Of a DNA stretch of 64,000 nucleotides, positions 1 to 64,000 are shown piece after piece. Where the stretch lies: NCBI GenBank assembly GCA_965115825.1, contig OZ220464.1:2808874-2872873 (forward strand), read 5' to 3'. The notes beneath the pieces were generated by a model. The model had not been told where the DNA came from. It did not search any database and worked only from the letters and a program-made list of their open reading frames with translations. A program made the position numbers and the translations under genes. How positions within the stretch are numbered: the stretch's first letter is position 1; each line of letters opens with the position of its first letter. The DNA comes from Dehalococcoidia bacterium (GTDB lineage: Bacteria; Chloroflexota; Dehalococcoidia; Lucifugimonadales; UBA3495).

Positions 1-1112
1 CGCCGACGCCAATTGCGACTGCTACGCTGTTGCCGGGGGTGACTCAAATGGCAACGGCGACGGCAACGGTGACTCCGACGCCAACTGCGACTGCTACGCT
101 GTTGCCGGGGGTGACTCAAACAGCGACGGCGACGGCAACGGCAACGGTGACGCCGACGCCAACCCGCACGGCGACGCCGACTCGGACGGTGACGCCAACG
201 CCGACCCGCACGGTGACGCCGACACGGACGCGGACGGCGACGCCGACGCACACGGCAACGCCGACTCGGACGCTAACGCCAACGCACACGGCGACGCCGA
301 CGCACACGCCAACGCCGACGCCAAGGGGGAGCGCTTGCGCCGACCTGGAACGGGAACGGGCCGCGCTGGTCGCGTTTTACAATGCTACCGACGGAGATAA
401 CTGGGACAACAATGAAAATTGGCTGAGTGATAAACCATTGAAAGAATGGCATGGGATCAGCACTCGTCACTATACTGATCCTCCTGATCACGATGGCTGT
501 GTCATCCGGATAACTCTGCTTAGCAACAGGTTGAGGGGAGAGATACCGAAGGAGCTAGGGAACCTGAGCAGCGTGCGATCGATAACCCTCTGGAGTAATC
601 AGATGACGGGTGAGATACCGAGGGAACTGGGGAACCTCCGCAGTTTGGAACACTTGTCATTCCTGAGTAACGAGTTGACGGGTGAGATACCGAGGGAACT
701 GGCGAACCTGAGCAACTTGAGAGCGTTAATTCTCAGTGAGAACGAGTTGACAGGTGAGATACCGGAGGAGCTGGGGAGCCTGAGCAAATTGTTCAATTTA
801 GGCCTCGACGATAACGAGTTGACGGGTGAGATACCGGAGGAGCTGGGGAACCTGAGCAATTTGACAGGTTTATACCTCGAAGGTAACAGTTTGACGGGTG
901 AGATACCGGAGGAGCTGGGGGACCTGAGCAATTTGAGCGAGTTACGCCTCGATAATAACGAGTTGACAGGTGAGATACCGGAGGAGCTGGGGAGCCTCAC
1001 TAAATTAACCGTAGTCGTTTTGAGAGGCAACCTGCTGACTGGATGTACCCCGGCCGGCCTTCGCGGCGCTCTCGTTGGGAGACCCGATGAGAATCCACCG
1101 TTTTGCGAATAG
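1..1112 (+). CDS. Pro/Thr-rich linker + plant-type leucine-rich repeat (LRR) protein, 5' end outside the window
   Basis: TPTPT/TATAT stalk, '[29 protein letters not shown]' cap, about 8 repeats of 24 aa LxxNxLTGEIPxELGNL. Confidence 0.9.
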
Positions 1113-1175
1113 GGGGAGTCTGGCTGTGAGACGGATTGGGGCATTGTCCAGTGATAAGGCATTGGATTACATACG

Positions 1176-2584
1176 ATGAGCGGGAGGAGGAGCGGGATGG
1201 GCCGACGGTCGAGGAGACGATGATGGGGCTGGGCGGCGCTGGCGGGTTCCCGGGTGGCTGAAACTCTTGCTGGTTGGGCTGCTGTTGCTGCTGTTGGCGG
1301 GGCTGGCCGCATATCTACTGTCTTCCTGTCGGGACGGAGGAGCCGGTCAAGGCATTTGATGCGCCGCCATCGGTATTGACGACTGTTCCGACGGATACGC
1401 CTGACTTGACGGACACGCCGGTTCCTACCGCGGCGTTTCATCCCGCCTTTACGCCGACGGTTCCGGCGGCAACCGCTATGCTCGTACCGGCGGCGATGGC
1501 GACAGCTACGCCAACGCCGGTACCGGTACCGACGAATATGGCGCCGCTGGCGTTGACGCATACCGCCACGCCAACGCTGGCGCCAATTGCAACGGCGGCG
1601 GCAACACGTGCGCCGACGGCGACAACCGTACCGTCCGGAACGGCGGTAGTGGGGCTGACGGGCACGGCGAGGCCAACGGATACGGCGACATCCGTACCAA
1701 CTCAAAGGCTACGGCGTTGCTGACGGTAACGGCGACGCCCAACTCCGACTGTTACGCCAGCGCCGGGGTTGACTCGAACAGCAACGGCGACGGCACCGAT
1801 GACGGCGACGCCGGCGCCGGGGCTGACTCGCACGGGTACGCCGACTCAAACCGCAACGCTAACGCGGACACCGACGGCGACGCACACGCCAACGCCAACC
1901 CACGGGGCGACGGCGACGCACACGTTGACGCCAACGCCAACCCGCACAGGTACGCCAACTCAAACTGCAACGCCGACGCCAACCCGCATGGCAACGCCGA
2001 CTCGAACGTTGACGGCAACGCCAACCCACACGGCGACGCCGACTCGAACGTTGACGCCAACGCCGACCCACACGGCGACGCCGACTCGAACGTTGACGCC
2101 AACGCCGACCCACACGGCGACGCCGACTCGAACGTTGACGCCGACGCCAACCCACACGGCGACGCCGGTGCGCAGCGCTTGCGCCACCTTCAAACGGGAA
2201 CGGGCCGCGCTGGTCGCGTTTTACAATGCTACCGGCGGGGATGGCTGGATATACAATGAAAATTGGCTGAGTGATAAACCACTGGGAGAATGGTGGGGGG
2301 TTGTTACTGATAGCGATGGTTGCGTCATCAGAATTTCTCTCACCGCTAACGGGTTGACGGGGAAGCTGCCGAAGGAGCTGGGGAACCTGCGCAACCTGAT
2401 AATGTTAACCATCGAAGATAACGACTTGAGAGGAGATATACCGGAGGAGCTGGGGAACCTCACCAAATTAAGGGTGATTTATCTCGAACGTAACCGGCTG
2501 AGCGGGTGTGTGCCGGCCGCTTTGCGCGGCGTAGCAGCACTGGGCGGAGCGGTTTATAGTATGACTGTACCGTTTTGCGATTAG
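1176..2584 (+). pseudogene. Second PT-stalk LRR protein with N-terminal TM helix, frameshifted; 1769-2584 is the intact C-terminal part
   Basis: The WLKLLLVGLLLLLLAGLAA TM segment (~1255-1320), the P/T/A-rich segment and the LRR segment lie in different frames; LRR cap nearly identical to the upstream gene. Confidence 0.7.
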
Positions 2585-2746
2585 GGAGATAAGGGAGCGG
2601 CTGTCGGCCGAGACTTTCGTCTTTGATATGCTGGCCGGGCACGATGCGGTGGGGACGGTTTGGTTGACGCTGGGTTTTGGCGGCGCCTATACTCGGTTGG
2701 CCTGCCTTTGGGCGGGTTAATATTGGGAGCATGGGGGTGGTTTGTA

Positions 2747-3586
2747 ATGACGCAGGGAGCGCCGCATCAGCGGGATTTGGCGGGAGAATCGTGGGATCCG
2801 GGGCAGTATCTGAAATTTGCCGACCATCGGCTGCGGCCGGCTTTGGACTTGATGGGGCGGATACCGCCGGAGAATCCGCAGGTTGTGTATGACCTGGGCT
2901 GCGGGAGCGGCAACGTAACCCGCCTGCTGGCGGAACGCTGGCCGGAGGCGGACGTGGTGGGCGTGGACAACTCGCCGGAGATGCTGGAGCGCGCGGCATC
3001 GGGAGGCTCCGGCGCCCTGTCGGGACGGGTGCGTTGGCAGACGGGAGACCTGGCGGACTGGCGGCCGGACTGTACGCCGTCAATTCTGTATTCCAACGCG
3101 GCCATCCAGTGGGCGGCGGACCATCATGAGCTGGTGCCGCGGCTGTGGAATCTGCTGCCCTCCGGGGGGTGCCTGGCGGTGCAGGCGCCGCTGAGCTGGG
3201 ATATGCGGTCGCATCATCTGATGCGGGAAACGCTGGCCGACGGCGGGCCGGGCGGGCAGCCCGTCGGCTCGGAGGAGCTGCGGCGGGCCGTGGGCAACCG
3301 CTGGGTGCAGGATCCTGATTTTTACTATGACCTGCTGGCTCCGGGAGCGGCGCATCTGGACGTGTGGACGACGGAATACCAGCACGTTTTGAGCGGCGAC
3401 GACGCAGTGCTGGAGTGGGTTAGAAGCACGGGGCTGCGGCCAATCCTCAACGGCCTGTCGGACGGCGACCGGGAGGCATATCTGGCCGAATATCGCCGGC
3501 GGCTGAACGCGGAGTATCCCCGGCGGGCGGACGGGGTTACGCTGTATCCGTTCCGCCGGCTGTTCTTTGTGGCAATACGGAAGTGA
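2747..3586 (+). CDS. tam: trans-aconitate 2-methyltransferase-like SAM methyltransferase
   Basis: WDPGQYLKFADHRLRPALDL, DLGCGSG, SNAAIQW, C-terminal YPFRRLFFVA. Confidence 0.85.
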   Translation: MTQGAPHQRDLAGESWDPGQYLKFADHRLRPALDLMGRIPPENPQVVYDLGCGSGNVTRLLAERWPEADVVGVDNSPEMLERAASGGSGALSGRVRWQTGDLADWRPDCTPSILYSNAAIQWAADHHELVPRLWNLLPSGGCLAVQAPLSWDMRSHHLMRETLADGGPGGQPVGSEELRRAVGNRWVQDPDFYYDLLAPGAAHLDVWTTEYQHVLSGDDAVLEWVRSTGLRPILNGLSDGDREAYLAEYRRRLNAEYPRRADGVTLYPFRRLFFVAIRK

Positions 3587-3656
3587 CGCTGTCGCGCAAT
3601 TCAAATGTCATTCCTGTCGTTCCCGCTGGCGCGGGAATTCAGAGGGAGGTGCAACG

Positions 3657-4595
3657 ATGACGGTTCTGGTTCTGGGCGGCGCGGGTTTTATCGGGCCGCG
3701 GGTGATTCGCAAGCTGGTGGAGCGCGGCGAGGACGTGTACGCTACGGACATTAACCCGCTGCCGGAGATTGCCGGCATTGATAAGGGCGCCGTCCGCAGC
3801 GCGCGGGTGGACATAACAGACTTTGAGCAGGTTACGCGGGCGATTGTGGAGTCGCGGCCCGACCGCATCATCAACCTGGCGTACCTGCTGGGCGGCGGAG
3901 AGGGCAATCCACACCACCAGATGCGGCTGAACATCCTGGGGATGGACAACTGCTTTGAGGCGGGCCGGCTGCTGGGCGTGAACCGTATCGTTTATGCAAG
4001 CTCCGTTGCCGTCAGCGGGCAGCAGTCCAACTTTGGCGACCGGGCAATCAATGAGGACGAGGCGACTTACGGCGACAGCCAGTACGCAACGCACAAGATT
4101 TTCAACGAGTTCCAAGCCAGGATGTTCAACGAGAACTATGGAATGTCCATTACGGGCATCCGGCCGGCGAATGTGACGGGGCCGGACAAGGTGCGCGGCT
4201 CTACGGACCACGTGCGCTGCGTAACGCTGCCGGCGCGGGGAGAGGCGGTGAGTTTTCCATATCGGGAGATGATGCGGCTGCCGATACACGTTGAGGATAT
4301 TGCGGAGGCCTTTGTGCGGGTGTCGCTGGTGGAGCGCAGCGCGTATCCGGTGTACAACTCCGGCGGCGTTCCCATCAGCCTGGGCGACCTGGCCGAGATG
4401 GTGCGGGGGTATCTGCCGGACGCGCAAATCAGCTTTGACAACGAGGGGGGCCGGGAACACTCGGGCAACTACCTGGTGGACAACAGCCGGCTGCTGTCGG
4501 AGTTTGAGCTGACCTACGCACCGCTGGAGCAACGGGTGCTGGAAATCATCAACGAGGTGCGGATGGACGAGGGGCTGCCGCCGGTGGGCGCGTAG
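3657..4595 (+). CDS. NAD-dependent epimerase/dehydratase (extended SDR)
   Basis: GGAGFIG Rossmann motif, ASS, YATHK (YxxxK); GGAGG RBS. Confidence 0.85.
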   Translation: MTVLVLGGAGFIGPRVIRKLVERGEDVYATDINPLPEIAGIDKGAVRSARVDITDFEQVTRAIVESRPDRIINLAYLLGGGEGNPHHQMRLNILGMDNCFEAGRLLGVNRIVYASSVAVSGQQSNFGDRAINEDEATYGDSQYATHKIFNEFQARMFNENYGMSITGIRPANVTGPDKVRGSTDHVRCVTLPARGEAVSFPYREMMRLPIHVEDIAEAFVRVSLVERSAYPVYNSGGVPISLGDLAEMVRGYLPDAQISFDNEGGREHSGNYLVDNSRLLSEFELTYAPLEQRVLEIINEVRMDEGLPPVGA

Positions 4596-4619
4596 GCGAC
4601 ATTCGCAGGATAAGGCATC

Positions 4620-5012
4620 ATGTGGCAAAATGTAAAATACTACGCGCTGGCTTATGCCATCATGGTCGTCGGCGCATTGCTGTCATCCACTTTCCAGATA
4701 TTGGGTGACCAGTTCCCCGTGGGGCATCCGATAAGTACGGTATCGGCCAACCTGTCCGGGGTGACGGTAGGAGGTCTCTTCATGGTGATTGGATTTCTCA
4801 GGGACGGGCGGGTTGAGGAGGAACGCAAGCGGACTGAGGAGGAGCGCAAACGGGCCGAGGCGGCCGAGGCGCGGGCCGAGGCGGCGGAAGTCCGGGCGCA
4901 GCAGGAGCGCGAACGGGTTGACCGCCTGTTGGAGCGTTACGAAGTGATAACGGAAACGCTCATCAGGCGGCTGAATGAACCCAACGGCAACGGCAAGGGC
5001 GGCGCTGCGTAA
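4620..5012 (+). CDS. Small membrane protein, two TM helices plus coiled-coil tail
   Basis: Two hydrophobic segments then EEERKR/AEAAEAR repeats. Confidence 0.7.
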   Translation: MWQNVKYYALAYAIMVVGALLSSTFQILGDQFPVGHPISTVSANLSGVTVGGLFMVIGFLRDGRVEEERKRTEEERKRAEAAEARAEAAEVRAQQERERVDRLLERYEVITETLIRRLNEPNGNGKGGAA

Positions 5013-5032
5013 ATGCAGCGACGACGCGGGGT

Positions 5033-6619
5033 TCAGGATCTGGCAGTGGCATAGGGCAGGTGCTCGCCGATGTAGCCGACGATGAAGGTGTCGGTTACGT
5101 CGTCCTTGTCGAAGTAAATTTGCAGGCCGCTGCTGGATCCCTGGTAGGTGAGGTGTCGGGTAATGGTTACGTGTCGCTCATTTTCCTGGTCGCTGAAAGA
5201 GCGCTTTGCGCCGTAGAGGGACATGGTGGCTTCGGATTCGTCATCGGCGTGTTTCCAGCCGGTGATCTGGGTGAAGTAATTGTCCCAGGGGCCGATGGCG
5301 CCGTTTGGGGTGTTGTACCAGGCTCGGGCCAGTTTGTTGATGGCTTCGAGGGCGGCGACGATTTCTACGCCGTTGGGGCGGGGCTTGCCGTAGTTGGCCA
5401 AGGCCTTGTCGCAGTTGGTCAGGAAGCGCAGTTTGGGGAACCGTTCCGGGTCGGCGATGGCGTCTATCACGGTGTTGTGGCGGTTGCCGTTGATGGGAGA
5501 TTCCGGATCCGCGTTGGCGTTCCGGTCGCCGCTTTGCTCTGCGTCGGGTTGGCTGTTGGCGTCGTAGGACGGTTCGTATTGGGCCAGGCGTTCGCGGAGT
5601 TCGGCGATGGCGGTTTCGGCTTCCTGGAGTTTATCCTCCAGGGTATTAATGCGCTGTTGAGCCGCTATGCTCATTGAGCCGGGGGATGCGTCGGCGCCCA
5701 ATTCGCCAAGCGCTTCGGCCGCATCTGTGACGTCGTTGGTCATTGAAAGCAAGGATTGGGAAACCGACGCCTGCAAGGATACCCTTTCCAGCAGATGCAG
5801 CAAAGTAATGACATTGCTCCCGAGCAGCTCGTCGGCAATCCGTTCCCGTTCCTCGTGGATGAGCGCCGCTGCCGGTTCGGGGTCGGTTTGCGTCATGCGC
5901 AGGCGGTTGCCGTCGGCGTCGGGATAGCGGGAAAAGAGGGCAATCTTTGCATGGATCCAATCGGGGAGTTGGTCGATAGGCAGGTGGCGGCTCAATGCCA
6001 GCTGCTGGGATGCGCTGATGGGGACGACGACGGCCCAGCCTCCCTGCGCGTCGGCCAGTTCACGGAGCTCGGCATCCTGCTGCCCGTCTTCCGTCAGGAC
6101 GATGGCAGAATCGTGGACGCCGGAAAACAGGTCGTCAATGGCTGCGATGGGTTGGGCGTCATCGGGCCGGGCGTCGGCGTGGGTGCGGTCGGAGCTGATG
6201 GAGTCGATGGCGCGCTCGAGGCCGGCGGGGCCGGCTTTGTCGTCCCAGGGGAGTTCGGCGTGAGCGAGGGCATCGGGCAGGAAGGCCATAGCGATGCAGT
6301 GCGCGCCCGGCTGCTCCGTTTCGGGATAAGCGTAAGTGATGATGCAGCCGTAGTAGGGCTCGGCGCCGGCGGGAGCATAACTCGCGGCGACCAGGCGCAT
6401 TTGCTTAAACTCGCCGCCGTCCAGCTTGATGACGCGGATGGACAGGGTCATTTCGTCGTTATGCCATTCGCGGACGGGCAAGGAGCCGCGCAATTGCTTG
6501 TCGGCCTGGCTTTTGTAGGCGCCGGCGTGGGAGACGGCCCAATCGCGGGCCAGGCGGTCGGCGTTGCGAAGCTGGCTGCGGCCGGTCAGGGGAACGGATC
6601 GTTGGATGATGCTGGTCAT
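5033..6619 (-). CDS. Hypothetical protein with coiled coil and a C-terminal domain of possible RelE-like fold
   Basis: 528-aa ORF with RBS; coiled coil QQRINTLEDKLQEAE..; C-terminal RHL..LQIYF..IVGYIGEHLP. Confidence 0.65.
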   Translation of the reverse strand: MTSIIQRSVPLTGRSQLRNADRLARDWAVSHAGAYKSQADKQLRGSLPVREWHNDEMTLSIRVIKLDGGEFKQMRLVAASYAPAGAEPYYGCIITYAYPETEQPGAHCIAMAFLPDALAHAELPWDDKAGPAGLERAIDSISSDRTHADARPDDAQPIAAIDDLFSGVHDSAIVLTEDGQQDAELRELADAQGGWAVVVPISASQQLALSRHLPIDQLPDWIHAKIALFSRYPDADGNRLRMTQTDPEPAAALIHEERERIADELLGSNVITLLHLLERVSLQASVSQSLLSMTNDVTDAAEALGELGADASPGSMSIAAQQRINTLEDKLQEAETAIAELRERLAQYEPSYDANSQPDAEQSGDRNANADPESPINGNRHNTVIDAIADPERFPKLRFLTNCDKALANYGKPRPNGVEIVAALEAINKLARAWYNTPNGAIGPWDNYFTQITGWKHADDESEATMSLYGAKRSFSDQENERHVTITRHLTYQGSSSGLQIYFDKDDVTDTFIVGYIGEHLPYATARS

Positions 6620-6660
6620 TGGGTTGGCCTCACGGCGCGGGATGCAGGGTTAGGGAGACC

Positions 6661-6826
6661 ATTATAATCTATTCGGCTGACCGAACGCGCGTCGCTCCGG
6701 GCTGCCGGTCGGCGCGTGATATGGCTGCGGGAGAGGTGAGGGATTGCCCCATGGCGCTACCCGACCCTATGACGTTTGTCAGCTTTAGGCGCCCGTTCCA
6801 TCGGGCCGACTAGAACCTGCTGGCGC
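6661..6826 (+). repeat. Degenerate copy of the promoter/RBS/5' end of the LLM gene at 9949
   Basis: 6751 encodes MALPDPMTFVSFRRPFHRAD vs MALPDRMKFGIFMGPFHRAG; ccgttccatcgggccg shared; upstream tataat..cggct.accga also shared. Confidence 0.75.
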
Positions 6827-6864
6827 AGTGCTGCGCAAAGCTTGCGTCTGCGTGGGGCTGCTGG

Positions 6865-8421
6865 TTAGGCTATTGTCATTCGGGTTTGCGTGTTGCCTAC
6901 GAAGTAGCGCGGGTCAACGGGCGGCAGTTTGGGGCGCGCCCGCTTGGTCAGCATTTCCTGGACGCTCAACACCTGCATCCGAGGGTAACGCTCGCCGCGC
7001 AGGGTTACATCGCCCTGCTGGCGGGCATAGACTCGCAGCGATTCGTTGGGCGGGTACAGCGTTACCATCAGCGGACATGGGGGCTTTGACTTTCCGGTTC
7101 TGCCACTCGGTTTGGACGCCGAGCAGCTTCTGCATATCGGGGCGGCCGATCTGGCCCTGGTGCATCTTGACCTGGATGGGGATGACTTCCCCGCGCTCGG
7201 TGAAATAGCGGGCGTCCACGCCGCCATCGCCGATTTTCTTGCCGTTGGGGACGGCGTTGAGCAGGCCGGCCACTTTGTCCTCGGCCCAGGCCCAGCCGGG
7301 CAGCCCGTCTTCGGCGTCGGATTCGTGCTTCAATGCCCGTTGCTCAAAGTCTGCCCATTCGTAGTCTTCCCAGCCCATCTTGTGAACGACGGGCGTGGCC
7401 GCGCCGCCCCGGGAGGTCAGCCGCTGCTCCATAACCCGCACGGCGATGGCGCTTACGTCAATGCCCAGGTACTTGCGGCCCAGCTTGGCGGCGGCGTCCG
7501 CTGCCGTGCCACAGCCGCAGAACGGGTCGAGCACCAAGTCGCCCTCGTTGCTGCTGGCGCTGATGATGCGCTCCAGCAGGGCCAGGGGTTTTTGGGTGGG
7601 GTAGCCGACGCGCTCCGGATCAGTGGAGCCAATGTATGGCAAATCCCATACGTCACGCATATTTACTAGATTATAGACACCCTGCTCGTCCTCATAAAAC
7701 TCTGCCGTACCGGCACCGTAATTGATAGTTCCAGGGCGACGACTTTTTGACTTTGTGTAGGCTTTCTCCTTTTGGACGTTGAAGTGCCAGCCAGCACCTT
7801 TAGAGTAATACAACAGAACATCATGCTTTTTAGAGAACTGCCTCCTGCTGGAACCGCCTGTACGGTAACTCCATATAATTTCGTTCCGGAACCACTTTTC
7901 GCCAAAGGTTACGTCCAGTAAAATACGCAGGTAAGCATTGGCGTTGGGGTCGCAGTGGAGGTAGATGCTGCCAGTGGGTTTGAGGACTCGGTACAGCTCG
8001 ACCAGGCGTCGGCCCATGAACAGCGCATAGGCGGCCATTGGGGATGTATCGCCGCTGACCAGGCGGACGGCGTTGATGGCGTTCCGGAGCGGCCCTTCTT
8101 GCAGCCGCTGGTACTGCGTTCGCTCTGTACCGTCCACCGCCAGATGTCCCGCAGTTGGGCGTCAACGCTGCCCTTATCACCAAACGCGGCGACGTAGTTG
8201 TGGTTGCTGTTGAACGGCGGGTCGAGGTAAATCAGGTCGACGCATTCGTCGGGCAGTTCCCTGAGGATGTCGAGGTTGTCGCCGCAGACCAGCGCGTTGC
8301 CGGTCAGGTAGCGGTGATTAGAACTGACATTCGGGGGGGGGGGGGTAGGCTTAATCGACCGCCTGTTTCGCTGGGCGGCGGTCGGTTTAGCCCCGGACTT
8401 GCGGCGGGCGCGGGGCGGCAT
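6865..8421 (-). pseudogene. Beta-class N4/N6 DNA methyltransferase fused to an Mrr-like endonuclease domain; two frameshifts (~8125, ~7065)
   Basis: DLIYLDPPF, YPTQKPLALLERII, VLDPFCGCGT, then DGGVDA..PIQVK; split over three ORFs. Confidence 0.8.
8333..8345 (-). repeat. C13 homopolymer tract in the 5' coding region of the MTase
   Basis: 13 consecutive G on the + strand. Confidence 0.9.
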
Positions 8422-8658
8422 TTGTGCAATCTCCCGGTATTTTGCGTATCACAGGCTGTTATGCCACATTAGTACCAAATAAGGCCGTCTGCGTCAAGCG
8501 GCGCTGCAATCATAGAGCCAGACGCGCTCTCGTCAGATTTTTGCACGAAACCAAAGGCCGTCCGTCCGCAGCTAGCGCCGCCGCCGAAACGACTGGTATA
8601 ATGCCAGTACAAAGGCCAGAACGCTTTACTACACAGACCATACTCGGGCAACCCTATC

Positions 8659-9603
8659 ATGACCACTGCGATTGACAGCGCCGAGCGCGCTCGTTTCCTC
8701 CAAGCCCTGCGCAGCGTACCGGACTTCCGCGATGAAGTCCGCAGCTTACTGCTGGGCGAAGAGTTGCTCCGGCTCCCGGAACGCTTCGCTCAGTTCGTAG
8801 AGAGGGTCGATGCCTTCATCATCAAGGTCGATGCCTTCATCGCGGCCCAGCAGGAGTTCAACGCACAGGTTGCGACCCGGCTAGACGGGGTTGATGACTT
8901 CATAGCGAGCCAGAAGGAATTCAACGCCCGGGTCGATGACTTCATAGCGAGCCAGAAGGAGATCAACGCGAGCCAGAAGGAATTCAACACCCGAGTCGAT
9001 GACTTCATAGCGAGCCAAAAGGAGGTCAACGCGAGCCAGAAGGAATTCAACGCGAGCCAGAAGGAATTCAACGCGAGCCAAAAGGAATTCAACGCGAGCC
9101 AAAAGGAGATCAACGCCCGGGTTGCGGCCCGGCTAGACAGCATGGACAATAGGATACAGCGGATCACCGATGACTTGGGCGACTTGAAAGGGCACGTCGC
9201 CGGACGCATTGCCCGCGAAATAGCCGACAACATCGCAGAAGACTTTGGCTTCAAAATGCTCGCAGTCCTCACCCGCAACGACCTCCGGCAGATGCTGAAT
9301 CAGCACAGTCCCGATGACATCAGTCGTGGAGACCGACTGAGCTTCTATGTAGCCGACCTGGTAGGCAAGGTACTGGACCAAGACGGCAAGGAGCTGTACC
9401 TGACGCTCGAGGCGTCTTACACGGCAGATCGGAGGGATACTGACCGCGCTGTCAGAAACGCCGAATTCGTCACGAGGTTCACCGGCTTACCCGCCGTGCC
9501 AGCCATTGCCAGCCGGCAGAATGACCACGAGGTACAGGAGCTGGTGGAAACCGGCGCCGTACTGTGGCACCAATTCAGCCCACAGGAACTTAGCCCGGAA
9601 TAA
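8659..9603 (+). CDS. Variable-heptad coiled-coil protein with putative PD-(D/E)XK-like C-terminal domain
   Basis: N-terminal FRDEVRSLLLGEELLRLP, 21-nt repeats (ASQKEFN), C-terminal ADLV..LEASYTAD..DTDRA. Confidence 0.8.
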   Translation: MTTAIDSAERARFLQALRSVPDFRDEVRSLLLGEELLRLPERFAQFVERVDAFIIKVDAFIAAQQEFNAQVATRLDGVDDFIASQKEFNARVDDFIASQKEINASQKEFNTRVDDFIASQKEVNASQKEFNASQKEFNASQKEFNASQKEINARVAARLDSMDNRIQRITDDLGDLKGHVAGRIAREIADNIAEDFGFKMLAVLTRNDLRQMLNQHSPDDISRGDRLSFYVADLVGKVLDQDGKELYLTLEASYTADRRDTDRAVRNAEFVTRFTGLPAVPAIASRQNDHEVQELVETGAVLWHQFSPQELSPE

Positions 9604-9948
9604 CCGCCACAGCGCGTTACAAAGCAGCGAGCCCCGCCGAAACGCGAGGCTTTTTATATTCCCAGCACCCCGCAAGGCAATCATCCAACAAGGCGTGTCA
9701 AGCCGATGATTGCCAGCGGCGCATTGCAAACGGATACGCGGTCTCCCCGTAGGCCGCGTGGCTTGCCGCCGCAGCGTATCGCCCATATAATGCGGCTAAC
9801 CGAGATTTTTCAGCGAGCTCATTCTCGCCGGCGGGCTGCCGTCGCATTGCCGGTCGTCGCCGGCAGGCTTGACCCGGCCCATTCGCAAGCTGCGGGCGCG
9901 CCTTTGCCCCGTCGCATCAGCCCGGCGCATCAGGAGGAGGATTTCCCT

Positions 9949-11121
9949 ATGGCTTTACCCGACCGTATGAAGTTTGGCATCTTTATGGGCCCGTTCCATC
10001 GGGCCGGTGAGAATCCGACGCTGGCGCTGGAACGCGACCTGGAGCTGGTGCAGTGGCTGGATTATCTGGGATTTGACGAGGCCTGGATTGGCGAGCATCA
10101 CAGCGCCGGCTGGGAAATCATCTCCTCGCCGGAGATTTTCATAGGCGTGGCGGCCGACCGCACCAAGCACATCAAGCTGGGCACCGGCGTGGTCAGCCTG
10201 CCCTATCACCATCCCTTTATGGTGGCCAACTGGATGACCCAGCTGGATCACATGACCCGAGGCCGGGTGATGCTGGGCGTCGGGCCCGGCGCGCTGCCCG
10301 GCGACGCCTATATGATGGGTATTGACCCCACCAAGCAGCGGCTGCGGATGGACGAAGCGCTGGGCGTCATTATGCGCCTGTTCAAGGAGAAGGAACCGAT
10401 TACCCACGAAAGCGACTGGTTCGTGATGCAGGAAGCCATGTTGCAGCTGCGTCCCTACCAGACGCCCCACATGCCCGTCTCGGTGGCGTCGGTGCAGACG
10501 CCTTCGGGCGTGGCGCTGGCCGGCAAGCACGGCGCATCGGTGCTGACGATTACAACGCCCAGAGATCCCAAGATGCCACAGGGCGCCGACCTGAAGGAAC
10601 TGTGGGACATCTGCGAGGAATCGGCGGCGGAGCACAGCCAAACGGTTGACCGCTTTGACTGGCGCCTGGTGCTGCCGGTGCACCTGGCCGATACCCGGAA
10701 AGAGGCATTTGAGCAGGCCCGCATCGGCGCGGGACGCTATCAGCGCGAGTATTTTGAGCACACCATGGGACGTCCGCAGGTGGTGGACGGGCCGCCGGAG
10801 AAAATCATCGACGTGATGGCGGAGCGCGGCGCGTGGATTATCGGCACGCCGGACGACTGCATTGAGGGCATCAAACGGCTGGAAGAGCGCAGCGGCGGGT
10901 TCGGCGCGTTTATGGTGCAGACGGTGGACTGGGCGGCCCGGGAGCATATGCTGCACAGCTACGAACTGATTGCCCGCCACGTGATGCCGCACTTCCAGGG
11001 CAGCGCGGACGCCGCCGTCACCTCTAACCGGTGGGCTTACGAGCGGCGCGAAACCCTCCAGGCCGGCCGGACGCGGGCGCTGGACCGGGCGCGGGAGGCT
11101 TACGTCGGCAGAGGCGCATAA
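9949..11121 (+). CDS. LLM-class flavin-dependent monooxygenase (limonene monooxygenase-like)
   Basis: MKFGIFMGPFH, AWIGEHHS, LGTGVVSLPYHHP, GVGPGALPGD. Confidence 0.92.
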   Translation: MALPDRMKFGIFMGPFHRAGENPTLALERDLELVQWLDYLGFDEAWIGEHHSAGWEIISSPEIFIGVAADRTKHIKLGTGVVSLPYHHPFMVANWMTQLDHMTRGRVMLGVGPGALPGDAYMMGIDPTKQRLRMDEALGVIMRLFKEKEPITHESDWFVMQEAMLQLRPYQTPHMPVSVASVQTPSGVALAGKHGASVLTITTPRDPKMPQGADLKELWDICEESAAEHSQTVDRFDWRLVLPVHLADTRKEAFEQARIGAGRYQREYFEHTMGRPQVVDGPPEKIIDVMAERGAWIIGTPDDCIEGIKRLEERSGGFGAFMVQTVDWAAREHMLHSYELIARHVMPHFQGSADAAVTSNRWAYERRETLQAGRTRALDRAREAYVGRGA

Positions 11122-11408
11122 GGTCTGACGCAGGGAACTTCGCAGCGTTCCGTCAGCAGGGTTGGCCGCCGGTTCAACGGCAGGCCGGCGGCAACCCCGC
11201 AAAGGGAGGCGTAAGATGAGTTTCTGGGATGACATCTATGAGCTGAGCGATAAGGGGCTGATGCCAAATGATATGGGCGCGTAGCCATCTGCGTCAGACC
11301 AGATAATCATTGCTGCTGCCATAGTTTATAATTGTCCGTTAGCTACTTCTGATGGCAAGATAATCGCGCATCCCGACGCGCGAACGATTCACTAGTGGAG
11401 GCCCTACC

Positions 11409-13370
11409 ATGCCACTGCATCCGCAAGCGCAACAGGTTATTGAGGCGACCCGCGCCCTGGGCCTGCCGCCCAATCACACCGTTTCGCCCGCCGAGGCGCG
11501 GGCTAACGCCGCGAAGCGTCCTCGAGGGCCGGGCCCCGAGGTGGGAAAGGTGGAGAACCGAAGCGTCCCCGGGCCGGCCGGCGACGTGCCGGTGCGCATC
11601 TACACGCCGGAGGGGAATGGCCCGTTTCCCATACTGGTGTGGTATCACGGCGGCGGCTGGGTCGTCGGCGACCTGGAATCGGCGGACGGCACGGCGCGGC
11701 ATCTGTGCGTTGGGGCGCGCAGCGTGGTGGTGTCGGTGGACTACCGGCTGGCTCCGGAGGCCAGGTATCCCGAACCGCTGGATGACTGTTACGCGGCCAC
11801 CCTGTGGGCCAGCGAGTATGCCGAGGAGCTGGGCGGCGTTAGCGGGGTGGTGTCGGTGGGCGGAGACAGCGCCGGCGGCAACCTGGCCGCCGCCGTGAGC
11901 ATCCGCGCCGCCGAAACCGGCGACGTGCGCGTCAGCCACCAGCTGCTGGTCTATCCCGTTACGGACGCCAGGTTTGACACTGGGTCTTACATTGACAACG
12001 CCACCGGCTACAACCTGGAACGGGACGGCATGATCTGGTACTGGGAGCAGTATCTGGCGGATCCGGCGCAGGCGTCGGACCCGCAGGTGGCGCCGCTGCG
12101 GCTGTCCGCAGACTTTGAGGGGATGGACGACCTGGCGCAGGCGCTGGTGATTACGGCGGAGTATGACCCGCTGCGGGACGAAGGCGAAGCCTACGGCCGG
12201 CATCTGAACGATTTGGGAGCGCCGGCGCAGGTGAATCGCTACGACGGCATGATCCACGGCTTTTTCAGCATGGCCGGCGTGATGGACACGGCGCGGACGG
12301 CGATGGACGACGCCTGCGAATTTCTGCGCGGCGCCGTGGACGATATGACGGAAGAGTATTTCCACCAGCAGGAGGGCGACCCGGCGGCGATGCGCCGGCT
12401 GCTTGATCCCCAGGCGGCAGAAGCGCTGGCGGCGCTGGAATCGCAGGGTATCAAGGCCTTCCAGGATATGGATGTGCGCGAGTGCCGGGAAGCGATGAAC
12501 AACCGGCCCAGGCCGCAGGGGCCGGCAGTGGGAAAGGTGGAAGACCGCATCATTATGAACGAACACGGCAAGGAGCCGGGCGAGGTGCCCATCCGCATCT
12601 ACACGCCGGCGACGGGCGGCCCCTGGGGTACGCTGGTGTGGTATCACGGCGGCGGCTGGGTCATTGGCAACGTGGAGACGGCTGACGCTACGGCGCGGGA
12701 GCTGTGCGTAGGCGCCAACTGCGTGGTGGTGTCGGTGGATTACCGACTGGCGCCGGAGCACAAGTTCCCTACGCCGTTTGAGGACTGCCTGACGGCGACG
12801 ATGTGGGCCATGGCCAACGCCGAGTCGCTTGGCAGCCGTCCCGACGCCGTCGCGGTGGGCGGTGACAGCGCCGGGGGCAACCTGGCCGCCGCCGTGGCGC
12901 TGGCGCAGGACGACTTTCCCGTTCCGCTGGCCTTCCAGCTGCTGGTGTATCCGGTTACGGATTACGCCTATGACACCCGTTCCTACTCGGTGAACGGGCA
13001 GGGTATGTTCCTGGAAACGGCCAGTATGCGCTGGTTCTGGAACCACTATGTGGACAGCTCCGACCTGTCGGGCTACAATATCTTCGCGTCGCCGCTGCGG
13101 GCGCGCCTGGATGCCAGCCTGCCGCCGGCTGTGGTGATAACCGCCGAGTTCGACCCACTGCGGGATGAGGGCGAAGCCTACGCCGCCGCGCTGGAAGAAG
13201 CGGGAGTTTCCACGACGCGCATCCGCTACGATGGGGTGATTCACGGCTTCTTCGGGATGCCCCACGTCATTGACAAGGGCCGGCGGGCGTTGGATGCAGC
13301 CGGCGCCTCCCTGCGCGAGGCTTTCGCTGCGACGCTGGATCAGCCGGAGGTTGCGGCGGCGGATGACTGA
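11409..13370 (+). CDS. Tandem two-domain HSL-family alpha/beta hydrolase (esterase)
   Basis: Two copies each of HGGGW, GDSAGGNL, E(Y/F)DPLRDE and HGFF. Confidence 0.92.
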   Translation: MPLHPQAQQVIEATRALGLPPNHTVSPAEARANAAKRPRGPGPEVGKVENRSVPGPAGDVPVRIYTPEGNGPFPILVWYHGGGWVVGDLESADGTARHLCVGARSVVVSVDYRLAPEARYPEPLDDCYAATLWASEYAEELGGVSGVVSVGGDSAGGNLAAAVSIRAAETGDVRVSHQLLVYPVTDARFDTGSYIDNATGYNLERDGMIWYWEQYLADPAQASDPQVAPLRLSADFEGMDDLAQALVITAEYDPLRDEGEAYGRHLNDLGAPAQVNRYDGMIHGFFSMAGVMDTARTAMDDACEFLRGAVDDMTEEYFHQQEGDPAAMRRLLDPQAAEALAALESQGIKAFQDMDVRECREAMNNRPRPQGPAVGKVEDRIIMNEHGKEPGEVPIRIYTPATGGPWGTLVWYHGGGWVIGNVETADATARELCVGANCVVVSVDYRLAPEHKFPTPFEDCLTATMWAMANAESLGSRPDAVAVGGDSAGGNLAAAVALAQDDFPVPLAFQLLVYPVTDYAYDTRSYSVNGQGMFLETASMRWFWNHYVDSSDLSGYNIFASPLRARLDASLPPAVVITAEFDPLRDEGEAYAAALEEAGVSTTRIRYDGVIHGFFGMPHVIDKGRRALDAAGASLREAFAATLDQPEVAAADD

Positions 13371-13459
13371 TGCGGCGCGACGGATGCCGGGCCGGACATC
13401 ACCGGCCCGACTCGCGTCTATGCTAGAATGTTCTTACCTGACGAAAACGCGAGGCAATC

Positions 13460-14407
13460 GTGGCAACTCCCATTGGATCATTCCAGGACATACTGGATGC
13501 GCTGGAACAAAACCCCGAATATCAGGAAGCAATGCGCCGGCACATCCTGGACGAGGAAATCCGGCGTTTGCCTGCCGAGTTCCGCAAGCTGCGAGAAACC
13601 GTGGACAGCCTGGCGCAAGCCGTTCGCGACTACATGGAGACTACCAACGAGCGACTGGGCCGTGTGGAATCAGATGTAGCGGAACTGAAAGAGGGGCAGG
13701 CCAGGCTGGAATCGGATGTAGCGGAGCTGAAAGAGGGGCAGGCCGAACTGAGAGAGGGGCAGACCAGGCTGGAATCGGATGTAGCGGAGCTGAAAGAGGG
13801 ACAAGCGGAACTGAGAGAGAGGCAGACCAGGCTGGAATCGGATGTAGCGGAGCTGAAAGAGGGACAAACGGAACTGAGAGAGGGGCAGGCCAGGCTGGAA
13901 TCGGATGTAGCGGAGCTGAAAGAGGGGCAGACCGAACTGAAAGCCGGACATACCCGATTGGAAGGACGCATCGGCGACGTGGCCGGCACTAACTATGAAC
14001 GTCGTATTGCCAAGCATTGCCGCAGCATTGTGAGCCGACGCTTGGGAATCAAACGCGCCAAAGTGCTGCATAGTATCAGCGTCCCCGATAACGAGGCCTT
14101 TGACGACTTGGTGTATGCTGCCAGCGAGGCTGGTTCCATCACTGACGAACAGGCTTACGATTTGGACTTGTCGGACATCATCGTTGCCGGCGCCGGCGCG
14201 CCGCGCCAGGCAAATTATGCGGTCATTGAGGTGTCGGAGACTATTGACGACGATGATGTTGACCGCGCCCATGAGCGCGCCGCCATATTGGCCAGAGCCA
14301 TTAGCGAGCCCGTTGTCGCGGCTGTCATCGGCAGGAGCGTATCCGAAACGAACCGCCAGCGGGCTGCCCGAAACGATGTGACCGTCATTGTCATGGCAGA
14401 AAATTAA
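13460..14407 (+). CDS. Variable-repeat coiled-coil protein with putative PD-(D/E)XK-like C-terminal domain
   Basis: Paralogue of 8659 and 51072; 63-nt repeats (RLESDVAELKEGQAELREGQT); SDIIV..IEVSETIDDDDVDRA. Confidence 0.8.
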   Translation: MATPIGSFQDILDALEQNPEYQEAMRRHILDEEIRRLPAEFRKLRETVDSLAQAVRDYMETTNERLGRVESDVAELKEGQARLESDVAELKEGQAELREGQTRLESDVAELKEGQAELRERQTRLESDVAELKEGQTELREGQARLESDVAELKEGQTELKAGHTRLEGRIGDVAGTNYERRIAKHCRSIVSRRLGIKRAKVLHSISVPDNEAFDDLVYAASEAGSITDEQAYDLDLSDIIVAGAGAPRQANYAVIEVSETIDDDDVDRAHERAAILARAISEPVVAAVIGRSVSETNRQRAARNDVTVIVMAEN

Positions 14408-14639
14408 CCCATTCGCTGGCGGATTCTGCTAATGGGCGGCGCGCGGATCCGCACCGCCATCGGGTTTGTTATCGTTGAGATCCTGCGCCCCCTAACCGCT
14501 GTGTGCAGGATATAGAGCGCTTTCAGCGTCGGGCCATGGAGTTGCGTCGTCGCCCGTAGGCGTGGATGCTATCTGAGCCCGACGCCGTGTTATGATGGCC
14601 TGATGCTACGCCGTCGAATTCTGCCGCGCCGCGAGGTTC

Positions 14640-15350
14640 ATGATGACCACTACTGCCAAAACCGGCCAACGCCTCACGCCGGGCGGGGCCCGCATCCGCC
14701 TGACTGAGCTGCCCGACCCGCCGCAGATCCCTGATATGGCCACGCAAATTCCCGACATAGCCCGAGCCCATAACACTTTGGAGGCCTACTACGTCGCACG
14801 GCCCGACGTCGTGGTGATGGGCAACGGCTATCTGTGCCAGGATGCCAGCGATGTCCGTCGCGCTCCATACCCTGACCTGATAGTCTCCCTTGATATAACC
14901 ATACCGCCGGCGGATATTGTAGCGTCCAACGGCTACACCATCAGCGAAGTTGGCAAGCCGCCCGACTTTGTGCTGGAAGTGGCTTCCCAATCCACGGGCC
15001 GACGGGATTACACTGAGAAACGGGAAATCTACGCTCGTTACGGGGTGGTCGAATACTGGCGGTTTGACCGCACCGGAGGGCAGTTTCACGACGCGGCCCT
15101 GGCCGGCGACCGGCTGCTGCCCAACGGCGCATACGAGCCAATGCCTACGAACCGAATGGATGACGGCGTAGTGCGTGGTTACAGCGTGGCGCTGGGCCTG
15201 GAATTGCGCTGGGTTGAGGGTGCGCTGCGGTTCTGGGAGCCGGCGACGGGGGAATACCTGCCGGATTTGGCGGAAGCCACGGCTCAGCGGGATGCAGCAT
15301 TGGAACGTGTGCGGCGGTTGGAAGCGGAATTGCGCCGCTCGCGGGACTGA
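14640..15350 (+). CDS. Uma2 family endonuclease
   Basis: PYPDLIV, GKPPDFVLEVASQSTGRRD, YARYGVVEYWRFD. Confidence 0.88.
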   Translation: MMTTTAKTGQRLTPGGARIRLTELPDPPQIPDMATQIPDIARAHNTLEAYYVARPDVVVMGNGYLCQDASDVRRAPYPDLIVSLDITIPPADIVASNGYTISEVGKPPDFVLEVASQSTGRRDYTEKREIYARYGVVEYWRFDRTGGQFHDAALAGDRLLPNGAYEPMPTNRMDDGVVRGYSVALGLELRWVEGALRFWEPATGEYLPDLAEATAQRDAALERVRRLEAELRRSRD

Positions 15351-15436
15351 CTTGCCGCCAGCGTCAGGTGGTATTATGACGGCGCGGGGCGATGCTGGGC
15401 CTCGCCGCCGACGCTTTGCACAAAGGAGCGACTATC

Positions 15437-16777
15437 ATGGCAGAAACCATCCAGGAACAGTACATCCGAATGAATCCCCGTTCGCGGGAGCTGCAACCCC
15501 GGTATCAGAACAGCTTTCCCTCGGGCAGCCCGGGACACGACGGCTATACTTCCGACCCTTTCCCGGTCGTTGTTGCCCGGGGCAGTGGACCGCGCAAGTG
15601 GGACATCGACGGCAATGAGTATGTTGACTACGGTATGGGATCGGCTTCGCTGCTGCTGGGGCACGCCCATCCGGAGGTTACCGCAGCGCTGTCCGGCGCT
15701 CTGGCCGACGGTTCCCACTTCGGCGCGCCTACCGAGTCGATGTTGGAATGGGGGGAGCGGGTCTGCGCCCTGATGCCCTGCGCCGACAAGGTGCGGTTCG
15801 TTGGCTCGGGCGCCGAGGCCACCATGCTGGCTATGCGCGTCGCTCGCGCTTACACCGGCAAGGAGAAAATCATCCGCTGGGAGTCACACTATCACGGTTG
15901 GCACGACTACGTAATGCCCGGCAACCTGCCGCCCTTTGACGTGCCGGCATCCATCGGCATTCCCCAGGGCGCTATTGACTCCATCATCGTGCTGCCCACG
16001 GACCTGGCGGCGCTGGAAAATGCGCTGAACAGCGACGACAACATTGCCGGCGTCATTACTGAGGCATCGGGCGCGTCTTACGGCACGGTTCCCCTGCCCG
16101 AGGGGTTCCTGGACGGAGTGCGTCGCCTGACGCGGGAGCATGGCGCGGTGATGATTCTGGACGAGGTTATCACCGGATTCCGCTGGGCGCCCGGCGGCGC
16201 GCAGCAGCGGCTGGGCGTTGACCCCGACTTGTGCACCATGGCCAAAATACTCACCGGCGGGCTGCCCGGCGGCGGCGTGGGCGGTCGGGACGAAATCATG
16301 GCGGTGATGCACCAGACGGGCGACAGCCGCCACGACCGCTACGAGCGCGTGCTGCACGGCGGGACGTTCAACGCCAACCCCTACGCCGCCGCCGCCGGAA
16401 ATGCCGCCCTGCGCCTGGTCGCCGCCGGCGAGTACAACGAGCAGGCCGACCGGATGGCCCAACGGCTGCGGGTGGGACTGCGCGAGGTGGTGGAACGGAG
16501 GGAGGTCAACGCTACCGTGTACGGCGAGGCGTCAACCTTCCACCTGTTCTTTGGAGAGCGCAGCATTGACGGCCTGGACGCGGCGCGGTTGAAAGACCAG
16601 ACTATGGCCATCCAGCGGAGCCTGCGGCAGGCGCTGCAAGTGCGCGGCGTTGACCTGATGTCCCGCACCAGCGGCGTCCTCTCCGGCGCCCACACCGAGG
16701 CGGACATTGACTTGACCATTGAAGCCTTTGACGGCGCGCTGGCAGCGATGGTAGAGGAGGGGCTGGTGCAGCATTAG
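15437..16777 (+). CDS. Class III PLP aminotransferase (glutamate-1-semialdehyde aminomutase-like)
   Basis: WDIDGNEYVD, YHGWHD, ILDEVITGFR, AKILTGGLP, HGGTFNANP. Confidence 0.9.
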   Translation: MAETIQEQYIRMNPRSRELQPRYQNSFPSGSPGHDGYTSDPFPVVVARGSGPRKWDIDGNEYVDYGMGSASLLLGHAHPEVTAALSGALADGSHFGAPTESMLEWGERVCALMPCADKVRFVGSGAEATMLAMRVARAYTGKEKIIRWESHYHGWHDYVMPGNLPPFDVPASIGIPQGAIDSIIVLPTDLAALENALNSDDNIAGVITEASGASYGTVPLPEGFLDGVRRLTREHGAVMILDEVITGFRWAPGGAQQRLGVDPDLCTMAKILTGGLPGGGVGGRDEIMAVMHQTGDSRHDRYERVLHGGTFNANPYAAAAGNAALRLVAAGEYNEQADRMAQRLRVGLREVVERREVNATVYGEASTFHLFFGERSIDGLDAARLKDQTMAIQRSLRQALQVRGVDLMSRTSGVLSGAHTEADIDLTIEAFDGALAAMVEEGLVQH

Positions 16778-16816
16778 GCGCCGGCGCGCTCACCGCTCAT
16801 CACACATATGAAGCGA

Positions 16817-16847
16817 AGCCTCCCGCCATTATTGGCGGGAGGCTTTT
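16817..16847 (+). terminator. Rho-independent terminator
   Basis: aagcctcccgcca-tta-ttggcgggaggctttt hairpin with T-tail after the aminotransferase. Confidence 0.8.
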
Positions 16848-16874
16848 GCGTTTGTATCCATACTAGCTGGATTG

Positions 16875-17610
16875 TTAGAAACGAAAGGCGCAGCCGGGGC
16901 AATCGCAGGAGGAGCCGGGATTTCGAAAGTGGTGGAGGCCGTGTATTGTACCGCCTTCGCTGTCAAAATAATCAGAGATTGCGTCAAAAAACTCACTGTC
17001 CCCCTGCTCGTATTTCCGCCACATCGCATAGGCTACCAAGTCAGCATATTGTATGCAACGAGTTGCCTTTGCATCGACGAAAAGCGGGACATCTGCCAAA
17101 TTGCGAGTGACGCCCCACGTATGCCCTAGTGTTCTGAACTCATTGGCCAAGGATTGAAGCCGGGTTTCCTGGGAAGATTTGTCTAGGATAATCAACCCAC
17201 GCTGGCTATTACCGGCATGGTGCAAGCGACGGAGAAATCTGTCAAACCGGTCGCAAATCTGCGCGAAGGCGTATTCCACAGGATCGTTAGGCGAAAGTGC
17301 TTGTTTATCAACCGATACGCCAAATAATTCCCATTCACCGCGTAGCGTCTGCGCAGTCTGCAAAGCGTCAATTATGACCGAGCGGCGTTCTACCCGCCCC
17401 AATTTTCGCCACCAGCCGTTGCCTTTTCGGAGCGGATTTCGGTGAAACTCAAGCCGTTCAGGGACGGGAGCGCCAAGGTCTCTGCAAGCCTATCCAACGC
17501 AGTTTGAAGCCAGTGGGCTTGACGTTCGAACACAGCGATACCGGCAAGGACGAAGCGCTTATCCTGCGGGTTGCAACGGAGCCTGCGTCGTCAAGATAGA
17601 GCAGGTGCAT
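16875..17610 (-). pseudogene. DUF3800 domain protein, two 5' frameshifts
   Basis: Starts MHLLYLDDAGS, then FVLAGIAVFERQ in another frame; C-terminal IQYADLVAYA. Confidence 0.75.
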
Positions 17611-17682
17611 AATAAAGACAGCCGGGCAAGAACCACGTCTTGACGGACCGGATTACAAGCCGGGCCTCCCAACCGTAGATAT

Positions 17683-17711
17683 ACGGTAGCAGAGCATTCG
17701 CGGGTTGTCAA
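17683..17711 (-). promoter_or_regulatory. sigma70-type promoter for the DUF3800 leader
   Basis: TTGACA-17 bp-TACCGT with TG extension. Confidence 0.55.
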
Positions 17712-17746
17712 AACTGGTCGGGCAATTTGGACAATCGTCGCGTTTG

Positions 17747-19486
17747 CTACCACGCCGCTGCGTAGCCGTCGTACCGCGGGTCGGCGGCGCCGTGGAGCGC
17801 GCCGGTGTCGGGGTCGATGTAGATGGCCATTTCCCGACCCGTTACGCCGTCCCAGGCGTCCAGCTGATGGACGGGGTGGCCCATGGCGCGCAGCTGTCGC
17901 ATTACGGCGTCGCTGAAGCGGCTTTCCATCAGCAGCCGGTCTTCGGCGGTGTGAGGCACGGTTGACTCGGTGCCGTCGCCTATGTGTTTCCATCGGGGAG
18001 CTTCCACGGCCTCCTGCACAGTCATGCCGTAGTCAATCAGGTTGGCGATGACCTGCATATTGCTCTGCACCTGGCAGTCTGCGCCGGGCGTGCCCAGTAC
18101 GTAGGCGAGCCGGCGCGCGCCGGTTCCATTGCCGCCGCCGGCGGTTTGGCCGCGCCGGAATACCATTACCGGGTTCATAGTGTGACGCACGCGCTTGCCG
18201 GGCTGCAGGCAATCCACGTGGTTGGGGTCAAGATGCCAGTAGGTCATGCGGTTGTTGAGCAGGATGCCGGTGTCGCCGGCCACCAGAGACGATCCCCATC
18301 CGCTCTGGATGCTTTGCAGCTGGCACACGGCGTTGCCCTCCCGGTCGGCGACGACGAAGCAGGTAGTGTCTTCCTGCTCGCTGCGGGGGCCGCGCCGTCC
18401 CACGCCGGCGGGAGCAGCCGGTCGACGTTCCGACTGGTAGCGCCAGGGGTCGCCGGCGGCTACCTCCCGGGCGGCCCGCTGGAGGTCGATGCCGGCGGCG
18501 CGCGCGCTGGCGTACTCGGCGGACAGCATACCGGCCAGGGGGACGTCAATGTAGTCGGGGTCGGCAACGTAAGCCTCCCGGTCGGCAAAGGCCATCTTTT
18601 TGGCTTCCACCATCAGGTGGATGGACTCGGCGGAACCGAAGCCCAGGCCGGCCATGTCGTACTGACGGATGACGTTCAGCTCCTGCAACAGGATATGCCC
18701 GCTGGAATTGGGCGGGGCCTCGTACACGGTATAGTCGCCGTAATCGGTTGAGATGGGTTCCTGCCAGCGGGCGGAGCAGTCGTTGAGGTCGTCCATGGTG
18801 AGCAGGCCGCCCTGCTCCTGGCTGAACCGGACGATAGCCTCGCCGATGCTGCCTCGGTAGAAGGCGTCGCGGCCCTGCTGCGCGATGGTGGACAGGGTGC
18901 GCGCCAGGTTCGGCTGGCGCAGGATGTCGCCGGGGCGCCTGGGTTCGCCGGTGTCGCTGCGGGTGAATATGGCGCGGCTGGTGGGAAACTGGCAGAGCAT
19001 GGAATCGCCGGCGATGGCGGCGGACAGGTAGTGAGTTACGGGGAAGCCGTCTTCGGCCAGGGCAATGGCCGGAGCCAGCGCGTCGCTCAGCGGGAGGGCG
19101 CCGTAGGCCTCGTGGGTATCGAGCCAGGCGTTGAGCAGGCCGGGGACGGAAACGCTGAGGATGCCCTTCATGGGGATGCCGTCGCGGTAGCGTTCCAAGG
19201 TGGCGGCGTAGGGCGCGGCGCCGGTGCCGTTGCAGACGCGCAGCCTGTCGTCGGAGGCCCGGTAGGCCATGATGAAGCCGTCGCCGCCGATGCCGGACAT
19301 GAGCGGTTCCACCACGCCCAGAGCGGCGGCGGTGGCGATGGCGGCGTCAAAGGCGTTGCCGCCCCGTTGCAGGATGCTCACGCCGGCCTGAGCCGCCAGC
19401 GGGTGGCCGGCGCATACCATTCCGTTGCGGCCCATCACCACCGGGCGATGGGCGGCGTAGCGGATGCCGTGAGGGGTGTTGGACAT
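17747..19486 (-). CDS. ggt: Gamma-glutamyltransferase
   Basis: GGNAFDAAIA, SGIGGDGF, PPNSSG, nucleophile DTTCFVVAD, GTPGAD, GAADPR. Confidence 0.93.
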   Translation of the reverse strand: MSNTPHGIRYAAHRPVVMGRNGMVCAGHPLAAQAGVSILQRGGNAFDAAIATAAALGVVEPLMSGIGGDGFIMAYRASDDRLRVCNGTGAAPYAATLERYRDGIPMKGILSVSVPGLLNAWLDTHEAYGALPLSDALAPAIALAEDGFPVTHYLSAAIAGDSMLCQFPTSRAIFTRSDTGEPRRPGDILRQPNLARTLSTIAQQGRDAFYRGSIGEAIVRFSQEQGGLLTMDDLNDCSARWQEPISTDYGDYTVYEAPPNSSGHILLQELNVIRQYDMAGLGFGSAESIHLMVEAKKMAFADREAYVADPDYIDVPLAGMLSAEYASARAAGIDLQRAAREVAAGDPWRYQSERRPAAPAGVGRRGPRSEQEDTTCFVVADREGNAVCQLQSIQSGWGSSLVAGDTGILLNNRMTYWHLDPNHVDCLQPGKRVRHTMNPVMVFRRGQTAGGGNGTGARRLAYVLGTPGADCQVQSNMQVIANLIDYGMTVQEAVEAPRWKHIGDGTESTVPHTAEDRLLMESRFSDAVMRQLRAMGHPVHQLDAWDGVTGREMAIYIDPDTGALHGAADPRYDGYAAAW

Positions 19487-19510
19487 GGCGATGGCTCCTC
19501 AAATAAGAGA

Positions 19511-20332
19511 CTATCCTGCGGAGGTTGCGGCGAGGGCGAGGCGGGATGAAGCCAGCACTTCCTGCGCGATGCCGCTGCGTTTCAGGAATTCTTCCTGCTC
19601 CAGCGTGAACTGCCCGCCGGAGCTGCGCAGGGTGCTGGTGAGGGTATCGGTGGCGATGCTGAGAACGGAAGGCGGATCGAAGTTCACGGATTCCAGGTTG
19701 AGCGCGCCGGACAGGTCGATGGCGGCCAGGATGGTGTCGTACATAAAAGCGTTGCTGAAGTCGGTGTTCTCCAACAGCGCTTCGTTGAAGTTGGCGTGGG
19801 CCAGGTTCACCCCTGCCAGGCTGGCGTCGGCGAGGCCGGTTTTGTAGAAGGTTGCGTTGGAAAGGTTGGCGGACTGGAAGTCGGTCCATTCCAGGCTGGC
19901 CTCGGAGAAATCGGCATAGTAGCAGTAGGTTTCCCTAAGGTTGGCCCAGCCCAGGTTGGCGCTGCGGAGGCTGGCCTGGCTCAGGTCGACGCGCTTGAGG
20001 TCGGCGGCCTGCAACTGGGCCCGAGTCAGGTTGGCGCCGGTGAGTAGCGCGCCTTGCAGGTTGGCGCCGCGCAGGTCGGCGTCCTGAAAGACTGCCCCGA
20101 CAAAGTTGCAGAAGTGCAGGTCGGCGCCGCGCAGGTCGGCGCGGCTGAAGTCGGCGCCGTTGAAATCCAGCTCGGCCAGGTTGCTCCAGGTCAGATCTTT
20201 GCCCGGCAGCTGGGAATTCGCCAATGATATTCCGGTGACGTCCTGCGTTGCCCGCCACTCGTTCCAGGCGACGACATCGGTGTTGAGCAGTTTCAAGCAA
20301 TGTTTGGCAGCGTTTCTACGCCAGATCCGCAT
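19511..20332 (-). CDS. Pentapeptide repeat protein
   Basis: A(D/N)LxxA repeats, N-terminal WNEWR. Confidence 0.88.
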   Translation of the reverse strand: MRIWRRNAAKHCLKLLNTDVVAWNEWRATQDVTGISLANSQLPGKDLTWSNLAELDFNGADFSRADLRGADLHFCNFVGAVFQDADLRGANLQGALLTGANLTRAQLQAADLKRVDLSQASLRSANLGWANLRETYCYYADFSEASLEWTDFQSANLSNATFYKTGLADASLAGVNLAHANFNEALLENTDFSNAFMYDTILAAIDLSGALNLESVNFDPPSVLSIATDTLTSTLRSSGGQFTLEQEEFLKRSGIAQEVLASSRLALAATSAG

Positions 20333-20452
20333 AAGCGTACTTCCTGGTTAGGCTCTCTGACCAAAACGGCAGGGGCGAATGGCTATATTCGCCCCTGCCT
20401 TACTGATGCAGCAAGTTGCGCGGGGAACGAGGAGCGGCTTCTACTGCCAGCC

Positions 20453-20797
20453 TCAGCCACCGCCGCAACCGCAATTACCACACCCTCCGCCGCCGCAGCC
20501 ACCGCCGCCGCCGGAGTACATGGGGTTGTTGATGACGAAACCGACGCGACCGCCGAACTCTTCCACGTAGTCAATGGTGGCCTCTTCCAAGAAGGGCGCG
20601 CTGTCGGAATCGAGCAGAAACTCGACCCCGCTCATGCGCAGGACGGTATCGTCGGGCTGGTGTTCCTTTTCCATGGTCAGCATATACTGCAAGCCGGGCC
20701 CGGCCGGCATTGCGACGACGCGCAGGGCCGAATCGGCTTCGTTCTCGTCGTCCATAACTTCCTTAAGTTTCTCGATGGCCAGGGGGGTGATGTTCAT
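20453..20797 (-). CDS. HesB/IscA-family Fe-S assembly accessory protein
   Basis: ITPLAIEKLK, ALRV, LLDSDSAPFLEEATIDY, GFVINNP, C-terminal CGCG. Confidence 0.82.
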   Translation of the reverse strand: MNITPLAIEKLKEVMDDENEADSALRVVAMPAGPGLQYMLTMEKEHQPDDTVLRMSGVEFLLDSDSAPFLEEATIDYVEEFGGRVGFVINNPMYSGGGGGCGGGGCGNCGCGGG

Positions 20798-20984
20798 CGT
20801 AGTCGCTCCTGATGCAGTGCGCACCGGGACAACGCCCCCGGCGGCATGATGCGATTGGCTTGTCGGCAAAGCCTACCACGCAACGGGTAGTCGCGTCAAT
20901 CGGCGCGTTGCTCCGCAGGGGTTCCTGGCGGAGCTGCGGAGCTGGCCCCTTGCTGCGGGCTGCCTTTGAGTTGACCGGCCGCGG

Positions 20985-23651
20985 TTATTGGGGCGGCGCG
21001 GGTGGTGTTGGGGTTGGACTTTCCGGCGCGCCGCCCTGCCCGGGCGCTCCTCCCCCTATGTTCTCGTTGTTCGTGCTCTCCTGTACTGTTGTGACGATAT
21101 AGCTCGTCCATTGGGAGTGGCCGTAGCCGTTTTTGCTGCGAACGGAGTGCGCATAGGGGGCACCCTGGTCAAGGCCGCGGATGGTGGCGCCGGAACCGTT
21201 GAAGGTGATGGTGTAGTCGTGGGTCAGGTGACTTTCCCGGAAGGGAAGCGTCCGCCAATCGCCGGCCCGGCCGTCCCACTGCATTACTTCGTAGGAGGTA
21301 GCGCGGGCGGCGTCGCTCCAGTCCAGAGTGATGTAGCCGACGCCGGCCGTGCCGGTTAAGCCTGTGGGCATCGCTGGCAGCTCCAATCGCGTAGGCACCG
21401 GAGTTAGCGTCGGCAGATAGGCGAAGCCGGCTCCCCACTGGTTGTTGGGGCCCGGCGTGGGAGTGGGGGTGCCCGCGGGGACGCTGGCGGAGCGACGCAG
21501 GGCGTGGTCTTTGAGGAATTTAACGATGTCGGCGGGGGCGTCGGATTGTCCGGTTTTCCGGCGCATTTCGATTGCCAGTGCAGCCAGGCCGGCGACGTGG
21601 GGCGCGGCCTGGCTGGTGCCGGGCCAAGCACCTTGGTAAGCGGCTGACCTTCCTCGGTCAGCGCCGACGATATCCGGCTTGAGCCCAGACCGGCGGTCTA
21701 CTGTCGGGCCGCGGCTGCTGAACGCCTCGAGCGCGGTGGGGGTTGCCCAGTTGGCGGCGCCTACCGCCAGCATACCCCGGTTGGCGCTTTCCGCTGGGTT
21801 TGTCATGCTGTAATACTGCGTGTTATGTTCCAGATTGTCGTCGATTTCAGCGCCGGTATGGACCTGAAGCTGTACCCAGGATGGTGGCGTCTCGCCCTCG
21901 TATATTACGCGCAGGCAGTAATCAAAAGTCAAGCGCGGCGTGAACTCAATATAGTCCAGCGGGTAATGTTCGTTTGCGCCGTTCTGCGGCTGGGTACTAT
22001 CCCTGACCTCTATATCTTTTGCGAGCGGTAAGACCATCACCAATTGCAGAGCAAGGTCTTTGCTTGCTCCTACACCGTTGTTGTTCGTTCCCCTCCAGGC
22101 GTCGTCCCAGCGTAGTTGAAAGTAATAACTATGATTCCTCCTCAATCTAATTTTGTTGCAGTCATCATCACCGTTAAATTCCATACGGTCATCGGCGTTC
22201 CGGTCACTGAAAGTTCGGGAGAACCAGGTCAGCTTCGCGTGATTGCCGGCTGCGTTCACCCATACCGCCGGGTTGACTATCTTGTTTCCGTCGCTGTCCG
22301 TGGCCGGGGTGTTCCCATTGAAGACCGTGCCGTTAACTGCGGCATCAATGGCTTTGAGCGGGGTATCGTAGAACGGGGATGTGCCGTCCCCCGGTCCGTC
22401 CCAAAGATAAGTAGCCGAATGCACGATAACATCCGCTTCCCGTCCCAGCATCCAGTTCACTGTCGGCAGCAGGTGTTCCTTACTTGCGTTTGAAATCAGC
22501 AGTTTTACGTTGGGCGCGATGGCTATAACGGCCTCGGCAACGGATGTGCCGTGTGTCCCGCCTCTATTAGTACATAGTGCGAGACCTCGGTCTGGGGATG
22601 CAAGACCCGGGTTATGATTATAGCAGAGATGCTCAACCGTCACGGAGTTCAGGTGCGTTGGTAAATCTCTGAAACCCGAATAATCAATTATACCTACGGT
22701 TATTCCATCTCCTTTGTACCCGTGTACCATATTGTTATTCCACACCGTAGCGCCGTGGGCGCCGGCCGGGTTGGTGGCGCCCGATGGCTGCTGCAGCCCC
22801 GGCGAATGCATCGGGCCACCAGGGCCATAGGGTGAATAGTCGTGTGTGATCTCCACCCCGGGCAGCTTTGCCAGCCGAGGCACCAGTGACCACGGTATGA
22901 ATGTAACTACGGCGTCGGTCGTGCTGTTCTCAACATAAGGGCGATAGATTTGCCAAGGATCCAGTGTGATGTCATTGTCTTTCAGGAATTGCAGCACCCG
23001 GTCAGTGTTGCCAGAGTTTGCTGGGTTCTTGATCCAAATTTTCACATCAATATACAACCCGGAGGAACCGCTCAGGCTGGCTGCGGCTTCCTCGGCGGTA
23101 ATCAGCCCAGCTTCGTATTCGGAATACACCGCGCTCAATATAACACCCATGCCCTGATAGGGTTGTACCTTTGAGGAGATTTTGCCCACCCCGCGCATTT
23201 CCGACAGCTCGATAATCATGTCCAGCGTAAGCTCAGCCGAGATGACGCCGTTTTCCGGGTCATCCACGGCGGTGCTAGGCGTAACCCCTTTCTCTTTCAG
23301 AAAGGCCAGAATGTTGTCAAAATTGTGAGTTGCGTACCTGCTGCCGTCAGTATCGAAACGCACCTTAATCAATTCCGCGGATTCCGAACCGCTTTGACCG
23401 GAAAAGCCTGGCCGGTTAGCGGCGGCCTTATGCTTGGCCACCTGTCCCGCCAGGAATGGGCTGAAGGGGCTGTCCATTCTGACGTATTTGGTGGGTTTCG
23501 GGGTGGGGGTGTGCGTTGACGGCGAGTCTGGGGTGTTGCTTTGGCCTGACGGGGAGGCCGGCGCGCAGGCGATGGCCAGCCCAATCAGGATGACCAGCGT
23601 GGCGGCGGCGGTGAGGAGTATCAAGGGTAGGGCATTGCTGCGGCGCGTCAT
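20985..23651 (-). CDS. Lipoprotein: array-type N-terminal domain + S8 subtilase + FN3-like domain (unit E, full length)
   Basis: LAIAC lipobox; GIID, HGTSVAE, NAAGN, GTSQAAPHVAG catalytic motifs; C-terminal PTGLTG..LDWS..YEV. Confidence 0.9.
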   Translation of the reverse strand: MTRRSNALPLILLTAAATLVILIGLAIACAPASPSGQSNTPDSPSTHTPTPKPTKYVRMDSPFSPFLAGQVAKHKAAANRPGFSGQSGSESAELIKVRFDTDGSRYATHNFDNILAFLKEKGVTPSTAVDDPENGVISAELTLDMIIELSEMRGVGKISSKVQPYQGMGVILSAVYSEYEAGLITAEEAAASLSGSSGLYIDVKIWIKNPANSGNTDRVLQFLKDNDITLDPWQIYRPYVENSTTDAVVTFIPWSLVPRLAKLPGVEITHDYSPYGPGGPMHSPGLQQPSGATNPAGAHGATVWNNNMVHGYKGDGITVGIIDYSGFRDLPTHLNSVTVEHLCYNHNPGLASPDRGLALCTNRGGTHGTSVAEAVIAIAPNVKLLISNASKEHLLPTVNWMLGREADVIVHSATYLWDGPGDGTSPFYDTPLKAIDAAVNGTVFNGNTPATDSDGNKIVNPAVWVNAAGNHAKLTWFSRTFSDRNADDRMEFNGDDDCNKIRLRRNHSYYFQLRWDDAWRGTNNNGVGASKDLALQLVMVLPLAKDIEVRDSTQPQNGANEHYPLDYIEFTPRLTFDYCLRVIYEGETPPSWVQLQVHTGAEIDDNLEHNTQYYSMTNPAESANRGMLAVGAANWATPTALEAFSSRGPTVDRRSGLKPDIVGADRGRSAAYQGAWPGTSQAAPHVAGLAALAIEMRRKTGQSDAPADIVKFLKDHALRRSASVPAGTPTPTPGPNNQWGAGFAYLPTLTPVPTRLELPAMPTGLTGTAGVGYITLDWSDAARATSYEVMQWDGRAGDWRTLPFRESHLTHDYTITFNGSGATIRGLDQGAPYAHSVRSKNGYGHSQWTSYIVTTVQESTNNENIGGGAPGQGGAPESPTPTPPAPPQ

Positions 23652-23693
23652 GTTGGGTAGCCTCCGGCGTCGGGCTGGTCGGGTTGGGGGTGA

Positions 23694-24743
23694 TTATAGC
23701 CGCGCGCGGGGGGCTTCGCAAATGGCGGCGCTGTGGGTTTCGGCCGGGTTGGTGGCGCCCGATGGCTGCTGCTGCCCGGGCGAATGCATCGGGCTATTGG
23801 GAGCACTCGTATCAGGGTTTTCTCTAATCTCTATTCCCTGCAGATTTGCCAACCGGGGCACCAGCGTCCACGGTATGGAGGTAATTACGGCGTCGGTCGG
23901 TGGTATGGCCTTTGTGATATGGCCTTTAATATAGGGGCGATAGATGTTCCAAGGGTCCAGCGTGACGCCATAGTCTTTCAGGAATTGCAGCACCCGGTCA
24001 GTGTTGCCGGAGCCAGCCGGGTTCTCGATCCAAATTTCCACTGGAATGTTCATGTTCGGGTAACCGTCTAGGCTGGCCACGGCTTCTTCGGCGGTAATCA
24101 GCCCGGCTTCGTACTCGGAATACACCGCGCTCAATATAACACCCATGCCTTGATAGGGTTGGACCTTTGAGGAGATTTTGCCCACCCCGCGCATTTCCGA
24201 CAGCTCGATAATCATGTCCAGCGTAAGCTCAGCCCAGATGACGCCGTTTTCCGGGTCATCCACAGCGGTGCTAGGTGTAACCCCTTTCTCTTTCAGAAAA
24301 GCCAGAATGTTGTCAAAATTGTGGGTTGCATACCTGCTACCGTCCGTATCGAAATTCACTTCAATCAGTTCCGCGGAGTCAGAACCGCTTTGACCGGAAA
24401 AGCCTGGCCGGTTCGCGGCGGCCTTGTGCTTGGCCACCTGTCCCGCCAGGAATGGGCTGAAGGGGCTGTCCATTCTGACGTATTTGGTGGGTTTCGGGGT
24501 GGGGGTGTGCGTTGCCGTGGGGGTGTGTGTCGTTGTTGCCGTTGCCATGGGGGTAGAGGTGTGGGCTGACGTTGCCGGCGAGGTTAGGGTAGGCATGTGC
24601 GTTGCAGTTGCCGGCGAGGTAGGGGTGTTGCTTTGCGTTGGCGGGGGCGCCGGCCGGCAGGCGAGGGCCAGCCCGGTCAGGATGACCAGCGTGGCGGCGG
24701 CGGTGAGCAGTATCAGGGGTAGGGCGTTACTGCGGCGCTTCAT
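23694..24743 (-). CDS. Lipoprotein paralogue of the S8 N-terminal region only (unit D)
   Basis: Near-identical to the first ~300 aa of 20985-23651; ends just after PSGATNPA. Confidence 0.85.
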   Translation of the reverse strand: MKRRSNALPLILLTAAATLVILTGLALACRPAPPPTQSNTPTSPATATHMPTLTSPATSAHTSTPMATATTTHTPTATHTPTPKPTKYVRMDSPFSPFLAGQVAKHKAAANRPGFSGQSGSDSAELIEVNFDTDGSRYATHNFDNILAFLKEKGVTPSTAVDDPENGVIWAELTLDMIIELSEMRGVGKISSKVQPYQGMGVILSAVYSEYEAGLITAEEAVASLDGYPNMNIPVEIWIENPAGSGNTDRVLQFLKDYGVTLDPWNIYRPYIKGHITKAIPPTDAVITSIPWTLVPRLANLQGIEIRENPDTSAPNSPMHSPGQQQPSGATNPAETHSAAICEAPRARL

Positions 24744-25759
24744 GTTGGGTAGCCTCCGGCGTCGGGCTGGTTGGGTTGGGGGTGATTATAACCGCGCGCG
24801 TGGGAGGGTTCGCAGATGGTAGCGCCGTGGGCGTCGGCCGGGCTGGCAACGCCTGTCGACTGCTGCCCCGGCACCTCCATCCGGCCGTGGGGATCACTGG
24901 TATCAGGATTTGATCTAACCTCTATTCCCGGCAGCTTTGCCAGTCGAGGCACCAGCGACCACGGCACCGAGGTAAATACGGAGTCAGTCGGCGGTATGGC
25001 CTTTGTGATATCACCTTTAAAGTAGGGGCGATAGACGTTCCAAAGATGATCCACTGTGACGCGATTGTCTTTCAGGAAGCGCAGCACCCGGTCGGTGTTG
25101 CCGGAGCCAGTCGGATTCTCGATCCAAATTTCCACTGGAATGTTACCGTTCTGGTAGCCGCCCAGGCTGGCCACGGCTTCCTCTGCGGTAATCAGCCCGG
25201 CGTCGTACTCGGAGTACACCCCGCTCAGTCTGATACCCATGCCTGGATACTGTTGGCCCCTTGAGAAGATTGCGCTTACCCCACGCATTTCCGACAGCTC
25301 GATAATCGTGTCCAGCGTAAGCTCAGCCTCGATCATACCGCTCTCGGGATCGTCGAAGGTCCAGTCGAGCGGGGTAACGCCCTGCTCTTTCAGGTAGCGC
25401 ATAATGCCGGGGTAGTTGTACTCAGGCGGGTACAGGGAGCCGACAGTAAAGATAGACGCCACAATCAGCTCCTCGGCATCCGAACCGCCTTGGCCCAGGA
25501 AGCCTGGCCCCCTGGCCTTGCGCTTGGCGACTTCCCCGGCGAGGAACGAGTCGAAGGGGCTGTCCTCTCTGACGTATTTGGTTGGCGACGGTGCGGGGGT
25601 GTGCGTGGGGGTAGGGGTGTGCGTTGACGGCGAGTCTGGGGTGTTGCTCTGGGCTGACGGGGAGGCCGGCGCGCAGGCGATGGCCAGCCCAATCAGGATG
25701 ACCAGCGTGGCGGCGGCGGTGAGTAGGAGCAGGGGTAGGGCGTTGCTGCGGCGGGTCAT
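24740..25759 (-). CDS. Lipoprotein paralogue of the S8 N-terminal region only (unit C)
   Basis: MTRRSNALPLLLL..LAIAC; conserved AELTLD.IIELSEMRGV, GLITAEEA, GNTDRVL. Confidence 0.85.
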   Translation of the reverse strand: MTRRSNALPLLLLTAAATLVILIGLAIACAPASPSAQSNTPDSPSTHTPTPTHTPAPSPTKYVREDSPFDSFLAGEVAKRKARGPGFLGQGGSDAEELIVASIFTVGSLYPPEYNYPGIMRYLKEQGVTPLDWTFDDPESGMIEAELTLDTIIELSEMRGVSAIFSRGQQYPGMGIRLSGVYSEYDAGLITAEEAVASLGGYQNGNIPVEIWIENPTGSGNTDRVLRFLKDNRVTVDHLWNVYRPYFKGDITKAIPPTDSVFTSVPWSLVPRLAKLPGIEVRSNPDTSDPHGRMEVPGQQSTGVASPADAHGATICEPSHARGYNHPQPNQPDAGGYPT

Positions 25760-25802
25760 GTTGGATAGCCTCCAGCGTCGGGCTGGTCGTGTTGGGGGGT
25801 AA

Positions 25803-26747
25803 TTATAGCCGCGCGTGGGAGGGTTCGCAAATGGCGGCGCCGTGGGCGTCGGCCGGGCTGGCGGCACCCGATGGCTGCTGCTGCCCCGTCGACCCCATCG
25901 GGCCAAGAGGGAGGAACGTATCGGGATTTGCTCTAACCTTTATTCCCGGCAGCTTTGCCAACCGAGGCACCAGCGTCCACGGCACCGAGGTATATATGGC
26001 GTCAGTTGATGGTATTCCCCTTACGGTACTGCGACGAAAGATATGCCAAGAGCTCGGTATGATTCCATTGTCTTTCAGGAAGCGCAACACCCGGTCGGTG
26101 TTGCCGGAGTTTGCCGGGTTCTTGATCATAATTTTCACCGGAATGTTACCGTTCGGGTAGCCGAACAGGCTGGCCACGGCTTCTTCGGCGGTAATCAGCC
26201 CGGCGTCGTACTCGGAGTACACCCCGCTCAGTTCGATGCCCATGCCGTCGTGCTGATGGCCTATTGAGAATATTTTGCCAACCCCGCGCATTTCCGACAG
26301 ATCGATAATCATGTCCAGCGTAAGCTCAGCGTAAATTCTGCCGGACTCCGGGTCGTTAAAGGCCCGGGTAGGTGTAACGCCCTGCTCTGTCAGGTAGCGC
26401 ATAATGCCGGGGTAGTTGTAATGGAGCGGATACTGCCAGCCGGCAGTATCGAAATGCACCTTAATCAGTTCCGTGGCGCCCGAGGCGCTTTGACCGGAAA
26501 AGCCCGGCCGGTTCGCGGCGGCCTTGCGCTTGGCCACTTGTGCAGCGAGGAAGGAGTCAAAGGGGCTGTCCTCTCTGACGTATTCGGTGGGTTTCGGGGT
26601 GGGGGTGTGCGTTGACGGCGTGGCTGGGGTGTTGCTCTGGGCTGACGGGGAGGCCGGCGCGCAGGCGATGGCCAGCCCAATCAGGATGACCAGCGTGGCG
26701 GCGGCGGTGAGGAGTATCAGGGGTAGGGCGTTGCTGCGGTGGGTCAT
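25803..26747 (-). CDS. Lipoprotein paralogue of the S8 N-terminal region only (unit B)
   Basis: Same signal peptide and conserved blocks. Confidence 0.85.
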   Translation of the reverse strand: MTHRSNALPLILLTAAATLVILIGLAIACAPASPSAQSNTPATPSTHTPTPKPTEYVREDSPFDSFLAAQVAKRKAAANRPGFSGQSASGATELIKVHFDTAGWQYPLHYNYPGIMRYLTEQGVTPTRAFNDPESGRIYAELTLDMIIDLSEMRGVGKIFSIGHQHDGMGIELSGVYSEYDAGLITAEEAVASLFGYPNGNIPVKIMIKNPANSGNTDRVLRFLKDNGIIPSSWHIFRRSTVRGIPSTDAIYTSVPWTLVPRLAKLPGIKVRANPDTFLPLGPMGSTGQQQPSGAASPADAHGAAICEPSHARL

Positions 26748-26789
26748 GTTGGGTGGTCTCCGGTGTTGGGCTGGTTGGGTTGGGGGTGA

Positions 26790-27833
26790 TTATAACCGCG
26801 CGTGGGGTGCTTCGGGCTTGGTAGCGCCGTGGGCGTCGGCCGGGTTGGTGGCGCCCGATGGCTGCTGCCCAAGCGAATGCATCGGGCCATCGGGCACGCT
26901 CGTATCAGGATCTGCTCTAACCTCTATTCCCGGCAGCTTTGCCAGTCGAGGCACCAGCGACCACGGCACGGAGGTGTATATGGCGTCAGTTGGTGGTATT
27001 CCCCTTAGGGTACTGCGACGAAAGATATCCCAAGAGCTCGGTATGATTCCATTTTCTTTCAGGAAGCGAAGCACCCGGTCGGTGTTGCCGGAGTCTGCCG
27101 GGTTCTTGATCATAATTTGCACCGGAATGTTACCGTTCGGGTAGCCGAACAAGCTGGCCACGGCTTCTTCTGCGGTAATCAGCCCGGCGTCGTACTCGGA
27201 GTACACCCCGCTTAGTTCAGGACCCATGCCTGGATACTGTTGGCTCGGTGTGGAGATTCTGTCCACCCCGCGCATTTCCGACAGCTCGATAATCATGTCC
27301 AGCGTAAGCTCAGCCCTAATTAGACCGCTCTCCGTATCGTCGAAGGCCCAGATCGGGGTAACGCCCTGCTCTTTCAGGTAGCGCATAATGCCTGGGTAGT
27401 TATACTCAGGCGGATACAGCGAGCCGACGGTACTGATAGACGTCTCAATCAGCTCATCGGCGTCCGAACTGCCTTGGCCCAAGAAAGCCGGCCTTCCTGC
27501 CTTGCGCTTGGCAACTTCCCCGGCGAGGAACGAGTCGAAGGGGCTGTCCTCTCTGACGTATTTGGTGGGCGACGGTGCGGGGGTGTGTGTCGCCGTGGGG
27601 GTGGGAGCGTGTGTCGCTGTTGCCGTTGCCATGGGGGTAGAGGTGTGGGCTGACGTTGCCGGCGAGGTGAGCGTAGGCATGTGCGTTGCGGTTGCCGTTG
27701 CCGGCGAGGTAGGGGTGTTGCTTTGCGTTGGCGGGGGCGCAGGCCGGCAGGCTATGGCCAGCCCGGTCAGGATGACCAGAGCAGCGGCGGCTGCGAGGAG
27801 TATCAGGGGTAGGGCGTTGCTGCGGTGGGTCAT
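26790..27833 (-). CDS. Lipoprotein paralogue of the S8 N-terminal region only (unit A)
   Basis: Same signal peptide and conserved blocks. Confidence 0.85.
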   Translation of the reverse strand: MTHRSNALPLILLAAAAALVILTGLAIACRPAPPPTQSNTPTSPATATATHMPTLTSPATSAHTSTPMATATATHAPTPTATHTPAPSPTKYVREDSPFDSFLAGEVAKRKAGRPAFLGQGSSDADELIETSISTVGSLYPPEYNYPGIMRYLKEQGVTPIWAFDDTESGLIRAELTLDMIIELSEMRGVDRISTPSQQYPGMGPELSGVYSEYDAGLITAEEAVASLFGYPNGNIPVQIMIKNPADSGNTDRVLRFLKENGIIPSSWDIFRRSTLRGIPPTDAIYTSVPWSLVPRLAKLPGIEVRADPDTSVPDGPMHSLGQQPSGATNPADAHGATKPEAPHARL

Positions 27834-28067
27834 GTTGAGTGGCCTCCGGCGATGGATGCGTAATAGGTTGTTGCAATGCTAGCATTCGCTCTGCGGCGCG
27901 ACAATCAAGCGGAATGCGATGGACGTATTGATTTGAATTCGGTCAAATCGGCTCAGAGGTTCACGCCTGGGGCACTGTGGGAGGGGGATGGGTGTTGACT
28001 GCATTGGGCGGCGCCGATAGTCTGTTGCCGTCATTCCCGCCGCTACTATGAAAAGGAGAGTTGCTCA

Positions 28068-28910
28068 ATGTCGCAATTGACTGCCGCTACATCAGCCGCT
28101 GTCGCCGGAGATACGTTTGTTGACTCCGAGGGCCATATTCTATTGCGCCGGGAGCCTCCGGTGGCAACCGTTACCATCAATCGCCCGGCGCAGCGCAATG
28201 CCATATCCTTTGCGATGTGGGGGCAGTTGACTGAGCTGCTGCGGGAGCTGGATGCCGACCGGGCGGTGCGGTGCGTGGTGATTGCGGGCGCCGGCGGCGA
28301 GGCGTTCTCGGCGGGGGCAGACATCGGCGACTTTGGAGAGTATCGCAGCGATTCGGTGAAAGGGCGGGCCTATAATCGGGCGGTGGACGGCCTGCTGGAG
28401 ACGGTGTCGGAGACAGGCACGCCGGTGATTTCCATGATTCGGGGGTTTGCGGCCGGGGGCGGGTGCGAGCTGGCAATCGCCACCGACCTGCGCATCGCCG
28501 CCGAGGGCAGCCGTCTGGGGATTCCGGTGGCCCGGCTGGGCATCACCATCGGGCACCGGGAGATGTACGGTCTGGTGAACCTGGTGGGGAGGGGCAACGC
28601 GCTGTACATTCTGCTGTCGGGGAGGCTGCTGGACGCTGGGGAGGCGCTGAGGATTGGGCTGGTCAATCAGGTGGTTCCGTCCGAGAAGTTGGAGGAGGTT
28701 ACTTACGGGCTGGCGTCGGATATTGCGAATCTGGCGCCGCTGTCTCACGCGGTGAATAAGAAGACGCTGAACCAGGCGCTGGCGAAGCCGTCGCTGGATT
28801 TGACGCCGGAAGAGGCGGATTTGCCGCTGACGCAGTTTGACACGCGCGACTACCACGAGGGGTTCCGGGCCTTTTTGGAGAAGCGCCGGCCGGAATTCAT
28901 CGGGGAATAG
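28068..28910 (+). CDS. Enoyl-CoA hydratase/isomerase family protein
   Basis: TINRPAQRNA, FSAGADI, AAGGGCELA, EGFRAFLEKRRP. Confidence 0.92.
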   Translation: MSQLTAATSAAVAGDTFVDSEGHILLRREPPVATVTINRPAQRNAISFAMWGQLTELLRELDADRAVRCVVIAGAGGEAFSAGADIGDFGEYRSDSVKGRAYNRAVDGLLETVSETGTPVISMIRGFAAGGGCELAIATDLRIAAEGSRLGIPVARLGITIGHREMYGLVNLVGRGNALYILLSGRLLDAGEALRIGLVNQVVPSEKLEEVTYGLASDIANLAPLSHAVNKKTLNQALAKPSLDLTPEEADLPLTQFDTRDYHEGFRAFLEKRRPEFIGE

Positions 28911-28921
28911 CCGGCAGTGCG

Positions 28922-29698
28922 ATGACTGCGCCGGCGGAACGGGAACCTCGGCGGCGGCGGACGCGACGGCGGGCGGACCTGCTGCTGGTTGAGCGGGGGC
29001 TGGCGGAAAGCAGGGAGCGCGGTCAGGCTCTGATAATGGCCGGTTCCGTCTTTACGCCGGAGGGGCCGGTACGGAAGGCCGGCACGTTTCTGAGTATAGA
29101 CACGCCTCTGGAGGTGCGGGAGCGGCTGCCCTATGTGAGTCGGGGCGGTGTCAAACTGGCTCATGCGCTGGATGCGTGGGTGGAGCCTTACGGGATAGAG
29201 ATAGAGGGCATGGTCGCCCTGGACGTGGGGGCATCTACCGGTGGCTTCACGGACTGCCTGTTGCAGCGCGGGGCCGGTCGAATTTATGCGGTGGACGTGG
29301 GGCATGGGCAACTGCACTACCGGCTACGGCAGAGCCCGCGGGTAGTGTGTATGGAGAAGGTGAACGCGCGTTATCCTTTTGGGCTGCCGGAGCCGGTGGA
29401 TCTGCTGGTGGCCGACGTGTCGTTTATCTCGCTGACCATGGCGCTGCCGGAGCCGTTGACGCATCTGCGGGAGGGCGGTTACGCCGTTGCCCTAGTCAAG
29501 CCGCAGTTTGAGGCGCGGCGAGGGGAGGTGGGCAAGGGGGGTGTTGTACGCGATGATGCGCTGCGCAATGACATCCTGTCCCGGGTTCGGAGTTGGCTGG
29601 CGGGGAGAGATGATGTTGAACTGCTGGAGACGATAGAGTCGCCCATTACGGGCGACGCCGGCAACCGGGAGTTCCTGGCGTTGATGCGGAAACTCTGA
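28922..29698 (+). CDS. tlyA: TlyA family rRNA methyltransferase
   Basis: YVSRGGVKL, DVGASTGGFTDCLLQRGA, DVSFISL, LVKPQFE, GNREFL. Confidence 0.93.
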   Translation: MTAPAEREPRRRRTRRRADLLLVERGLAESRERGQALIMAGSVFTPEGPVRKAGTFLSIDTPLEVRERLPYVSRGGVKLAHALDAWVEPYGIEIEGMVALDVGASTGGFTDCLLQRGAGRIYAVDVGHGQLHYRLRQSPRVVCMEKVNARYPFGLPEPVDLLVADVSFISLTMALPEPLTHLREGGYAVALVKPQFEARRGEVGKGGVVRDDALRNDILSRVRSWLAGRDDVELLETIESPITGDAGNREFLALMRKL

Positions 29699-29802
29699 AA
29701 TTAGGGATGGCTGCCAAAATACGCCCGGCACAACGTTGAAAAGTCGGGTATGATATTGGCGTTTGCAATTTCAGACTTCCCTTAGGGAGCAAGGAGAGTG
29801 AT

Positions 29803-30126
29803 ATGTACCTACTGAGGCGAATCTTCAAGACGAAGCCGGGTGAAGCGCGGCGGGTGGCGAGTCTGCTACAGAAGCAGGCGCAAATCTATCATGACGCAGG
29901 CCAGCGCAGTGAGTTCAAGGTTTATTTCAACGGCGCTACGGTTCCCGGCGAGACCGATGTGGTGGTGCTGGAATGGACTGACGAAGCGTTGATGTCGCCG
30001 ATGCGGGGCGGGCACCAGCTGCCGGCGGCGGCGCTGGAAATCGGCGCGCAGGTTCGTCAGCTGGTGGAAAGCAACCGCATCGAGTTTATGGAGCTGATGA
30101 CGCCGGACAAGATGCTGGACGTGTAG
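29803..30126 (+). CDS. Small hypothetical protein (dimeric alpha-beta barrel/NIPSNAP-like)
   Basis: 107-aa ORF with AAGGAG RBS. Confidence 0.65.
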   Translation: MYLLRRIFKTKPGEARRVASLLQKQAQIYHDAGQRSEFKVYFNGATVPGETDVVVLEWTDEALMSPMRGGHQLPAAALEIGAQVRQLVESNRIEFMELMTPDKMLDV

Positions 30127-30148
30127 CGCGGCGCGCGGAGGTGCAATT

Positions 30149-30619
30149 GTGGAAGTGCAACAAGTGGCGGAAATCCTGCTGGAACGGGGGCAAAGGGTGT
30201 CGGTGGCGGAGGCCTGCACCAATGGGCTGCTGGGGTACACGCTGGGGAGTATCCCCGGCGCGTCGCGTTTCTTTCCCGGCGGCGTCATTGCTTATACCGG
30301 CGGGTTGAAGGAGAGCATCCTGGGCGTGCCGGAGGATCTGTACGACAGGGCGGGCAGCGTGAGCCGGGAGATGGCTATTGCGATGGCCCGGGGCGCGCTG
30401 GAGCTGACAGGCACGGACTATGCGCTGTCGACCACCGGCGTTACCGGGCCGGCGGAGGGACGGAGCGGACTGCCAATCGGAACGTTCTGGATTGGCCTGG
30501 CGGTGAAAGACGGCGAGGACGTCGCCGTCGAGATTCGGGTCGGCGGCGACCGCGACGCGACCAAGCACGGGGCGGTACAGGCAGCCATTGACCTGCTGGG
30601 CAGCCGACTGACCGCCTGA
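30149..30619 (+). CDS. pncC: CinA C-terminal / nicotinamide-nucleotide amidohydrolase family
   Basis: VAEACTNGLL, PGASRFF.GG..AY, GSVSREMA..MA.G, STTGVTGP. Confidence 0.8.
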   Translation: MEVQQVAEILLERGQRVSVAEACTNGLLGYTLGSIPGASRFFPGGVIAYTGGLKESILGVPEDLYDRAGSVSREMAIAMARGALELTGTDYALSTTGVTGPAEGRSGLPIGTFWIGLAVKDGEDVAVEIRVGGDRDATKHGAVQAAIDLLGSRLTA

Positions 30620-30634
30620 TAAGGAGGCGCAGCA

Positions 30635-31636
30635 ATGAAGTTTGGAGTTTCTCTTTCCGCCATCGCCCAGCAGCCGGCCGGCGCGGATATGCAGCGGGCC
30701 TTTGCCGACATCTGCGCCTATGTAGGCGCGGCGCGGGATTTGGGCTTTGACATGGTGTATCAGGGCCAGCACTATCTGACCGACCCATACCAGCAGTTGC
30801 AGACTATGCCGCTACTGGCGCGTATTTCCGGCGAAGCCAAGGGCATGGGCCTGGTGGCGACGCTGCTGGTACCGCTGCATCATCCGGTGGATTTGGCGGA
30901 GCGGGTGGCTACGATGGACGTGATTACCGGGGGGAACTTTACACTGTCGGCAGCGCTGGGGTACCGCGATGAGGAGTATGACAACTTTGGGGTGCCGCGC
31001 CGCTCACGGGTGGGTCGTTACCTGGAATGTCTGGAGGCGATGCGGCTGCTGTGGTCGGGGGAGCGGGTGAACTACGACGGGCAGTATTTCCAGCTGCGGG
31101 ACGCCCAGCTGATGCTGCGGCCGGTGCAGCAGCCTCCGCCGGTTTGGGTGGCGGCCAACAGCGACGCCGCCATCGTCCGCGCTGCCCGGCTGGGCTATAC
31201 CTGGTATGTGAATCCTCATGCCAAGTTTGACACCATCAGCCAGCAGGTGGAGATGTACCACGAGGCGGCGGATGCGGCCGGTTCCGGGGCGCCGGAGCGG
31301 CTGCCGCTGGGTCGGGAGGTGTTTGTGGGACGCACTCACGAGGAGGCCTTCGCCAGGGCTGCGCCCTATCTGGGAGGCAAGTACGAGGCCTATGCGCAAT
31401 GGGGTCAAGACAAGGCGCTGCCGGGAGAAGAGGACTTTCGGGAACCGTTTGAAGACCTGGCCCGCGACCGGTTCGTTATCGGCAACCCCGACGAGGTTGT
31501 GGAGGAGCTGACGCGCTACCGTGGGCTGGGGATGTCGCATGGCTGCTTCCGCATGATGTGGCCGGGGATGCCGCTGGCGGACGGGGTGGCGAACCTGGAG
31601 CTGTTCGCGGAGCGGGTGGCGCCGCATTTACGGTAG
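30635..31636 (+). CDS. LLM-class flavin-dependent oxidoreductase
   Basis: MKFGV, GQHY, HPVDLAERVATMD, GYRDEEY, PVWVAANS. Confidence 0.88.
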   Translation: MKFGVSLSAIAQQPAGADMQRAFADICAYVGAARDLGFDMVYQGQHYLTDPYQQLQTMPLLARISGEAKGMGLVATLLVPLHHPVDLAERVATMDVITGGNFTLSAALGYRDEEYDNFGVPRRSRVGRYLECLEAMRLLWSGERVNYDGQYFQLRDAQLMLRPVQQPPPVWVAANSDAAIVRAARLGYTWYVNPHAKFDTISQQVEMYHEAADAAGSGAPERLPLGREVFVGRTHEEAFARAAPYLGGKYEAYAQWGQDKALPGEEDFREPFEDLARDRFVIGNPDEVVEELTRYRGLGMSHGCFRMMWPGMPLADGVANLELFAERVAPHLR

Positions 31637-31643
31637 TGAGCAG

Positions 31644-32048
31644 TCAGGGACGCAGGCGCAGCTTAATCATCGAGATTAGCGCGGCGAGCGTCATATAGAT
31701 CCCGGTGGCGTATAACGCCACGAAGGTGAACCCGAATACAAGGAGGGCCCAAAACGGATTGTGGATGGCGAATACAAGCCATGTTCCTACTATGCCGAAG
31801 ACCGTTGCAATGGATGTCGCGCTGATTGCCAACCAATGCGGTTCCTTGAACAATGCCGGAACTACCGCCGCCAAGGCGATGATTGCCGCAACGAATTGCA
31901 GAGCAGAGCCGCGGCCTGATTGAATTGAGTCGGGCAAGTCAGGGCTCAACATTGGTATCAGGATGATGAGTATGCCCAGCAGAGTATAAGCGCCACACCA
32001 TGACCAGCCCAAGGCCACGAGGGCTTCACGCAATGCGCCCCTAATCAC
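31644..32048 (-). CDS. Small multi-pass membrane protein
   Basis: About 4 hydrophobic segments; overlaps the upstream ORF stop. Confidence 0.6.
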   Translation of the reverse strand: MIRGALREALVALGWSWCGAYTLLGILIILIPMLSPDLPDSIQSGRGSALQFVAAIIALAAVVPALFKEPHWLAISATSIATVFGIVGTWLVFAIHNPFWALLVFGFTFVALYATGIYMTLAALISMIKLRLRP

Positions 32049-32316
32049 CAGACCAGCCCCAAGGTTTCAGCCCTTGACGCCAGAGCGCCCAAACTGCGCT
32101 ACTCAACAAGAAAATCCACAATCCGGCTCCGGCCAGTAGCACAAGGCGTCTATCCCAAACACCAAACTCCGCCCACGCCTCCTGTAAGGGACTGATACCG
32201 GTCAGCGCCAAAGCTAAAAGCAATGACGCAGTGCAGACCAGAATGATGCCGGCTCCCAGCAGCAGCACTCTGGTGGGAAGACTCAGGCTTTCCAAGGGGA
32301 CAGGTCGCAGGGCCAT
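32041..32316 (-). CDS. Small two-TM membrane protein
   Basis: Two hydrophobic segments; GGAG RBS. Confidence 0.6.
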   Translation of the reverse strand: MALRPVPLESLSLPTRVLLLGAGIILVCTASLLLALALTGISPLQEAWAEFGVWDRRLVLLAGAGLWIFLLSSAVWALWRQGLKPWGWSGD

Positions 32317-32320
32317 AGCG

Positions 32321-34741
32321 TCAACTCCTTCCCGACTTTGCAATCAGTTTATCATGATGAGGATAGAGGGTTTGGGCCGTTTCGGCGTTGGCGGCGATGC
32401 GTTGCCAGTTGTAGAGCATGGGGATCATTTGAACCTGGGCCCATGTTGTGGCCTGGTCGGCGTAGTGCGGGCTGCCGGGGTGTCCGGAGGAACCGAGGGG
32501 GACGGCCCAGAGGGAACGCTCCCAGTCGGCCGGGTCGTAGGCGTAGCGGAATACCGACATACCGGCCACGGCGGCGAAGTCGGCCGGGGAGTAGGAACCG
32601 GCCCATGGGGTATCGTTGTCGCCGCCGGTGGCGATGCGTGGCGGGTCGAGAAGGCTGCCTAGCTCAGGCATAGTGAGGGAGAGCGGATGGCGGGGGCGCG
32701 TGCGATGCACGCGGTTCCAGGGCCAGTTTGCGATGTCGGGGCCGAGTTTAGCACTGAGAGCGTGCAGTCCTTCGGCCAGAGCGTCGCTCAAAGCGGTGGG
32801 CCAGTCCACGCCATGGGGCAGCAGGGCTGCGTCGTTGTCGGCGATGGCGTCGGTGATGAGGTTGCGGAAACGGTTGAGGAAAACGCCCCGGCCCCGGTCA
32901 AGGGGCTGCCAGGCCAGAGCGGCCAGGGATTCGCTGATGTTATGTTGCAGCAGCCGGCGGAGGAGGGCGTCGCGCATGGCGCTGTAGATGGTGGGTTCCA
33001 CCGCGTCGGCGTCCATGCTGCCCGACCAGGCGGACAGGCGGCGCAATGCGGCGGCGGCGGTGGCGTCGGAGGGTGGCGGCAGTTGGGACAGGGCGGCGAT
33101 GTAGGTTTGGGCCGGCAGGGAGATGCGCTCCGCGTGGATGCGGCTCATGTCGTTGGCGGAGGGATTGGGCAATGACTTGATGCCGTGGGCGACGCGCATG
33201 GCTCGGTAGCCGGGAACGAAGTCCATTGAGATGTAGTAGGGGTAATCGGCGCCGACGGGGCGGTTGTTGGCGGTTACGATGCAGCCTTCGGGCGGGTTGA
33301 TGCTGCGGGGGAGTTCCGCAAAGGGGATGCTACCCTGCCATTCGTGCCGTCCGTCCCAGCCGGGAACGGGCAAAGGGGAGGGGACGTCGCCGGGGCGTCG
33401 GGGGATTTCGCCGCGGCACTGGTAGCCGATGTTGCCGTGGGAGTCGACCATGACGAGGTTGTTGACGGGGTCGACCCAGTCTTGCATGGCGTCGGCCAGT
33501 TGAGGAACGCTGTCAGCGTCCAGCATGGAGCGGAGGATGTCGGTCCAAGGGTCGGGGCCGTCGCCGGCGGTGTAGCGGAGGGCGACGCCGTAGCCGGTGA
33601 GCGGGTCGCCGGCGATGATGGGGCCGTGGTGGGTAGCCCAGGTGCGCAGGCGCACATGGCCGGTTGAGGAATCCGGATCGGCGGCGGAAGGCGGCCCGGT
33701 CTCGGCGGTGGGTTTGCCGGCTACTTTGATTATCTCGTCGCGTACGTTGGCGTTGTACCAGTCTTCCTGGCGCTGGTAGAGGGAGGCGTCGGCGTCGTTG
33801 AAGCGTTCGATGTAGAGGTCTTGATAGTCGGCGGCGGTATGGGTTACGGACCAGGCGACGCGGCCGTTGTGTCCGAAGTGGGGGAAGCCGGGCAGTCCGG
33901 CGAAGGAGACGCCGATTACGTCGAAGGCGTCGCAGGCGAGATGGTTCTGGTAATAGACGCTGGGGGTGTCGAGTCCGCGGTGGCTGTCGCCGGCGAGGAT
34001 GGGCTGGCCGGTGGCGGTGAGGCGTCCGGAGATGGCCCAGGAGTTGGAGCCGGCGTCGGTTTCGCCGGTGAGGTTCAGGTCGGCGGCGCGCGCGAGCATT
34101 TGAGGGAGGCCGAAGTCGGCCGGGCCGTCGTAGTTTGCGCCGGTGGGAATGATGACGGGCTGGCCGGGAGGGTAGGAAGGGAACAGCTGGGCAGCGCGCC
34201 GGGGGCCCAGTTCTTTGACCAGGCGGGCTCGCCAGGCTTTGCTTTCGAACACGCCCATAAAGAGATGGCGGACTTTGTATATGGCCAGGCCGTGCCAGGG
34301 TTCCCAGGATTCGGGGGCGATGCCGGTGATGGCGTACTCGGCGGGCAGGGGAGCGGCGCTGTTGATGAAGGCGTTGACGCCTGCGGAGTAGGCGTCCAGC
34401 ATGGCTTTGGCGAGGGGGCCGGCGGCGGAATAATCGGCGATGGCGGCGTCAGCGAGGCGATGGCGGCGCATCTGCATATCCTGGTCGACGGCGGAGTGTC
34501 CGATGACTTCGGCCCAGCGTCCGACAGCGCGGCGGCGGTCGTACTCCATGGCCCACAGGCGGTCCTGGGCGGTGACGAAGCCCTGGGCAAACCAGGCGTC
34601 ATGCTCGTTGGCGGCGCGGACGTGGGGGATGCCCCAGGCGTCGCGCCAAACTGAGACCGTGTCGTGGAGGCCGCGCAGAGTTACTACGCCATCTAGAGGA
34701 GGCACGGCGGCCTGGAGGTCAGCGGAGGAGACGACGGACAT
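32321..34741 (-). CDS. Penicillin acylase family Ntn hydrolase
   Basis: RDAWGIPHV, AQGFVTAQDRL, GSNSWAISG, GDSH, SGHPGSPHYADQ. Confidence 0.93.
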   Translation of the reverse strand: MSVVSSADLQAAVPPLDGVVTLRGLHDTVSVWRDAWGIPHVRAANEHDAWFAQGFVTAQDRLWAMEYDRRRAVGRWAEVIGHSAVDQDMQMRRHRLADAAIADYSAAGPLAKAMLDAYSAGVNAFINSAAPLPAEYAITGIAPESWEPWHGLAIYKVRHLFMGVFESKAWRARLVKELGPRRAAQLFPSYPPGQPVIIPTGANYDGPADFGLPQMLARAADLNLTGETDAGSNSWAISGRLTATGQPILAGDSHRGLDTPSVYYQNHLACDAFDVIGVSFAGLPGFPHFGHNGRVAWSVTHTAADYQDLYIERFNDADASLYQRQEDWYNANVRDEIIKVAGKPTAETGPPSAADPDSSTGHVRLRTWATHHGPIIAGDPLTGYGVALRYTAGDGPDPWTDILRSMLDADSVPQLADAMQDWVDPVNNLVMVDSHGNIGYQCRGEIPRRPGDVPSPLPVPGWDGRHEWQGSIPFAELPRSINPPEGCIVTANNRPVGADYPYYISMDFVPGYRAMRVAHGIKSLPNPSANDMSRIHAERISLPAQTYIAALSQLPPPSDATAAAALRRLSAWSGSMDADAVEPTIYSAMRDALLRRLLQHNISESLAALAWQPLDRGRGVFLNRFRNLITDAIADNDAALLPHGVDWPTALSDALAEGLHALSAKLGPDIANWPWNRVHRTRPRHPLSLTMPELGSLLDPPRIATGGDNDTPWAGSYSPADFAAVAGMSVFRYAYDPADWERSLWAVPLGSSGHPGSPHYADQATTWAQVQMIPMLYNWQRIAANAETAQTLYPHHDKLIAKSGRS

Positions 34742-34819
34742 AAGGATACACCCCATAGCGTTGATGTTGGCGGCTATGGTATGGGGCGGGATGGGTTCCG
34801 TCAAATGCCGCAGGGGTGT

Positions 34820-34846
34820 GGGATGACGCGCCTGGCGCGTCATCCC
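34820..34846. repeat. Perfect 11-bp-stem palindrome (REP/terminator-like)
   Basis: gggatgacgcg-cctgg-cgcgtcatccc. Confidence 0.7.
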
Positions 34847-34949
34847 TTTCGGCGTGGTGGGGCGCGGGTGGTGGGGTTGGGGTTGGCAGTGTTCATGGTG
34901 GTTGTTTGCCTCCTTTTGGTCGGTCGGTGGATTCTGGGTTGGGTTCGTG

Positions 34950-35280
34950 GGGGTTCAGGATGTCGGCGCTACGGCCCGAGAGCGTGGCTTGCTATTTACG
35001 TCCTAGTCTTGCGCGTGCTGACGGCTGCTTACGCAGTGCTCGTCCTCGCGCAGCGGTGGTGACGCCCGCCGTGCTGGGTGCGCCAGCCGGGTAATGTGAC
35101 CGACCTCCGGCGCACCACAGTGGTGCAATGGATCCGACATGCCGCACAGTACGGATGCGGCGGATTAGACCGTGATGTCCTGAACCCCGTGAGACTCCTA
35201 TTCAGTTGTGGTGTCGGGCGGTTGTCCTGGCCGGGGACGGTATCCGACGGTTCGCGCGGGGCCGTTGGATGAGCCTGACG
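34950..35280 (-). ncRNA. Putative structured non-coding RNA/leader, or MITE (34950-35188 bounded by inverted repeats)
   Basis: No credible ORF; terminal IR GGGGTTCAGGA/TCCTGAACCCC; internal hairpins; strong upstream promoter. Confidence 0.4.
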
Positions 35281-35285
35281 GGGAT

Positions 35286-35313
35286 ATTATAGCACGGTGG
35301 TACGGTTTTGCAA
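35286..35313 (-). promoter_or_regulatory. sigma70-type promoter
   Basis: TTGCAA-16 bp-TATAAT with TG extension. Confidence 0.6.
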
Positions 35314-35322
35314 ACGGGGTTT

Positions 35323-35560
35323 TGTCAGAATCAGGATTTACAGGATTTTAGGATTTTCAGGATGGGGGTTGTGGTGTGCGGTGTTGGAGGGGAGAATGGG
35401 GGTTGGTGGTGGTGGGATTGTCGGAATTGGGATTTACGGGATTTTGGGGATTTTCAGGATGGGGGAGTAGGGTGCGGTGTTGGAGGGGAGAATGGGGGTT
35501 GGTGGTGGGGATTGTCAGAATCAGGATTTACGGGATTTTGGGGATTTGCAGGATGGGGGT
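35323..35560 (+). repeat. About 95-bp G/T-rich tandem repeat, 2.5 copies
   Basis: tgtcagaatcaggatttac.ggatttt..gattttcaggatggggg at 35323, 35419, 35513. Confidence 0.8.
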
Positions 35561-36349
35561 GCGGTTGGGGGGGTGGGTGTTGACGCTTATGTTGTTGGGG
35601 TTGGTGATGGGTGGCGGCTGTGTGAGGGTGGGTGTGATAAAATCGCGGCGGTTGGGCTCGGATGTCGGCAAGGTTTGGGCGTTGCTCGTGATACGGGACT
35701 GGATTACGTACGATGAGCGTGATGGCCTGGATGGTAGCGGCGGTTGGGCAGACGGTGGCGATGGTTGGGGTTGCGTCCTGGTGTGAGGGGTTCCGAGATA
35801 TCCGCAACCGCTTGCGGCAACCGCGTCGGTGTTGCGTCCGGCTGTGCGGGGTTCCGAGGAACCGGTTCACTCCCAGGTCAATCAGCGGACGGTTGCGTCC
35901 AGCTGTGTGGGGTTCCGAGTGGTTGAAGGTATTGCTGGTTGGGCTGATTTTGCTGCTGTTGGCCGGGCTGACCGCGTTTCTTATGTGCGGGATAGAGAGA
36001 AAGGATGAGGAGGTTATGGCATCCGCTACGCTTACGGTGTCGGATGTTGCGACGGCTGCGGCCGGCGTGAGGGAGACGCCGGGGGCTGTTGCGGTGTCTT
36101 AGGGGCTGGAAACGCCGGGGGCATCTGCCGGGGTCGGAGGGTCGCAGATGTCGGCCGTTCTCGTATTGTCCTATCCGCCGGAAGCGTCGGGCACTCCGAC
36201 CTGGTCCGGCGCAGTACCGGCGTCGGAGGGAGGGCTGTGGGGTGTGGGGTCTGACCCGGCGGCGGCCGTTCCTACATTGCCGGCTCTGCCACAGATGCCG
36301 GGCGTTACGGTAGAGGTTGTGGAGGCTACGGCTGCGCCTACCTCTGCTC

Positions 36350-37575
36350 CGGGGGAGGTTATTGGGGCGACGGTTGCGCCTACGGGCGGGCCAAGGCTGG
36401 GGGCTAGTGCGACGAGCGCGGCACTGTTGCCGGCTACTGCGACTGGGGCAGAGCCGCTGTCGGTTAGCACTGCGAGCATGGCAAGGCTGGGGGCTAGTGC
36501 GACGCCGACTCGGACAGCGACGGGGATGTCGCAGGTATGCCGACGGCTACCGTTACTGTTTCGGCTCCAGGGGATGCTATTGGGACGACGGCTACGCCTA
36601 TGTCCGCTGCTATGGGGGAGGTTATTGGGGCGACGGTTGCGCCTACGGGCGGGCCAAGGCTGGGGGCTAGTGCGACGAGCGCGGCACCGTTGCCGGCCAC
36701 TGCGACTGGGGCGGAGCCGGTGTTGGTTAGCACTGCGAGCATGGCAAGGCTGGGGGCTAGTGCGACGCCTGCTCGGACAGCGACGGGGATGTCGCAGGTA
36801 TGCCGACGGCTACCGTTACTGTTTCGGCTCCAGGGGATGCTATTGGGACGACGGCTACGCCTATGTCCGCTGCTATGGGGGAGGTTATTGGGGCGACGGT
36901 TGCGCCTACGGGCGGGCCAAGGCTGGGGGCTAGTGCGACGAGCGCGGCACCGTTGCCGACTACTGCGACTGGGGCAGAGCCGGTGTTGGTTAGCACTGCG
37001 AGCATGGCAAGGCTGGGGGTTAGTGCGACGCCTGCTCGGACAATGATGGGGATGTCGCAGGTATGCTGACAGCTACCGTTACTGTTTCGGCTCCAGGGGA
37101 TGCTATTGGGACGACGGCTACGCCTATGTCCGCTGCTATGGGGGAGGTTATTGGGGCGACGGTTGCGCCTACGGGCGGGCCAAGGCTGGGGGCTAGTGCG
37201 ACGAGCGCGGCACTGTTGCCGGCTACTGCGACTGGGGCAGAGCCGGTGTTGGTTAGCACTGCGAGCATGGCAAGGCTGGGGGCTAGTGCGACGCCTGCTC
37301 GGACAGCGACGGGGATGTCGCAGGTATGCCGACGGCTACCGTTACTGTTTCGGCTCCAGGGGATGCTATTGGGACGACGGCTACGCCTATGTCCGCTGCT
37401 ATGGGGGAGGTTATTGGGGCGACGGTTGCGCCTACGGGCGGGCCAAGGCTGAGGGCTAGTGCGACGAGCGCGGCACCGTTGCCGACTACTGCGACTGGGG
37501 CGGAGCCGGTGTTGGTTAGCACTACGAGCATGGCAAGGCTGGGGGCTAGTGCGACGCCTGCTCGGACAGCGACGG
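36350..37575 (+). repeat. 263-bp tandem repeat, about 4.6 copies
   Basis: Equivalent ORF starts at 36537, 36800, 37063, 37326. Confidence 0.9.
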
Positions 37576-37699
37576 GGACTCTGGCGGGGGCATCGGGAGG
37601 GACGGCGACGGGAACGGCAACGCGTACGCTGACACCGACGGGTAGTGCGACGCCTACTCGGACAGTGACGGGACTCCGGTGGGGGTATCAGCAGGGACG

Positions 37700-37995
37700 C
37701 CAACAGCTACTGTTTCACCTACGTCGACTTGGACGGCAACCTCTACGCCGACGGCTACTGTTTCGCCTACGGCGACTCGGACGGCAACCTCTACGCTGAC
37801 GGCTACTGTTTCACCTACGTCGACTTGGACGGCAACCTCTACGCCGACGGCTACTGTTTCGCCTACGGCGACTCGGACGGCAACCTCTACGCTGACGGCT
37901 ACTGTTTCGCCTACGGCGACTCGGACGGCAACCTCTACGCCGACGGCTACTGTTTCGCCTACGGCGACTCGGACGGCAACCTCTACGCTGACGCG
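37700..37995 (+). repeat. 42-bp tandem repeat (TATVSPTATRTATS)
   Basis: About 7 copies of acggctactgtttcgcctacggcgactcggacggcaacctct.. Confidence 0.85.
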
Positions 37996-39228
37996 GATGG
38001 CTACGCTTACGGCGACGCCAGCGCTAACGGGAACACCAACGCTTACACCAATGGCAATGCCTACGCAGATCCCAGCGGCAACACTTACGCAGACGCCTAT
38101 GCCCAGAGCCTGCGCCAGGCGGGACCGGGAGTCCGAGACCAGGCCAAGATGGTGGGGGCAAGCCAGCGCCTGCGCCAGGCGGGACCGGGTTGCGTCCTGT
38201 CGGGTGGGCTGGTGGCAGCAGCGACAGGGCCGGCGTCAGGCGGGACCGGGTTGCGTTGGAGGCGTTTTACCGCTCCGTCAACGGCGGGAGATGGTCAAAC
38301 TGGGCCAATTGGATGACTGACACGCCGTTGGGTGAGTGGCACGGGGTCGTTACCGACGGCGGCGGTTGTGTTGTAGAGTTAGTCCTTTAGTTTAATGGTA
38401 TGAATGGCAGGATAGCGCCAGCACTGGGGAACCTCCGCTACTTGGAGAGGCTCAATCTGACTGGGAACCGGTTGAGTGGCAGGATACCGGAGGAGCTGGG
38501 TAGTCTCGCCAACGTGCGAGTGTTGGATCTCGGACCGAACCGGTTGAGTGGTGGGATACCGGAGGAGCTGGGGAACCTCCGCAACTTGGAGAGGCTCGAT
38601 CTGACTGGGAACCGGTTGAGTGGTGGGATACCGGAGGAGCTGGGGAACCTCGGCAACTTGGAGAGGCTCAATCTGACTGGGAACCGGTTGAGTGGCGGGA
38701 TACCGGAGGAGCTGGGGAACCTCCGGTATGTGACGGAGCTGGATCTGGCAAAAAAATCGGCTGTCGGGTGAGATACCGGAGGGCTGGGAACCTCACCGAA
38801 TTGAAAACGCTGTTCCTCGGTGATGAGAATGAGATCCACATAAATAAGAATGAGTTCATCGGGTGCATATCAAGGGCTTTGCGCGCTGTCGCCCTGCATG
38901 ACTTGGGCACCTTGGACATAGGATGCTGTTAGGAGGTCGGAATCCGGATTGAGGGGGGTCAGTTGCGGCGTTGGGTTTGGGCCTCGCGTCAAAGGGTGTA
39001 GGGCGCCGGATTTGGTTGGGTTGCCGGGTTGGTGGAATGGTGGTACAAGTTGAGTTGGGGATGGGTATGCGGGAGTAGGGCCGTCGGGCTGCTGATAGGC
39101 TTGGCCGGTCTGGGGTGTGGGATGGGCGCGCGAGGGTGGGCCAGTAATGTTGGACAACGACATCAAGCAGAAAGGTGTGGGGTGGGCGCGCGAGGGTAGG
39201 GGATGGCTATGCAGAGAGAGGGGAATGG

Positions 39229-42162
39229 ATGGCTACCAGAGAGCATGAGCAGACACTGAACGTTTGGCTGGCCGGGCTGCTGCGGGAGCGGGGCCTGGAT
39301 GCCCGGCCGGAGGTGATGCGCTCCGGGAATCGTCGCGTTGATGCGGGGGTGGACGGCGAGGCGGAGGGGGCGCGCTCCGGGAATCGCGGCGCTGGCGTTG
39401 ACGCAGGGGTGGGCGTCGGAGCGCGGGCGGCGCGTGGCGGCAGTTTGCGCGTTGATGTGGAGGTGCGCATCGGGGCGGCGATTATCGCGGTGGAGTGTGA
39501 GCATGGGCAGTCGCCGGCGAAGCGGGCGGAGGCGGTTGGCGACGCTGACCGACGCCTGGCGCAGGGCCTGGCGCACGGCGCGGTTGCGGTGTGCTATCCG
39601 GACAATACTACCGAGGGGTCGCTGCCCGAGGCGCGGTTCATCTGGGCGGTGCGGGATGCCGCCGGAGTTGCATTTGGCCGAGGGGAGGATAGCGGGTCGG
39701 GTCGGCGGGCGGTTGGCGAGGCCGGGGTGGGGGCGCAGCGGGCGGCGCGGGACGCTGCCGGGGTGGGGACGAATTGGGTGGAAGGGAGCCTGGAGCAGCT
39801 GGTTTCGGTGATACGGCTGACGCCGGCGCAGCTGGGCAACCCCGACTATGCAGCGGCGGCGTTGTCCAACAGTCTGGATGAGGCGGCGCGTCGGCTGAGC
39901 GATGGGCAGAAGCGGATGCTGGCGCAGACGCTGGATTTGCCGGCGGCGAAAAGCGGCAGTCAGTGGAACCAGGCGGCCAAGCGCGCGCTGCTGGTGATTG
40001 CCACCGCCGTGATGTTTCACTCGCGGCTGGACAGCCATCTGCCGGAGATGCGGCCGGAATTGGACAGTCGTGAAAATCCGCCGGTTCCTTTCGTCGGCGC
40101 GTGGCCGCCGCGGATGGCGCAGCAGTGCCTGGATGCCGCCGATGCGATTGGCGCGTTTCGGGATGCGTGGCATCTGATACTGGCGCTGGACTACAAGCCG
40201 ATTTTTGAGACGGGACGGGCGGCAGTACAGGCGTGTCCGCCGGACCCGGCCTTTGGCGACGCAGTACGGGACACGGCGCGGGCGGCGCTGGCGGTAGCGC
40301 AGAATATCGCGGGGCTGCGGCATGACTTGCTGGGGCGCATCTTTCATACCGTGCTGGACACGGCGCGCTACGATGGGTCGTTTTATACCACTACGGCGGG
40401 GGCGACGCTGCTGGCGGGGCTGGCGCTGCGGGAGGATATGTGCGATTGGGAGGATGCCGCGGCCATCGCGGGGCTGCGCATCACCGACCCGGCGTGCGGC
40501 ACGGGAACGCTGCTGATGGCGGCGGCGGAGCGCATCCGGCACCTGGCGCCGCAGTCGGAGACGGATGGGGACATATCCCGGGCGCTGATTGAGCGGGTTT
40601 TTACGGGCTATGACGTGAACCTGACGGCGACGCATATGGCGGCGACGACGCTGGGGCTGCTGTCGCCAACGACGCAGTTTCGGAATATGAAAATCGGGCG
40701 GACTTTGCTGGGAGTGGATGGCGCAGGGGAGGCGCGCCTGGGTTCGCTGGAGTTTCTGGATCGGCAGCCGACGCTGATGCCGTGGCCGAACTCGGCGCAG
40801 TCGGCGACGCAGGTGGACAGCGGGGAGGGTATGACGGCGGCGGAGGGTGCGGATTTGGTGATTATGAATCCGCCGTTCACGCGGGACAGCCTGAGGCATG
40901 ACCAGTTCAGTCGGGAGGATGAGGGGAAAATCAAGGCTCGCGAGAAGGAGCTGTTTGCGAATAAGCCGGTGCATTTGTCAAATAACGGCGGCCCGTTCCT
41001 GTATCTAGGTGAGTTTCTAGCTAAACCCGACACCGGAGCGATGGCGGTGGTTTTGCCGCTGGTAGGAGCGACTAACTATGCAACGATGGGTATGCGGCAA
41101 TATCTGGCGCAAAGGTTCCACGTTGATACTATTGTAACGTCGCATGATCCAGCGCGTATCTACTTTTCAGAAAACACTGACATAGGCGAAATGTTGGTAA
41201 TCTGCCGGCGGTGGCCGACTGGGAAGGGAGCGAAACCGGCGACGAGGATAGTCAATCTGGCACGGAACCCGGCGACGCCGGCAGAGGCCATCAGCGTGGC
41301 GTGGGCGGTTGAGAACGGCACGGTGTCGAGTCAAGGTTTTGGCACGGTACAGGAGTGTCCAGCGGACAGAATAGCCGCAGGGGATTGGGGCGCGGTACAG
41401 TTTTTATCGCCATACCTGTGCGAGAAGTTTATTGAGCTGCGCAGCGGCGGATTGTTTCCATCAGTGGAGCTGGGCAGCATTGCGGATGTGGGGCCGGAAG
41501 GCCGCCGGATAAGAGATGCCTTTACTCGGTCGGAGATGCCGGATAATCTGGGGCGGGTTGCGCTGTGGCAGCACGATACGGAAGTGACGCAGTCGATGGC
41601 GGCTACGTGGGATACGCACATCGTTGCCAAGCCGACGAAAGCGCATTTGGCTGACAGTTATTGGCAGCAGCGCAACGCCTTAATGTTGCCCCAGAGGATG
41701 CGCCTCAATACGGTTAGAACGCTTTGCGCCCGGTTGGATATGCCAGCATTAGGTTCGTTGTGGGTTCCTTGCCGATTCACTATCGCAGAGCCCGGCAAGG
41801 ACGTTTTGGAAAAGGCGTTATGCGCATATCTGAATTCATCTGTTGGCATATTGTCATTATTGGGTAACCGTACCAACAAGATACCGTCATACCCCCATTT
41901 CTCGCTGGATGATTTGCGTAAGCTGATGGCGCCGGACTTTGGGGCGATTGGGGGTGATGCGGCGTCGGCGCTGGCGTCGGCTTATGACGCTCATGCGGGG
42001 GATGCGCTGCTGCCGCTGCCGGAGATGGAGGCGGACCCGGCGCGTCGGGCGTTGGATGCGGCGGTAGTGTCGGCGCTGGGTCTGGATGGGGAGTTGGTGG
42101 GGATGGTGCGGCGGAGTTTGGCGATGGAGCCGTCGGTGAGGGGGCGGCGGTATGGGGGGTAG
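39229..42162 (+). CDS. Type IIG/IIC-like restriction-modification fusion (endonuclease-like + N6-adenine MTase + target-recognition region)
   Basis: GSFYTT, ITDPACGTGTLL, VIMNPPF, FSENT.IGE; N-terminal VDVE..AVECE. Confidence 0.82.
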   Translation: MATREHEQTLNVWLAGLLRERGLDARPEVMRSGNRRVDAGVDGEAEGARSGNRGAGVDAGVGVGARAARGGSLRVDVEVRIGAAIIAVECEHGQSPAKRAEAVGDADRRLAQGLAHGAVAVCYPDNTTEGSLPEARFIWAVRDAAGVAFGRGEDSGSGRRAVGEAGVGAQRAARDAAGVGTNWVEGSLEQLVSVIRLTPAQLGNPDYAAAALSNSLDEAARRLSDGQKRMLAQTLDLPAAKSGSQWNQAAKRALLVIATAVMFHSRLDSHLPEMRPELDSRENPPVPFVGAWPPRMAQQCLDAADAIGAFRDAWHLILALDYKPIFETGRAAVQACPPDPAFGDAVRDTARAALAVAQNIAGLRHDLLGRIFHTVLDTARYDGSFYTTTAGATLLAGLALREDMCDWEDAAAIAGLRITDPACGTGTLLMAAAERIRHLAPQSETDGDISRALIERVFTGYDVNLTATHMAATTLGLLSPTTQFRNMKIGRTLLGVDGAGEARLGSLEFLDRQPTLMPWPNSAQSATQVDSGEGMTAAEGADLVIMNPPFTRDSLRHDQFSREDEGKIKAREKELFANKPVHLSNNGGPFLYLGEFLAKPDTGAMAVVLPLVGATNYATMGMRQYLAQRFHVDTIVTSHDPARIYFSENTDIGEMLVICRRWPTGKGAKPATRIVNLARNPATPAEAISVAWAVENGTVSSQGFGTVQECPADRIAAGDWGAVQFLSPYLCEKFIELRSGGLFPSVELGSIADVGPEGRRIRDAFTRSEMPDNLGRVALWQHDTEVTQSMAATWDTHIVAKPTKAHLADSYWQQRNALMLPQRMRLNTVRTLCARLDMPALGSLWVPCRFTIAEPGKDVLEKALCAYLNSSVGILSLLGNRTNKIPSYPHFSLDDLRKLMAPDFGAIGGDAASALASAYDAHAGDALLPLPEMEADPARRALDAAVVSALGLDGELVGMVRRSLAMEPSVRGRRYGG

Positions 42163-42178
42163 GGTGGTATAATGGCCT

Positions 42179-42892
42179 ATGCGCAACGAAATCAGAACGG
42201 CGCTAGACGCCATCGCCGACAGCTGGGTTCCGAAAGCGGCCGGTCCCGCGCTTGGGGTGTTCCTGGTCATCACTCTGGCCATAGGTATGACGCAGAACGC
42301 ATTTACGTGGTTCGGCATTGCTCCGCCAAGAGGGATTGCCTCTATTGATGTTTGGAAGTTGGGAATGGTAGTGGGCACGGCAGGAACGGCGACAGCGTTC
42401 CTGGCAACGATATACGTGGCAGCTCGTAACTACCGGAGAGGACGTGAGCACATCCCCAATCTTTCCATGGAGATGCAAATAGTAAGAACGCCGGCGAGTC
42501 TAAACTATGACGCCGTGGTGGTCAGCCTGAACGCGACTAACACCGGAACGGGCCTCTGCCGGGTTGATTGGGTTCGGTGGACTTTGAAAGTGGTGTCGCC
42601 ATACGATGATGGAAGTGTCGAGGAAATGCAGCAGGAATTTGAAGGCGCGCCAGAAGATAAACAAGACATCGAGTTTCCATGGCATTCGGTGAGGGAAGAT
42701 ACGGTAACGGAAGGAATAGTAATTGAGCCGAATGAAACGGAGCAGCTGACGTACGACTTCATCATTCCGGCTGAAATCACGGCTGTTGTCGTATCGGCTT
42801 GGGTTTCCAACGCATCGGAATTCAGGGAAGTCGAAGGATGGTACAGACGAAGGGCGCACGTAAATGGGGGGCCTGAGGGATATGAAAGATAA
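42179..42892 (+). CDS. Hypothetical membrane protein with soluble beta-rich domain
   Basis: 237-aa ORF, two TM segments, lower GC. Confidence 0.65.
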   Translation: MRNEIRTALDAIADSWVPKAAGPALGVFLVITLAIGMTQNAFTWFGIAPPRGIASIDVWKLGMVVGTAGTATAFLATIYVAARNYRRGREHIPNLSMEMQIVRTPASLNYDAVVVSLNATNTGTGLCRVDWVRWTLKVVSPYDDGSVEEMQQEFEGAPEDKQDIEFPWHSVREDTVTEGIVIEPNETEQLTYDFIIPAEITAVVVSAWVSNASEFREVEGWYRRRAHVNGGPEGYER

Positions 42893-43055
42893 GAAATTTG
42901 ATCCGCACAAGAGGACTGTTCCGTTGGAAAAGCGGCGCGGCGGCGGCCGGCCTATGCCGAGGCCGGCGGGCGGTAAAGCGAAGAAATGGCAAATGCCAAC
43001 GGGAGGTAGTACACCGTCCGACCGGAAGAGGCCAAACAGCAACAAGGAGGCCTAA
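42882..43055 (+). CDS. Small basic hypothetical protein
   Basis: MKDKKFDPHK..; GAGG RBS; coupled to neighbours. Confidence 0.4.
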   Translation: MKDKKFDPHKRTVPLEKRRGGGRPMPRPAGGKAKKWQMPTGGSTPSDRKRPNSNKEA

Positions 43056-43057
43056 TC

Positions 43058-43279
43058 GTGGCTGACAAACAAAACAAATGGAACCCGGAACCGAGTAAAG
43101 ATAACTTACCCATCGAGCCAGGGATGTTGATTCGCGGGATAGAGCATACTGAAGGAGATCTGTTAAAGCGCGGGCGTGAAATCGGACCACCGCAGGCCCG
43201 AACCGGCGGTAACGCTGCCAAAACGTGGCAACCTCCGCAAAAGGAAAGCACGCCCAACAATCGGGTCAGAAAGACATAG
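43058..43279 (+). CDS. Small hypothetical protein
   Basis: AAGGAGG RBS then GTG start. Confidence 0.5.
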   Translation: MADKQNKWNPEPSKDNLPIEPGMLIRGIEHTEGDLLKRGREIGPPQARTGGNAAKTWQPPQKESTPNNRVRKT

Positions 43280-43373
43280 CAGCGTATCTATATGGCTATT
43301 GGGCAAGTGGCGGTCGGGGGTTTGCGGCGTCGTGGGGCGATATGTTTTCGTCGATCGTGAACCTCATATCGCG

Positions 43374-43685
43374 TCATCCGTTCCGGAAGATGCTTTTGAG
43401 AGTCTCGCTGTTATCGCCTTCTACCAGTGTCCACTTGCCGCTATCAAGGAAGCTGCCTTCAAATTGCCAGGAAGGGTTCCTGCCCGGCAAATTCTCGCTG
43501 GCGTAGAGGCAACAGGCGCGTATATCCTCGGCCTTTAGATTGGGATAATGCTCCAGAATATCGGCTTGGCTCCATTTATTAGCCAGCAGGTAGAGGATGA
43601 ATGCGACGGAAATCCTGGTTCCTTTCACGCGGGGCTTGCCCAGCAGGATTGGCGGGTCGGATACGATGCGTTCTCGCAAGTCCAT
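43374..43685 (-). CDS. DUF433 family antitoxin (divergent copy)
   Basis: ILLGKPRVKGTRISV..ILEHYPNLKAEDIRAC..YA. Confidence 0.85.
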   Translation of the reverse strand: MDLRERIVSDPPILLGKPRVKGTRISVAFILYLLANKWSQADILEHYPNLKAEDIRACCLYASENLPGRNPSWQFEGSFLDSGKWTLVEGDNSETLKSIFRNG

Positions 43686-43814
43686 AATGATTGCAGCCTC
43701 CGGGGGATGGGGCCGGGTTGTGTCCAGCCGGTCTTTTATCCTAGCATACCGTCAACTGTACTGCGGCGGCGTGAGTTCGCTGAGGTTGGTGTCGGCCAGG
43801 ATGCGCATTGCGCG

Positions 43815-44111
43815 TTATGCCTTTTGGGATTCATGGGGTTCTGCGGCGTCTTGGCGGGCGGGTTTGTCGAATTCGGCCATGAACTTGCACCAATCGACGT
43901 TGGTCAGGGGCGCGCCGGTGGCGGCGTAGAGACGGCAGGCTTCGATATCCTCGTGGGTCAATCCGGGCCACCCGTTGAGGATGTCCTCTTCCGTCCAGGC
44001 GCCGCCGTTGAGACGTTCCATTACTAACTCTACGGAGATGCGCATTCCGCGTATGGTTGGCTTGCCGGCCAGGATTTGGGAGTCTTTGGTGATGCGGTCG
44101 AGTAATGTCAT
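43815..44111 (-). CDS. DUF433 family antitoxin
   Basis: ILAGKPTIRGMRISVE..WPGLTHEDIEAC. Confidence 0.88.
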   Translation of the reverse strand: MTLLDRITKDSQILAGKPTIRGMRISVELVMERLNGGAWTEEDILNGWPGLTHEDIEACRLYAATGAPLTNVDWCKFMAEFDKPARQDAAEPHESQKA

Positions 44112-44155
44112 GATGGTTGTAGGCTCCTGAGGGATGGCTGGCCGGTTGTGTTAGG

Positions 44156-44509
44156 TTACAGGTTGGGGAGCGGGCGATTGCGGATGTTGATGACCCAGAA
44201 GCGGCCGGGCCAGACTATTGGGGCAGCGAGGTTGTGTACGATTAGCTGTGCTCTCTCCGCTACTGTCACAGATTGCGCGATGCGAAACAGGACTACACCG
44301 CAACGGGCTGGCAAGCGGTCATTGAAGGTTAACTCTCCGAAGTCGGTATCGAAGGTTACGAGTAGGCGGTCTTCACGTACTGCGCGGGCCAGTATGTTGG
44401 GGTCTGCCATACGCCGGTCGTCTTCATACATCCAAATAACGTCATGCCCGGCGTTGCGCAGAGCCGCGACTGTGGGTTCGTTGAGGTTTGTATCGGCCAG
44501 GATGCGCAT
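44156..44509 (-). CDS. DUF5615 / VapC45-like PIN-domain toxin
   Basis: MRILADTNL, LRNAGHDV, EDRLLVTFDTDFGEL. Confidence 0.88.
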   Translation of the reverse strand: MRILADTNLNEPTVAALRNAGHDVIWMYEDDRRMADPNILARAVREDRLLVTFDTDFGELTFNDRLPARCGVVLFRIAQSVTVAERAQLIVHNLAAPIVWPGRFWVINIRNRPLPNL

Positions 44510-44515
44510 TGCGCG

Positions 44516-44812
44516 TTATGCCTTTTGGGATTCATGGGGTTCTGCGGCGTCTTGGCGGGCGGGTTTGTCGAATTCGGCCATGAACTTGCACCAATCGACG
44601 TTGGTCAGAGGCGCGCCGGTGGCGGCGTAGAGACGGCAGGCTTCGATATCCTCGTGGGTCAATCCGGGCCACCCGTTGAGGATGTCTTCTTCCGTCCAGG
44701 CGCCGCCGTTGAGGAGGCCTACTATCTGTTCCACGGAGATGCGCATTCCGCGTATGGTTGGTTTGCCGGCCAGGATTTGGGGGTCTTTGGTGATGCGGTC
44801 GAGTAAGGTCAT
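44516..44812 (-). CDS. DUF433 family antitoxin
   Basis: Near-identical to 43815-44111. Confidence 0.88.
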   Translation of the reverse strand: MTLLDRITKDPQILAGKPTIRGMRISVEQIVGLLNGGAWTEEDILNGWPGLTHEDIEACRLYAATGAPLTNVDWCKFMAEFDKPARQDAAEPHESQKA

Positions 44813-44870
44813 GATGGTTGTAGGCTCTTGGGGGATGGCTGGCCGGGTTGTGTTAGGCCAGTGTTTTATC

Positions 44871-45752
44871 CTAGCATACCGTCAGTTGCACTGTGGCGGC
44901 GGCGCCAGTGTTCAGCGCGGCGGCGGCGCTGCCATCTATCAGGGCGATTTCCAGGCGGTTGTGGCTGCCTATCAGCGCGCGCAATCCGCTGTCGGGCGGG
45001 TCTCCGCGAGAGGTAGGGGGCGGACTGTGGAAGGTTTGGGAGAGGCCGTTGATGGTGTGGCCGGCGACGGCTACGGTTACATTGGGGTCGCCGGGGGATA
45101 TGCCCATATCGTCCAGGATGTCGGCGGTTAGGTTGGTTATGAGGTTGCCGAAAGCGTCGGCGTAGATGACGCTGCCGCGCAGGACGTTGCCATCAGGCCG
45201 AGGCGTGGGCAGGGGCAAGGCGGTAATGGCGGATATGGGTTTGCCAATCCGGCTGGGCGTTGCGCCGAGGGACAGATGGGCGGAGACCGGGGCGAATACG
45301 TCGCGCCCGTGAAAGGTGGAACTGACCGGGCGCCGCCAGTAGTCGGGGTTGGTCAGTCGCCAGGCTCGGCAGGATGTGGGCACGCGGGCGGTGGCGGGAG
45401 CGTCGGCGTCGCCAAAGGCGGATTGGCAGCGGCGGCAGACGAGGGTAAGCAGGCCGTTGTCGGGAGCGAGGAAGCGGGCGTCGGGGGTTTCCAGCAGGAT
45501 GGCGGCGCGCTGGGTGCCGACGCCGGGGTCAACGACGGCGACGAATATGCTGCCGGGCGGGAAGTAGGGCGAGGCGTCGGCGAGGACGGCGGCACCGTGG
45601 GCGATGTTCTGGGGGCTGATGCCGTGGGTGAGGTCGATGACGCTGGCGGCAGGATTGATGGAGGATATGACGCCGCGCATCATGCCGACGTAAGCGTCGG
45701 AGAGGCCGAAGTCGGTGAGCAGGACAATGGGAGGCGCGGTCGTGCCGGCCAT
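44871..45752 (-). CDS. SAM hydroxide adenosyltransferase (DUF62; chlorinase/fluorinase superfamily)
   Basis: LLTDFG..D.YVG, VVDPGVGT.R, APDNGLL, SSTFHGRDVFAP, DAFGNLITN. Confidence 0.9.
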   Translation of the reverse strand: MAGTTAPPIVLLTDFGLSDAYVGMMRGVISSINPAASVIDLTHGISPQNIAHGAAVLADASPYFPPGSIFVAVVDPGVGTQRAAILLETPDARFLAPDNGLLTLVCRRCQSAFGDADAPATARVPTSCRAWRLTNPDYWRRPVSSTFHGRDVFAPVSAHLSLGATPSRIGKPISAITALPLPTPRPDGNVLRGSVIYADAFGNLITNLTADILDDMGISPGDPNVTVAVAGHTINGLSQTFHSPPPTSRGDPPDSGLRALIGSHNRLEIALIDGSAAAALNTGAAATVQLTVC

Positions 45753-45759
45753 GGGGTGG

Positions 45760-45975
45760 TCAGCCGGAGAAGCGCGCGCTGAGGGTAGAGACTACGAGGA
45801 AGACGACAATGAGCGCGATGGTGAGCTGGAACATGGTGCGTTCGAGGCCGCGACGGGTGCGGACGGTGTTCTGCGCGCTGCCGAACATACCGCTGCCGGC
45901 CTCTCGCACCTGGGACAGAATGATGAGCACCAGGATGATGGAAGCGATAATTTGGGCGACGTTGAGCAATGTCAT
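45760..45975 (-). CDS. secG: Preprotein translocase subunit SecG
   Basis: Two TMs with GSGMFG linker and TRRGLE motif. Confidence 0.88.
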   Translation of the reverse strand: MTLLNVAQIIASIILVLIILSQVREAGSGMFGSAQNTVRTRRGLERTMFQLTIALIVVFLVVSTLSARFSG

Positions 45976-46008
45976 GTGAAGTTTTACCTCAATGTAGATT
46001 GTACCACG

Positions 46009-47499
46009 CTAACGCTGCTGGGCCGCCAGCCCTTCCTGAACCATACGCAGGGCAATTTCGGGTTGGGCCTGGCCTTTGGTAATGCGCATCACCTGGCCCA
46101 TGAGGAAGCGGGCGGCGTTTTCCCTGCCGGCGAGGTAGTCGGCGACGGCTTTGGGGTTGGCGGCGATGGCCTCGGCGACGGCGGACTGAATGGCGTCGGC
46201 GTCGCTGATTTGGGCGAGGCCTTTTTCGGATACGACAGCTGCCGCGCTGCCGCCGGTGGCGTACATTTCTTCCAGCACGGTTTTGGCCAGGGAGGTGGAC
46301 AGGGCGCCGTTGGCGACGAGAGCGAGGAGTTCGGCCAATCGCGCCGGCGGAACCGGAGCATCGGAGATGTCCCGGCGCTCCTGATTGAGCAGGCGGGAGA
46401 GGTCGCCCTGCATCCAGTTGGCTACTTCTTTGGCGGCGGCGGGTTCGCGGGCGAGGTTGTAGGATGAGAGGGCAGCCTCGAAGTAGTCGGCCGTAGCGCG
46501 GAAGGCGGTGAGCTGGCCGGCGTCGTAGTCGGAGAGGGCATAGTCGGATTGGAAGCGCGCTTTGCGTTGGGGGGCCAGCTCCGGGAGGGCGGCCTGCAAC
46601 TGGGATACCCACTCGCGCCCGATGTTGAGGGGAGGCAGGTCAGGCTCCGGGAAGTAGCGGTAATCGTGAGCGTACTCTTTGCTGCGCTGGGAAACGGTAA
46701 CGGCGCGCTCCTGAACCCAGCCGCGGGTTTCCTGCGCGACCTGACCGCCGTCTGCGACGATGCGACGCTGGCGCTGGACTTCGTACTCCAATGCCTGAAA
46801 GACGGAATGGAAGCTGTTCATGTTTTTGATTTCGGTACGGGCGCCGAGAACGTCGCTGCCCGTGGGTCGGATGCTGACGTTGGCGTCGCAGCGGAAGTTG
46901 CCGTCCTGCATATTGGCGGTGGAGACGCCAAGGTACTGCACCAGGGAGTGGAGCGATACCAGATACTGGCGGGCTTCTTCGGGGGAACGGAGGTCGGGCC
47001 GGCTGACGACTTCCATGAGGGGTACGCCGGAGCGGTTGACGTCAACCAGGGAATAGCCGTCTCCCGAATTGTGGGAGCTCGGCGGAAAGTGCTGCATTTT
47101 GGCAACGTCTTCTTCGAGATGGACGCGCTCGACGCCGATGCGTTGTCGGCAGCGTCCGAGGTTGGGGTCGCCGGGGATTTCCAAGCAGCCGTCCAATGCC
47201 AGGGGGAGGTCGTATTGGGAAATCTGGTAGCCCTTCATCAGGTCGGGGTAGGGGTAGTTTTTGCGGTCGAACTTGGTGAACTCGGGGATGCGGCAATGCA
47301 GGGCGAGGCCGGTCATAATGGTGTACTCGATGGCGCGGCGGTTGATGACGGGCAGGGCGCCGGGGAGGCCGAGGCAGACTGGGCAGGCGCGGGTGTTGGG
47401 TTCGGCGGCCTGATAGTCGGCGGGACAGGCGCAGAACATCTTGCTGCGGGTATCCAGCTGGACGTGGACTTCCAGACCGATGACGGTTTCGTACTGCAT
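46009..47499 (-). CDS. gatB: Asp/Glu-tRNA amidotransferase subunit B
   Basis: YETVIGLEVHVQL, FDRKNYPYPDLMKGYQISQY, FRCDANVSIR, DYRYFPEPDL. Confidence 0.97.
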   Translation of the reverse strand: MQYETVIGLEVHVQLDTRSKMFCACPADYQAAEPNTRACPVCLGLPGALPVINRRAIEYTIMTGLALHCRIPEFTKFDRKNYPYPDLMKGYQISQYDLPLALDGCLEIPGDPNLGRCRQRIGVERVHLEEDVAKMQHFPPSSHNSGDGYSLVDVNRSGVPLMEVVSRPDLRSPEEARQYLVSLHSLVQYLGVSTANMQDGNFRCDANVSIRPTGSDVLGARTEIKNMNSFHSVFQALEYEVQRQRRIVADGGQVAQETRGWVQERAVTVSQRSKEYAHDYRYFPEPDLPPLNIGREWVSQLQAALPELAPQRKARFQSDYALSDYDAGQLTAFRATADYFEAALSSYNLAREPAAAKEVANWMQGDLSRLLNQERRDISDAPVPPARLAELLALVANGALSTSLAKTVLEEMYATGGSAAAVVSEKGLAQISDADAIQSAVAEAIAANPKAVADYLAGRENAARFLMGQVMRITKGQAQPEIALRMVQEGLAAQQR

Positions 47500-47646
47500 G
47501 GCGGGCGGTTTCCCGGTGGGCATCAGGTTCGGGCGTTGGCGGTAATTATAGCAAAGGCGGGGGCGCTGATAGACGGCGCGGCGTGTGATAGATGCGATAG
47601 GATCGTGGTGAGATGGGATCATAAGGCAGAAGGGAAGGAGGGCGAC

Positions 47647-47811
47647 ATGGAACTGTTTGAGCCAGTCCTTGGCATGACTATGATAGCGGTCGGGCTGATA
47701 GTGCTGATGGGCGGCGTGGGCTTGCTGTTCTACTTGATTTGGACGAACGGCAAAAAGACCGCACGAGTTGGGTCGGCTGTTGAGCCGCTTGTTGATGGGG
47801 AGCAACTGTGA
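47647..47811 (+). CDS. Small single-TM protein
   Basis: AAGGAGG RBS, hydrophobic helix. Confidence 0.5.
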   Translation: MELFEPVLGMTMIAVGLIVLMGGVGLLFYLIWTNGKKTARVGSAVEPLVDGEQL

Positions 47812-48062
47812 GAATCGCGCTACCAATCATAGGCGTCTTGTTTGTCCTGTTCAGCCTGATCTCCTTGGGCGGTGGCGTTCCGGTGTGGATGGCTCCGGTT
47901 CCGGCGGAGGATATGACGTCGGAGCGGCAAAGTCTCTTTAAACTGCGGACTGGATGATTAAAGCGTCGGCAGGAGGGGTTCTGGGGTTCGCCATGTCGCG
48001 GCTGGCGGTTAGAAAGGCGCAGACCTGACGTACATTTATAGAGCAGAGGGGATCTTATAAGG

Positions 48063-48092
48063 GGGCGAGGGTGTATGCACCCTCGCCCGTTT
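48063..48092. terminator. Bidirectional terminator-like hairpin after acs
   Basis: gggcgagggtg-tatg-caccctcgccc. Confidence 0.7.
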
Positions 48093-48099
48093 GCAACGA

Positions 48100-50055
48100 C
48101 TATTCTTCGTCGTCGTATTGGGATTTGAGCATTTCTACTACTGCGGGGTCGGCGAGGGTGGTAGTGTCGCCCAGGGCGCGGCCTTCGGCGACATCGCGGA
48201 GCAGACGGCGCATTATCTTGCCGCTGCGGGTCTTGGGGAGTTCGGCGGCGAAGTAGATGTCGTCGGGGCGGGCCATGGGGCCGATTTTGCCGGCGACGTG
48301 CTGCTTCAACTCGCCGATTATCTCGTCGGAGCCGGCGACTCGGTCTTTCAGGGTGACGAAAGCGACGATGGCCTGGCCTTTTACTTCGTGGCTGCGGCCA
48401 ATGCAGGCGGCTTCGGCGACTTTGCTGTTGTCGACCAGGGCGGACTCGACTTCCATGGTGCTGATGCGGTGTGCCGACACGTTGATGACGTCGTCAACTC
48501 GGCCCAGCAGCCAGAAGTAGGATTCCTCGTCCAGTTTGGCGCCGTCGCCGGTGAAGTAGATGCAGGCGTAGTTGGACCAATACTGCGCCTTGAAGCGTTC
48601 CGGGTCGCCGTAGATGCCGCGGAGCATACTGGGCCAGGGCTGGCGGATGACGAGATAGCCGCCTCCGCCGGGGCCGACTTCATTGCCTTGTTCGTCCAGG
48701 ATGGCGGCGTCGATGCCGGGGAAAGGTTGGGTGGCGGAACCGGGTTTGAGGGTAGTAATGCCGGGCAAGGGGGTAATCAGCACGGAGCCGGTTTCAGTCT
48801 GCCACCAGGTGTCCACTACCGGGCAGCGTCCGCCGCCGATGTGCTGCCAATACCAGACCCAGGCCTCCGGGTTGATGGGTTCGCCCACGGTGCCGAGCAG
48901 CCGCAGCGATGACAGGTCGCGCCGGTTGGGGTACTCTTCGCCCCAGCGCATAAAGGTGCGGATGGCGGTGGGAGCGGTGTAGCAGATGGTGCAGCCGTAC
49001 TTCTCCACGATGGCCCAGAAGCGGTCACGGTCGGGCCAGTCGGGGGAGCCTTCATACATTACGGAGGTTGCGCCGTTGGCCAGGGGGCCATAGACGATAT
49101 AGCTGTGGCCGGTGACCCAGCCGATGTCGGCGGTGCACCAGTACACATCGTCCTCTTTGAGGTCGAAAATCCATTTGCTGGTGGCATAGGCGCCGGTGAG
49201 GTAGCCGCCGGTGGTGTGGACGATGCCTTTGGGTTTGCCGGTGGTGCCGCTGGTGTACAGCATAAAGAGCATATCCTCGCTGTCCATTGGCTCCGGCGGG
49301 CAGGTGAGGGGCTGGTCGGCAACGAGGTCGTGCCACCAGACATCGCGGTCTTCCTGCATCATGTCGTCGGCGTGAGCGGTGCGACGGACGACGACGACTT
49401 TCTCCACGGGAGTGTCGCCGGCGACGGAGGCGTCGGCGTTCTGCTTGAGCGGGATGATGTTGCCGCGACGCCAACCGCCATCGGCGGTAATCATCACTTT
49501 GGACTGGGAGTCTTCAATGCGGTCGCGGAGGGATTCGGCGCTGAAGCCGCCGAAAACGATGCTGTGGGGCGCGCCAATACGGGCGCAGGCCAGCATGGCG
49601 ATGGGCAGCTCCGGCACCATGGGCAGGTAGATGGTAACGCGGTCGCCCTTTTGGACGCCCAGGCTCTTCAAGCCGTTAGCGAATTTGCAGACTTCACGGT
49701 ACAAATCGCGGTAAGTATAGACCTGCCAGTCTCCCGGCTCGCCTTCCCAGACGATAGCGGCTTTATTCTTGCGAGGGCCGTTGAGATGGCGGTCGATGCA
49801 GTTGTAAGAGACGTTGAGCCGGCCGCCGATGAACCATTTGGCAAAGGGCGCGTCGGACCAGTCCAGTACTGTGTCCCAGGGCCGGAACCAGTCCAATTCG
49901 CCGGCGAAACGGGCCCAGAAGGCTTGCGGGTCGCGGCGGGCCTCTTCGTACACGGCGGGGTCGGAGATGTTGGCGTTGGCGGCGAAGTCGGCCGGCGGCG
50001 GATAGGCGCGGTCTTCCTGGAGCAGGGCCTCGAAAGCGCCGGTGTTTTGAGTCAT
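48100..50055 (-). CDS. acs: Acetyl-CoA synthetase
   Basis: [40 protein letters not shown]. Confidence 0.97.
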
Positions 50056-50198
50056 GGCGAAGAACCTCCGGGGCGGCTGATGCCGCCGGGTATCACGGGC
50101 AGATATTAGCATATCGCTGCCGGATATGGCGGGAGTGATAGAATCGGCGCACCGGCGCCATCATCGCGCCGGGCGCGCAGAATGCGGAGGCAGCTCTG

Positions 50199-50900
50199 AT
50201 GACTACGACAACGCTGACGATGACCGGGATGCCGCCGGCGCGGCGGTTCACCCCGGAGGAGTGCGCCGTTATGGTACGGGCCGGCATCATCGCCCCGGGC
50301 GAGGAGGATTACGCGCTGGCCGGGCGCCGTCGTTTTACGGTGGACGAGTACATGGCTATGGGAGCGGCCGGGATCCTGCATAAGGACGACCGGGTTGAAT
50401 TGATAGACGGAGCGATAGTCATTATGCCGCCAATCGGCGACCGCCACGTGGGCGGCACAGACTGGATTAATACGCTGTTCGTCCCCCAGCTGTTGGGTCG
50501 GGCGACGGTGCAATTGGGCGGGCCTGTCTATCTGGGCGACCGCAGCGCGCCCCAGCCGGATGTTGTTCTCAAGAGGTGGAATCCGCCCGGTTCCGGCGCG
50601 ACCGGACGCGCGACGCCGGATGATGTGTACTTGGTCATAGAGTTCGCCGACAGTTCACTGACCTTTGACCAGGGCGCAAAGTTGGAACGCTACGCTGCCG
50701 CCGGCATTCCGGAGGTGTGGGTTGCCAACCTGCGCGCGCGGGAAGTGACGACCTACGCAGAGCCGACGGGTTCGGAGTACGTCGCCATCCGCATCTACCG
50801 GGCCGGCGAAAGCGTCAGCCCGCGGGCGTTTCCGGACGTGGCGCTGGCAGTTACGGATTTCATGCCGCCGGCTGACGCACAAAGCGATGAACCACTTTAG
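50199..50900 (+). CDS. Uma2 family endonuclease
   Basis: RFTVDEY..M, RVELIDG, PQPDV, LVIEFADSSL, YAAAGIPEVW. Confidence 0.88.
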   Translation: MTTTTLTMTGMPPARRFTPEECAVMVRAGIIAPGEEDYALAGRRRFTVDEYMAMGAAGILHKDDRVELIDGAIVIMPPIGDRHVGGTDWINTLFVPQLLGRATVQLGGPVYLGDRSAPQPDVVLKRWNPPGSGATGRATPDDVYLVIEFADSSLTFDQGAKLERYAAAGIPEVWVANLRAREVTTYAEPTGSEYVAIRIYRAGESVSPRAFPDVALAVTDFMPPADAQSDEPL

Positions 50901-51071
50901 GATTGGCCGACGGCAGTGAACGCCGGGGAGCATAAACAGGGCCGAATATAGTCACGCCGTTCTGCTGCGTCCGGGGCGGCGGTGGGCATGATGCCGGCGT
51001 CGCGGGATTTTTCGGCGGACATGGGCGAGCCGGCATTGCGCAATGCCGGCGACGCTGTGCGGCCTTTGTGG

Positions 51072-51998
51072 TTATTCGGGCACTATAACGATAGTGACGC
51101 CAATGTTGCCGGCGCGCTGTCTGTTGGCGTCGGATATAGCAGCGCCGATGACTATGGCTGTTGCGGATACGTCGCTGGCGGTGCGCAGAATGGCGGCGCG
51201 GCGCCCGGCTCGGTCGACGTCGTGGTCGTCGATAGTAGCTGATACTTCGGCAACGGCGTAGGTCGGGTGGCCTTCCGTGGTCTCGCCGAGCAGTATCAGG
51301 TCGGCGCGGTCCAATTCGTCGGCCTGATCGTCGGATATGGCTCCTGATGCGACTGCATCGGCCATGAGGTCCGGAATATGGGGATTGTCCGGCACGGTTA
51401 CGGCTTGGAGCAGGCGGGCGTTCCGTATGTTGGCATGCTGCCGGAGGTAGCGGGAGGAGTTGCGGGCAATTTTGCGCTCGTATTCGCTGCCGAATATGCT
51501 ATTAAGCCGGCCTTCTACACGGTTCAATCTGACCTCGATTCTCTCAAAGCGTTGGTCGATCTGCTCAAAGCGCTGGTCGATTTTCTCAAAGCGTTGGTCG
51601 ATCTGCTCAAAGCGCTGGTCGATTTTCTCAAAGCGCTGGTCGATCTGTTCAAAGCGCTGGTCGATTTTCTCAAAGCGTCCATCGATCTGCTCAAAGCACT
51701 GGTCCATCCGATCCAGCCGCGCATCCGTGTTGTCTTGCCGGGCTTCGAGCCGTTCCTGGCCGGCTTTCAGCTCGGCCAGGCCGGCCTCCAGGCGATCCAG
51801 TCGGTCGTTGGTGGCGACGATGTGGCGTTCCACGGTGTCGGCCAATGTCTGAACCATCCGGGATAGCTCAGCCACTACGGCCGGCAGACGCAGCAGCTCC
51901 TCTCCCAGGATGTGCCGGCGCATTTCCTCACGGAGGTGAGGATAGCGCTCCATCGCTGAGAGGATGTCGTTGAATGTGTTGACGGGGGTGGTGGTCAT
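51072..51998 (-). CDS. Variable-heptad coiled-coil protein with putative PD-(D/E)XK-like C-terminal domain
   Basis: EEMRRHILGEELLRLP, 21-nt repeats FE(Q/K)IDQR, ADLIL..AEVSATIDDHDVDRA. Confidence 0.82.
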   Translation of the reverse strand: MTTTPVNTFNDILSAMERYPHLREEMRRHILGEELLRLPAVVAELSRMVQTLADTVERHIVATNDRLDRLEAGLAELKAGQERLEARQDNTDARLDRMDQCFEQIDGRFEKIDQRFEQIDQRFEKIDQRFEQIDQRFEKIDQRFEQIDQRFERIEVRLNRVEGRLNSIFGSEYERKIARNSSRYLRQHANIRNARLLQAVTVPDNPHIPDLMADAVASGAISDDQADELDRADLILLGETTEGHPTYAVAEVSATIDDHDVDRAGRRAAILRTASDVSATAIVIGAAISDANRQRAGNIGVTIVIVPE

Positions 51999-52362
51999 GG
52001 CGACGCTCCGCATCAATAATAACACACTCTGCGATGGATATGCCGGTTGCGGGTCAGGGTAGCTGGCATAGCGCTGGGCGATTATTGCGTCCACCTTTGC
52101 GGCAACGTCGGGCGGCGCGCCAGATTTGAAGGCGGCTGCGACGTGGCAGACGGGCAGAGGTCGACGCCTTCGCATCCGGTTGGCAATTCGGCAGCGACCG
52201 TTGCCGGGAGAGCGGCGGGAACCGGGGTCGATCCCGGCGCAGCGCAGGCCGCGGTGATTAAAGCCAGCGCGAGGACGGTTGCGACAAAAAGCCGCTTCGT
52301 TGCTACGGCCATTTCCTACCTCACGCTCTGGTACAGCTGATTTTAGCGTACAATCAACCGCC

Positions 52363-53802
52363 ATGCCGCCCTCTGCCGAATCTGACGCCCCTCTGACATC
52401 CCGCCGCGCCTGGCGGACTTATGCGGTGGCGTCGTCGTCGGCGCTGGGCATGATGCTGGCGTCGCTGGACTTTTCGGTGAACGTGGGGCTGCCGGCCATG
52501 CGCGACGCCTTCGACACCGACCTGGCCGCCGTGCAGTGGGTCATTGTGGTGTTCATCGCCACGCGGGCCGGCCTGGCGTTGGGAGCGGGAGCCTTTGCCG
52601 ACCGTTTCGGGCTGCGGATGGTGTACCTGTTCGGCACGGCTGTCTATCTGGCGTCGATGGTATGCCTGTCGCTGTCGCCGACTCTTGAAGTCCTAGTGGG
52701 GTTCCGGTTCTTGCAGGCGTTGGGGACGGGATGCCTGTACAGCACTGCGCCGGCTATTGCCGCGGGCGTTTTTCCGCCCCATAGCCGGGGCTTATCCATG
52801 GGGTTCACCTCGGCCAGCCTGGGTTTGGGAATGGTGGCGTCAACACTGGCGGCAGGGCAACTGGTGCAGCTCTTTGACTGGCCGGCGGTGTTCTGGGGAC
52901 GCATACCGCTGGCCGCGCTGGCTCTGGCGATGGGGCTGTTGGCTCTGCCGGGGGTTATTGCGGGAGGCGCGCGGAGATCCCCGGGCCGGCGGTTTGACGC
53001 AGCGGGCGCGGCATTGGCCCTGTCGCTGCTGTGGTGCCTGACGATTGGGCTGCGGCTGGGCCAGGCCGTCGGCTGGACTGCGCCGGCGGTGATAGCGCTG
53101 CTGGCGGCGACGCCAATGACAGCGGGGGGGTTGATATTGGTGGAAAGGCGGGCGCAGTCGCCGGTGCTGCCCGGCGCGCTGGTTCGGCTCAGCGGATTCC
53201 AGACGGCTATGGGCGCCATGTTTCTGGGGCATTTCGCGCAGTTCGTCATCTGGTTCATATTCCCGTTCTACATCACCGATTCGCTGCGGCGCAGCCCGGT
53301 AACGTTGGGGATATTATTCGCCATAATGTCCATGTGCAACATACTTTCATCGCCGCTGGGCGGCTGGCTGTGCGACCGTTGGGGGGCGCGCCCGGTGGGA
53401 GCGGTCGGCTTGGGACTGACGGCGACGGGATTGCTGGCAATGTCAGCGCTGGATGGCGGCTCGGCCGTTTGGCATCCAGCGGCGGCAATCGCCATTGTGG
53501 GCCTGGGCGTGGGGTGGTTTCAGTCGGCGGCCTATGCGCTGATGCTGAGCAGCGTGCCGCCGGAGCGGTTCGGCACGGCGTCGGGAGCGATGTCGCTGGC
53601 GCAGGCGTCGGGAACGGTGCTGTGCGTGGCGATTGTAGGGGCGATTTTCGCGGCCCTGAGTGACCACTACGCGGGCAGCCGAGCGGCCGGCGAGGCGTTC
53701 CTGCTGGCCTACCGCGACGTATTTCGCATCGGAGCGACGATGGCGGCGCTGGGCGCGCTGTGGTTCGGCCTGCGGGCACCGCAGCCGGGCGCTGCTACCT
53801 GA
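52363..53802 (+). CDS. MFS transporter (DHA2-like)
   Basis: LDFSVNVGLP, GAFADRFG, GWLCDRWG, about 14 TMs. Confidence 0.88.
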   Translation: MPPSAESDAPLTSRRAWRTYAVASSSALGMMLASLDFSVNVGLPAMRDAFDTDLAAVQWVIVVFIATRAGLALGAGAFADRFGLRMVYLFGTAVYLASMVCLSLSPTLEVLVGFRFLQALGTGCLYSTAPAIAAGVFPPHSRGLSMGFTSASLGLGMVASTLAAGQLVQLFDWPAVFWGRIPLAALALAMGLLALPGVIAGGARRSPGRRFDAAGAALALSLLWCLTIGLRLGQAVGWTAPAVIALLAATPMTAGGLILVERRAQSPVLPGALVRLSGFQTAMGAMFLGHFAQFVIWFIFPFYITDSLRRSPVTLGILFAIMSMCNILSSPLGGWLCDRWGARPVGAVGLGLTATGLLAMSALDGGSAVWHPAAAIAIVGLGVGWFQSAAYALMLSSVPPERFGTASGAMSLAQASGTVLCVAIVGAIFAALSDHYAGSRAAGEAFLLAYRDVFRIGATMAALGALWFGLRAPQPGAAT

Positions 53803-53873
53803 CCGGGCCGGCAGCCAGAGCGCCGCCGGCCCGTCCCGCGGTGATGGCAACGAGGCAGGGACAGCAGGAGCCG

Positions 53874-54299
53874 TCAGGAGGGACGGTTGCGGCGTTCTTC
53901 CTCCCGCTCCTCGGCTTTGTCGCGCAGTGGGCGCCCCTTGTCGGGGGTTGGGTCTTTCACCAGGCCGTAGATGGCGCGGCCTTCGTGGTCTTCGGGGAGA
54001 TATTCCGTGATGGGCAGACCGCCCTCAGTCACGAAGAGCAGTCAATGGCAGTACTTGTAGATCTGCATATCGTCGCAGGCGCAGATCCAGGTGCGGTGCT
54101 TAATTTCCTCGCTCTTGTCGGGATAGAAGCGGCAGGGGCAGAGTGGCCGGCCGAGTTCGTCGACGTTCTGGGCCAAGCCGAGGATTACCGACTCGGCGAT
54201 TCCCTCTTCCGGGTGGGTGAAGGTGCCGGATTTTTCGCAGTAGCGCTCCACGAACAGGCGCATTCGCTGGATGGCTTTTTCGCTGGGCTGGTCAGCCAA
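53874..54299 (-). CDS. Ferredoxin-thioredoxin reductase catalytic-subunit homologue, probable selenoprotein (UGA at 54042-54044)
   Basis: LCPCR, ICAC, YCH-TGA-LLFV; frame stays open for 55 more codons; GAGGAGG RBS before the TTG start. Confidence 0.82.
54006..54033 (-). promoter_or_regulatory. Bacterial SECIS-like hairpin
   Basis: CGUGA-CUGA-GGGC-GGUCU-GCCC-A-UCACG; loop starts 21 nt after the UGA. Confidence 0.7.
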
Positions 54300-54461
54300 T
54301 TGGGGCCTCCTCAAGTTGTCCGGGTACGGCATACTCGGTCGCTGATGCAGCGGCGGAGCAGGATGCTACATAATAATGGGATGCGGCAAGTTCCGCAACG
54401 CCCGGCTGCCGGTTGCACCCCTGTCCCTCGCTTTTGAGGGAGGGGGCTGATTTCCGCGAGG

Positions 54462-55304
54462 TTACCAGACTATCAGGTTCCAGCAGTTGCCGGCAGCGTT
54501 GCACGTTAGGCTGCGGAGCTTGCCGCCCAGGGGTATGTCTTCAAAGTCGTCGGTTACGATGAGCCAGTAGGACTCGCCGGCTACCAGTTCTTCCAATGTG
54601 TTGAGGCCGGCGAACTCGGGGCGGTGGTCGTAGAACATATACTCCTTGCTGATGTTGTCAAAGTAGAGCACGGCTGCCAGCTTGTCGCCCAGCGGGGCCA
54701 GGGCTTCGGCTATCGAGGCGTCCGCATCTTTGTCGATCCGGATGTCCACCTTTGAAAATGGGCCGATGCCGGCGGAGTTCCTGGCCGCCACCTCGAATCT
54801 CCACCAATAGTTGTGGTCGCTCCAGTCTTTGTTAATCCCGTATATCACGCCTGAGAATTCAGTCGGATAATTCGGGTGCAGGCTGTGCTTCCAATTGGGA
54901 ACGTCGAGAGCCCGGGACAAGGCGCCGATAGTAGCGGCCTTTCCACCCCTCCAGCTCTTGAAGTAATAGGAGGTAACGGGGCTGCCTCCATTATCCGCCG
55001 GCAGATCCCAGTTAATATAGATTTCAGCCGCGGGCCAATTGCCAGTGTAGCCGTAGCTGCTATTGGTGGCGGCGCCGCGCGCCAGATTTTCCTCGGGGCT
55101 AAACCACTCCAATTGCGTTGCCGTTAGGTTCCGGACCGGGCCGGGCGCGGTTGCCGCCGGGGTTCCCGATGCGGAGGCGCTGCCGGCCTGGGCGCTGGCA
55201 GGGTTTGGGTCAGGTGGGGCGAGGAGGGTTAGGGCGCCGACGATGGCGAGGGCTGCTATGGCCAGCGGCACTGACAACTTAAGTTTGTGCAGTTTGGGTT
55301 TCAT
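54462..55304 (-). CDS. Secreted FN3-domain surface protein, short paralogue
   Basis: Signal peptide, PGPVRNL..WDLPADNGGSPVTSY..FEVAARNSAG.GP, C-terminal ..NCWNLIVW domain. Confidence 0.82.
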   Translation of the reverse strand: MKPKLHKLKLSVPLAIAALAIVGALTLLAPPDPNPASAQAGSASASGTPAATAPGPVRNLTATQLEWFSPEENLARGAATNSSYGYTGNWPAAEIYINWDLPADNGGSPVTSYYFKSWRGGKAATIGALSRALDVPNWKHSLHPNYPTEFSGVIYGINKDWSDHNYWWRFEVAARNSAGIGPFSKVDIRIDKDADASIAEALAPLGDKLAAVLYFDNISKEYMFYDHRPEFAGLNTLEELVAGESYWLIVTDDFEDIPLGGKLRSLTCNAAGNCWNLIVW

Positions 55305-55443
55305 TAGACAGAACTTCCTCGGTCGCTGATGCAGCGGCGGAGCAGGGCGCTACATAATAATGGGATACGGCAAGTTCCGCAACGCCCGGCTGCCGGCTGC
55401 TCCCTCTCCCTCGCTTTTGAGGAAGGGGGCTGATTTCCGCAGA

Positions 55444-58400
55444 TTACCAGACAATCAGGTTCCAGCAGTTGCCGGCGGCGTTGCACGTTAGGCTGCGGCT
55501 CTTGCCGCCCAAGGGTATGTTCTTAAACTCGTCGGTTACCAGGAGCCAGTAGGACTCGCCGGCTTCCAGCACCTCCAGGGTGTTGAGGTCGGCGAACTCC
55601 GGACGCGGGTCGTAGAACAGCCAATCCCTGCTGAGGCCGTTAAAGTAGAAGACGGCGCCCGCGCTGTCCCCCAGCGCAGCCAGCGCCACGGCTACCGGAG
55701 TGTCGATGAATAGGCCTCTCGGGTAATGGATTACCAGGCTGCCCACGGCTACCGTGTTGTTGACCTCCAGCAGGATGCTGTACGTGCCGGGGTCAAAGCC
55801 GGGGATGATGACGTCTGCCACAGTGACGGCGCCGTCGCGGTCAGTGCTGGGGGGTTCGGTAGGCATGGCGGACATAAGGTCCCGACCGTGGATTTCGATT
55901 CGGCTGATGCGGGAATGCGCCGGCATATTCTCCACCGACAGCGTGATTTTGTCGCCGGGGCTACCTTCGCCGGGATAAACCATTATGATGGACGATGGCA
56001 CTTTGTACTCGCCATGTCGGACAAGGTTATCGTACCTGGCCTCAATGCTGATGGTGGAGGGGATGGGGACGCTGTTGTCCACCTGGTGCTTGATGGACCA
56101 GCGGCCCGAACCATCGGCTTGCACGCTGTACTCCCGCATCCGTTCGCCATCGGTGACCGTGACGGTGATGGCCTCAATGAGGTTTTCCGGGTTGTCCACG
56201 GGCCAGTTTGCGCCGGAGATTTTTACGATGTCCCGGGGGCCGGCCCCGTCGGGCGTGGTCTTGACGGTGGGCTCGGGGATGGTGATTTCGACTTCGCCCG
56301 GGATGCCTTTCTTGTCCTCAACTCTGATGGTGTGCCGGCCGGGCGTCAGGGTCGGGTTGGAGGTGTCGTCATCGGCAGGCCAGAGGGCTACGGGGCAGAC
56401 GAACTGCCCTCCGCTGGACACTGGAACTTCTTCGGTCGTGGCCGTGCAGCCGTCGGATTCGTCGTGCAAGTGGAGCGGCACGTCGTCGATGGTGATTTTC
56501 TCGGGCATGATGCCGCTGCCGCTGCCGAAGCCCGCTCCTATGAGCGTAATCCGCTCGTTGGGCAGTACTTCATTCTTGCTGACGTTTAGGTTTAGGATGG
56601 CGGGCAGGATGGTTACTTTGGCGTCTTCGGACTTGGCGCCCCACTGGGCGTCAACGCGCTTGACGCCTTGCTGCGGAGGCAGTTTGAAGGTGGCCGTGGC
56701 GGAGCCGTCGGAGCTGATGCTGGTGGCACGTATGCCATCCTTGATGACGACGCCGCCTACTTTCAGCCCCATGAAGGGCGCTCCGGGAGCGGGGAAGTCC
56801 TGGGTGAAGATGGTTACCTCGTCGCCGACGCGGCCCTCGTTGGGCGATATGCGGATGGACGGGGCGAGCTCGAAGTCCTCAACGTCCTCGCCGGAGGTGC
56901 GGCCTTCGCTGTCTGCCACACAGATGAGGTTGTGGTTGCCGGGCTTGAAGGGCGGGATGGTAACCTCAAAGGAGATGGCTACCCGGCCGTAGCTGCCTAC
57001 GGTGGCGCTGCCGACCTCGGTTCCGGCGGGGATGACGCCATGCTCGCAGAGGTGGCGGGCGATAACCTTGTCGCTAGATGCCTTGTTTTTGTCGGCGACG
57101 GTGTAGGTCATCTCGGCGGTATCCAGTGTGTAGTGGAAGCAGAACTCGTTGCCGGCGGCCATTTCGGTTTTCCGGCTGTCGCAGTTCAGGGTGTTCCACC
57201 ACTGGGCTACGGCGAACTCGGCGTCTTGGCGCTGAGCGACGTAAGCGGTGGCGATGGCGCCATTGTTGAAGCCGCTGCCGTTGACGGTGAGCGGCTCGTT
57301 GCGCTTGCCGTCGGTGTCGGAGAGGGAGATTTTGGCGAGGGTGTTGAGGTACACGCCTTGCCGTTTCTCGATGGATCCGGCGGCGGCGCTGCGCTCAATG
57401 CCGTTGGCCATGAGCCGCTCGATGCGTCCGGGGAGGGTGTCATCAAAGCGGAGGACGTCGAAGGCGACGGTGTGGTTTCCCGCTTCGGAGGGGTTCCTGA
57501 CGCGGGAGGCGCCCAGGATGAACATGGTCAAGTCCTGACCCCTTTCGAACCCGTTGGGGTCTTCGCAGGCGTCGGAGTCTCCGGCGCACATATCTGGGAT
57601 GCGGGTGGTTATGCTGACGTCGTCCTTGTCGTCGTCATAGTAGGCGTTGGTGTCAATCTCCGGGGCGACGGTGGCCGGGGAGTTGGCGACGAAGTAGATT
57701 GAGCTGGCCGGGATGGAATCGGGGACATCAAAGTCGTCTTCCAGGAAGAGTACGACGCCGGAGCCTACCGGCAGGTCGGCGGCCAGGTTGTTCAGCTTGA
57801 CGGTGAGTTTGGGCGCTCCGCCGGACCTGGCTCTGTCGGATGCAATCGTGCCGCTGAAATCGGTGGTAGTAGAGTCCGGTATCGTATCTCTGCCGATACG
57901 GATGGTAACCGACGTAAATGGGCCGGCGCCGGCGGAGTTGTTGGCCGCCACTTCGAACTTCCACTGAAGGTTGTGGTCGCCTCTGCCAGCGGTAGCCCCA
58001 GTGTCCAGGGTCACGTCATCGAACCGAGTCGGATAATTCGGGTGATTGGTGTTCTTCCACTCGCGTGTGGCTGCGTCGTGAATGGGGGTCAGGGATCCAG
58101 TGGTAGTGGTCGTTCCGCCTGTGTAGCTCTTAAAGTGATAGGAGGTAACTGGGCTGCCCCCATTATCCGCCGGCAGATCCCAACCAACGAAGATGATAGT
58201 TGCGGGCGAATTGACAGTGGCGGCGCCGGATGCAGCGGCGACGCGCGCCACATTTTCCGCGGCGGTGAACCATGCCACCTGCGTTGCCTTTAGGTTCCGG
58301 ACTGAGCCGGGCGTGGTGGCCGCCGGAGTTCCCGTTGCGGAAGTACTCCACGGGCTGGCGGTATTGGCGCAGGTGACGCGCATCTGCACTTCGTAGGCTT

Positions 58401-58809
58401 GGCTGTTGGTGAGGCCTGCGATGCGCGCGGGGCCGGCGAGGTTGCGCCGGTTGACGGTAATCTCGCCGGTGAAGGTTGTCCAGGCTCCGGAGGTTCCCTG
58501 CCGGTATAGCATACCGAAGCCGGTGTATTCGGGGTTGCCGTTGGTGGCAGTGGCGGAGTCGCCTTCCACTGCGGCGGGGAGCATTACGTTCAGGGCCATG
58601 TTGTGGGCCGTCAGGGTGGGGGCGGCCGGCCCAGAAGTGGGGGTAGTTCGGAAGCCGGAGCCGCCTTCAGCGCAGGCGCCGGCTTGGGCGCTGGCCGGGC
58701 CGGGGTTCGGTAGCGCCAGTAGGCCGAGGAGGATCAGGGCGCCGACGATGGCGAGGGTTGTTATGGCCGGGAGCTCTGACCGCTTGAGTTTTTGCAGCTT
58801 GGGTTTCAT
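55444..58809 (-). CDS. Large secreted surface/S-layer-like protein with FN3 and Ig-like domains
   Basis: Signal peptide, two FN3 domains, repeated 'ITLxGxGF' Ig/TIG-like units, same C-terminal domain. Confidence 0.82.
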   Translation of the reverse strand: MKPKLQKLKRSELPAITTLAIVGALILLGLLALPNPGPASAQAGACAEGGSGFRTTPTSGPAAPTLTAHNMALNVMLPAAVEGDSATATNGNPEYTGFGMLYRQGTSGAWTTFTGEITVNRRNLAGPARIAGLTNSQAYEVQMRVTCANTASPWSTSATGTPAATTPGSVRNLKATQVAWFTAAENVARVAAASGAATVNSPATIIFVGWDLPADNGGSPVTSYHFKSYTGGTTTTTGSLTPIHDAATREWKNTNHPNYPTRFDDVTLDTGATAGRGDHNLQWKFEVAANNSAGAGPFTSVTIRIGRDTIPDSTTTDFSGTIASDRARSGGAPKLTVKLNNLAADLPVGSGVVLFLEDDFDVPDSIPASSIYFVANSPATVAPEIDTNAYYDDDKDDVSITTRIPDMCAGDSDACEDPNGFERGQDLTMFILGASRVRNPSEAGNHTVAFDVLRFDDTLPGRIERLMANGIERSAAAGSIEKRQGVYLNTLAKISLSDTDGKRNEPLTVNGSGFNNGAIATAYVAQRQDAEFAVAQWWNTLNCDSRKTEMAAGNEFCFHYTLDTAEMTYTVADKNKASSDKVIARHLCEHGVIPAGTEVGSATVGSYGRVAISFEVTIPPFKPGNHNLICVADSEGRTSGEDVEDFELAPSIRISPNEGRVGDEVTIFTQDFPAPGAPFMGLKVGGVVIKDGIRATSISSDGSATATFKLPPQQGVKRVDAQWGAKSEDAKVTILPAILNLNVSKNEVLPNERITLIGAGFGSGSGIMPEKITIDDVPLHLHDESDGCTATTEEVPVSSGGQFVCPVALWPADDDTSNPTLTPGRHTIRVEDKKGIPGEVEITIPEPTVKTTPDGAGPRDIVKISGANWPVDNPENLIEAITVTVTDGERMREYSVQADGSGRWSIKHQVDNSVPIPSTISIEARYDNLVRHGEYKVPSSIIMVYPGEGSPGDKITLSVENMPAHSRISRIEIHGRDLMSAMPTEPPSTDRDGAVTVADVIIPGFDPGTYSILLEVNNTVAVGSLVIHYPRGLFIDTPVAVALAALGDSAGAVFYFNGLSRDWLFYDPRPEFADLNTLEVLEAGESYWLLVTDEFKNIPLGGKSRSLTCNAAGNCWNLIVW

Positions 58810-58902
58810 TAGACAGAACCTCCTCCGGGGCGGGAATTTGCCCCTGCCCTTGGGTTCCCGTCAGCGCGGGAGTGGGCGTTCTGTCCGTATTTTAGTCTCC
58901 GA

Positions 58903-58942
58903 AGTATTACGGGAGTATTACGAAGTATTACCAGAGCATTAC
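58903..58942. promoter_or_regulatory. Four phased direct repeats AG(T/C)ATTAC
   Basis: Starts at 58903, 58914, 58924, 58935, upstream of the surface-protein gene. Confidence 0.55.
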
Positions 58943-58987
58943 GGAGACGGAGCGATTTTGGCGCAATTTGAATTTGCGCCTACCCGG

Positions 58988-60049
58988 TCACAAAATTGGA
59001 ACGTCGGCGGTTTGGTAGTCGAGGTAGGCGGCGGTGACCAGGTCGTGCAGCTGACGGGAGTAGTCGTTGACCTGTTGCAGCAGAGCGGGCCGGTCGGCGG
59101 CGACGGGCCAATCGTGGTGCAGTAGAGATTCCAATCGTTCAGCCAGGCGACGGGCCGCTGTGTCCGCGGCGCGGTCAGGCCCGGGCGCCAGGGCGGCCAG
59201 TTCGGCGGCGGCGGCGTCCAGAGAGCTGCGTAGAGAATCGGGCAGCAGTGGGTCGGTAACCAGCAGGTCAAGCACCTGGCTGGGCACGACTTCAACGCTG
59301 TAGGCGTGGTTATACGCGGCCATAGCGTGGTAGAGGCGGAGCAGCGTAACCCAATCGGATTCGGAGCCGTCGCTGGGGGAAGAATCGGCGTCGGCAGGGA
59401 AGAGTTCCAGGTGTGCCAGCAGCAGCGCCGCCGCCAGCTGAGCCCGTTCCATGAACCGTCCCAGACGCATGAATCGCCAGCCTTCATCGCGGTACATAGT
59501 TGCGGCGGCGACGCCCATGAAGGTGTCAACGTCGGCGGACACGGTGGCGTAGAAGGCTTCGGGCGATGCGTTCCAAATGTCGGTGATTGCAACCTGCTGG
59601 ATGCGCAGGTAAGCCAGGTTGAGGGATGTCCACATTTCGGGGCTGATGCAGTGGCGCATCTGGCGGGCGTTTTCGCGGCCCTGGGCGAAGCAGCTCCACA
59701 CGGAGCCGGGGTTGGAGCGCTCAAAAGTGAGGTCGTCGGCCAGGGTAAAGGAGTCGGCCAGGGTGTAATCGTCGCCGCCGTTCTGCTGCCAGTCCGCCGT
59801 GCCCGGCACGCCCATAACCTGGAGGGTTCCGGCGTTGGCGTCGGCGCCGTTGCCGAGGAGCAGTTCCGGACCGGTTCCGGGCGGCTGGCGGTTCAGGCTG
59901 GCGTAGATGCGGTTCCAGCCGGAGTAAATTTCGGAGACGGGGCGGTCAACCAAGGCTTCCGTTTGCAGGCGCAGCAGCCGGCAAAGGTGGTCGGCGCGTT
60001 CCAGATAGCGGCCCATCCAGTACAGGCCCTGCGCGCTGCGTGCCAGCAT
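58988..60049 (-). CDS. Alpha-E domain protein (DUF403)
   Basis: MLARSAQGLYWMGRYLERA, RENARQMR..IS.EMW, LGRFMERA. Confidence 0.9.
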   Translation of the reverse strand: MLARSAQGLYWMGRYLERADHLCRLLRLQTEALVDRPVSEIYSGWNRIYASLNRQPPGTGPELLLGNGADANAGTLQVMGVPGTADWQQNGGDDYTLADSFTLADDLTFERSNPGSVWSCFAQGRENARQMRHCISPEMWTSLNLAYLRIQQVAITDIWNASPEAFYATVSADVDTFMGVAAATMYRDEGWRFMRLGRFMERAQLAAALLLAHLELFPADADSSPSDGSESDWVTLLRLYHAMAAYNHAYSVEVVPSQVLDLLVTDPLLPDSLRSSLDAAAAELAALAPGPDRAADTAARRLAERLESLLHHDWPVAADRPALLQQVNDYSRQLHDLVTAAYLDYQTADVPIL

Positions 60050-60053
60050 AACG

Positions 60054-61499
60054 TTAATCCTCCAGCACCCAGACGTCCTTTCCGCCGCCGCCCTGGCTGG
60101 AGTTGACCACCAGGCTGCCCCGACGCAGCGCCACGCGGCAGAAAGCGCCCGGCACGATACGGGTGGTTTGCCCGTGCAGGATGAACGGACGCAGGTCAAC
60201 GTGGCGCGGCTCAAAGCGGCCGTCAATGAGGCAAGGGGCGCGGGAAAGGGCCAGCGTGGGCTGCGAGATAAAATCCGTGGGATTGGCGCGAACCTGCTCC
60301 GCGTACTCGGCGCGCTCGGCGGGAGTGGCGTGGGGGCCGACCAGCATACCGTAGCCGCCGGACTCGCCTACCCGCTTCACCACCAGCCGCTCCAGATTGT
60401 CGAGAGTGTATTCCAGCTCGGCGGGGCGACGGCAGAGGTAGGTTTCAACGTTTTGCAGCAAAGGCGCATCGTTGAGGTAGTAACGAATCATGTCGGGCAC
60501 GTAGGCGTACACGCTCTTGTCGTCGGCCACGCCGGTGCCGGGCGCGTTGGCCAGCGCCACGTTGCCCCGGCGGTAGGCGTCAATCAGGCCGGGGACGCCC
60601 AGGACGGAATCGGAACGGAACACCGATGGGTCAAGGAAGTCATCATCAACCCGGCGATAAATCACGTCAATGCGTTGCAGGCCGGCAGTGGTGCGCATAT
60701 AGATGAAACCGTCGCGCGCCAGCAGGTCGCGGCCCTCCACCAGCTCGGCGTCAATTTCCCGGGCCAGAAACATATGCTCGTAGAAAGCGGAGTTGTACAC
60801 GCCGGGAGTCAACAGCGCCACGCGGGGATTTGCGTCGCCGGACGGCGCCAGTTCGCGCAGGGTTTCCTGAAGCAGGCGGCCATAGCGCTCAACCTCCCGC
60901 ACCCGAGCGTCGCGATACAGGCGGCGCAGGCTGGTCTTGACCGCCTTGCGGTTGGCAATCATATATGAGACGCCGGAAGGCACGCGCAGGTTGTCTTCCA
61001 GCACGCGGAAACCGTCGTTGGTGCGCACCACGTCAGTGCCGCAAACGGCGACCCAAGCGCCGTGAGGAGGAGTGAAGCCGCGCATTTCGGGACGGTAATG
61101 TGGGCAATCGTACACTACATCGGCGGGAATCACGCCGTCGGCGATGATGCGCGCATCGCCGTACACGTCCTGCAAAAAGAGGTTGAGGGCGCGGAGCCGC
61201 TGCTCAAGCCCCGCAGCCAGGTTGTCCCAGTCGCGGGACGGCAGCAGCCGCGGGATGCAGTCAATGGGAATGATGCGCTCTTCGGCCTCTTCGTCCCCAT
61301 AGACGGTAAAGGTGATGCCTTCGTTGGAAAAGGAGCGCGTTACCCGTTCCTGGACGCCGGCCAATTCCGCATCGGAGAAACCGGCCAGCTCCCGCTGGAC
61401 GCGCCGCCAGCCCGGGCGCGGCTCCCCGTTGGGCAGAAACATCTCATCATAGATGGCGGCGTCGAGGTCGTAATCTTGAAATCGGTCCAGCGTGCTCAC
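60054..61499 (-). CDS. Circularly permuted type 2 ATP-grasp protein
   Basis: VLEDNLRVPSGVSY, IYRRVDDDFLDP, ANAPGTGVADDK, VVNSSQGGGGKD. Confidence 0.93.
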   Translation of the reverse strand: MSTLDRFQDYDLDAAIYDEMFLPNGEPRPGWRRVQRELAGFSDAELAGVQERVTRSFSNEGITFTVYGDEEAEERIIPIDCIPRLLPSRDWDNLAAGLEQRLRALNLFLQDVYGDARIIADGVIPADVVYDCPHYRPEMRGFTPPHGAWVAVCGTDVVRTNDGFRVLEDNLRVPSGVSYMIANRKAVKTSLRRLYRDARVREVERYGRLLQETLRELAPSGDANPRVALLTPGVYNSAFYEHMFLAREIDAELVEGRDLLARDGFIYMRTTAGLQRIDVIYRRVDDDFLDPSVFRSDSVLGVPGLIDAYRRGNVALANAPGTGVADDKSVYAYVPDMIRYYLNDAPLLQNVETYLCRRPAELEYTLDNLERLVVKRVGESGGYGMLVGPHATPAERAEYAEQVRANPTDFISQPTLALSRAPCLIDGRFEPRHVDLRPFILHGQTTRIVPGAFCRVALRRGSLVVNSSQGGGGKDVWVLED

Positions 61500-61729
61500 G
61501 ACAATTCCAGTAAGGCGGTGCGTTGCAGAGAGCGTAACAGATAACCCTACCCGGCACAAGCGAAGCGACGCAAAGCGCGAAGCCTATCAGGGATTTAGAG
61601 CTGTATTGACGACTGTACCCGCCGCCCCGGCTGCCGGCACGGTAGCAATCATCGGGCGAGGTGTGTCGAGCCGATGATTACCGTGCACGCGGTTAACCGA
61701 GGCTAGGCCCTCCAAATGCACGCTTGCTC

Positions 61730-62027
61730 TATAGCCCCGGCGCCCTCCCGCATCAGATTTTTGCACGAACCGATAGACCGTCCGCACCAGGTCCACCGGC
61801 TTACCCGCGGCGGCGGCCATTGCCAGCCGGCAGAACGACCGAGAGGTAGAGCGGCTGGTGGAGGCCGGCGCCGTACTGTGGTATCAATTCAGCCCACGGG
61901 AACTTACTCCTGAATAATTGCCACAGAGGGTTACAAAGCAGCAATCTCCGCCGAAGCACGGGGCTTCTTATATTCCAACATCCCGCAGGGCAATCATCCG
62001 ACAAAGTGTGTCAAGCTGATAATTGCC
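61730..62027 (+). pseudogene. Internally deleted copy of the 8510-9714 locus
   Basis: tcagatttttgcacgaa..ccgtccg (matches ~8533-8575) joined directly to the gene 3' end and downstream flank (matches ~9475-9714). Confidence 0.82.
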
Positions 62028-62034
62028 CGGTCGG

Positions 62035-62063
62035 TTGACGGGCTGCCCGCCAATTGCTAGAAT
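62035..62063 (+). promoter_or_regulatory. tRNA promoter
   Basis: TTGACG-17 bp-TAGAAT. Confidence 0.7.
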
Positions 62064-62074
62064 CCAATTGGATG

Positions 62075-62151
62075 GGGCGATTAGCTCAGTTGGTTAGAGT
62101 ACTTGCTCGACACGCAAGAGGTCGGTGGTTCGAGTCCACCATCGCCCACCA
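62075..62151 (+). tRNA. tRNA-Val(GAC)
   Basis: GGGCGAT/ATCGCCC acceptor stem, TAGCTCAGTTGG D-arm, CTTGC-TCGACAC-GCAAG anticodon arm, GGTTCGAGTCC, CCA end. Confidence 0.96.
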
Positions 62152-62165
62152 TACCAAGCTGCTTT

Positions 62166-62195
62166 AAGCGGGACGGGTTTGCCTCGTCCCGCTTT
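62166..62195 (+). terminator. Terminator hairpin
   Basis: aagcgggacg...cgtcccgcttt. Confidence 0.7.
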
Positions 62196-62261
62196 GCGCG
62201 TCAGGTACGGCCTCCTGCTGGGCCTTGACGGGCCGAAAAAGGCCGTGGCAACGCCGCAAGG

Positions 62262-63083
62262 TCAGTTTTTCAGCAACATCCCAGGCTGGCAACGCCGGCA
62301 GTAGCTGGTGATGCGCTGGTTTGCCCGCAGCTCCGTGATTGCGTTGCCGCACTGCGGACATGGCTGCCCGCCCTTATTGTGCACCGCCAGGAAATCCCGC
62401 GCCTTGTGGTCAATCCGCTCTCCCATGCGTAGGCGCGCTTGCTCAACGGCATCCAGGACAACCTCGCGTGAGCATTGGTAGATGCGGCGCAGTTCGTCGT
62501 CGGAAAGCTCGCGGCGTTTCTTGAACGGATACACGCCGGCACGGAACAGAATCTCGTCAGCGTAGGCGTTGCCGATGCCGGCGATGACCCGCCCCCGGGT
62601 CAGCGTCCCCTTGATTTCGCCGCTGAACCCTTTGAGGCCAGCCTTAAAGTCCTCGAAGCTGAAATCGTCCAGCGCGTCCGGCCCCTGCTCGGCCAGGCCG
62701 GGAACCGTCTCTGCCAGCTCCGCCGGCGCGTAGTAGAACTGCCCCATCTGCCGGTCGTCAACATAACGCAGGTCGTTTCCGTCGCAGAGGCCAAAGCGCA
62801 CGCACGTCTTCTTCAAGACCCGCTGTTTGCCGGAAACGTACTGCAATCCGCCGGTAAGCTTGGGGTTGATTACGATGACATAGTCGCCGGACAGCCTCAG
62901 CAGTAGAAACTTGCCGCGCCGGTCAATGGACAGAAACTCCCGGCCCACGGCGTCCTCCGGCAGCGGTTCCGCCAGCGAATGAACGACGCTGGGCTTGAGT
63001 ACCTGGGCCTCGGCGATGGATTGTCCCGGCAGGCGCGGGCGCAGAAACTCCACCGCTGCTTGAAGTTCGGGCGCTTCGGGCAT
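62262..63083 (-). CDS. Fpg/Nei family DNA glycosylase
   Basis: MPEAPE, RRGKFL, IAGIGNAYADEIL, C4 zinc finger. Confidence 0.92.
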   Translation of the reverse strand: MPEAPELQAAVEFLRPRLPGQSIAEAQVLKPSVVHSLAEPLPEDAVGREFLSIDRRGKFLLLRLSGDYVIVINPKLTGGLQYVSGKQRVLKKTCVRFGLCDGNDLRYVDDRQMGQFYYAPAELAETVPGLAEQGPDALDDFSFEDFKAGLKGFSGEIKGTLTRGRVIAGIGNAYADEILFRAGVYPFKKRRELSDDELRRIYQCSREVVLDAVEQARLRMGERIDHKARDFLAVHNKGGQPCPQCGNAITELRANQRITSYCRRCQPGMLLKN

Positions 63084-63122
63084 CGCGATCTGTTTCTGAC
63101 CTCTAAATCACTGGCCGCCAAA

Positions 63123-63461
63123 TCAGGAATCGTATGTGTCAAGCCAGCCGAACCTGCGAAAGCTGACCCGGCCGGCGTCGCTGAACTCCACGCCCTCTTC
63201 TTCAAGCAGCTCCCTTTGCAGCAGCGCGCCGAAGCCGACCCCGCGCGGACTGATTTTCCCCTGGGCGTTAATTACCCGTTGCCACGGTACATCATCCGAG
63301 CTGCCGTCCAGCGCGGCCAGGCAGTAGCCCACCATTCGCGGCGTGCAGTCGCCCACAATCTGAGCGATCTGTCCGTAGGTTGCCACCTGGCCGCGCGGAA
63401 TCTGCTGCACCACTGCCAGGACGCGCTCGTACACCGGGGCGACGGTCGCAGCATCCGGCAT
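63123..63461 (-). CDS. Alkyltransferase-like (ATL/MGMT family) protein
   Basis: IPRGQVATYGQIA, PWQRV (Trp at the catalytic Cys position), LLEEEGV. Confidence 0.88.
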   Translation of the reverse strand: MPDAATVAPVYERVLAVVQQIPRGQVATYGQIAQIVGDCTPRMVGYCLAALDGSSDDVPWQRVINAQGKISPRGVGFGALLQRELLEEEGVEFSDAGRVSFRRFGWLDTYDS

Positions 63462-63538
63462 AGGACGTTATTCTCCGTTATTCGAAGTAATGGCGCCGAC
63501 GCGGACAGATCCGGCCGGCCGCGCGGTTTCGGTGGGGG

Positions 63539-63877
63539 TTACCAGTTGACCAGGCCCGGCTTCTGCGCGCGCCAACCGTCATCCGACGGAAAGACGGTTT
63601 CCATCTCCACTCGGCCGAGGTCGCCGTCAAACATATGCTCCACGGCGGAGCGCCAGGCCACGTAGTGAGGCTGCTCGCGATGGGTGGCGTGCGCGGCGCG
63701 GTCGGCATATACCTCGTAGAGGTAAAAGCGGTTGGGATTGTCGGGGCTGCGCAGGATGTCAAAGCGGAAGCAGTTTTCCTCATCGCGGACGCTGCCCTGG
63801 CCGTCGCCCAGGCTGGCGGCGGCAAATTCATCAGCGTACCCGTCCTTGATGTTGATGGTAACAAAGATAGCGTACAT
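63539..63877 (-). CDS. ABM/LsrG-like cofactor-independent monooxygenase family protein
   Basis: SVRDEENCFRFDI, FYLYEVY, HREQPHY. Confidence 0.85.
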   Translation of the reverse strand: MYAIFVTINIKDGYADEFAAASLGDGQGSVRDEENCFRFDILRSPDNPNRFYLYEVYADRAAHATHREQPHYVAWRSAVEHMFDGDLGRVEMETVFPSDDGWRAQKPGLVNW

Positions 63878-64000
63878 CGGGGAATTCCTCCTGTAGATAT
63901 GAAGCGGCGGCGTGATCCGAGCGGCAAGCAAGCAACAGCCGCCAGCAGCATTATAGCAGGGGCGGATGGATTGCGATTGACTGCGTAAGCGGAATGTGCC

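Follow-up and report, generated by a model that had tools for sequence, protein, structure and literature searches.

Why should a bacterium keep four free-standing copies of a protease's N-terminal region directly upstream of the complete protease gene? The locus lies in the window, a 64,000-nucleotide stretch from the genome of an uncultured Dehalococcoidia bacterium (contig OZ220464.1, positions 2,808,874 to 2,872,873), to whose first letter all positions below refer. An earlier note, made from the sequence alone, had described five tandem units that share a signal/lipobox and a domain of about 270 aa, and the open reading frames, an alignment, and a search of the own genome all bear out this description.

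Organization of the array and its protease

The features, all on the minus strand, are as follows, in the order of transcription.

27834..27930, minus strand, region upstream of unit A: TATTAC only, 26 nt before the ATG; GGAG at 27844-27847
26790..27833, minus strand, unit A: 347 aa; stand-alone lipoprotein; Pro/Thr linker of 62 aa, then a doubled pro-region module
26748..26815, minus strand, spacer A to B: -10 TATAAT at 26789-26794 (its TAA is the stop of A); GGAG at 26758-26761, 10 nt before the ATG of B
25803..26747, minus strand, unit B: 314 aa; stand-alone lipoprotein pro-region paralogue
25760..25830, minus strand, spacer B to C: -35 TTGCGA, 17 nt, -10 TATAAT at 25802-25807; GGAG at 25770-25773
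24740..25759, minus strand, unit C: 339 aa counted from the ATG
24744..24812, minus strand, spacer C to D: TATAAT at 24785-24790; GGAG at 24754-24757; within the extended reading frame of C
23694..24743, minus strand, unit D: 349 aa
23652..23721, minus strand, spacer D to E: -35 TTGCGA, 17 nt, TATAAT at 23693-23698; GGAG at 23662-23665
20985..23651, minus strand, unit E: 888 aa; full-length lipoprotein S8 protease
23565-23651, minus strand, leader of E
23487-23564, minus strand, linker of E
23157-23486, minus strand, pro-module 1 of E
22782-23156, minus strand, pro-module 2 of E
21417-22760, minus strand, catalytic domain of E, from AHGA: Asp323, His367, Ser680
21090-21335, minus strand, fn3-like domain of E

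Each of the five units has a lipoprotein leader, a Pro/Thr linker, and an N-terminal domain (N-domain) of about 270 aa. Identity to A is 77% for B, 76% for C, 72% for D, and 65% for E, with a mean column identity of 67% in the alignment, and in the own-genome search the array copies score E values of 1e-114 to 1e-214, far above chance. The short units end, as the note had it, shortly past the junction at which E runs on: the stop codon lies 9 codons past H(G/S)A(T/A) in A, B, and D, A thus ending after HGAT, and 25 codons past it in C, and E alone of the five continues past AHGA into an S8 protease. The reading frame of unit C can be extended upstream as far as a TTG at 25906. In its tail, an insertion of 2 nt has moved the stop, so that the end of the frame overlaps the start of D as ATGA. 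There are no small immunity-like ORFs between the units of the array.

Unit E belongs to the S8 family by its match to Pfam Peptidase_S8 (PF00082; E value of 1.1e-11, 45.1 bits against a cut-off of 21.8), with the catalytic residues Asp323 in GIIDYSG, His367 in HGTSVAE, and Ser680 in GTSQAAP, and there are 1369 homologues at E ≤ 0.001 among 8000 scored candidates. The intact subtilase that the note had read here is thereby upheld, whereas its fn3-like domain falls below the Pfam cut-off in E itself (17.5 versus 25 bits) and is clear in the orthologue of E in another species (E value of 1.6e-25).

A second array, 2.6 Mb from the first and not collinear with it, consists of four short units, one unrelated lipoprotein cassette (x), and a paralogous protease, E', bringing the genome to 8 short units and 2 proteases over both arrays. 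Taking as our pattern (after PROSITE) a charged start followed by a hydrophobic core and a lipobox with Cys as its last residue, we found that the lipobox-like motif fits 11 of 11 genome copies (Cys29, except Cys20 in one) and that 10 of the 11 have K/R within the first 7 residues, as in bacterial lipoproteins processed by signal peptidase II. The leader does not occur in this genome beyond the array copies. In unit c of array 2, a 1-nt deletion has taken away the charged start of the leader. The Pro/Thr stalks that follow vary in length from 26 to 62 aa.

Repeat boundaries and start signals

The repeat unit (1.0-1.1 kb) extends from the gene's own -35 box through the 5' UTR, leader, Pro/Thr stalk, and doubled pro-region module, and it ends four or five residues into the catalytic domain, at AHGA. 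The short units thus each duplicate only the 5' part of the protease gene. The short copies read into the promoter of the next copy: their short tail, ICEPSHARL, is that promoter in translation (TTGCGA, the -35 box of the B-to-C spacer, provides the Ile-Cys-Glu codons in the tail of B), and their stop is the TAA within the TATAAT box.

A -10-like hexamer is kept in 4 of 4 inter-unit spacers of array 1 and 5 of 5 of array 2 (TATAAT in 8, CATAAT in 1), at 41-42 nt from the ATG, and GGAG stands 8-10 nt before the ATG in all 9. The region upstream of A is homologous to these spacers and to the upstream region of array 2 but carries a deletion. Two spacers reach a sigma-70 promoter score of 10/12, and the region holds 3 promoter-like matches against 2.6 ± 1.5 in shuffles, which is no enrichment. 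No terminator-like sites were found on the coding strand inside the array, and an Rfam search of 19-37 kb returned no RNA family. The array genes are separately translatable and probably cotranscribed.

The N-domain as a doubled pro-region

The N-domain consists of two copies of a pro-region found in a large Chloroflexota S8 subfamily. When compared by hhalign with the N-terminal region of 61 wider Chloroflexota S8 homologues, module 2 aligned with a probability of 98.9% (E value of 1.9e-17) and module 1 with 98.5%, and the two modules aligned with each other at 97.9%. The matched region sits just N-terminal to the catalytic domain in the 61 homologues. In E and E', the N-domain directly precedes the AHGA..W motif, whose H299 and W304 show conservation of 90% or more across 71 sequences, and thus occupies the position of a subtilisin propeptide, with about 30 flexible residues between the doubled module and the catalytic domain.

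Membership in the classical I9 family was not detectable at the sequence level: Pfam I9 (PF05922) matched 0 of 25 family members at E ≤ 5 and nothing in the own genome at E ≤ 0.1, and hhalign comparison with 6 I9 domains of the same class gave nonsignificant probabilities of 1-4%; in the best register, the "strand-helix-strand" terminus of either module coincides with the corresponding terminus of I9. A PDB profile search with the family alignment reached a best E value of 0.65, which we judged to be noise, and searches of the short units against Pfam and NCBIfam gave nothing credible. The term "prodomain," which the note had applied to these units, is supported by position and by profile homology.

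Exchange of sequence between copies

Exact tracts of 704, 400, 369, 185, 182, 159, and 137 nt are shared between the arrays, and none of at least 100 nt is shared within one array. Nucleotides 11-714 of unit C are identical to the N-domain of E' (704 exact nt), unit B and array-2 unit d have the 400-nt tract in common, the 3' half of unit D is near-identical to array-2 unit b, the 5' part of the N-domain of E equals the same unit b, and array-2 unit a is an A/C chimera, so that mosaic tracts connect short units with both protease genes. The body of cassette x is flanked by the same two arms as the array-2 units. In a second assembly, protein P0011 equals E except for K714Q (1 residue in 888), P0009, of 318 aa, reproduces the N-domain of E' as a stand-alone protein, including its "protease-type" last 40 aa, and two short units are new mosaics, P0005 with 87% and P0006 with 83% identity to the best-matching unit here. 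Homologous recombination swaps segments between copies, so that N-domains move between stand-alone and protease-fused positions; that of E' is fused here and stand-alone in the second assembly.

These patterns might instead reflect assembly or polishing, with repeats misjoined or paralogues cross-corrected, and short-read cross-mapping at polishing could yield 100% identical tracts that occur only between arrays. We find this scarcely credible, given that the genome is a single 3.27-Mb contig, that units within an array differ at 6-27% of nucleotides and are thus easy to assemble, that the independent assembly gives the same protein kinds, including E with one substitution, that pieces of E, D, and B recur with 0 differences in contigs from runs X1 and X2, and that the same architecture occurs in other species. 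The stretch is present in 4 runs (1 study), none of them listed as an RNA run, whose Logan contigs are too short to span units; low-cover bins in X1 and X2 were left out of the evidence. Unit-sized joints in these contigs (skips of 981-2113 nt, back-steps of 948 and 2068 nt) were not counted as population variation because at least one of them, 25255->27248, is the A/C chimera of array-2 unit a.

A more serious alternative is that the short units are selected as sequence donors, an N-terminal reservoir that varies the anchor and pro-region of the protease between cells or strains. The 704-nt identity of C with E', the identity of the 5' part of E's N-domain with array-2 unit b, and the stand-alone E' N-domain of the second assembly with its "protease-type" end all point in this direction, as do a variable body set between conserved arms (5', the promoter and leader; 3', the QQPSGA..PADAHGA junction with a pN of 0.09), the unrelated body x between those arms, and a second-assembly E that is all but unchanged beside P0005 and P0006 as new mosaics. 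However, every donor has its own -10 box, Shine-Dalgarno sequence, ATG, and leader and is a whole gene, unlike a silent cassette; the 25 neighboring ORFs between positions 5 and 42 kb in the window include no recombinase, reverse transcriptase, or invertase; exchange among short units is as common as exchange with proteases, as expected of ordinary gene conversion in repeat families; and the paralogous array accounts for several joints seen in the short Logan contigs. We therefore regard donor selection as unlikely. The cassette reservoir put forward in the note has real support as an evolutionary process; as a programmed switch it would be at most putative, since each cassette is a complete gene and no recombinase or reverse transcriptase is nearby. 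A diversity-generating retroelement likewise finds no reverse transcriptase in those 25 ORFs, and unit differences are not confined to adenine positions.

Selection and distribution

Across 45 pairwise comparisons the median dN/dS is 0.45, and nine short-versus-short pairs that are not recent conversion partners give 0.40-0.57 (Fisher p ≤ 0.0025). By this measure the copies are under purifying selection, with a dN/dS of about 0.45, below the value near 1 that the note had associated, along with absent expression, with neutral duplication debris, although the low ratio may partly come from protease-fused copies via conversion and so is not proof that the short proteins are themselves selected. 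Diversifying selection finds no support, as pN/pS exceeds 1 in none of the 15-codon windows along the mature domain.

Unequal crossover in a repeat-prone gene could leave neutral copies that look intact through conversion from functional ones, and recombination is demonstrably frequent, the leader of array-2 unit c is damaged, the stop of unit C is shifted, and the family is tiny and lineage restricted. Such an origin nevertheless seems quite improbable to us: N-domain frames are unbroken in 8 of 8 short units at 73-94% nucleotide identity, the dN/dS between units other than recent conversion partners is low, and start signals are conserved, though conversion donors would not need them. Stand-alone forms are present in two other species of the genus. 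In one (genome G030), two short forms flank an S8 gene of 1104 aa, all intact despite a dS above 1 between the short forms and the full-length gene (dN/dS 0.32-0.46); in the other (G012), three tandem short units have a dN/dS of 0.35-0.40.

The G012 units have no S8 gene among the same-strand ORFs in the 8 kb downstream, which implies that a partner protease need not adjoin. Their isolation also suits a different view, in which N-domain-only lipoproteins have a protease-independent job of their own, such as binding a surface polymer or substrate, and have only ancestry and the promoter/leader module in common with the protease; a 695-aa protein of genome G001 (P0017) with two N-domains, an fn3-like end, and no catalytic domain, and the undetectable I9 membership, are consistent with this. 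Against it, the domain is homologous to the precatalytic region of 61 S8 proteins, where subtilase pro-regions lie, the short units keep the pro/mature boundary motif, and they adjoin S8 genes here and in G030, so that we consider an independent job doubtful. The family as a whole is small, with 7 representatives at E ≤ 0.001 among 1.84 billion, one of them probably spurious. A class-wide profile search gave 33 matches outside the own genome, of which only 2 fall entirely within the body of the domain, the others beginning in the generic leader/linker and being disregarded. Scans of JGI metagenomes with the family profile and with the S8 part of E each found no relative.

Proposed role

Our results lead us to propose, at roughly even odds (a probability of about 0.5), that the short units are expressed, lipid-anchored pro-region paralogues that act in trans on proteases and are reshuffled by homologous recombination. 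After processing by signal peptidase II, the short proteins would sit on the outer face of the membrane, where each may bind a mature S8 domain in trans, in the way that subtilisin is bound in cis by its cleaved propeptide, and thereby tether the protease to the cell surface and/or inhibit it or help it fold. Because the lipid anchor of E is on its pro-region, autocleavage at the pro/mature boundary would otherwise release the enzyme. The sequence variety of the units and their stalks of different length could then provide a graded panel of docks for the two paralogous proteases.

A bolder proposal, which we think rather improbable, is that the arrays are a working N-terminal cassette exchange in which any stored module can be moved onto or off a protease via the conserved arms, namely the promoter and leader at the 5' end and the QQPSGA..PADAHGA junction at the 3' end. 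The protease might then acquire even the body of an unrelated lipoprotein, x for instance, and a lineage could alter the tethering, latency, or recognition of its protease while the stored modules stay displayed.

Significance and relation to known systems

The pro-region of subtilases is the textbook chaperone and inhibitor built into an enzyme, and here it has apparently been turned into a small multigene family of separate membrane-anchored proteins that are continually shuffled with the enzyme genes. Should these short proteins bind proteases, as we favor, they would amount to a natural set of inhibitors or tethers, diverged from one another yet matched to one enzyme, with which the specificity of pro-regions could be studied, and would explain how wall-less Dehalococcoidia-type cells keep hold of the protease that they secrete. 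Should exchange be the function in its own right, the arrays would represent a new kind of cassette system, equivalent at the 5' end to the arrays of polymorphic toxins, and a novel means of diversifying how an enzyme is regulated. Either way, the locus is a clean, datable case in which the 5' part of a gene was duplicated and a promoter sequence came to serve as coding tail and stop codon.

The classical subtilisin I9 propeptide (PF05922) is an intramolecular chaperone and temporary inhibitor. Like it, the N-domain lies directly N-terminal to an S8 catalytic domain; unlike it, the N-domain has no significant sequence match to I9, a doubled module, and some 30 flexible residues before the catalytic domain. 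Neisseria pilE/pilS and Borrelia vlsE are gene-conversion cassette systems for surface variation, and the arrays resemble them in having tandem diverged partial copies beside a full-length surface-protein gene and mosaic tracts that indicate segmental transfer. In contrast to pilS and vls, whose donors have neither promoter nor start and which use a single expression site, every unit here is a whole gene that appears to be expressed, with a -10-like box, GGAG, ATG, and leader. What varies here is an enzyme's N-terminal pro-region, no dedicated recombination element lies among the 25 neighboring ORFs, and no switching was seen.

In polymorphic toxins, a full-length gene recombines with neighboring stand-alone C-terminal cassettes via a common junction, which generates diversity (PMC3482391). 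The likeness is that of a full-length gene with neighboring stand-alone cassettes and a common junction, in mirrored polarity, since the cassettes here are 5' parts, lie upstream, and have their own starts; with no toxin domain and no immunity genes, the array units do not qualify as orphan cassettes of that kind, which are start-less C-terminal toxin modules downstream of the full-length gene and paired with immunity genes.

Stand-alone subtilisin propeptide-like proteins are described as potent inhibitors: Plasmodium SUB1-ProM, Toxoplasma MIC5, Pleurotus POIA1, yeast PBI2, and Arabidopsis SPI-1, with the Plasmodium protein encoded beside subtilase genes (PMC6993865). The note's statement that no system of this form had been described is therefore too strong. 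Like those inhibitors, our short units are secreted, consist of a subtilase pro-region-like domain only, and are proposed to act in trans on a mature subtilase, although their inhibitor role is putative and they show no detected I9 signature. The known inhibitors are distant mimics, whereas the units here are recent paralogues of the neighboring protease's own pro-region, with two modules, a lipid anchor, and a stalk, and they form two arrays of four that exchange sequence with the protease genes.

Anatomy and origin of the array

The earlier note had described four short units followed by a full-length S8 protease, and this five-unit array is borne out by the ORFs, the alignment, the leader, the stop positions and the S8 domain of the last unit. 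In the ORF listing, five minus-strand genes of the window lie head to tail (array 1):

26790-27833, minus strand, unit A, 347 aa
25803-26747, minus strand, unit B, 314 aa
24740-25759, minus strand, unit C, 339 aa
23694-24743, minus strand, unit D, 349 aa
20985-23651, minus strand, unit E, 888 aa, S8 protease

Over their first ~330 residues, units B to E align with A at 65-77% identity. Each unit opens with one shared leader of 29 residues that ends in L-A-(I/L)-A-C, and all 11 genomic copies of it fit the lipobox pattern that we take to mark lipoprotein-type leaders. A Pro/Thr-rich stalk follows (26-62 residues across the 11 copies) and then a domain of ~250 residues, here called the N-domain. 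The stalk of unit D contains a 36-nt tandem repeat (2.1 copies, window 24551-24624). Units A, B, and D stop 9 codons past the motif H(G/S)A(T/A) and unit C 25 codons past it, while unit E continues beyond the N-domain into an S8 domain (Pfam, E 1.1e-11) containing Asp323, His367, and Ser680; its C-terminal fn3 match is weak and under the Pfam cut-off, and is clear in an orthologue (E 1.6e-25).

The inter-unit spacers (42-46 nt) and the last codons of the short units resemble one another from unit to unit. Following transcription, a short unit ends in ..GCC CAC GGC GC(T/C) (A/G)CC (A-H-G-A-T/A), followed by ATT TGC GAA .. CGC GCG G(T/C)T ATA ATC, which holds a -35 sequence (TTGCGA), a 17-nt gap, and a -10 box (TATAAT) and matches the promoter consensus at 10 of 12 positions in the B-to-C and D-to-E spacers; after the -10 box come 41 nt, GGAG, 10 nt, and ATG. 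Since the -35/-10 sequence sits in the coding end of the short unit, the tail peptide ICEPSHARL is the promoter of the next unit in translation, and the stop codon of the short units is the TAA within the -10 box. In unit C, two additional bases ahead of this box let the reading frame continue as far as the start of D, which it overlaps in an ATGA. The repeat unit therefore consists of promoter, 5' untranslated region, leader, stalk, N-domain, and the first residues of the catalytic domain, and the array arose by tandem duplication of a 5' portion of the protease gene. No terminator-like site was found on the coding strand within array 1, so that one read-through transcript spanning all five genes is plausible. 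Just downstream of E, a HesB/IscA-type Fe-S assembly protein (window 20456-20869, minus strand) has an unusual tail of Gly and Cys only, GGGGGCGGGGCGNCGCGGG.

A second array in the same genome

Assembled as one contig of 3.27 Mb on which the window occupies 2,808,874-2,872,873, the genome (G000) carries a second minus-strand array outside the window:

G000:C1:205806-213564, minus strand, array 2, order a, b, c, x, d, E'
unit a, 338 aa
unit b, 317 aa
G000:C1:210579-211514, unit c, 302 aa
G000:C1:209628-210536 (locus L002 2557-3465), minus strand, unit x, 302 aa
unit d, 318 aa
E', 906 aa, paralogous S8 protease

Eleven copies of the 44-residue leader are present in the genome, all of them in the two arrays, the next best match being 47% identical. 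Homology between the arrays extends from 13 nt beyond the protease stop to ~100 nt upstream of the first ATG, and their flanks are unrelated. The genome has four S8 genes in total; one of the others (1118 aa) belongs to the same subfamily and has neither a lipobox nor short copies. The region upstream of the first unit of each array is homologous to the spacers, and that of array 2 carries TGCGCCACAGTGTGC where E has GGCGCTACGGTGTGG (core match 11/13), which suggests that the first duplication may have joined these two short similar sequences.

Two units of array 2 depart from the pattern. In unit x, the array promoter, leader, and start of the stalk are joined to an unrelated body of 250 aa that matches no Pfam family, and 14 nt past its stop lies a junction remnant, ..DAHGAAICE.., followed by the next promoter. 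Among 53 other genomes of the genus, 3 have an orthologue of unit x (43-51% identity), which in at least one of them (G022) is distant from N-domain genes. Unit c has a 1-nt deletion at codon 9-10 of the leader, and its original frame closes at a TGA overlapping an in-frame ATG, from which the product would have a leader without the charged start of the signal peptide.

Exchange between copies

Pairs of N-domains share 73-94% nucleotide identity, distributed very unevenly along the sequence, and the following exact tracts are shared between the arrays:

704 nt, unit C and the N-domain of E'
400 nt, B and d
369 nt, A and a
185 and 137 nt, D and b
182 nt, the N-domain of E and b
159 nt, 3' end of B and 3' end of d

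Outside these tracts the same pairs drop to 73-93% identity. Exact matches of at least 100 nt between units of one array were found in neither array, possibly because deletion quickly removes long identical repeats that lie in direct orientation within one array. Nor are the arrays collinear: A resembles a, B resembles d, C resembles E', and b matches E at the 5' end and D at the 3' end. The exact tracts and the non-collinearity are the marks left by recent gene conversion or crossover within this set of ten copies, and a stand-alone unit and the N-terminal two-thirds of a protease N-domain can evidently be one and the same allele. The final ~40 residues ahead of the junction are of a "protease type" in E and E' (VEI(T/R)H(D/N)Y..PGGP) and of a "short type" in all eight short units of this genome (IEVRxNPDTS). 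An insert in the S8 domain (E residues ~480-640, window 21730-22210) is the most diverged part of E and E' (35-64% identity, with pN close to pS, 0.445 versus 0.431, in one 40-codon window), whereas their C-terminal 170 residues are 87-97% identical, and the protease genes are therefore mosaics too.

Further members come from another assembly by way of a protein collection (two contigs, 510 kb and 71 kb). Among these, P0011 differs from E by one substitution, K714Q. In P0009 (318 aa), the entire N-domain of E', with its protease-type end, is followed by the short tail ICEAPHARL; this gene is stand-alone, so one allele can occur as part of a protease in one genome and as a free unit in another. 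P0014 is d-like. Two further proteins represent new mosaics: P0005 matches its best G000 counterpart at 87% identity and P0006 at 83%, and both join a protease-type end to a short tail. The two assemblies thus differ in their sets of short units despite almost identical E proteins.

That the short units form a reservoir of cassettes donating N-termini to the protease gene has direct evolutionary support, but the donors are full genes and no mark of programmed exchange is seen, and we consider this explanation unlikely. No recombinase, invertase, or reverse transcriptase is present among the 25 ORFs between 5 and 42 kb of the window, and no Rfam family was found around the array. Its neighbors are ordinary, among them a gamma-glutamyltranspeptidase, a pentapeptide-repeat protein, an Fe-S assembly protein, an enoyl-CoA hydratase, and an FtsJ-type methyltransferase. 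A 335-nt non-coding stretch (window 35033-35367), with no Rfam family and no convincing ORF, is 85% identical, inverted, to G000:C1:221321-221674; one copy lies 7-8 kb upstream of each array.

The N-domain as a doubled pro-region

Pfam and NCBIfam gave no match on the short units. The N-domain family is small, with 10 proteins in a collection of 5.8 billion and 7 representatives at E <= 0.001 among 1.84 billion, one of which, a Big_7 repeat protein, is probably spurious. The mature domain is matched at E <= 1e-5 in 5 of 53 other genomes of the genus, a scan of 185,579 species genomes returned seven loci, all titled Dehalococcoidia MAGs, and no relative was found in the JGI metagenomes. For the S8 part, in contrast, homologues at ~40% identity number over a thousand, and several are named Chloroflexota. 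Most of 71 aligned S8 homologues have a region of ~100 residues ahead of a nearly invariant AHGA..W, in which H299 and W304 are at least 90% conserved. Profile-profile comparison of the two N-domain modules gave:

module 2 and the pre-catalytic region of 61 homologues, probability 98.9%, E 1.9e-17
module 1 and the pre-catalytic region of 61 homologues, probability 98.5%, E 2.1e-15
module 1 and module 2, probability 97.9%, E 6.4e-13

By these matches, the N-domain is a doubled copy of the pro-region of this S8 subfamily, and the short units end just inside the catalytic domain. The I9 propeptide (PF05922) has no match anywhere in the G000 genome, and hhalign of the N-domain against six I9 domains from the same class gave probabilities of only 1-4%, the best register always falling on the last strand-helix-strand of I9.

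Selection and recurrence in the genus

Across 45 pairs, dN/dS (Nei-Gojobori) of the mature part of the N-domain has a median of 0.45 (range, 0.20-0.60). Nine short-versus-short pairs lie at 0.40-0.57, each with a Fisher p <= 0.0025, and pairs with E or E' resemble them. No 15-codon window of the mature domain has a ratio above 1 (range, 0.15-0.85). Simple neutral decay of the short units is thereby excluded; the constraint could be partly inherited, because alleles may have spent time in the fused position.

Related genes occur in other species of the genus. In genome G012, four ORFs with a leader lie in tandem (401, 357, 355, and 342 aa), and three of them stop at most 15 residues past an HG(A/T) motif. 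For the three matches to the N-domain profile, dN/dS is 0.35-0.40. The 8 kb downstream showed no S8 gene among its same-strand ORFs. In G030, a 1104-aa S8 and fn3 gene lies between short forms of 395 aa and 420 aa, which stop 18-30 residues past HGAD, just beyond the catalytic Asp motif, and compare with the full gene at dS above 1 and dN/dS of 0.32-0.46. The G001 protein P0017 (L023 5909-7996) is a lipoprotein of 695 aa in which two complete N-domains are followed by AHGAAAW and an fn3-like end; it has no catalytic domain and resembles a protease from which the core has been naturally deleted. N-domain lipoproteins that stand alone or lack a catalytic domain are thus a recurrent, long-lived feature of the genus, with truncation points that differ but always lie close to the pro/mature boundary.

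Possible roles and relation to known systems

We infer that the short proteins are made and lipid-anchored and that they may bind mature proteases in trans, as tether, inhibitor, or foldase. The lipid anchor of E would be on its pro-region, so that once the boundary is cleaved only non-covalent binding to an anchored pro-region would retain the enzyme, and additional anchored pro-regions could provide more docking and inhibiting capacity. In the literature searched, we found no description of tandem arrays of pro-region paralogues that exchange with a bacterial protease gene. Stand-alone propeptide-like subtilase inhibitors have already been described and are the closest described counterparts of the short units (PMC6993865).

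Follow-up and report, generated by a model that had tools for sequence, protein, structure and literature searches.

Ferredoxin-thioredoxin reductase (FTR) is best characterised from plants and cyanobacteria, where a catalytic chain with the cysteine signature CPC-x16-CPC-x8-CHC is accompanied by a variable chain that is described as exclusive to oxygenic phototrophs and may shield the cluster (PMC9025218). Single-gene relatives without a variable chain are represented by the ferredoxin:disulfide reductase of Methanosarcina acetivorans (4tpu) and the Grx-FDR fusion of Desulfotalea psychrophila (7pwe), which have fused rubredoxin or glutaredoxin domains and no selenocysteine (Sec).

FTR-like selenoproteins were first predicted in 2008 from ocean metagenomes by Zhang and Gladyshev (PMC2398784), and both of the published reads were double-Sec, CPU...CPC...CIU, with Sec at CPU and CIU, which the authors identify as the two redox-active Cys positions (PMC2398784, supplement 2). 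In NCBIfam the double-Sec form is NF041072 ('FtrB family double-selenoprotein'). A 2022 review has an entry 'Ferredoxin-thioredoxin reductase, COG4802, CxU', which gives no Sec count, and the sole FTR entry in the table of a 2026 review is the double-Sec form (CxU, two Sec). A single-Sec subfamily appears in neither NCBIfam nor the 2026 table, nor did we find it in print in the literature on FTR or SAR202 with selenocysteine, to which further papers and supplements may be relevant.

Here we describe an FTR-like gene in a window of 64,000 nucleotides from the genome of a marine, SAR202-type Dehalococcoidia bacterium, a single 3.27-Mb contig, whose product belongs to a single-Sec subfamily of this selenoprotein type known since 2008. 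From the sequence we predict that it is a genuine selenoprotein gene, since its in-frame TGA stands at an FTR cysteine and is followed by a hairpin, the genome encodes the machinery for Sec, relatives carry TGA or a Cys codon at the same site, and the hairpin is associated with the TGA codon across those relatives. The preliminary description of the window had called the gene a hidden selenoprotein, a reading that our analysis supports, although its kind is not new, FTR-like selenoproteins having been in print since 2008.

Gene structure and reading frame

Standard ORF calling divides the locus into a 96-codon minus-strand ORF (54332..54042), which ends ...CACDDMQIYKYCH and then TGA, and a second ORF of 52 codons downstream in the same frame, starting from a GTG at 54032. 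Translated with TGA as selenocysteine (U), the whole gene lies on the minus strand at 53874..54299 and comprises 141 codons and a terminal TGA, with Sec at residue 86 (codon 54044-54042). The residues flanking Sec are ...YCH-U-LLFVTEGGLPITEYLPEDHEGR, and read-through begins LLFVTEGG... and continues for exactly 55 codons to the second TGA (53874..53876, minus strand), where relatives stop at the same position with TAA, TAG or TGA. These results agree in every particular with the preliminary description, which had given the same span, an ORF that stops at YKYCH, and a continuation of LLFV.. and 55 open codons past the TGA.

Translation most likely begins with the TTG at 54297..54299 (minus strand). 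A start codon occupies the homologous position in 98 of 100 related rows (TTG 55, ATG 29, GTG 14), the remaining 2 having ACG, and the Shine-Dalgarno sequence GAGGAGG, read directly at 54306..54312 on the minus strand, six bases 5' of the start, has a similar motif 5' of the homologous start in 98 of the 100 rows. The protein carries the signature CPC-x16-CAC-x8-CHU, formed on the minus strand by CPC at residues 54-56 (54132..54140), CAC at residues 73-75 (54075..54083) and CHU at residues 84-86 (54042..54050), and ends in a subfamily-specific C-terminal extension, codons 93-141 (53877..54023, minus strand), reading GGLPITEYLPEDHEGR...EEREEERRNRPS. A promoter and terminator consensus scan of 53750-54520 returned none.

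Relationship to ferredoxin-thioredoxin reductases

The protein matches the Pfam family of FTR catalytic beta chains (PF02943, FeThRed_B) at 79 bits against a cut-off of 22 (E 3.2e-22), and its gene is the only PF02943 copy in the genome. Over residues 4-92 it finds the Arabidopsis catalytic chain (7bzk, E 1.3e-24) and the Synechocystis chain (1dj7, E 3.2e-21) among PDB sequences, and catalytic chains of solved structure (1dj7, 2pvo, 7bzk) share its fold, about 40-46% identity over those residues and the CPC-x16-CxC-x8-CH(C/U) spacing. In the HMMER alignments to 7bzk_A and 1dj7_A, its CPC, CAC and CHU stand on CPC, CPC and CHC, so that all six cysteine columns of the FTR signature are aligned, with Sec as the sixth and Ala in place of the second Pro. 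The first CPC aligns with Cys55 and Cys57 of the Synechocystis enzyme; across 36 diverse homologues its C54 does not vary, and its C56 is kept in at least 90%. The U86 column pairs with the last Cys of CHC, Cys87 in 1dj7 numbering, in keeping with the earlier proposal that the TGA sits at the second Cys of that motif.

An AlphaFold model built with the 36 homologues has a mean pLDDT of 86.6 and a pTM of 0.80; superposition gives an rmsd of 1.9 A with 7c3f_A (89 columns) and of 2.1 A with 1dj7_A (88 columns). The top ten Foldseek matches are all FTR catalytic chains with probability 1.00, and 4tpu and 7pwe follow at ranks 11-12; they are weak but real matches in fold and also in sequence (E 5.1e-06), of much lower similarity. 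The PDB sequence matches stop at residue 92 and the low-rmsd alignments to 7c3f_A and 1dj7_A span just 88-89 columns; the extension (residues 93-141) has no counterpart in solved FTR chains, yet it is conserved among relatives, and the model gives mean pLDDT values of 93, 92 and 90 for the three 10-residue blocks from residue 91 to 120.

Compared with plant and cyanobacterial FTR, then, the protein has Sec for the last Cys, CAC for the second CPC, a 49-residue extension and no variable chain, and its host lineage, judged by its relatives, is described as Dehalococcoidia or SAR202. The variable-chain family PF02941 had no match in the genome, which is 95.1% complete, and was matched in the Synechococcus control; as no variable chain was found there, the quaternary structure would differ from that of characterised FTR. 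The genome also encodes an NADPH thioredoxin reductase (352.9 bits), so the FTR-like enzyme need not be the general thioredoxin reductase.

Like the double-Sec form, the protein is a homologue of the FTR catalytic chain (COG4802/PF02943) with Sec as the last residue of the third Cys motif (CxU), and the double-Sec form likewise occurs in marine metagenomes and in the same taxonomic order. The two forms are about 30% identical and differ in the first motif (CPC here, with TGC at the second Cys; CPU in NF041072), in the third motif (CHU against CIU), in spacing (the canonical x16/x8 against x14/x12) and in the C-terminal extension. Membership in NF041072 was rejected, the protein scoring 46.1 bits against a cut-off of 160 and having one Sec, not two. 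True double-Sec FtrB was found in all five genomes tested from other families of the order, at 213-220 bits and with two TGA codons each. In these genes (loci L125-L129 in genomes G035, G033, G025, G037 and G028; CPU...CPC...CIU) the motif region is nearly identical to the 2008 reads, which makes the order a likely source of those ocean-metagenome reads.

Selenocysteine and cysteine forms among relatives

Cys orthologues, annotated as 'ferredoxin:thioredoxin reductase' in SAR202 and Chloroflexota MAGs, belong to the same subfamily: they have 141 residues, are 75-86% identical over the full length and share the start and the extension, and differ in having TGC or TGT for the TGA. The pairing of Cys codons with TGA among homologues, which the preliminary description had proposed to examine, was found in each set of relatives. 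Within the same genus, TGA occurs at 17 of 20 loci and TGC at 3 (19 genomes and the window's own), and the best 80 loci from a scan of species-representative genomes comprise 33 with TGA, 42 with TGC and 5 with TGT. In that scan 524 of the 590 matching stretches encoded a relative; the related stretches are labelled Dehalococcoidia, SAR202 cluster or Chloroflexota, with a few Acidobacteriota and one Proteobacteria MAG. Some genomes occur in both sets, and removal of 16 rows with identical CDS left 84 distinct orthologous CDS, of which 37 have TGA and 47 TGC or TGT. One record, OZ253455.1, holds two copies of the 141-residue gene (L090 and L093), both of the Cys form.

A quick maximum-likelihood tree of the 84 CDS, from which the Sec codon and the next 45 nt were left out, places the window's gene in an all-U clade of 33 rows (SH-aLRT 95), with the four other U rows in a second clade of 11. 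The tree requires at least four changes between the U and C states, three of them forced by well-supported branches. When genomes of the order were drawn evenly, 54 of 401 had a close orthologue (E <= 1e-20) and 4 of these 54 had TGA, which indicates that the Cys form is commoner overall and that the Sec form is found chiefly in the window's genus.

These comparisons bear directly on the possibility that the TGA is a true stop, so that the locus would yield an 85-residue truncated protein and possibly, beginning with the GTG at 54032, a second product of 52 residues. Standard ORF calling does yield exactly these two ORFs, and the public gene calls of relatives end ...CH, but we judge this reading highly improbable. 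A single uninterrupted polypeptide is encoded in 47 of the 84 distinct orthologues, and the frame and residues past the TGA are kept in all 37 U rows, none of which has a further stop there. Across these rows, extra synonymous codon types number 116 and extra residue types 39 in the 55 codons past the TGA, a ratio similar to that of the 84 upstream codons (158 against 57), and this mostly synonymous change, together with the absence of further stops, indicates that the tail is translated. A truncated product would also lack one of the two redox-active residues, and the presence of a hairpin and of Sec machinery, described below, speaks further against termination. The alternation of TGA with Cys, the conservation of the frame past it and the hairpin are all seen again in dozens of related genomes, which is more than chance.

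The hairpin after the selenocysteine codon

A SECIS-type hairpin occupies 54004..54035 on the minus strand. Counting the U of UGA as +1, its lower stem pairs +10..+16 with +35..+41, its upper stem is GGGC/GCCC, and its apical loop, GGUCU, lies at +25..+29 (54020-54016); the RNA after UGA reads CUGCUC-UUCGUGA-CUGA-GGGC-GGUCU-GCCC-A-UCACGGA. The preliminary description had recognised the GGUCU apical loop, which stands, and had let the hairpin begin 8 nt downstream, a figure that is approximate, since six bases separate the Sec codon from the first base of the lower stem, at +10. Folded as a single 76-nt sequence, the region did no better than its shuffles (z = -0.52), and the case for the hairpin thus rests on comparison across genomes and not on energy alone. 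Rfam, searched with E up to 10 over 53800-54500, gave no match, a null into which we read nothing given its poor coverage of bacterial SECIS elements.

Across genomes, the mean fold energy of +13..+38 (26 nt) is -7.8 kcal/mol for 34 distinct Sec-type sequences and -3.3 for 46 distinct Cys-type sequences. Of the 34 distinct Sec-type downstream sequences, 30 have a hairpin with at least 4 bp whose loop begins with GG at +25, compared with 3 of the 46 Cys-type ones (absent in 43). This contrast overstates independence, because the Sec rows are close kin from essentially two lineages and cannot be counted as separate events. In the other four Sec-type sequences the hairpin is 3 bp long or mismatched. 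Within the large U clade the hairpin is kept in two versions, GGGC-GGUCU-GCCC (encoding EGGLP) and GGCA-GGUC-UGCC (EAGLP), and the second U clade has GGAA-GGA-UUCC, with the lower stem GUGA/UCAC changed to GUUA/UAAC via two synonymous changes.

The likeness to the SECIS of E. coli fdhF, also raised in the preliminary description, is borne out in placement and loop. The fdhF hairpin likewise lies inside the CDS, with GGUC(U) at its apex some 20-25 nt past the UGA: in the K-12 record the sequence after UGA140 reads ...GGUUGCAGGUCUGCACC..., with GCA-GGUC-UGC at +19..+28 and GGUC itself at +22..+25, compared with +25..+29 for GGUCU here. The stem sequence of the FTR-like hairpin differs from that of fdhF, and the variant found in relatives, GGCAGGUCUGCC, has GCAGGUCUGC in common with it. 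In fdhF, a bulged U in the hairpin is important for E. coli SelB.

Selenocysteine machinery and other selenoprotein genes

The Sec machinery of the genome, for which the preliminary description had suggested a search, is complete, with selA, selB, selC and selD all above curated cut-offs. The tRNA-Sec gene scores 66.4 bits against an Rfam cut-off of 47 and is called SeC with anticodon TCA by ARAGORN; selA scores 557.8 bits, selB, in a 644-codon frame, scores 354.9 bits with its neighbouring match, and selD (377.7 bits) has an in-frame TGA of its own, in ...HCAG-U-AAK. The UGSC family has seven matches in the genome, two of them above the cut-off, with one TGA each, and the Rdx/SelW-like family has two matches, with one TGA each. 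All 11 in-frame TGA sites that we examined are followed by a hairpin with its loop roughly 20-30 nt downstream. The genome is rich in selenoprotein genes, with examples outside the window at 2325215-2325652, 1335863-1336300, 445134-445343, 721726-721950 and 1412818-1413738 of the contig (G000:C1).

That UGA86 is read as an ordinary amino acid such as Cys or Trp, through near-cognate decoding or suppression, is a reading to which we give very little weight. Nothing specific favours it beyond the general point that a sequence by itself cannot tell which residue is inserted, and it is opposed by the use of TGA as an ordinary terminator in this genome, even for the FTR-like gene itself, by the dedicated tRNA-Sec, selA, selB and selD, by a SelB-type hairpin spaced from the codon as in E. 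coli fdhF, and by the location of the codon at a redox-active Cys position, a typical site of Sec/Cys exchange. A nonsense mutation, pseudogene or sequencing error peculiar to this assembly, for which nothing speaks beyond the stop itself, is already refuted by the TGA in 33 of the 80 best related loci, in 17 of 20 same-genus loci and throughout the 33-row clade, and its probability is negligible.

Proposed mechanism

Taking UGA86 as a Sec codon, we consider it very probable that the gene encodes a single-subunit, 141-residue FTR homologue in which SelB and tRNA-Sec decode UGA86 by means of the hairpin within the CDS, and in which C56 and U86 would form a selenenylsulfide at a [4Fe-4S] cluster. 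The gene, its fold family, the Sec/Cys alternation, the hairpin and the Sec machinery are results of the analysis; we infer cluster binding, electron donor, substrate, oligomeric state and the roles of C56 and U86, which would combine as follows. Directed by the hairpin just after the codon, SelB and tRNA-Sec would insert Sec at UGA86. By homology, C54, C73, C75 and C84 would hold the [4Fe-4S] cluster, and the redox-active bond next to it would join C56 to U86 and be a selenenylsulfide in place of a disulfide. Ferredoxin would give two successive single electrons, and the bond would be opened through the cluster; the exposed thiol of C56 would then attack a disulfide of thioredoxin or a similar substrate, and the selenolate of U86 would stay beside the cluster and resolve the mixed disulfide. 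In classical FTR, work by Dai et al. of 2000 and 2007 reportedly identified Cys87 as the partner nearest the cluster, which bonds iron in a one-electron intermediate, and Cys57 is said by the same authors to attack thioredoxin.

Since Sec in the double-Sec proteins stands at the redox-active CPU and CIU positions, U86 would also occupy a redox-active position. The suggestion in the preliminary description that Sec is placed at an Fe-S-linked active site is consistent with this, as the residue would be at the redox-active Cys of an FTR-type motif, beside the cluster ligands. Selenium would replace just one of the two sulfurs in one-electron Fe-S disulfide splitting, which makes the subfamily a natural experiment: the closely related Cys versions provide controls against which the contribution of selenium could be seen. 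With this gene, a selenoprotein type known only in a two-selenium version gains one with a single selenium.

A more speculative extension of this scheme combines three proposals, and we think it rather unlikely that all three hold: that the cluster-side selenolate binds the special iron in the one-electron intermediate, that the extension shields the cluster in place of the missing variable chain, and that CH-U is much more widespread. If true, the selenolate and the shielding extension would let a single-subunit FTR work in oxygen-exposed SAR202 bacteria, both marine and sponge-associated.

Annotation and distribution

Ordinary gene callers miss or truncate this gene, as the preliminary description had expected of standard pipelines. 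Among the 150 matches listed from 1.84 billion representative proteins, 13 stop at query residue 85, which is their own last residue, and all 13 end ...K(Y/F)CH; these short representatives belong to different 50%-identity clusters and are known from protein sequences alone. They include proteins with differing motifs, such as CPCNFYPDP...WVCACDEMQKYKYCH and CPCMFFEDK...WICPCEEMQRWKYCH. Our findings suggest that gene calls are truncated at the same position well beyond the single-Sec subfamily, and that Sec may occur at CH-U in several divergent FTR-like subfamilies. In some of the short representatives (P0132, P0152, P0154-P0156, P0158, P0160, P0165, P0180, P0190, P0211, P0217 and P0247 make up the set), the N-terminal parts look unrelated to FTR, and their starts may be miscalled.

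At E <= 1e-10, the query matched 2,491 of 2,500 candidate protein clusters; the best 120 full-length matches are all 0.55-1.75 times the query in length, and those with a name are called ferredoxin:thioredoxin reductase. Recognition of the Sec codon puts right the annotation of a gene often met in marine Dehalococcoidia and SAR202 genomes, with about two in five of the related loci examined carrying the TGA form.

Genomic surroundings

The FTR-like gene has no operon partner. When the ORFs of 81 loci were clustered, none except those of the gene itself and of an antisense artefact extended to more than 23 of them, and no thioredoxin or ferredoxin appeared as a conserved neighbour across the 81 loci to point to a substrate. 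Its flanking genes in the window encode an MFS transporter and unnamed secreted proteins.

The stretches 54334-54617 and 55318-55599 are copies, 88-95% identical, of one segment of about 285 nt, which consists of the last 159 nt of two paralogous genes and the roughly 125 nt that follow each of them; most of the spacer upstream of the FTR-like gene belongs to the copy at 54334-54457. The paralogues (54462-55304 and 55444-58809, both on the minus strand, both ending ...CNAAGNCWNLIVW) encode products of 280 and 1121 residues with similar hydrophobic, signal-peptide-like N-termini and identical C-terminal tails, and neither has a Pfam match at E <= 0.001. Elsewhere in the window, at 50199-50900 on the plus strand, a gene for a Uma2-family putative restriction endonuclease (Pfam PF05685, E 4.8e-29) has an acetyl-CoA synthetase-like gene on one side and a gene for a coiled-coil protein on the other.
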